A DNA stretch of 25,009 nucleotides from Bacillota bacterium. Lineage in GTDB: Bacteria; Bacillota; Clostridia; Acetivibrionales; JAKOSZ01. The stretch is from assembly GCA_029776555.1 (NCBI GenBank), contig JAKOSZ010000140.1, forward strand, positions 1 through 25,009. The letters are read 5' to 3'. A program made the position numbers and the translations under genes. The notes below the pieces were generated by a model that saw nothing but the letters and a program-made list of their open reading frames with translations, made no database searches and had not been told where the DNA came from. The stretch's first letter is position 1. The number at the start of each line of letters is the position of its first letter. Of the stretch, positions 1 to 25,009 are shown one piece after another.

Positions 1-102
1 CAGGCCGCCAGCCTCCAGAAAATGGCCGGAAAGCTTTTAAATCCTGAGGAAAGGGACCTTAAAAGGGCGGAGCTTATAAGAAGCAAGCTTGGCTCCCTTT
101 AA
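1..102 (+). CDS. mcsB: Protein-arginine kinase McsB, C-terminal fragment (5' truncated by window)
   Basis: Frame 1 reads QAASLQKMAGKLLNPEERDLKRAELIRSKLGSL then TAA at 100-102. This matches the McsB C-terminal 'LQ..AG..L.PEERD..RA..IR' pattern and lies directly upstream of clpC, the usual position. Confidence 0.82.
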   Translation, partial: QAASLQKMAGKLLNPEERDLKRAELIRSKLGSL

Positions 103-214
103 AGGGATGCGGCATTATGTGATTTTAATACCTAAAACAGGGTAAAGTATAAAAAAGCAGGACAGAGGACAAAGAACCAACAGGCAGTGTTGAGCATAAA
201 GGAGGGTGAGCGTG

Positions 215-2677
215 ATGTTTGGAGGACGTTTTACGGAGAAAGCGGAAAGAGCCTTCGCCTTTGCCCAGGAAAGCGCGATGGCTTTGGGACATAACTACGT
301 GGGAACGGAACATATTCTGCTCGGACTGGTGAGAGAGGGCACCGGTATTGCGGCCCGGGTACTGCAAAACCAGGGAATTACTCCGGAAAAGGTGACGAAG
401 GAAATAGAGGCGTTGATAGGCAAAGGTGAAGAGATCAACCGGCAGCCGGTGGGGCTGACGCCCAGGAGCAAAAGGGTGGTGGAGCTCTCCTTTGCCGAGG
501 CGAGGAAACTGGGGCACAACTATATCGGCACCGAGCACCTTCTGCTGGGGATAATGAAGGAGGGAGACAGCATTGCGGCAAGGATACTGATGAACCTGGG
601 AGTGGACCCCCAGAGGCTTTACAGCGAAATCATAAGGATGCTGAACAACGAAACGGTCAGCGCAGGCGGAGAGGCGAGGAATTCACCGAGATACGCCAAT
701 ACACCTACCCTCAACCAGTTTGGCCGTGACCTGACCGAAATGGCTCGTGAAGGCAAAATAGACCCGGTCATAGGCCGTGATAGGGAGATTGAGAGGGTAA
801 TACAGATTTTGAGCAGGCGCACGAAAAACAATCCCTGCCTAATCGGGGAGCCCGGAGTGGGGAAAACGGCCATTGTGGAAGGCCTGGCCCAGAAAATTGT
901 TGAGGGCAACATACCTGAGATACTGAAAAACAAGCGGGTTGTGACCATGGACCTTTCTTCCATGGTTGCCGGCGCCAAGTACAGGGGCGAGTTTGAAGAA
1001 AGGCTTAAGAAGGCCATGGATGAGGTTAAGAAGGCGGGCAATGTTATTCTTTTCATTGACGAGATGCATACAATAGTAGGGGCCGGCGCCGCGGAAGGGG
1101 CCATTGATGCCTCCAATATATTAAAGCCTTCCCTGGCCAGGGGAGAGCTGCAGGTTATAGGCGCCACAACTTTGGACGAGTACAGGAAGAATGTTGAAAA
1201 GGATGCGGCCCTGGAGAGAAGGTTCCAGCCCATAATAGTAGGAGAACCCAGCAGGGAGGAAACGCTGGAGATACTTAAAGGGTTAAGGGACAAGTATGAG
1301 GCCCATCACAGGGTAAAAATCACCGATGAGGCCCTGGAAGCAGCTGTCAAACTGTCCGACAGGTATATAACCGACAGGTTTTTGCCCGACAAGGCTATCG
1401 ACCTGATAGACGAGGCCGCCTCCAGGGTAAGGCTTAAAGCCTTTACCGCACCCCCGGACCTTAAAAAGCTGGAGGAGAGAATGGAGAAACTGGCCAAGGA
1501 AAAGGAAGACGCCATCCGCTGCCAGGAGTTCGAAAAGGCCGCAAAAATAAGGGATGAGGAGCACAGGATAAGGAGTGAGCTGGAGAAATTCAAGAATGAA
1601 TGGCAGCAGAAGAACAGCACCGTCACAAACACCGTCACCGATGAAGAGATAGGTGAGATAGTGTCCAGCTGGACGGGCATCCCGGTCAGGAGGCTGGTGG
1701 AAGAAGAATCGGAAAAGCTGATGAAGCTGGAGGACGTGCTCCACAAGAGGGTCATCGGCCAGGATGAGGCTGTCAGGGCTGTGGCAAGGGCGATAAGGAG
1801 GGGGAGAGTGGGGCTTAAAGACCCGAAGCGCCCCATTGGCTCTTTCATATTCCTGGGGCCTACGGGAGTGGGCAAGACCGAGCTCAGCAAGGCCCTCGCC
1901 GAGGCCATGTTCGGCAATGAAAACGAAATGATAAGGGTAGACATGTCGGAGTACATGGAGAAGCACAGCGTTTCCAGGCTTGTGGGTTCGCCTCCCGGCT
2001 ATGTGGGCTACGAGGAAGGGGGCCAGCTGACGGAAAAGGTCAGGAGAAAACCCTATTCGGTGGTCCTGTTTGACGAGATTGAGAAGGCCCACCCCGACGT
2101 TTTCAACATACTGCTGCAGATTTTGGACGACGGGGTGCTTACCGATGCCCAGGGCAGAAGGGTCAACTTCCGCAATACGGTTATCATAATGACCTCCAAC
2201 GTCGGGGCCAGAACCATAACGGAGCCCAAAAGGCTTGGATTTGCGGCAGGGGACGCCGACAAGGCCAAAAGCTATGAGGAAATGAAGAACAATGTAATGA
2301 GTGAACTGAAGAGGACCTTCCGCCCGGAATTCCTCAACAGGATTGACGAGATAATCGTCTTCCACCCCCTGGACGAAGAGCACATAAAGAAGATTGTAGG
2401 CCTGCTGACGGACATGCTGGCAAACAGGTTAAAGCAGAACAACATCGATTTTGAGCTCACTGAGGCGGCAAAGGCCTTCCTGGCCCAGAAGGGCTTTGAC
2501 CCGGTCTATGGCGCAAGGCCTTTAAAGAGGGCCATACAGAGCATGGTGGAAGACCGGCTGGCGGAGGAAATGCTGGAAGGAAGAATAAAGGCGGGCGATA
2601 GGGTCAAGGTTGACTTAAAAGACGGGGAACTGGTAGTGGTCAGGAAGGCAAAGAGCAGTGCCAGGGCCCAGGCTTGA
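215..2677 (+). CDS. clpC: ATP-dependent Clp protease ATP-binding subunit ClpC
   Basis: Two Clp-N repeats ([18 protein letters not shown]), Walker A GEPGVGKT and GPTGVGKT, Walker B ILFIDE and VVLFDE, UVR coiled coil, and [21 protein letters not shown] at 201-205 favours a start at GTG 212 or ATG 215 rather than 206. Confidence 0.97.
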
Positions 2678-2717
2678 AAGTCGAATTTTAGGGGCTTATA
2701 AAGAGACTCTCCCTTAA

Positions 2718-2746
2718 TTGCGTTTTATTTTCCAGGGTGATATAAT
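2718..2746 (+). promoter_or_regulatory. Sigma-A-type promoter of the first GT2 gene
   Basis: TTGCGT (2718-2723), 17 nt spacer, TG-n extension, TATAAT (2741-2746). Confidence 0.75.
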
Positions 2747-2754
2747 TTTAGTTG

Positions 2755-2785
2755 ATTTCCGGCGGGATTTAATTCCGCCGGAAAT
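2755..2785. repeat. About 14-bp inverted repeat (hairpin) at the predicted transcript 5' end
   Basis: ATTTCCGGCGGGAT-TTA-ATTCCGCCGGAAAT, with one G-U pair and no downstream U-tract. Confidence 0.7.
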
Positions 2786-2850
2786 ACAATGGGAACCGGT
2801 AAAATGGGAAAGATGAAAAACGAAAAGCCAATACCCGCTGAGGAGTTTTT

Positions 2851-4116
2851 ATGATGCAAATGTTTGATTTTTGGGGGATTTTAGACAGTATTTTCGACCT
2901 GGCAAGTATTCTTTTTCAGGCGCTCCTTTGGATCATCTTTGTATATTATCTGGTTATCTCCGCCTTTGGCTGGGTGAAACGGAAAGAGGAACCTGCCGAA
3001 AATTTTCCCGTTAAGTATAAATTTGCGGCTGTCATATCCGCCCACAATGAAGAAAAGGTCATCGGGGGAATTATAAGGAGCTTAAAAGCCCAGAAGTATC
3101 CCAAAGACATGTATGACATATACGTGGTTGCCGACAACTGCACCGACAACACGGCCAAAGTTGCCGCGGAAAACGGGGCTATTGTTTTTGAACGCTTTGA
3201 TAACACCAGGAGGGGGAAAGGATACTCCCTTGAATGGATGTTCAACAGGCTGTTCCAGCTGGACAGGAAATATGACGCTGTTTGCATATTTGACGCCGAC
3301 AACCTGGTTTCTTCCAGGTTCCTGCTGGAGATGAACAAGCAGCTTTCCAAGGGCCACAAGGTAATCCAGGGCTACCTGGACAGTAAAAACCCTTATGACA
3401 CCTGGATTTCGGGCAACTACTCCATTGCCTACTGGATCAGCAACAGGCTTTTTCAGCTCCCCAGGTATTACCTTGGCTTGAACTGCGCCCTGGGAGGCAC
3501 CGGCTTCACCATAGCCACCGACGTGTTAAAAGAAATCGGCTGGGGGGCTACCAGCCTCACGGAGGACCTGGAGTTTTCCTTAAAACTGGTGCTGAAGGGC
3601 ATGCGGGTGTCCTGGTCCCACGAAGCCGTCGTATATGACGAAAAGCCCTTGGGGTTAAAGCAGTCCTGGAGACAGCGCAAGCGCTGGATGCAGGGCCATT
3701 CCGACTGCGCCACCAGGTACCTTAAAAAACTTCTGAAGAAGGCACTGAAAGACAGGGATATGGTGGCACTGGACGCCTCCATTTATTTAATACAGCCTTT
3801 CATCATTGTGGTGAATGGAATAGCCCTGGTCATAGGGATGGGAATTTTTTTCGCCAACCTTGCCTTAAATCTTTCCACGCTGCTTTTTGTGCTGCTTATA
3901 GGGGTTGTTACCTACATAACCGTAATATTCGTTATCATTGAAGGCAAACTGACACCTAAGATATTCCTGTATTTTCTCACCTACCCTGTGTACAGCCTGA
4001 CCTGGGTACCCATAATAATAGACGGATTTCTAAACAGGCATAAAAAGGAATGGGTACACACCCTTCATACCAGAGCCCTTGACATTGACGACATCGAATC
4101 CCTGGACAAGATATAA
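2851..4116 (+). CDS. Membrane-bound processive-type GT2 glycosyltransferase (paralog 1)
   Basis: AHNEE, VADNC, FDADN (DxD), TED and QRKRW motifs. N-terminal and C-terminal hydrophobic segments. RBS GAGGAG. Confidence 0.92.
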   Translation: MMQMFDFWGILDSIFDLASILFQALLWIIFVYYLVISAFGWVKRKEEPAENFPVKYKFAAVISAHNEEKVIGGIIRSLKAQKYPKDMYDIYVVADNCTDNTAKVAAENGAIVFERFDNTRRGKGYSLEWMFNRLFQLDRKYDAVCIFDADNLVSSRFLLEMNKQLSKGHKVIQGYLDSKNPYDTWISGNYSIAYWISNRLFQLPRYYLGLNCALGGTGFTIATDVLKEIGWGATSLTEDLEFSLKLVLKGMRVSWSHEAVVYDEKPLGLKQSWRQRKRWMQGHSDCATRYLKKLLKKALKDRDMVALDASIYLIQPFIIVVNGIALVIGMGIFFANLALNLSTLLFVLLIGVVTYITVIFVIIEGKLTPKIFLYFLTYPVYSLTWVPIIIDGFLNRHKKEWVHTLHTRALDIDDIESLDKI

Positions 4117-4139
4117 GGACGGTTTCTCCGGATGCGCCT

Positions 4140-5396
4140 CTAAGCCTTTTCCAGGTCCCTTATGCTTATTTCCCTTGTGTGGACTGTGTGGTACCAGACC
4201 CGGTTGTTCTTGCTCAAAAAGCCCTGGATGGTTATGGGCAGCCAGGTAATGCAGTAAAAGGGGTATACGATGAAGCCAAGCAGAACTTTTAAGTTAAACT
4301 TCTTTTCGATCATGATTATCCATGGCCCGTAGAAAAGCTGAAAAAGCGCAAACACATACCATATCCCGGCAGGGAACACGTATCTTATGCTGTAGAAGGG
4401 AGACTGGGGATATATTGTCTGGATCCACATCATGATGGTGGTAAGGCCGATGAATATGTATCTGACAGGCTGAAACAGGTATATAGCGCAGTCCAGGGCG
4501 GTGAGGTCGTTCTCCCTGAAGGCCTTTGCAAAGAGCAAACCCAGGTAGCGGCTGGCGCAGTCGGCATGCCCCTGCATCCACCGTTTCCGCTGGAGCCATG
4601 ACTGTTTCAGGGTAAGGGGTTTTTCATCGTATACTACGGCGTTATGGGCCCAGGCTATTTTGATGCCGTTTAAGGCCATCTTCATTGTGAATTCCAGGTC
4701 TTCGGTGAGGCAGGTGGCTCCCCAGCCTGTCTTCTTCAAAGTCTCCAAATCCACGCAGAATCCGGTACCGCAAAGACTGCAGCTTAGGCCAAGATAATAG
4801 CGGGGAAGCTGGAATATCCTGTTGGACAGCCAGAAGGCTATTGAGTAGGAACAGGTTATCCAGGAGTCAAAGGGGTTTTTGCTGTCGATGTAGCCCTGGA
4901 CAACCTTGAATCCCTTTAAAAGCTGCTTGTTCATTTCCAGAAGGAAATTGGATGAGACCAGGTTGTCCGCGTCGAAGACAGCCACCGCGTCATACTTGTT
5001 TCCCATGGCGAAGATTTTCTCAAACATCCACTCCAGGGCGTAACCCTTACCCCTTTCGCTGTCGTTGAACCTCTTATATACGATGGCCCCGTGCCGGGCA
5101 GCCACCTCCGCCGTCCTGTCGCTGCAGTTATCCGCCACCACATAGATGTCGTAGAGTTCCCGGGGATAACTCTGCCTTAAGAGGCTGTCCACAATGTGGC
5201 CTATGACGCACTCTTCGTTGTGAGCCGCTATAACCAGGGCAAACCTCTTGACCGGGGGATAAAGGCGAGGGTCCTCCTCCTTCCTTTTTTTCAAGCCCCA
5301 GACGGATACTATGAAAAAGTAACAGCTGGTTATGAATATCAGGACCTGTATGACTTGGGTGACAAGAAATACGGCGCTGTTCAAACAAAAAACCAT
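4140..5396 (-). CDS. Membrane-bound processive-type GT2 glycosyltransferase (paralog 2)
   Basis: Same motif set (AHNEE, VADNC, FDADN, TED, QRKRW) and a C-terminal WYHTVH. RBS GGAGGAA on the minus strand at 5401-5407. Confidence 0.92.
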   Translation of the reverse strand: MVFCLNSAVFLVTQVIQVLIFITSCYFFIVSVWGLKKRKEEDPRLYPPVKRFALVIAAHNEECVIGHIVDSLLRQSYPRELYDIYVVADNCSDRTAEVAARHGAIVYKRFNDSERGKGYALEWMFEKIFAMGNKYDAVAVFDADNLVSSNFLLEMNKQLLKGFKVVQGYIDSKNPFDSWITCSYSIAFWLSNRIFQLPRYYLGLSCSLCGTGFCVDLETLKKTGWGATCLTEDLEFTMKMALNGIKIAWAHNAVVYDEKPLTLKQSWLQRKRWMQGHADCASRYLGLLFAKAFRENDLTALDCAIYLFQPVRYIFIGLTTIMMWIQTIYPQSPFYSIRYVFPAGIWYVFALFQLFYGPWIIMIEKKFNLKVLLGFIVYPFYCITWLPITIQGFLSKNNRVWYHTVHTREISIRDLEKA

Positions 5397-5560
5397 ATCA
5401 TTCCTCCGGGCTTTACCGTCTTATGTTGATTAATTTCAAAGAAGGAGAGTATTCCCCTCAGGAACCGACGGTGCAGTTTATAATTATTTTGCGTCGTAAG
5501 AGAAAAAATATTAAAAGATGTATTGAAAATAGTAAGCCTGGAAAGAAAAGGAGATTCAAA

Positions 5561-7492
5561 ATGCCAAAACCTTATATTAACAACGCAGTGGTGGGCAATT
5601 CCTCCATGCTGGCCTGTATAGACGAAAAGGGCCAGCTGATCAGGCTTTTTTGGCCTGGTATTGACCGCTTTCAACAGGTCAGCAGCTTTCTCATTGGAAT
5701 CAGTCAAGCAAACGGCCATGGGGGCACAAAATGGCTTAACGGGGATGGATTTGGGCATAGCCAGCATTATCTGCCGGACACCAACGTCCTGGAGACGGTT
5801 TGCACTGAAGTTGAAGGCCATCTTCAAATACAGCAGGCCGACTTTGTGCTTCCGGACAGGGATGTTCTGGTAAGGCTGATTGACATAAGAAACACGGGGC
5901 CGGCAGAGGCGGATTTGGACCTGGTCCTCTATTCTTCTTTTAGCAGTGCCATCCATGACCCTGCCGGCTCAATGTTCGATTTTGACACGGATGCCCTTGT
6001 TCACTACAGGCACGGCTGTTATATGGCCGTTTATGCCAACGTCTTCTCTATGGGTTTCCAGCTGGGGAGCAGCGCCTGTTATGCCGCCGGGAAAAATGAG
6101 TTTCACGGCTATGACGCCATTGGGATGACCCCGGAGGCGGCCGTTTCCTGGAGGCTTGGCAGGATTCAGGCCGGGGAGAAAAAAAGATTCCTGCTGGGGC
6201 TTTGTTTCTCGGACAGCCTGGCAGGCCTGAGAGAAAGGGTAAGGGAGTTAAGGGCCCTGGATGGGGATGAGCTTTTGCAAAAAACCGTTGATTACTGGAG
6301 AAGGTTTCTCGCTTCAGCCAGACAGGTCACCACGGGGGATGTCCGCCTTGACAGCCTCTACAAGAGGTCTCTGCTGCTTTTAAGGCTCATGTGGGATAAA
6401 AGGCACGGCGGCATTATCGCCGCGCCGGAAGTGGACGAGGAGTTTAGCAGGTGTGGAAGGTACGCCTACTGCTGGGGCAGGGATGCGGCCTTTATAACCG
6501 AAGCCCTGGACAGGAGCGGATTGACCCATATGGTGGACAGTTTCTACGGCTGGGCTGTAAAAGCCCAGGACGAAAGCGGCCTGTGGCACCAGAGGTATTA
6601 TGCGGACGGAAACCTGGCGCCGTCCTGGGGCCTCCAGCCGGATGAAATCGGGACCCTGGTATGGGGGATGATGAGGCACTACCAGGCAAACAAAGACCGC
6701 GGCTTTCTTGCCGGGGTATGGGAGAGCGCCAGGAAGGCCGTGGAGTTCCTGCTGGGCTATACTGACCCGGAAACAGGCCTCCCGCTGCCAGGCTATGACC
6801 TATGGGAAGAGAGCTTCGGGGAGCACACCTACTCGACGGCTGCGGTTTGCGCCGGTATCAGGGCGGGAGCTGAGATGGCGAGACAGCTTGTCAAAGCGGA
6901 AGGGCTTGCGGAATACTGGGAGAAGCGCTATGAGGAAATGAGGACTGCCATGGAGAAAAAGCTGTGGAGCGAAAAGCAGGGGCGCTTTTTAAGGAGTGTA
7001 AGGGTAAAGCTGAATCCCTGGGGGGAGGAAACGGCCGGTGAGGATGTAAGAATAACGGTAAAGCGGAGAAGCTTTGTACGGAGGCTCTTTCCCGAGGATG
7101 CCAGGATAGACGCAAGCCTGATAGGAGTCAGTGTGCCGTTCGAACTTTTCCCTCCTGACGACCCCAGGGTTATAAGTACCGTTGAAGCCATAGAAAGGTC
7201 ACTGACCTACCCCGGCGGCGGTATCGGGCGGTATGAAGGCGACAGCTACATCGGCGGGAATCCCTGGCTTGTAACTACCCTGTGGCTGGCCTTGTATCAC
7301 ATACGCGCGAAAAACTTTGCCAGGGCCCGGATGTGTCTGGACTGGGCGGTGAGAGGACGGACAGGGCTTGATCTCCTCCCGGAACAGGTGGATAAAAATA
7401 CAGGGAAGCCGGTCTGGGTGATACCTTTGACATGGTCCCACGCTATGTATATCCTGGTTCTTCTGGAGCTTCTGGAAGCCGGAGAGCTTTAG
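5561..7492 (+). CDS. Glycoside hydrolase family 15 (glucoamylase/trehalase-like)
   Basis: YAYCWGRD, YDLWEE (general acid region), LPEQ (general base region) and PLTWSHA motifs. Likely start is ATG 5561 after AAGGAG; the ORF-track start at 5423 is an upstream extension. Confidence 0.9.
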   Translation: MPKPYINNAVVGNSSMLACIDEKGQLIRLFWPGIDRFQQVSSFLIGISQANGHGGTKWLNGDGFGHSQHYLPDTNVLETVCTEVEGHLQIQQADFVLPDRDVLVRLIDIRNTGPAEADLDLVLYSSFSSAIHDPAGSMFDFDTDALVHYRHGCYMAVYANVFSMGFQLGSSACYAAGKNEFHGYDAIGMTPEAAVSWRLGRIQAGEKKRFLLGLCFSDSLAGLRERVRELRALDGDELLQKTVDYWRRFLASARQVTTGDVRLDSLYKRSLLLLRLMWDKRHGGIIAAPEVDEEFSRCGRYAYCWGRDAAFITEALDRSGLTHMVDSFYGWAVKAQDESGLWHQRYYADGNLAPSWGLQPDEIGTLVWGMMRHYQANKDRGFLAGVWESARKAVEFLLGYTDPETGLPLPGYDLWEESFGEHTYSTAAVCAGIRAGAEMARQLVKAEGLAEYWEKRYEEMRTAMEKKLWSEKQGRFLRSVRVKLNPWGEETAGEDVRITVKRRSFVRRLFPEDARIDASLIGVSVPFELFPPDDPRVISTVEAIERSLTYPGGGIGRYEGDSYIGGNPWLVTTLWLALYHIRAKNFARARMCLDWAVRGRTGLDLLPEQVDKNTGKPVWVIPLTWSHAMYILVLLELLEAGEL

Positions 7493-7677
7493 TCCGCAAA
7501 CTTTTTCAGCTTCGGTTCCTTTCGCCGGAATTGCGGGTGGTGAAGGGGCCCTTATGGTGGAATATGGTGGAGGGGCTTATCCCGTGGTTTATTACAAGGT
7601 GTAAAAACATGAGCAGTTTTTTAATGGAACCCCACATGAATACTCCCTTCTTAACGGATTAATGCTGTTACAGAATA

Positions 7678-7686
7678 TGATATAAT
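7678..7686 (+). promoter_or_regulatory. Extended -10 promoter element upstream of radA
   Basis: TG-A-TATAAT at 7678-7686. No convincing -35 box. Confidence 0.5.
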
Positions 7687-7733
7687 GGTCGAAGATGTGA
7701 TATATACCTTTGGTCGGATGCGGAGAGGGGATT

Positions 7734-9095
7734 ATGTCCAGGAACAAAACCGTATTTGTATGCCAGGAGTGCGGCTACGAAAGTCCGGGCTGGCTGGGGA
7801 AATGCCCGGGCTGCGGAAGCTGGAACAGCCTTGTGGAGGAGCTACCGGATAAACAAACCCGGGGAAGCAGCCTGCCCGCCGCTGAGGCTGTTCCCATAGG
7901 CCTGGCGGAAGTTGCGGCGGGAAAGGAGAAGCGCACCAGGACAGGCGTAAAGGAGTTTGACAGGGTCCTGGGGGGAGGCCTGGTAAAGGGCTCCCTGGTC
8001 CTGGTGGGAGGCGACCCGGGCATAGGCAAATCCACCCTGGTGTTGCAGGTGTGCGATAAGATGAAATCTCTTCCCCTTATCCTGTATGTTTCGGGGGAAG
8101 AATCGGTTGAGCAGATAAAGCTGAGAGCTGATCGGCTGGGAGTGGACAACCCGAACCTGAAAATAGTGCCGGAGACCAGTTTTAACTCTGTGGAAGCCCT
8201 TGCGGCAAAGCTGCAGCCGCCCCTTGTCATAGTTGACTCCATCCAGACCATGTACGTGGAAGACCTTGAATCGGCCGCCGGCTCGGTAAGCCAGGTGAGG
8301 GAGGTCACGGCCAGGCTCATGCGCATGGCCAAAAGCATGGGCATTACGACCATCATACTTGGCCATGTCACCAAGGAAGGCGCCATAGCAGGCCCCAGGG
8401 TCTTGGAACACATGGTGGATACGGTGCTGTACTTTGAAGGGGACAGGCATTTGAGCTACAGAATTTTAAGGACCGTGAAAAACAGGTTTGGCTCCACCAA
8501 CGAGATAGGCGTGTTTGAAATGAGGGATACGGGCCTGGTGGAAATAGAGAATCCTTCCATGATGATGCTGGCTGAGAAGCCGGAGAACGCTCCGGGCTCG
8601 GCGGTGGTGTGCACCGTGGAGGGGACAAGGCCAATGCTGGTGGAGATACAGGCCCTGGTGAGCATCAGCAGCTTTGGAATGCCCAGGCGAATGGCAATGG
8701 GCATCGATTACAACCGGGTAACCCTCTTAATGGCTGTCCTTGAAAAGAGAATAGGCATGGAACTGCACAACTTCGACGCCTACGTAAATGTGGCAGGGGG
8801 CTTAAAAATAGAAGAGCCGGCCTGCGATCTGGGGGTGATTACGGCCATAGCCTCCAGTTTTAAAAACATCCCGGTGGCGTCGGACACGGTCTTTATTGGG
8901 GAAATCGGGCTCACAGGCGAAGTCAGGGCCGTCAGCCAGATAGAGAAGCGCCTTATGGAAGCCGCGCGACTAGGTTTTAAAAAGTGCATTGTGCCTGCCG
9001 GGAACATGAAAACGATAAAGACAATGAAAAAGCTGGACGGGCTTTCTGTAAAACAGGTGAAAAACGTGCAGGAAACTCTAGACCTGCTGTTTTAG
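7734..9095 (+). CDS. radA: DNA repair protein RadA/Sms
   Basis: C4 zinc finger CQECG...CPGC, Walker A GGDPGIGKST, KNRFG motif and a Lon-like C-terminal domain. ATG 7734 follows GGAGAGGGG. Confidence 0.97.
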   Translation: MSRNKTVFVCQECGYESPGWLGKCPGCGSWNSLVEELPDKQTRGSSLPAAEAVPIGLAEVAAGKEKRTRTGVKEFDRVLGGGLVKGSLVLVGGDPGIGKSTLVLQVCDKMKSLPLILYVSGEESVEQIKLRADRLGVDNPNLKIVPETSFNSVEALAAKLQPPLVIVDSIQTMYVEDLESAAGSVSQVREVTARLMRMAKSMGITTIILGHVTKEGAIAGPRVLEHMVDTVLYFEGDRHLSYRILRTVKNRFGSTNEIGVFEMRDTGLVEIENPSMMMLAEKPENAPGSAVVCTVEGTRPMLVEIQALVSISSFGMPRRMAMGIDYNRVTLLMAVLEKRIGMELHNFDAYVNVAGGLKIEEPACDLGVITAIASSFKNIPVASDTVFIGEIGLTGEVRAVSQIEKRLMEAARLGFKKCIVPAGNMKTIKTMKKLDGLSVKQVKNVQETLDLLF

Positions 9096-9140
9096 AAGGT
9101 TTGCGGCAGGAGCGGCTTGACCGGACTTAAAAACGCCCTC

Positions 9141-9542
9141 CTATCTTAAGTTGTATTTCCCAAGAAGCTTAATCCTGTCGTTTTCCTTGATGATAATGTC
9201 GTAAAGGTTCAAGTCAAGGGTATTGCAGATGGATGCCAGATAAAAGAGGTTCCTTCCCATTTCCCGCTCTATTATATCCCGGCAGTTGTCGCAGAGCTTG
9301 CCGTAAAGGTGGGTGGCCATGACGTTGCGGATTTCCTCCAGGCTGCCGTCTTCGGGAAATGACTGCTTTTTGGCATCGATTTTAATGCATCCGCACTGTG
9401 TGACCGCTTTGATGATTGAACGGTTTACGCGGGCATTGGAATCCTGGTATTTTGTTATAAGGTCCACTATACTTCTGTTTCTGAGAAGTAATTCATGGGC
9501 GGTATACTGGAAATCGTCAACCATTATGTCTTTCAACAACAC
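9141..9542 (-). CDS. Conserved-looking hypothetical protein with CGC and CDNC motifs and a MazG-like C-terminal helix
   Basis: 133-aa ORF with an RBS-like GGAGAG and its own promoter. EMGRNLFYLASICNTLDLNL resembles the MazG 'ELGD.LFY...LAN.L..DL' helix. Confidence 0.75.
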   Translation of the reverse strand: MLLKDIMVDDFQYTAHELLLRNRSIVDLITKYQDSNARVNRSIIKAVTQCGCIKIDAKKQSFPEDGSLEEIRNVMATHLYGKLCDNCRDIIEREMGRNLFYLASICNTLDLNLYDIIIKENDRIKLLGKYNLR

Positions 9543-9608
9543 TCACTCTCCGCTGAAACCGACTATTTTAATACGCCAGCTGCGTGATGGAAAAGTGCTT
9601 CCAACACC

Positions 9609-9638
9609 ATTATAATTACATGGCAAAACAGTTGTCAA
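9609..9638 (-). promoter_or_regulatory. Sigma-A-type promoter of the Cys-rich hypothetical gene
   Basis: Minus strand TTGACA (9638-9633), 18 nt spacer, TATAAT (9614-9609). Confidence 0.7.
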
Positions 9639-9993
9639 TTGGCAGCCATATGGTAATCATTGACAAATAAGTTAAGCTGCCGCTCAAATCTTTTTGGCTG
9701 AAAATAAGCTTTGGCACCCGGTGCAAAATATTCATAGGATAATAAAGAGAAATGCCGTCCTCGTTGTGATAAAATATTGCTAAACGGTAAACGGGGAGGT
9801 TTGTGTATAGCGGGTTTGACGGGCTTATTAAAATGGCGGCAGGTTTTTGGGAGAAGCAAATCACTAAGTACGGAAAAGACTGAGGACAGCTTGTCTAAAA
9901 TGGAAATAATTTAATAATATCTTTTAAACCTGGAACCGGTGAGTAAAAAAAAACCCTGCCGGAGTCGCCGGAAATGCGGTCGTAATCGCGTTT

Positions 9994-10022
9994 TTGACAA
10001 TAATAACCGTTTGTAGTATACT
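9994..10022 (+). promoter_or_regulatory. Sigma-A-type promoter of carD-yacL-ispD
   Basis: TTGACA (9994-9999), 17 nt spacer, TATACT (10017-10022). Confidence 0.8.
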
Positions 10023-10104
10023 AATTTACACGGGATTATTTTTTATTGTCAATGCAGGTGGTCTATTACCTTTTGTCCATAGATGTTTTTTGGGGGAAAG
10101 TGTC

Positions 10105-10584
10105 ATGTTTAACGTGGGGGACAAGGTTGTTTACCCTATGCATGGAGCGGGCATTATTGAGTCCATCGAAGAGAAAGTAATTCTTGGGAAAAAGAAAAAT
10201 TATTACATAATGCACATGCCCGTCGGTGACATGAAGGTAATGATCCCTACTGAAAATGTAAAGGACATCGGAATCAGGCAGGTCATAAGCGAAAGCGATG
10301 TGGACAAGGTGTTTGCCATACTGGAAGACCACAGTCCAAATGTCAACAGGAACTGGAGCAAGAGATACAGGGAAAACATGAACAAGATAAAAAGCGGCGA
10401 CATATTTGAAGTGGCGGATGTGGTGCGCTCGCTGGTGCTAAGGTGCAATGAAAAGGGACTGTCCATGGGAGAAAGGAAGATGCTGAACAGCGCCAGGCAG
10501 ATTCTGGTGAGTGAACTGGTTTTAGCCAAGGGTGTGGACCGTGAAGAGATAGAAGAGATAATTGACAGCTGTCTCAAGCTTTAG
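10105..10584 (+). CDS. carD: CarD/CdnL family RNA-polymerase-binding transcription factor
   Basis: MFNVGDKVVYPMHGAG start, NWSKRYREN segment with the conserved Trp, and LSMGERKML. Start at ATG 10105, not 9994, which lies inside the promoter. Confidence 0.93.
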   Translation: MFNVGDKVVYPMHGAGIIESIEEKVILGKKKNYYIMHMPVGDMKVMIPTENVKDIGIRQVISESDVDKVFAILEDHSPNVNRNWSKRYRENMNKIKSGDIFEVADVVRSLVLRCNEKGLSMGERKMLNSARQILVSELVLAKGVDREEIEEIIDSCLKL

Positions 10585-10672
10585 AGATTTTGCTTCCAAA
10601 TAAACAGCATGCTGCTTCTCGGTGTGTGTGCGGTTTACAGCCATTAATTTAATATTAGGGGAGAAGAGTGCT

Positions 10673-11773
10673 GTGTTAAACAAGACTATTAAAACGACAT
10701 TTGCCGCAGTCGGAGCCATTACCGGAATCACGCTTAGCAAATTTCTCTTTGACAGCGGGGGGATGCAGATTCCCCAGAGTTTTAAAATCGGATTGTACAT
10801 CCTGATGTCCTCAGTTGGCGCTATCCTTTTGTATATCACGGCCAACGAAATCATAATGCTGGTGATGAAGGTCTTTGACCGGGTAGAAGCCATCTTCCAG
10901 TCCATGACTCTCTACGAATTGGCTCTAAGCGTTGTCGGATTGATAGCCGGGTTGATAGCGGCAAACCTCATAACACTTCCCATAAGCAAAGTAGAGGTGG
11001 TCGGGCTGCCCATCTGCATAGCGGTCAACATAATGTTTGGATGGGCGGGAATGGCCGCCGCGTCAGGGAAAAAGGACCAGTCCCTCCATCGGCTTTTTTC
11101 CGGCAAGAAGGGCGCAGCTTTCGGGGAACGGGCGGTATCGGTGAAAATACTGGACTCCAACGTGATAATAGACGGAAGGATACTGGACATATGCAGGATC
11201 GGCTTTCTTGAAGGAGAGTTTATAGTACCTTCCTTTGTGCTGGATGAGCTTAAAAGGCTGGCCGACTCCTCCGATTCATTTAAGAGGAATAAGGGGAGGC
11301 GGGGGCTGGATGTGCTGAGCATGTTCCAGAAAGACCTGGATAACGTCGTCAGGATTGAAAACATTGAAGTGGAGGGCAGCGAGGCCGACGACAAGCTCAT
11401 TAAAGCGGCTAAAAAGCTTAACGCCAAGATAATCACCAATGACTACAACCTCAATAAAGTTGCCGGCTTTCACAACGTCCCGGTGTTAAACATCAATGAG
11501 CTGGTAAACGCCGTTAAACCCATTGCCATTCCGGGCGAAGAGATAAATGTTCATGTGATAAAGGACGGTAAGGAGAACGGCCAGGGAGTGGCCTACCTAA
11601 ACGACGGGACGATGATCGTGGTGGACGGAGGGAAGAAACACATAGGAGAAACGGTAAACGTCGTGGTAACCAGTGTATTCCAGACAGCCGCAGGAAGAAT
11701 GATTTTTGCCAAGCCCAAGTCAATGGTTGAGAAGTCAATTGATTGGAATGTCTCGGTGGGGAGGATTGAATGA
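10673..11773 (+). CDS. yacL: PIN/TRAM-domain membrane protein (YacL-like putative RNase)
   Basis: Four N-terminal TM segments, PIN motifs ILDSNVIIDGRI and TNDYNLNK, and TRAM GKENGQGVAYLNDGTMIVVDGG. GTG 10673 follows GGGGAG. Confidence 0.9.
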   Translation: MLNKTIKTTFAAVGAITGITLSKFLFDSGGMQIPQSFKIGLYILMSSVGAILLYITANEIIMLVMKVFDRVEAIFQSMTLYELALSVVGLIAGLIAANLITLPISKVEVVGLPICIAVNIMFGWAGMAAASGKKDQSLHRLFSGKKGAAFGERAVSVKILDSNVIIDGRILDICRIGFLEGEFIVPSFVLDELKRLADSSDSFKRNKGRRGLDVLSMFQKDLDNVVRIENIEVEGSEADDKLIKAAKKLNAKIITNDYNLNKVAGFHNVPVLNINELVNAVKPIAIPGEEINVHVIKDGKENGQGVAYLNDGTMIVVDGGKKHIGETVNVVVTSVFQTAAGRMIFAKPKSMVEKSIDWNVSVGRIE

Positions 11774-12480
11774 AGGGTAGAAGGGATCTCACCGCCTGGG
11801 CTGTAATAGTGGCTGCTGGAAAAGGCACACGGATGAATTCCACCGTCAACAAACAGTATATGGAAATATGCGGAAAGCCTGTATTGGCGTGGGCCCTTCA
11901 GGCTTTTGAACGCTGCAGCGCCATAGAAGGGGTTGTGCTGGTGGTAAACCCCCAGGACATAGTTTACTGCAAAGCATACGTAATAGACGATTTTGGCTTT
12001 CAAAAGGTCAAAGCGCTGGTGGCGGGCGGGGATACCAGACAGGCTTCGGTCTATAAAGGCCTGCAGGCCTTGGGGGAAGAGTGTGACATTGTGGCAATAC
12101 ACGACGGTGCCAGGCCTTTTGTGAAAGAAAAATACATCCGTGAAAGCATAAGGGCGGCAGCGGAGCGGGGGGCCGCCTGTACGGCGGTGCCCGTACAAGA
12201 CACCATATAGACCGCAGATGAGGGTTTTATAGCCGGGACCCTGGACAGGGACAGGCTTTGGGCGGTACAGACCCCTCAGACCTTTAAGTTTGAGCTGATT
12301 ATGGAAGCCCACCGGAGAGCTTCCGACGAAGGATTTGCAGGGACTGACGATGCCATCCTGGTGGAGAGGCTGGGGCACAGGATTAAGCTGATACCGGGGG
12401 GCTATGAGAACATAAAAATCACTACCCTTGAAGACCTCATACTGGCAGAAGCGCTCATATCGGCAAAACTTGAGCGGTAA
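11770..12480 (+). pseudogene. ispD: 2-C-methyl-D-erythritol 4-phosphate cytidylyltransferase interrupted by an in-frame TAG at 12208-12210
   Basis: VAAGKGTRM..VNKQY, GGDTRQASV and HDGARP motifs, then PVQDTI*. The same frame continues TADEGFIAGTLDRDRLWAVQTPQTF...TDDA...NIKITTLEDL to TAA at 12478-12480, giving 236 codons if read through. Confidence 0.88.
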
Positions 12481-12515
12481 TGCGGGCGGTTTTTGATTTG
12501 CTTCAGGAGGAAACC

Positions 12516-12611
12516 ATGAGCGATAAGCACTTTACACTGTTCTTAATTTCCATTGCCCTTTTTATTATTGGCGTCGGCATATTGAACTTCATAATCAGGA
12601 AAAAGCCATAG
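12516..12611 (+). CDS. Small single-pass membrane peptide (31 aa)
   Basis: AGGAGG at 12505-12510, 5 nt before ATG. MSDKHFTLFLISIALFIIGVGILNFIIRKKP has a hydrophobic core of about 22 residues followed by RKK. Confidence 0.65.
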   Translation: MSDKHFTLFLISIALFIIGVGILNFIIRKKP

Positions 12612-12682
12612 CCTGAATTTTTCACCTATCCCTAACCGGCTTTATTTCCCATGTCTTTATAACCGTTGCCTGCGGCAAGGGT

Positions 12683-13153
12683 TTACGTCACGGTGACCAC
12701 GCTTAAGACCTGTATGCCTTTCCCCCTGCCGAACTCGCTGAGACCTTCCCCCGATGTGGCGGTAATGCCTACACAGTCTTCAGGTATGTCAAGAAGGCTT
12801 GCTATTTTGCTTCTCATTTCGGGGATGCGGGGAGTTATTTGGGGTGTCATGCATTCTATGGAAATGGAGACGTGGATGACCTTTTTTTCTCCCAGGTGCT
12901 TTAAAGCTTCCTTCAGGTAAAGGCTGCTGTCTTTTATGCCATGTTTCAGGCACATTTCATCGCTTACGCTTCCCAGTATGTTAACGCCGGTAACGCCGGA
13001 AATGGCATTGGTCAGGGAATGCAATACCACGTCGGCATCGCTGTTTCCTTTAAGAGGGGCGTGACCCGGGAACTTAACTCCTCCCAGTATCAGTTCCTTT
13101 GTGTGGTCCTCGAAATCAAAGCGGTGGCTGTCTTGACCAATGCCTACTCTCAT
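12683..13153 (-). CDS. ispF: 2-C-methyl-D-erythritol 2,4-cyclodiphosphate synthase, divergent subtype
   Basis: GIGQDSHRF (D-x-H zinc ligands), LILGGV, SDADVVLH and GITATSGEGL. AGGAGG lies 7 nt upstream of ATG 13153. Confidence 0.9.
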   Translation of the reverse strand: MRVGIGQDSHRFDFEDHTKELILGGVKFPGHAPLKGNSDADVVLHSLTNAISGVTGVNILGSVSDEMCLKHGIKDSSLYLKEALKHLGEKKVIHVSISIECMTPQITPRIPEMRSKIASLLDIPEDCVGITATSGEGLSEFGRGKGIQVLSVVTVT

Positions 13154-13233
13154 ACTCATACCTCCTGCCTTCATCAGCCGGGCTTTTGAGAGTTAAATAT
13201 ACAATACCATATTCGGCCGGGTCGGTTATGAAT

Positions 13234-13262
13234 ATTATACTGGTCAGTTCCGCCCAATACAA
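13234..13262 (-). promoter_or_regulatory. Sigma-A-type promoter of ispF
   Basis: Minus strand TTGTAT (13262-13257), 17 nt spacer, TATAAT (13239-13234). Confidence 0.7.
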
Positions 13263-13267
13263 GCGCA

Positions 13268-13296
13268 TTGACACTTATTACAATGTGTACTATATT
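13268..13296 (+). promoter_or_regulatory. Sigma-A-type promoter of the proS leader
   Basis: TTGACA (13268-13273), 17 nt spacer, TATATT (13291-13296). Back-to-back with the ispF promoter. Confidence 0.75.
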
Positions 13297-13302
13297 AGTG
13301 AC

Positions 13303-13547
13303 TGCGGGATTAACTGCAGGCCGGTTTAATTTGGGCGTTTTTTGCTTAATAAAACCCACAGACTGCCCGCTTCCGGAAGAGGGCGCCCTTTAGCGGAAGG
13401 CAGCGGGACAAAGCCTTTGACTCCACCCTTAAGACCCGCTTAAAGGTTGGAAGCTGCCGCACCGTTAAGGGAAGGGGAGATGGGTTTTACCTGCCTGGGC
13501 GCCAGCGCGGAATTTGTTCCGTCCCCTGAACTGATGGACGGTTTTTT
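13303..13547 (+). ncRNA. Structured proS leader with antiterminator/terminator (T-box-like attenuator)
   Basis: Terminator CCGTCC (13519-13524)/GGACGG (13536-13541) plus T6. A competing antiterminator is formed by GGG, a 7-nt bulge and GCGGAA pairing with TTCCGT and CCC. Upstream helices AAAACCCA/TGGGTTTT and GGCAGC/GCTGCC and a GGTTGGAA loop motif. The position before an aminoacyl-tRNA synthetase gene is typical of T-boxes. No specifier codon could be placed confidently. Confidence 0.6.
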
Positions 13548-13568
13548 GTTAGCAGAGAGGTGAGAGAT

Positions 13569-15005
13569 TTGGCGGAAGATAAGAAACTGGTGGAAGATAT
13601 CACTTCAATGGATGAAGATTTTTCCCAGTGGTACACCGACGTGGTGTTAAAGGCCGACCTAGCGGACTACTCCAGTGTAAGGGGTTGTATGATCATAAAG
13701 CCTTACGGGTATGCTTTGTGGGAAAACATACAAAAAGAGCTGGATAGAAGGTTTAAGGCCACAGGACATGAAAATGTGTATATGCCTCTTTTTATACCCG
13801 AAAGCCTTCTTCAGAAAGAGAAGGACCATGTGGAGGGCTTTGCCCCTGAAGTGGCATGGGTTACCCATGGAGGAGAAGAAAAGCTGACGGAAAGGCTTTG
13901 TGTGCGTCCGACTTCCGAAACCCTTTTCTGCCAGCACTTTGCCAGCGTTGTAAAGTCCTACAGGGATTTGCCCAAGCTTTATAACCAGTGGTGTTCCGTT
14001 GTAAGGTGGGAAAAGACCACCAGGCCCTTCCTGAGGACCATGGAGTTTTTGTGGCAGGAGGGCCACACGGTGCATGCCACGGCTGAAGAGGCAAAGGAAG
14101 AAACCATCCGGATGCTGAATGTCTACGCCGAATTCTGCGAGGATTTTCTCGCCATACCCGTCATTAAGGGGAAGAAAACTGATAAGGAGAAGTTTGCAGG
14201 CGCTATAGAGACTTATACCATAGAGAGCATGATGCACGACGGGAAAGCCCTCCAGTCAGGCACTTCCCATAATTTTGGCGATAAATTTGCCAGGGCTTTT
14301 AACATACAATACACCGACAGGAACAACCAGCTGAAATACGTGCATGAGACCTCCTGGGGAATGAGCACCAGGATAATAGGGGCCGTTATCATGGTTCACG
14401 GGGATAACAACGGGCTGGTACTTCCCCCGAAAGTTGCGCCAACACAGCTTGTCATTATACCCGTATCCCCCCATAAGGAGGGAGTGCCGGAAAAGGCCCG
14501 GGAAGTATTTCAAAGGCTGTCCGGCATTGTGAGGGCTAAGATTGACGAGAGTGACAGGATGCCGGGCTGGAAGTTCGCTGAGTATGAAATGAGAGGCGTC
14601 CCCCTGAGGTTGGAGATAGGACCCAGGGACCTGGAAAAAGAGCAGGCCGTGCTGGTGAGGAGGGACAACAGGGAAAAAATAATCGTGCCTCTCGCTGAGC
14701 TCGAGTCCCGGGTGCCGCAGGTCTTGGAGCAATTGCAGCAAAGCCTCTTTGAAAAAGCGAAAAGGATGATGGATTCAAGGATATACACTGCCGGCAGCAT
14801 GGAAGAGTTGGAAAGCACTGCCGCAAATCTTCCGGGTTTCATTAAGTCCATGTGGTGCGGCTCAAGGGAGTGCGAGGATCTCATAAAGGACAGGACGGGC
14901 ATGACTTCCAGGTGCATCCCCTTTGAACAGGAGAAGCTGTCGGACAGGTGCGTATGCTGCGGCAAAGAGGCGAAGCACATGGTATACTGGGGCAAGGCCT
15001 ATTAG
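13569..15005 (+). CDS. proS: Proline--tRNA ligase (archaeal/eukaryotic-type, C-terminal Zn domain)
   Basis: [52 protein letters not shown], an anticodon-binding domain and C-terminal Cys motifs. GAGAGGTGA RBS favours TTG 13569. Confidence 0.96.
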
Positions 15006-15157
15006 CATTGAGTGAGGCCTTCCAACACACCGGATTCTCTTTTACGCGCCGCTGCCTGCAAACAGGCGCCGCACAGGATAAGGAATATAGCTGAAAAGCG
15101 GGGCGAGGCAGCTAAGAAAGCTTGTCCTGTGCCCCGTTTAAAAAGGAAAATAAGTGG

Positions 15158-15200
15158 AAAGGGCAGGATTGGTGAATAAAAATCCAGCCCTTTATTTTTT
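15158..15200 (+). terminator. Intrinsic terminator downstream of proS
   Basis: AAAGGGC-A-GGATT / AATCC-A-GCCCTTT stem followed by ATTTTTT. Confidence 0.55.
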
Positions 15201-15409
15201 GGACAGATTTCCGGATGCCGGCTTCGAATTGTATAAGTGAAAGCCATGAAATTTCACGCTTTCACACTTTTCCTCCGCTTTACTTCGGTGGAAAGACGCA
15301 GCAAAAAAAGGACATACAATTAAGAAAAAATGTTAATACTATATAGGCGATGTGTTTTTGCATGCACCAATTGGGCAAGGTATTAATTACTGCTGTTTGG
15401 AGGGATTTT

Positions 15410-16219
15410 ATGAAAAAGAGGACAATTTTACCGTTACTGCTGCTTGCACTGGCAATTGTCCTGGTGTCAGGTTTATGGTTCATGAATGAGCAGCGGGTTT
15501 CTGCCGCGGTGAAATTTCAGGCCACGGGCCTGGTGGAAGGAGAGGTAATTGCAAATGCGCTCAACATGCGGCAGGGGCCTTCAACCAATTATCCGGTGAT
15601 AAATGTACTTAGAAAAGGGCAAAGGGTGAAGGTTTTCGGCCAGGTGGACGACTGGTATGCCGTATATGACTACTCCAGGGGGAATGTGGGCGCCGTTCAC
15701 AGCAAGTATATCAAGGTGCACTGGCCGCAATCAACGCCCAAGCAGCCAACGCCGACGCCTACTCCGACTCCGAAGCCCGAAGAGCCAGCCCCAACTCCGA
15801 CACCAACGCCGCCTGCTGATACCACACCCGGTGATATCAGCCCGGAAGAACAGAGGCTTCTGGACCTTGTCAACAAAGCCAGGGCGGATGCAGGGGTCGG
15901 ACCTTTGAAGTTTGACGCGGAATTGATGAAAGTGGCAAGGCTGAAAGCGAAAGACATGGTTGAAAACAACTACTTCTCCCATAATTCGCCCACATACGGT
16001 TCACCCTTTGACATGATGAGGCAGTTTGGAATCGAGTTTAAGTCGGCGGGAGAAAACATTGCCGGGAACCAGACGGTGGACGCTGCGTTTAAGGCCTGGA
16101 TGAATTCGGAAGGGCACAGGAAAAACATACTAAACGGCAAGTTCAACTACACGGGAATCGGGATAGTGGACAGCCCCACCTACGGCAAGATATTTGTGCA
16201 AATGTTTATAGGGAGGTAA
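15410..16219 (+). CDS. Secreted SH3b + Pro/Thr linker + CAP (SCP, YkwD-like) domain protein
   Basis: Signal peptide MKKRTILPLLLLALAIVLVSG...VSAA, SH3b LNMRQGPSTNYPVI, a PT linker, and CAP motifs YFSHNSPTYGSPFDM, GENIA and WMNSEGHRKNIL. ATG 15410 follows GGAGGG. Confidence 0.9.
   Translation: MKKRTILPLLLLALAIVLVSGLWFMNEQRVSAAVKFQATGLVEGEVIANALNMRQGPSTNYPVINVLRKGQRVKVFGQVDDWYAVYDYSRGNVGAVHSKYIKVHWPQSTPKQPTPTPTPTPKPEEPAPTPTPTPPADTTPGDISPEEQRLLDLVNKARADAGVGPLKFDAELMKVARLKAKDMVENNYFSHNSPTYGSPFDMMRQFGIEFKSAGENIAGNQTVDAAFKAWMNSEGHRKNILNGKFNYTGIGIVDSPTYGKIFVQMFIGR
15746..15813 (+). repeat. Pro-Thr coding low-complexity repeat (linker)
   Basis: PTPTPTPTPKPEEPAPTPTPTPP encoded by degenerate CCN-ACN units. 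Confidence 0.85.
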
Positions 16220-16269
16220 GCCTTTAAAGGATAAGGCTTGCCCCAAATGGAGCCGGGAGAATTCTTTAC

Positions 16270-16324
16270 GGCAGGCAGCAGGTTAAGCGAAGATACGCGA
16301 CTTAAGCTTTTGCTGCCTGCCTTT
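16270..16324. terminator. Probable bidirectional terminator between convergent genes
   Basis: Perfect 11-bp arms GGCAGGCAGCA (16270-16280) and TGCTGCCTGCC (16311-16321), followed by TTT. Confidence 0.65.
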
Positions 16325-16353
16325 ATATTGCCTTTCTCGTCATGGAAGCTCTT

Positions 16354-17301
16354 TTATAAAAGCAGGTCTTCAAAAGACGGCTTTACCTCGAAAACCTTTC
16401 CCTCCAGGTAGCTCAACAGCCCGCCCTCCTTAAAATCAAACACCAGCTTGCAGGCGCACAGGGCCTGGTGTTTTAAACCTATGGCCCGGTTAAAGGCATT
16501 GCTCCCGTACTTCCCGTCTCCTGCTATCGGATGGCCTATATGGGCCAGGTGCGCCCGGATCTGGTGGGTGCGCCCCGTTACCGGCTCAACCTCCAGCAGG
16601 CTTAAATCCTTCCGGGGGTCAAAGGAGAGAACCCGGTAGCTTGTGGCTATGGGCAGGGACCCTTTAACAGGCTTATCGCTTACAAACACCCGGCTTTTAT
16701 ACTCGTCCTTTAAAAGGTAATGATTGAGATAGCCCCTTTCCGAAGGCATTTGCCCCTTTACCAGGCACTTATACAGTTTCCTTATCTCTTTTTGCTCCAT
16801 TTTCTCAAGAAGGACTTCAAGGCTTGGCCTGTTTTTTGCAATGATAACGAGGCCTTCGGTGTTTCTGTCCAAACGGTGGCACAGGGAAGGGGAAAAGACG
16901 CCGGCGCCGCCGGGCCGGTATTCGCCCTTCTCGGCCAGGTAGTCCCTTACGTAATCAATCAGGGTGTTAACAGGTGTGCTGCGGTCAGGGTGTACCGGCA
17001 CCCCTTTCCTTTTGTTTACTATCAGGACGTTGTCATCTTCGTATACTATGCTGAAAGCGCCGCTCTCGCTGTAATCTCTCTTTAAGGGAAGGCCGTACAG
17101 GATGTTGTCCGGAATATAGACTTCCACAAGATCGCCTTCCTGCACCCGGAAGTCCTCTTTTACCCTCATGCCGTTGACCTTTATGGCCTTTTTCCTGAAG
17201 GCCTTGTACATAGCTCCTGCCGGCAGTTTTTCGAAGGCGGCTTTCAGGACTTTGTCAATGCGCCTGTTGTGTTGTGCCTGATTTACACTGAAACTCCTCA
17301 T
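16354..17301 (-). CDS. RluA-family (S4-containing, RluC/RluD-like) RNA pseudouridine synthase
   Basis: N-terminal S4 domain (RRIDKVL...KAIKVNG), NKRKGVPVH, catalytic HRLD and TGRTHQIRAHLAHIGHPIAGDGKYG. AAGGAGAGG precedes ATG 17301. Confidence 0.93.
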   Translation of the reverse strand: MRSFSVNQAQHNRRIDKVLKAAFEKLPAGAMYKAFRKKAIKVNGMRVKEDFRVQEGDLVEVYIPDNILYGLPLKRDYSESGAFSIVYEDDNVLIVNKRKGVPVHPDRSTPVNTLIDYVRDYLAEKGEYRPGGAGVFSPSLCHRLDRNTEGLVIIAKNRPSLEVLLEKMEQKEIRKLYKCLVKGQMPSERGYLNHYLLKDEYKSRVFVSDKPVKGSLPIATSYRVLSFDPRKDLSLLEVEPVTGRTHQIRAHLAHIGHPIAGDGKYGSNAFNRAIGLKHQALCACKLVFDFKEGGLLSYLEGKVFEVKPSFEDLLL

Positions 17302-17348
17302 GGTCCTCTCCTTGAAGGCCGTGTCTGCCACAGCCCTTTTGTAAAAGT

Positions 17349-17377
17349 ATTATCCTTTATTTAAAAAAAAACTTCAA
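17349..17377 (-). promoter_or_regulatory. Candidate sigma-A promoter of the pseudouridine synthase gene
   Basis: Minus strand TTGAAG (17377-17372), 17 nt spacer, GATAAT (17354-17349). Confidence 0.45.
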
Positions 17378-17697
17378 GGCAAGGCTCCCTGATAATTGGC
17401 CCTTAAATTGGGCATCATATTTTCGGGAGATTCTATGTCGTAGTTTTTAGGGGATTGAAAAGGTTCTTTAAAGGGGAGGACAAGGAGAATGCCTGGTTCC
17501 GTGCTGCTGCCCGCCTTCTGGGCAACAGTGAGGACTCTTAAATATATGTGGTGGCTGGTGGATATAATCGCCGACGCCCGTTAGTCCACAGGCGGCTGCT
17601 TTTGAGCCGGAAGAGAGGGATCCGAAAAGCAGGGCAGCGGCTTTTCCTGTTCCGGGGGAACAACCAGGAGGGCATTTACAGTTGAAGGAGGAGTCCC

Positions 17698-17862
17698 ATG
17701 AGAGACCGCAAAAGGGAAAAAGGTAAAAAGGCCGAGCCTTCTGTGGCGCCGGGGATTAATGAGGAGGATCTTGGTGAAGACGCCAGCAGGGAAGACAAAA
17801 AAAGGGGAAACTATACAAGGGTTATAAGGGTGTACCTGGATGAACATGACCCCGGCAAGTGA
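17698..17862 (+). CDS. Small hydrophilic protein A (54 aa), not in ORF track
   Basis: AAGGAGGAG RBS then MRDRKREKGKKAEPSVAPGINEEDLGEDASREDKKRGNYTRVIRVYLDEHDPGK. The P-S-x-APG...G-N-Y-T-x-V...DE-x-DP pattern resembles small hypothetical proteins I recall from spore-forming Firmicutes (not verified). Confidence 0.78.
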   Translation: MRDRKREKGKKAEPSVAPGINEEDLGEDASREDKKRGNYTRVIRVYLDEHDPGK

Positions 17863-17925
17863 TCCCAAGAAGGTTTTGAAAGCGGTCAGTAAACTGCAAG
17901 TCAGCAAATTCAGGAGGTGATAAGT

Positions 17926-18060
17926 TTGGGCAAAAACAGCAGGAAGAAAAAGAAGGAGCCTAAAACCCACAACGACCAGCTGGGGGAGAATGCCTCGGTA
18001 GAGTTTGCCGAAAGCTATGATAACAAGGGGCCGAAAGCCTGTAAAAGGGGCAGGAAGTAG
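17926..18060 (+). CDS. Small basic protein B (44 aa, TTG start), not in ORF track
   Basis: AGGAGGTGA RBS 5 nt before TTG. MGKNSRKKKKEPKTHNDQLGENASVEFAESYDNKGPKACKRGRK, followed by a terminator. Confidence 0.68.
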   Translation: MGKNSRKKKKEPKTHNDQLGENASVEFAESYDNKGPKACKRGRK

Positions 18061-18095
18061 CTGGCGGATTTAAGTCATGGAAAGTAAAGAACATG

Positions 18096-18126
18096 AAAGG
18101 TTCCGCAAGATGGGCGGGACCTTTTT
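18096..18126 (+). terminator. Intrinsic terminator after the two small ORFs
   Basis: AAAGGTTCCGC / GCGGGACCTTT stem ending in a T-run. Confidence 0.65.
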
Positions 18127-18259
18127 CCTTGAAACAAGCGCATTTGCCCATATTTCAGCGCATGGCGGCTTATTCCCACAGGGCATCTTCTTGAGTTTAT
18201 TGCTGCGGCGAAGCATTTCCGGCTTTTTGTCTCGCTGTGTCATAATTTGTTTTTTTCTG

Positions 18260-18288
18260 TTGACAGTGAATTTGGGGTATGCTATACT
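18260..18288 (+). promoter_or_regulatory. Strong sigma-A promoter of the PTS cluster
   Basis: TTGACA (18260-18265), 17 nt spacer, TG-n extension, TATACT (18283-18288). Confidence 0.82.
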
Positions 18289-18294
18289 TTATAC

Positions 18295-18310
18295 ATCATA
18301 ACGTTATAAT
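18295..18310. promoter_or_regulatory. Candidate GntR-family operator overlapping the transcription start
   Basis: ATCATAACGTTATAAT, with a perfect 10-bp palindromic core ATAACGTTAT (18298-18307) immediately downstream of the -10 box. A GntR gene lies in the same cluster. Confidence 0.5.
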
Positions 18311-18554
18311 ATTTAAGATTATCTTTTGATGGGGGGATGCAGGGAGAAAGTTTCATGATATGTCAATCAAGATCGCAATAGTCAAAGACGTCGCACCGTT
18401 TCCCATGATGTAAAAGCTAAGTTAAACCAGGAATGAGACAAAGCGACTATAACAGAAGTCTATATGCAGGTCTTTGTCTATGATTATCAGGGGTCCACAT
18501 CTCAGGGGAAAGGGAGGGTCATGTGTCTATACGAAAGGAGGGTTGCGGGATTTT

Positions 18555-18875
18555 ATGAAAAAGATTATTGGAGTGGTAGCCTGCCCGGCCGGTATTGCAC
18601 ACACTTACATGGCGGCTGAAATGCTTGAAAAGGTCGGGAAGAAATTGGGTTATGCAGTAAAGATTGAAACCAATGGCGCTTCAGGAGTGGAAAACAGGCT
18701 TACTAAAAAAGATATTGAAGAAGCAGATGTTGTTATAGTTGCTGCGGATACTGCTGTCGAAATGGAAAGGTTTCGAGGTAAGCCCATGATAGAGGCATCT
18801 GTAGGAGACGCAATAAAGAAGGCTGAAAAAATATTCGCCAGGATACAAAACGGTGAGCTTAAGATTTATGGTTAG
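18555..18875 (+). CDS. PTS fructose/mannose (Fru family) EIIB component
   Basis: VVACPAGIAHTYMAAE (phosphorylated Cys) and KIETNGASG motifs. ATG 18555. Confidence 0.93.
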   Translation: MKKIIGVVACPAGIAHTYMAAEMLEKVGKKLGYAVKIETNGASGVENRLTKKDIEEADVVIVAADTAVEMERFRGKPMIEASVGDAIKKAEKIFARIQNGELKIYG

Positions 18876-19006
18876 GTTGGTGACCGCAGACCGGATATTC
18901 CAGCGCATGCAGCAAGACTTTCAGGAGAAATTACTGTACTTCAGGTTAATCTATAAACTTTGGCGGTTTTCGGAAAGATTTTCTATCATATGTGGGGGTG
19001 AAAAAA

Positions 19007-20059
19007 TTGAGTAGGAAAATTGGTTTATACAAGCATGTCATGACCGGTGTATCGTATTTTTTACCTGTTGTAGTAGCTGGTGGAATGCTGATTGCATTTG
19101 CTTTCCTGTTTGATGCCCCAAACGCAGGTACGGCAACATACGGTTCAACTAATGCGGTATCAGCCTGGCTGCTGAAGATCGGAACAAACGCCTTTTCCTT
19201 TATGCTTCCTGTTCTAACTGCTTATCTCGCGTACTCCATTGCCGATAGGGCGGCTTTGGCCCCTGGCTTTGTTGTTGGTCTGCTTGCAAAGGATGGGGGT
19301 TCCGGATTTATAGGCGCTCTAGTCGGCGGGATTTTTGCCGGATATATGATACTCTTTTTAAAGAAGGCCACTTCTAAATTCCCAAGGACTTTTGAAGCAA
19401 CAAAAACACTGATCATCTTTCCCGTGATAGGCGTAATCATTTGCTCACTTTTGATGCTGGTTGTAAATTCAGTATGCGGGCCTATCAATACCGGCTTAAC
19501 AAGTTGGCTTAACAATATTAGCTCGACAAATAAGATCTTATTGGCAATCATATTAGGCGTTATGATCGTGCTGGACCTGGGAGGACCTATCAATAAAACT
19601 GCTTACTTCTTCTCCGTTGCCTCTTTGACGGCTGCGGACGGTTCCGCGGTGGCGTCGCCGATTATGGGGGCTGTTGCTGCGGCAGGTGTGACAATAAGTA
19701 CGGGATGCGCACTTGCAACTACACTATTCCCCAAGAAGTTCAGCCCTGAACTCAGAGAAGCAGGTAAAGCGGCGTATGTCATGGGTTTAAGTTTTATATG
19801 CGAAGGTGCTATCCCATTTGCGATTGCAAAGCCCAAGCAAGTGTATCCCGCTATGATCCTGGGTTCTGTGGTAACATGCGTACTGGCAACTATTTTTAAG
19901 ATAACCATACCCGCACCAATCGGTGGAGTTTTCACAATCCCCCTTGTGAATAACATTCCTCTGTACCTGCTTTCCATTGTCATTGGGATCCTGGTTTCGG
20001 CTTTCACTATAGGATTCCTGATAAAAGAGGATTACAAACCCGAAGAAGAAGAAGATTAA
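19007..20059 (+). CDS. PTS Fru-family EIIC permease
   Basis: KHVMTGVSYFLPVVVAGG, SIADRAALAPG, DLGGPINK and EGAIPF motifs with many TM segments. The start is uncertain (GTG 18992, GTG 18998 or TTG 19007). Confidence 0.93.
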   Translation: MSRKIGLYKHVMTGVSYFLPVVVAGGMLIAFAFLFDAPNAGTATYGSTNAVSAWLLKIGTNAFSFMLPVLTAYLAYSIADRAALAPGFVVGLLAKDGGSGFIGALVGGIFAGYMILFLKKATSKFPRTFEATKTLIIFPVIGVIICSLLMLVVNSVCGPINTGLTSWLNNISSTNKILLAIILGVMIVLDLGGPINKTAYFFSVASLTAADGSAVASPIMGAVAAAGVTISTGCALATTLFPKKFSPELREAGKAAYVMGLSFICEGAIPFAIAKPKQVYPAMILGSVVTCVLATIFKITIPAPIGGVFTIPLVNNIPLYLLSIVIGILVSAFTIGFLIKEDYKPEEEED

Positions 20060-20454
20060 TGCACGCGGCTGGCAAAAAGGAAGTCAGGTTCTATTTGTAG
20101 TGCTATTATGGTTTTGCGGAGCTTACGCAGAAGAAGGGTCTCTTGTTGAAAACCAATTGTTTTCGGGACTTGAAAAGCAACAGATGAAGAAGGTTTTAAT
20201 CCAACGGTATAGGGGTTGAAAATACCAGCTTAGGAAACAACAGACAGTATTTGTATTGGCCCAGGTATTAAACTACAGGAACGGGCAGGATTAACGGTAC
20301 GTAACCTGACAGAATCGGCAAGTCAAAAATTACTTCTATTTGCGTAAGCTCCCATGGTATTATATTACCAGGAAAAGTGACTATATTGTTCTCATTGCGT
20401 GAGTTTTGCGATTTGTGAGCGGCGGACAATAATTACCATGTAAGGAGTGGTAGT

Positions 20455-21219
20455 TTGCTGGACGTAAGTAAAGGTTCAAAACCTCTGTACATGCAGATAA
20501 AAGAATACATCAGCAACTTAATAAAAGAAGGTAAATGGAAACCAGGCGAACTTATACCATCGGAAAAAGAGCTTCAGAATATGTTCAATGTCAGCAGGAT
20601 AACTGTGAGACAGGCCATTAATGAACTGGTCAACGAGGGCGCTTTAGCCAAGAAAAGCGGCGTTGGCACAAGAGTCTTAGACCCGGTTTCCAAGGTGGAG
20701 AAATTCAGCACTATTGTCAAGGGCTTTTCCCATGAAATGCAGGAGATTGGGCAGAACCCCCAGACTTTCTACGCCAAGTTATACGTCAATATTAAACCTG
20801 ACGAAAAACTAAAGGCGATTTTTGGCGAAGAATTAAACAAGGGGAAAAAGCTGTACCGGCTTGACAGGGTGCGAGGCTATGACGGAAAAAAGATCGTCTT
20901 TTTCAAGACATTTTTGTGCACGAACATCGATCTGGAGCAAAAGTTTACAAATAAGGATTTTTCTCTATACAAGGTTTTGAGGGAGTCAGGTTTGATTCTG
21001 TCCCTGCTGGAAGAGAGAATTACAGCAAGAACCGCAGATAAAAGAATATGCAAACACTTGAACCTCTCTTCCGGCGACACCGTCCTGGTCCGGGAGCGGT
21101 TTGCCATTGACCAAAACAATGTGCTTGCCGAATACTCCATAGGTTATTATGTCCCAGAGCTCTATACTTATAAAATCAGGCTTAACCATGACTTTAGCGG
21201 CAATATTGTATTGCCATAG
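20455..21219 (+). CDS. GntR-family (HutC/UTRA) transcriptional regulator
   Basis: PLYMQI...G.LIPSEKEL...FNVSRITVRQAI..L...G.GT winged HTH and a UTRA-type C-terminus. TAAGGAG RBS and TTG start. Confidence 0.92.
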   Translation: MLDVSKGSKPLYMQIKEYISNLIKEGKWKPGELIPSEKELQNMFNVSRITVRQAINELVNEGALAKKSGVGTRVLDPVSKVEKFSTIVKGFSHEMQEIGQNPQTFYAKLYVNIKPDEKLKAIFGEELNKGKKLYRLDRVRGYDGKKIVFFKTFLCTNIDLEQKFTNKDFSLYKVLRESGLILSLLEERITARTADKRICKHLNLSSGDTVLVRERFAIDQNNVLAEYSIGYYVPELYTYKIRLNHDFSGNIVLP

Positions 21220-21298
21220 GTTAAGCTGAAAAAACGGCAAGGCTGGAGATTTCAATAGCAGCGAAGAAATCTACACACCAGGGTTTGGAGGAAAGCAT

Positions 21299-21736
21299 AT
21301 GGAACTCATTGATGAAAGTCTGATAGCATTAGACATAGAACTAAACAGTAAAGACGAGGTTATCAAGTATATATGCGATTTGATGGAAGCTAATGGCAGG
21401 TTGTTGTCCAGGGATGTTTACGTGCATGACGTTTATGAAAGAGAGAAGATATATTCAACGGCGGTGGGGCTTTCTTTTGCCATACCCCATGCCAAGTCCA
21501 GGGGCGTCAAATCTAATTCGTTGGTTTTTATCAGGCTGAAAAACGAAATAGAATGGTCCCAAGATGAAAAAGTGAAGTGCGTTTTTGGCATTGCAGTCCC
21601 TTTTGAAAATGCCGGAAATGAACATCTGGATATTCTGGCAATGCTGGCAAGGAAAATAGTGAACGATGAATTCAGGCAGAGCCTGTTCATGTCAAAATCC
21701 AAGAGGAATTGCCTGGATCTGATCTACGGCAGTTGA
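21299..21736 (+). CDS. PTS Fru/Mtl-family EIIA component
   Basis: EREK.YSTAVG..FAIPHAKS (phospho-His) and HLDILAMLARKI. Confidence 0.92.
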   Translation: MELIDESLIALDIELNSKDEVIKYICDLMEANGRLLSRDVYVHDVYEREKIYSTAVGLSFAIPHAKSRGVKSNSLVFIRLKNEIEWSQDEKVKCVFGIAVPFENAGNEHLDILAMLARKIVNDEFRQSLFMSKSKRNCLDLIYGS

Positions 21737-21765
21737 CTTATCTTTGTTTTTGAAAGGGTGTTAAT

Positions 21766-23667
21766 ATGAGCTTCATGTTTTGGCCAATAGACTATGACGA
21801 TAATACTGCAATCAATTACCCGCATATTCCCGAAAAGACCAAGGAAAAGTTAGTTTTTGGAACGGTAGAATCGGCTAAGGTGATAGCCAAGTCGGTTGTT
21901 CAGTTCATAAATGAAAGAAATAAAGGGTGCGTAATAGCGTTCGACGGTTATGTAAGCGCTCAGTTTGACGTGTTATCCAACCTGTTTCTCCAGGATGTCA
22001 GAAAGCAGGGCTATGACGTACTGTGGTATAAAATGGAAGATATGTATTTGCCCACGGAGAGAATAGACGACATGTTAAAGGAGTATCTGCCGAAAGACAG
22101 GGAGTGTGACCCTGTTAATCTGTTTGGCAAGGTTTATGACGGTTCCTTTGCCGATTTTATAGACTTTGATAAGGCAAAGGCTTTTAAAAAAGCCGCACGT
22201 TCTCTTTCAAGAAACCAGGTCCTCCTTTTGACGGGCTATGGCAGCGCTTTTAATGCTTTTGAGGATCTGCTGGATTTTATAGCTTACATCGACGTTACTC
22301 CAAAGCATGCGGCTGTCAGGGCAAGAAGCGGGCGATTAGTCAACATTGGAGACAGGGCACCGCGGCCTTTTTCGGAAATAATGCGAAGAAACTACTATGT
22401 AGACTTTGAAATAACTCTTGCGTTAAGAAAACACTTGTTGAAAAACGACTTAATAGACTTCTACATCGTGGGCAACTTCGAAAACGATTTTATACTGATG
22501 CCTGGGGAAGCCCTGTCTGATATACTGCTTCGTTTGTCAAAGTACCCCTTCCGCTGTAAACCGGTTTACCTGGAAGGAGTATGGGGTGGAGAGTTTATCC
22601 GCAAAGCGCGAAATCTGCCAAAGGATTTTAAAAACATCGCATGGTCGTATGAAATGATTGCTTTTGAGGTAAGCGTGATTGTGGATATTGACGGTAAACT
22701 TGTTGAATTCCCGTTCTCAACTTTTCTCCAAAAGTACCCTGTTGAATTGATGGGTGAAAAGTGCGCAAAGCACTTTGGGGGATATTTCCCTATCCGCTTT
22801 AATTACGACGATACTTACCACGGGAATGGGAACATGTCCATCCAGGTCCATCCCGATGAGGAGTTTATCATCAGCGAATTTAATGAAAAGGGCAGACAGG
22901 ATGAGGCATACTATGTAATTGCTACCGGACACGGCGCCAGGACATTTATCGGCTTCCGTGAAGATGCTGACCCCGATGAATTTTTAAGGCTTGTAAAACA
23001 GTCTGAAAAGGACAGAAGCACTATTGATTATTTAAAGTACATCAATTATGTTGATTCGGTGCCCGGCTGCCAGGTTATGATACCAAGTGGAACGGTTCAC
23101 GCTTCCGGGCGAAACCAACTGGTCCTGGAATTGGGTTCTTTGACAACGGGGGCATACACCTTTAAAATGTATGACTATATTCGCCAGGACTTGGATGGGA
23201 CCCTCCGTCCCATACACAGCCTGTATGCCGAAAAGGTCCTTAAAAAAGACAGGAGGACAAAGTGGGTAAAGGAGAACCTGGTCATTGAGCCAAGGCTGGT
23301 GCGTGAAGGTGAAGGCTATCGCGAAAGGATTATTGGGAGCACCGACTTAATATACTTCGAGACAAGACAAATAGAGCTTGAGACCGAGATAGAAATGCAC
23401 AATAACGGACAGTTTACGGTGCTGACGCTGGTTGATGGCGAAGAAGTCCTGGTCTACGATAAGTACAATCCTCAGCGTTGTTTCAGACAGAAATTCCTGG
23501 ACATTGTCGTAGTGCCTGCCACAATAAGCGAGTATGTTATTAAAAACCTTGGGTATCAACCTGTGGTTGTTCACAAGACAGCGTTAAAACCTGGGTATGA
23601 TTCGGTTCCTAATAGACTTAGCGGCATGCCATCGAAGGTAAAGGAGGAGTGTTCAAAAAATGATTAA
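21766..23667 (+). CDS. Class I mannose-6-phosphate-isomerase-like cupin with a ~250-aa N-terminal extra domain
   Basis: PVYLEGVWGG, SIQVHP, QDEAYY and GTVHASG carry the Q/H/E/H metal ligands of type I PMI. At 633 aa it is about twice the size of a typical bacterial ManA. Confidence 0.8.
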   Translation: MSFMFWPIDYDDNTAINYPHIPEKTKEKLVFGTVESAKVIAKSVVQFINERNKGCVIAFDGYVSAQFDVLSNLFLQDVRKQGYDVLWYKMEDMYLPTERIDDMLKEYLPKDRECDPVNLFGKVYDGSFADFIDFDKAKAFKKAARSLSRNQVLLLTGYGSAFNAFEDLLDFIAYIDVTPKHAAVRARSGRLVNIGDRAPRPFSEIMRRNYYVDFEITLALRKHLLKNDLIDFYIVGNFENDFILMPGEALSDILLRLSKYPFRCKPVYLEGVWGGEFIRKARNLPKDFKNIAWSYEMIAFEVSVIVDIDGKLVEFPFSTFLQKYPVELMGEKCAKHFGGYFPIRFNYDDTYHGNGNMSIQVHPDEEFIISEFNEKGRQDEAYYVIATGHGARTFIGFREDADPDEFLRLVKQSEKDRSTIDYLKYINYVDSVPGCQVMIPSGTVHASGRNQLVLELGSLTTGAYTFKMYDYIRQDLDGTLRPIHSLYAEKVLKKDRRTKWVKENLVIEPRLVREGEGYRERIIGSTDLIYFETRQIELETEIEMHNNGQFTVLTLVDGEEVLVYDKYNPQRCFRQKFLDIVVVPATISEYVIKNLGYQPVVVHKTALKPGYDSVPNRLSGMPSKVKEECSKND

Positions 23668-24757
23668 AAAAGCAGTGGAGACAATGAATTCAAGGGAGCG
23701 CGTCCGGCGAACCTTTGCATTTGAAAAAACCGACAGAGTGACAATAGGTTACTTAGCCCATGATGTTGCCCATGAACGCGTTTGCAGACTAATGGGGTTA
23801 GATAAAAATGATATGCTGACTTTTTTAAAAGCTCTTGGCGTTGACTATGTGGGAGCAAAACCGCGTTACATTGGAAAGCAGCTTTTTCCTGAGATTCCCA
23901 ATCGCTATGTAAACCCTGAGATAGGAGCTGTAAAGAAGTTTGTGGAAAATGAATACGGCGGATGCTGGGATTACTGTGACTATCCTTTGTTGAATGCCGA
24001 CGATGAGGAAATTTATAACTATCCGGCTCCTGATCCCGATGATTACGACTATGAGGAGTTATCCAGGTATATCGACATGGTGCTGGAGATGGGCTTTTCT
24101 GTGCATGTAGGAGATACCGGCACTGGTGATATCCTCAATACCAACGGTGTGCTCCTGGGATTTGAAAACTCTTTGGTCAACCTCGCCATGGAGCATGAGC
24201 CGACACTCCACATGACTGACAAGCGCTTAAATTCCCAGCTTGGAGTCCTTGAAAGAATTCTTGAGAAGAACAAGGGAAAAATTGATTTCATGTGGTTGGG
24301 GGAAGACCTGGGTACCCAGCGCGGCCCGACTATTGGCATGGATATGTATAAAAGGGTACTTGCGCCCAGACACCAGAAATTCATTGACCTGGCAAAAGCA
24401 TACAATATTCCTACGCAGATACACACATGCGGTTCGTCAAGCTGGGTGTATGAAGAGTTTATTAAAATGGGCATTAAGGGTGTTGACTCGCTTCAACCTG
24501 AAGCAGAAAATATGAGCCCCCGGTATTTGGTAGAACATTTTGGCGGGAGATTGAATTTCAGGGGATGCATTTCTACGGCGGGGCCTCTGGCCTTCGGAAC
24601 CCCTGCAGAGGTGGAGGAAGTCTGCAAGGAAACTTTGGAGATCATGATGGAATGCAGGGGTTATCATTTCGCTCCTACACACCGCATACAAATTAACACG
24701 CCGCCGGAAAATATAATTGCATTGTATCAGGCTGCGCACAAGTACGGTTGCTACTAA
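23660..24757 (+). CDS. URO-D/MtaA-superfamily protein (uroporphyrinogen-decarboxylase-like), not a HemE ortholog
   Basis: MNSRERV..F..EKTDRV N-terminus, GEDLGTQRG, HTCG, GVDSLQPE, FRGCIS and FAPTH.IQ.NTPPENI. It lacks the HemE MRQAGR motif. It overlaps the stop of the PMI-like gene (translational coupling). Confidence 0.85.
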   Translation: MIKKAVETMNSRERVRRTFAFEKTDRVTIGYLAHDVAHERVCRLMGLDKNDMLTFLKALGVDYVGAKPRYIGKQLFPEIPNRYVNPEIGAVKKFVENEYGGCWDYCDYPLLNADDEEIYNYPAPDPDDYDYEELSRYIDMVLEMGFSVHVGDTGTGDILNTNGVLLGFENSLVNLAMEHEPTLHMTDKRLNSQLGVLERILEKNKGKIDFMWLGEDLGTQRGPTIGMDMYKRVLAPRHQKFIDLAKAYNIPTQIHTCGSSSWVYEEFIKMGIKGVDSLQPEAENMSPRYLVEHFGGRLNFRGCISTAGPLAFGTPAEVEEVCKETLEIMMECRGYHFAPTHRIQINTPPENIIALYQAAHKYGCY

Positions 24758-24875
24758 AAAGCGTGTTTAAAAAGGTTCAGGGTTTTACCCGCGGCTGGAA
24801 GTATTTATACGGCTCCCTTTGCCTGATTATGCCTTGAGCCGTTAATGAGCACAGGAAGAGGAGGTATATGCTGAA

Positions 24876-25009
24876 ATGGTGGAGGCCAAAGCGATAATTG
24901 TGAATGAGTCAGGGATTCACGCTCGGCCGGCATCGGAATTGGTGGAATATTTAAAGGGGTTTGAGAATGCAAACGTGTCTTTTATAAAGGACGAAAGGGC
25001 TGTTAATGC
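24876..25009 (+). CDS. HPr-family phosphocarrier protein (3' truncated by window)
   Basis: MVEAKAIIVNESGIHARPASELVEYLKGFENANVSFIKDERAVNA... contains the GIHARPA His15 motif. GAGGAGG RBS upstream. Not in ORF track. Confidence 0.88.
   Translation, partial: MVEAKAIIVNESGIHARPASELVEYLKGFENANVSFIKDERAVN

Follow-up and report, generated by a model that had tools for sequence, protein, structure and literature searches.

Which chemistry would lead a fructose-family PTS operon to encode, next to a PMI-like isomerase, a protein with the URO-D/MtaA fold? This question is raised by a gene cluster at the end of a contig from an anaerobic-digester Clostridia MAG (2 Mb, 88% complete); the window analyzed here is the complete contig, of 25,009 bp. 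The original prediction proposed a catabolic pathway in which the URO-D-like protein (UROD) would unmask a phosphorylated, modified hexose before its isomerization by the PMI-like protein (PMIL). The reading favored here, while rated somewhat below an even chance, is that the cluster moves horizontally as an operon under GntR control and serves to take up and break down a substituted hexose, most likely one that carries a methyl group.

Gene content and surroundings of the cluster

All seven co-directional genes of the original prediction, i.e., those for IIB, IIC, a GntR/UTRA regulator, IIA, PMIL, UROD, and HPr, are present on the + strand (Table 1), and the reported overlap of the two enzyme genes was confirmed, with the UROD start at 23660 and the PMIL stop at 23667 (8 nt). 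The curated family models are met by IIA, IIB, and IIC, and the HPr model by the fragment left at the contig end. The phospho-accepting residues are found in the translations of IIB (Cys, in VACPAGIAHT), IIA (His, in FAIPHAK), and HPr (His, in GIHARPAS). Each of IIA, IIB, and IIC also matches part of the MngA model, with scores far under its cut-off. No other PTS was found in the MAG.

Table 1. Features of the cluster, with positions in the 25,009-bp window.
Feature	Position	Strand	Evidence or remark
PTS IIB, fructose family	18555-18875	+	TIGR00829, 112 bits vs. cut-off 77
PTS IIC, fructose family	18992-20059	+	TIGR01427, 319 bits vs. cut-off 158
GntR/HutC-type regulator with UTRA effector domain	20455-21219	+	PF00392, 1.4e-19; PF07702, 2.4e-19
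PTS IIA, fructose/mannitol type	21299-21736	+	TIGR00848, 114 bits vs. cut-off 104; PF00359, 2e-36
PMIL (PMI-like, 633 aa, two domains)	21766-23667	+	phmmer PDB match 1qwr; PMI cupin with metal site
UROD (URO-D/MtaA-fold, 365 aa)	23660-24757	+	PF01208, 46 bits, residues 225-362 only
HPr N-terminus, truncated at contig end	24876-25009	+	PF00381, 34 bits vs. 23, fragment; GIHARPAS site
Promoter-like site TTGACA-17-TATACT with TG	18260-18288	+	11/12 consensus matches; consensus match only
Imperfect palindrome right behind the -10 hexamer	18289-18316	no strand	15-nt arms, 80% complementary
Long 395-nt gap ahead of the GntR gene	20060-20454	no strand	40 nt in sister cluster L115

No credible terminators were found between the cluster genes. 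The palindrome behind the strong promoter-like site ahead of the cluster is a candidate GntR operator, and a second, weak promoter-like site lies at 20406-20433, inside the gap that precedes the GntR gene. The GC content of the cluster is 0.41-0.47, versus 0.49-0.58 in the remaining contig.

The absence of a 1-phosphofructokinase (1-PFK), on which the earlier argument had drawn, is a contig-end artefact: because the window is the entire contig, it means only that no such gene precedes the contig end. A search for ptsI, which had been recommended, located it in the genome together with a 1-PFK-type kinase, on a separate contig (C315) that may continue the cluster after HPr. The accompanying statement that the window contains no glycosidase was incorrect, as a GH15-family gene is encoded at 5423-7492; located upstream, it is separated from the cluster by 11 kb that include housekeeping genes, and does not belong to it.

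PMIL and its association with UROD

PMIL has no Pfam match at E ≤ 0.01, and it misses the cut-offs of type-I PMI models, both for TIGR00218 manA (34 bits vs. 116) and for the Pfam PMI families (PF20511, 12 vs. 22; PF21621, 13.5 vs. 27). Its residues 258-594 are nevertheless matched by phmmer to Bacillus subtilis PMI in the PDB (1qwr, 1e-11), with which the C-terminal part also aligns in Foldseek (TMt 0.84). The metal-ligand residues Q360, H362, E380, and H445 are invariant among 33 homologues, and the QVHP motif, the Glu, and the His align with those of 1qwr, leaving the Q-x-H, E, H ligand set intact. With 633 aa, PMIL carries an extra domain compared to the single-domain type-I PMIs (~315-440 aa); this N-terminal region of ~258 aa is conserved, and a P-loop-kinase-like match is the only lead to its nature.

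Proteins of this family (~620 aa) give at least 3,000 matches, in Bacillota, Bacteroidota, and Actinomycetota. In other PTS operons, their genes usually accompany those for a cupin GPI and a normal PMI of ~310 aa, and PMIL is, therefore, probably not a plain mannose-6-P isomerase. Reading the 'PMI' of the original prediction in that plain sense is, for this reason, doubtful. One such operon, found in Tepidanaerobacter, Enterocloster, and Olsenella, has the order RpiR, Glc-family EIIBC, PMIL, cupin GPI, and short PMI, with or without MupG-like and MurQ-like genes. As in the present cluster, its PMIL (same family, 50-63% identity) directly follows a PTS permease gene; it differs by its PTS family and regulator, by additional isomerases, by encoding a 6-phospho-glycosidase-like protein, and by the absence of a URO-D gene. 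No description of this operon was found in a literature search.

The window UROD forms a small subclade with the G433 protein and protein P0132 (100/99 support), and in 3/3 members UROD directly follows PMIL, with an 8-nt overlap in the window, an 18-nt gap in G433, and a 14-nt overlap for P0132. The third lineage shows the end of PMIL, followed by UROD (14-nt overlap) and HPr, and an Oscillospiraceae MAG has the same gene set in another order, with 52-78% identity. The three PMIL-UROD lineages differ by 30-35% in protein sequence, as well as in gene order. The PMILs tied to fructose-family PTSs also constitute a clade (100/100 support). Outside this small subclade, ~45 loci with UROD orthologs were devoid of PMIL or PTS genes, and no sampled genome had a UROD ortholog together with a PMIL ortholog, or the reverse. 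In the sister cluster L115 (IIB-IIC-GntR-IIA-PMIL), no UROD was found within 160 nt after PMIL, and the PTS-PMIL core may, therefore, function without UROD. Co-conservation of UROD with the PTS and PMI genes, on which the original prediction depended, consequently holds within the subclade and not beyond it.

This distribution bears on an alternative explanation, namely an ordinary mannose- or fructose-type operon, in which a plain hexose would need no more than the PTS, PMIL, and the 1-PFK-type kinase downstream, and UROD would be a corrinoid methyltransferase with some unrelated methyl donor, carried along as a passenger. We consider it unlikely, since three divergent lineages have UROD either overlapping PMIL or at most 18 nt away, since the PTS-linked URODs form a clade of their own, and since the company that PMIL keeps elsewhere (a cupin GPI along with a normal PMI) is not that expected of a simple mannose-6-P isomerase. 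It does account for the L115 core with no adjacent UROD, for the possible position of ptsI and the 1-PFK-type kinase after HPr, for the many unrelated contexts of UROD orthologs elsewhere, and for the cluster being the sole PTS found in the MAG.

UROD and its candidate corrinoid partners

The AF2 model of UROD (pLDDT 94.8) was matched by Foldseek to MtaA (4ay7, TM 0.67/0.71) and to human and bacterial HemE URODs (TM 0.62-0.68), and MtaA was the sole match of a PDB profile search. H255-x-C257, invariant in homologues, aligns with the H-x-C Zn ligands of MtaA, and the invariant H341 with the third ligand, a Cys in MtaA. UROD is 12-16% identical to any solved relative (15% to MtaA) and, unlike MtaA, scores far under all curated MtaA-family cut-offs (PRK06252, 40 bits vs. 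244; TIGR01463, 33 vs. 235). Coenzyme M, the acceptor of MtaA, would not be expected to occur in a member of the Clostridia. An assignment of UROD to HemE was rejected: no HemE equivalog model is among its NCBIfam matches, the PF01208 match is partial, and the translation contains no MRQAGR-type motif. UROD is a candidate corrinoid-dependent methyltransferase of the MT I type, with a predicted Zn site.

The corrinoid partners that had been proposed for searching are present in the genome, on other contigs. A corrinoid protein (C129:10141-10779), the only one found in the MAG, is encoded with a PocR-AraC regulator, the RACo reductive activator on C273 and C32, and MT II (methyl-THF:corrinoid methyltransferase) on C141 (NF005719, 330 bits vs. 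cut-off 259). Among the 'unmasking' reactions first envisaged (demethylation, decarboxylation, or another cleavage), demethylation is the best fit, given these partners and the aligned MtaA Zn ligands, and decarboxylation is unsupported.

OdmABCD and Vdm (both of Acetobacterium dehalogenans), MtvABC, MtoABCD, and CdmBCA are corrinoid-dependent O-demethylase or dehalogenase systems, whose MT I enzymes (CdmB, OdmB, VdmB, MtvB, and MtoB) have the URO-D fold and in some cases contain Zn (PMC13222342). The MAG resembles them in encoding all four kinds of components, i.e., a URO-D-fold MT I candidate, a ~210-aa corrinoid protein, a RACo-type activator, and a pterin-binding MT II. Their substrates are aryl methyl ethers, methanol, and methyl halides, sugars not being among them, and their MT I genes usually adjoin that of their own corrinoid protein, whereas here the MT I candidate is part of a PTS operon that lies apart from the gene of the corrinoid protein.

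An ortholog of the corrinoid protein is present in 16/16 sampled genomes with a UROD ortholog, compared with ~95/399 overall, a co-occurrence confounded by relatedness, with the 16 genomes falling in 9 families; it is also present in G433. In the class sample, the presence of the URO-D family and that of the corrinoid protein are strongly linked (81/40/14/264, hand count). No gene for a corrinoid protein adjoins UROD, whether in the window, in G433 and L113, or at 40+ ortholog loci, save L053/L054, where a UROD ortholog (65% identical) lies 2.7 kb from PocR, a corrinoid protein (69% identical to that of the MAG), and RACo. URO-D paralogs account for 15 matches in the MAG, and some sampled genomes contain 30-68 first-look candidates. 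The other paralogs of the MAG have carbohydrate genes as neighbors, namely those for sulfatases, hexokinase, GH38, GH42, GFO/IDH/MocA, and xylose-isomerase-like TIM barrels.

These data can be set against a second alternative, in which UROD would be a corrinoid-free metal enzyme acting directly on the PTS product. It might, for example, transfer an alkyl group directly, as MetE does, or 'unmask' the product in the manner of a lyase, hydrolase, or decarboxylase. The fold is indeed common to the cofactor-free HemE and the cobalamin-independent Zn enzyme MetE, the ligand set is H/C/H instead of the H/C/C of MtaA, none of the PTS-linked clusters has an adjacent corrinoid protein, and 15 paralogs face one corrinoid protein. 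This alternative is, nevertheless, improbable in view of the 16/16 co-occurrence, the ortholog located beside PocR, the corrinoid protein, and RACo, the class-wide association of the URO-D family with the corrinoid protein, and the absence of a HemE-type signature. Operation in the MtaA direction, with methyl passing from the methylated corrinoid protein to a thiol or hydroxyl of a sugar or other metabolite, so that the operon would make or modify a methylated compound, is suggested by the only sequence-detected solved relative, MtaA being a methyl-corrinoid:thiol methyltransferase with Zn ligands aligned with H255, C257, and H341, and is very unlikely given the catabolic context (an isomerase and a GntR/UTRA-type repressor alongside uptake by a PTS), the lack of a detected MTHFR as methyl-THF source in the MAG, and the mostly MT I demethylase nature of characterized bacterial URO-D-fold enzymes (PMC13222342).

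Proposed route, its precedents, and its significance

The gene layout, the fold and motif assignments, the corrinoid partners encoded in the genome, and the phyletic and subclade linkage are observations; the substrate, the sequence of steps, and both the occurrence and the direction of a methyl transfer are inferred. In the favored demethylation route, the fructose-family PTS (IIA, IIB, IIC, and HPr, with EI and the 1-PFK-type kinase probably encoded just past the contig end) would import and phosphorylate the sugar. UROD would then act as a zinc-dependent MT I-type methyltransferase, delivering the methyl group to the single corrinoid protein (C129), which RACo would keep active and which MT II (C141) would unload onto tetrahydrofolate. 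Finally, PMIL, as a metal-dependent aldose-ketose isomerase, would turn the phosphorylated sugar into a ketose phosphate for glycolysis.

Several points argue against demethylation: a corrinoid protein is adjacent to the PTS-linked UROD in no lineage, one such protein was found for 15 paralogs, identity to any solved relative is low (12-16%), the scores fall far under the MtaA cut-offs, the third ligand is a His, and L115 lacks an adjacent UROD. In addition, neither MTHFR nor the CO-dehydrogenase/acetyl-CoA synthase corrinoid protein was found in the 88%-complete MAG, and sugar alkoxides leave poorly unless activated. A literature search returned no description of a corrinoid-dependent sugar demethylase. 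UROD as the first such enzyme acting on a sugar or sugar phosphate, which would connect B12/folate one-carbon metabolism with the import of methyl glycosides or methylated hexoses by the PTS, and, more broadly, the large sets of URO-D paralogs in anaerobic glycan degraders as a family of methyl-sugar demethylases sharing one hub corrinoid protein, are tentative proposals that we regard as rather doubtful.

Two characterized systems resemble the cluster in part. The mannose system ManR/ManP/ManA of B. subtilis brings hexose-6-P into glycolysis by means of a fructose-family PTS permease and a type-I PMI, and the same pairing of a fructose-family permease with a type-I PMI-fold isomerase is found here. 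Unlike ManA, the present isomerase has an additional N-terminal domain and misses the PMI cut-offs; the regulator is of the GntR/UTRA type instead of the PRD activator ManR, and the isomerase gene is coupled in translation to one for a URO-D-fold protein. The MngR/MngA/MngB system of Escherichia coli handles mannosylglycerate with a GntR/UTRA repressor and a fructose-family PTS, the substituent being removed after uptake. The cluster likewise combines a GntR/UTRA regulator, a fructose-family PTS, and a candidate substituent-removing enzyme, but the 'unmasking' slot filled there by the GH38 alpha-mannosidase MngB is occupied here by a URO-D/MtaA-fold protein.

Should one of the alternatives be true, the cluster would come down to a common PTS operon that carries a passenger gene, and would be of modest interest. 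As it stands, its gene content hints at an undescribed route for the use of methylated sugars. Glycans of plants, algae, and microbes commonly contain O-methylated sugars and methyl glycosides, and aerobes strip such methyl groups with P450 enzymes, while no anaerobic route for removing methyl groups from O-methylated sugars was found described in a literature search. If the demethylation reading is true, a B12-dependent sugar demethylase in a PTS operon would fill this gap for methylated sugars in anoxic habitats, and would link the degradation of glycans in guts and digesters to the supply of cobalamin. It would also offer a testable lead for two large families that lack an assignment, the ~620-aa PMI-like proteins and the sugar-linked URO-D paralogs of Clostridia.

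The cluster and its contig end

The seven-gene co-directional cluster described in the original prediction is present at 18555-25009. No credible terminator was found between the cluster genes, and no Rfam family (riboswitch or leader) reached threshold over the window. The GC content is 0.41-0.47 within the cluster, compared to 0.49-0.58 upstream. This is the only PTS system found in the source metagenome-assembled genome (MAG; 2.0 Mb, 395 contigs, 88% complete), and the window contig was found in public sludge and anaerobic-digester metagenome runs from several studies. The 395-nt IIC-GntR gap (about 40 nt in the sister cluster L115) contained no open reading frame, repeat, or RNA family. 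The window had also been described as free of glycosidases, which does not hold, as it contains a GH15-family gene, unrelated to the PTS cluster and adjoining two divergent GT2 glycosyltransferase genes.

Features of the window and of contig C315 of the same MAG
Feature	Position	Strand	Remark
GT2 glycosyltransferase	2851-4116	+	adjoins GH15-family gene
GT2 glycosyltransferase	4140-5396	-	adjoins GH15-family gene
GH15-family gene	5423-7492		689 aa
Strong promoter-like site	18260-18288		upstream of IIB
Palindrome	18289-18316		directly after promoter-like site
IIB, IIC, IIA (fructose PTS family)	within 18555-25009	+	each above its own curated cut-off
IIC-GntR gap	20060-20454		395 nt, non-coding
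GntR/UTRA regulator	within 18555-25009	+	cluster member
PMI-like protein (PMIL)	21766-23667	+	633 aa; 8-nt overlap with UROD
URO-D-fold protein (UROD)	23660-24757	+	365 aa
HPr	24876-25009	+	first 44 codons; cut at contig end
PfkB kinase, 1-PFK/LacC type	C315 (L070), 4-900	-	directly after ptsI

The window is one complete contig of 25,009 bp, and both end inside the HPr gene. Three independent same-species assemblies (the window, L083, and L084) break within this gene, at codon 24 or 44, which suggests a repeat or a strain-variable point. When metagenome contigs were scanned for exact matches to the last 35 nt of the window, none was found. Contigs from two public runs bridge the break, one of 11.8 kb (run X1) reaching 4.3 kb beyond the window end, and the other (run X4) reaching 1.8 kb beyond it. 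The search for ptsI was successful: Enzyme I is encoded on the 2.8-kb contig C315, its N-terminus being cut by the contig end. The PfkB kinase that follows scores 306 bits with TIGR03168 and 289 with TIGR03828, just below the cut-off of this 1-phosphofructokinase equivalog (292). As C315 may be the continuation of HPr, and thus the missing downstream end of the operon, and as the contigs of two runs pass the window end, the claimed lack of a 1-phosphofructokinase is not established. Were ptsI and the PfkB gene to come next after HPr, the operon would bring a 1-PFK-type kinase of its own, and a fructose-1-P- or tagatose-6-P-like end product would be favoured.

The PMI-like and URO-D-fold proteins

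The C-terminal 360 residues of PMIL constitute a type-I PMI cupin, related to B. subtilis PMI (1qwr) by sequence (1e-11), profile (2e-17), and fold (TMt 0.84), with invariant metal ligands (Q360, H362, E380, and H445). PMIL nonetheless fails all curated PMI cut-offs. The N-terminal part of PMIL (~258 residues) shows strong conservation, Arg, Asp, and Gly being invariant at many positions; it had no match in Pfam or among PDB sequences, and weak language-model leads (score 0.79) connect it with P-loop folds of the uridine-kinase or PRK-like type. No canonical Walker A is visible in the translation, its expected place being occupied by the invariant G61, Y62, and A65.

The PMIL family counts at least 3,376 matches. 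Its usual setting is RpiR, Glc-family EIIBC, PMIL, cupin GPI, and short PMI, optionally with MupG-like and MurQ-like genes. Since a normal PMI adjoins PMIL in this operon, PMIL is probably an isomerase acting on another PTS-made sugar phosphate. The assignment as a plain mannose-6-P isomerase was rejected for the same co-occurrence. The RpiR/EIIBC operon, with a 620-aa PMIL, is conserved in Tepidanaerobacter, Enterocloster, Olsenella, and metagenomes (L004, L055, L056, L078, and L079), with a MupG-like 6-phospho-glycosidase, a MurQ-like etherase, and EIIA-Glc as optional members; it appears uncharacterised, and its three consecutive cupin isomerases suggest an unknown PTS sugar pathway. Some Bacteroidota proteins of ~900 aa (ESM Atlas clusters) combine a member of the family with a ROK sugar kinase, which fits a role of PMIL on a freshly phosphorylated sugar. 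The Fru-PTS-linked PMILs (window, the Oscillospiraceae MAG G433, and L115) fall into one clade with 100/100 support, which lies within those linked to Glc-PTS.

The AF2 model of UROD (pLDDT 94.8) adopts the URO-D TIM-barrel fold, roughly equidistant from HemE and MtaA (TM 0.62-0.71, 12-16% identity). HemE itself was rejected, as the Pfam match is limited to residues 225-362, and both a HemE model match and the N-terminal Arg motif are missing. When a profile of 31 UROD orthologues was compared to the PDB, MtaA (4ay7) was the sole match; the invariant H255-x-C257 aligns with the H-x-C of MtaA, and the invariant H341 with its third, Cys ligand. The bacterial MT I enzymes CdmB, OdmB, VdmB, MtvB, and MtoB share the URO-D fold, UroD being their nearest structural relative, and some MT I contain Zn (2026 paper, PMC13222342).

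Linkage and corrinoid partners

The PMIL-UROD link is broadly weak and locally strong. The co-conservation implied by the original prediction stands locally, where three UROD lineages adjoin PMIL, but fails broadly, as about 45 UROD-ortholog loci (genomes and metagenomes) are devoid of PMIL and PTS genes. No sampled genome held orthologs of both, and no further PMIL-UROD locus was found among 21 genome and 28 metagenome loci. G433 carries GntR-IIA-IIB-IIC-PMIL-UROD (52-78% identity), a different gene order in which PMIL and UROD are kept adjacent, while in the third lineage, L113, a C-terminal part of PMIL is followed by UROD (14-nt overlap) and then by HPr. The three PMIL-adjacent URODs constitute a 100/99 clade. 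L115 retains the five core genes, arranged as in the window, without UROD in the next 160 nt. That the operon serves a plain hexose, with UROD as a passenger, is unlikely.

No conserved neighbour of the UROD orthologs emerged from their widely varying contexts, the commonest being other URO-D paralogs, AraC regulators, rhodanese, GNAT, and xylose-isomerase-like TIM barrels. The other URO-D paralogs of the MAG (C326, C107, C289, C146, C209, C34, C51, C31, C278, C178, C372, C124, C135, and C391) adjoin sulfatase, hexokinase, GH38, GH42, Zn-ADH, GFO/IDH/MocA, and xylose-isomerase-like TIM-barrel genes, and this gene context points to carbohydrate rather than aromatic substrates. Genomes of family f45 in the class sample (such as G041, G215, G188, and G161; 2.2-2.8 Mb) gave 40-68 first-look URO-D candidates each, five per genome being scored; such first-look counts suggest a very large expansion.

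The proposed check for corrinoid partners found them on other contigs of the MAG. Contig C129 encodes a stand-alone corrinoid protein with a PocR-AraC regulator before it, C273 and C32 carry fragments of RACo, and C141 encodes a stand-alone methyl-THF:corrinoid methyltransferase (NF005719, 330 bits vs. 259). One UROD ortholog (65% identity) is encoded 2.7 kb away from PocR, RACo, and a corrinoid protein, the latter sharing 69% identity with that of the source MAG. UROD orthologs occur in 16 of the 399 sampled class genomes (nine families), all 16 encoding an ortholog of the corrinoid protein (E<=1e-75), compared to ~95/399 overall; G433 also encodes one. Presence of the URO-D family against that of the corrinoid protein was 81/40/14/264 (hand count, class sample). 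The source MAG has about 15 URO-D family matches but one corrinoid protein was found, and PMIL-ortholog genomes mostly lack this protein. UROD is also unlikely to be a metal enzyme that acts on the sugar phosphate without a corrinoid. As to where the methyl group would go, neither MTHFR nor the acetyl-CoA-pathway corrinoid protein was found in the 88%-complete MAG. It is very unlikely that UROD works in the direction of MtaA and transfers methyl to an acceptor.

A candidate route for a substituted hexose

The literature searched on URO-D with PTS or sugar, on corrinoid demethylation of methyl-sugars, and on the MupG/PMI operon offered nothing relevant. The parts of the cluster are of known kinds, and their combination, on which the searches turned up nothing, is counted as new. 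What is shown is gene content, fold, motifs, and distribution; all further readings are inferred. The best-supported of them, held tentatively, is that the cluster is a PTS operon that is mobile and serves a hexose with a substituent, probably methyl. In it, UROD would be a Zn- and corrinoid-dependent demethylase using the shared corrinoid protein of the genome, and PMIL would serve as the isomerase of the route.
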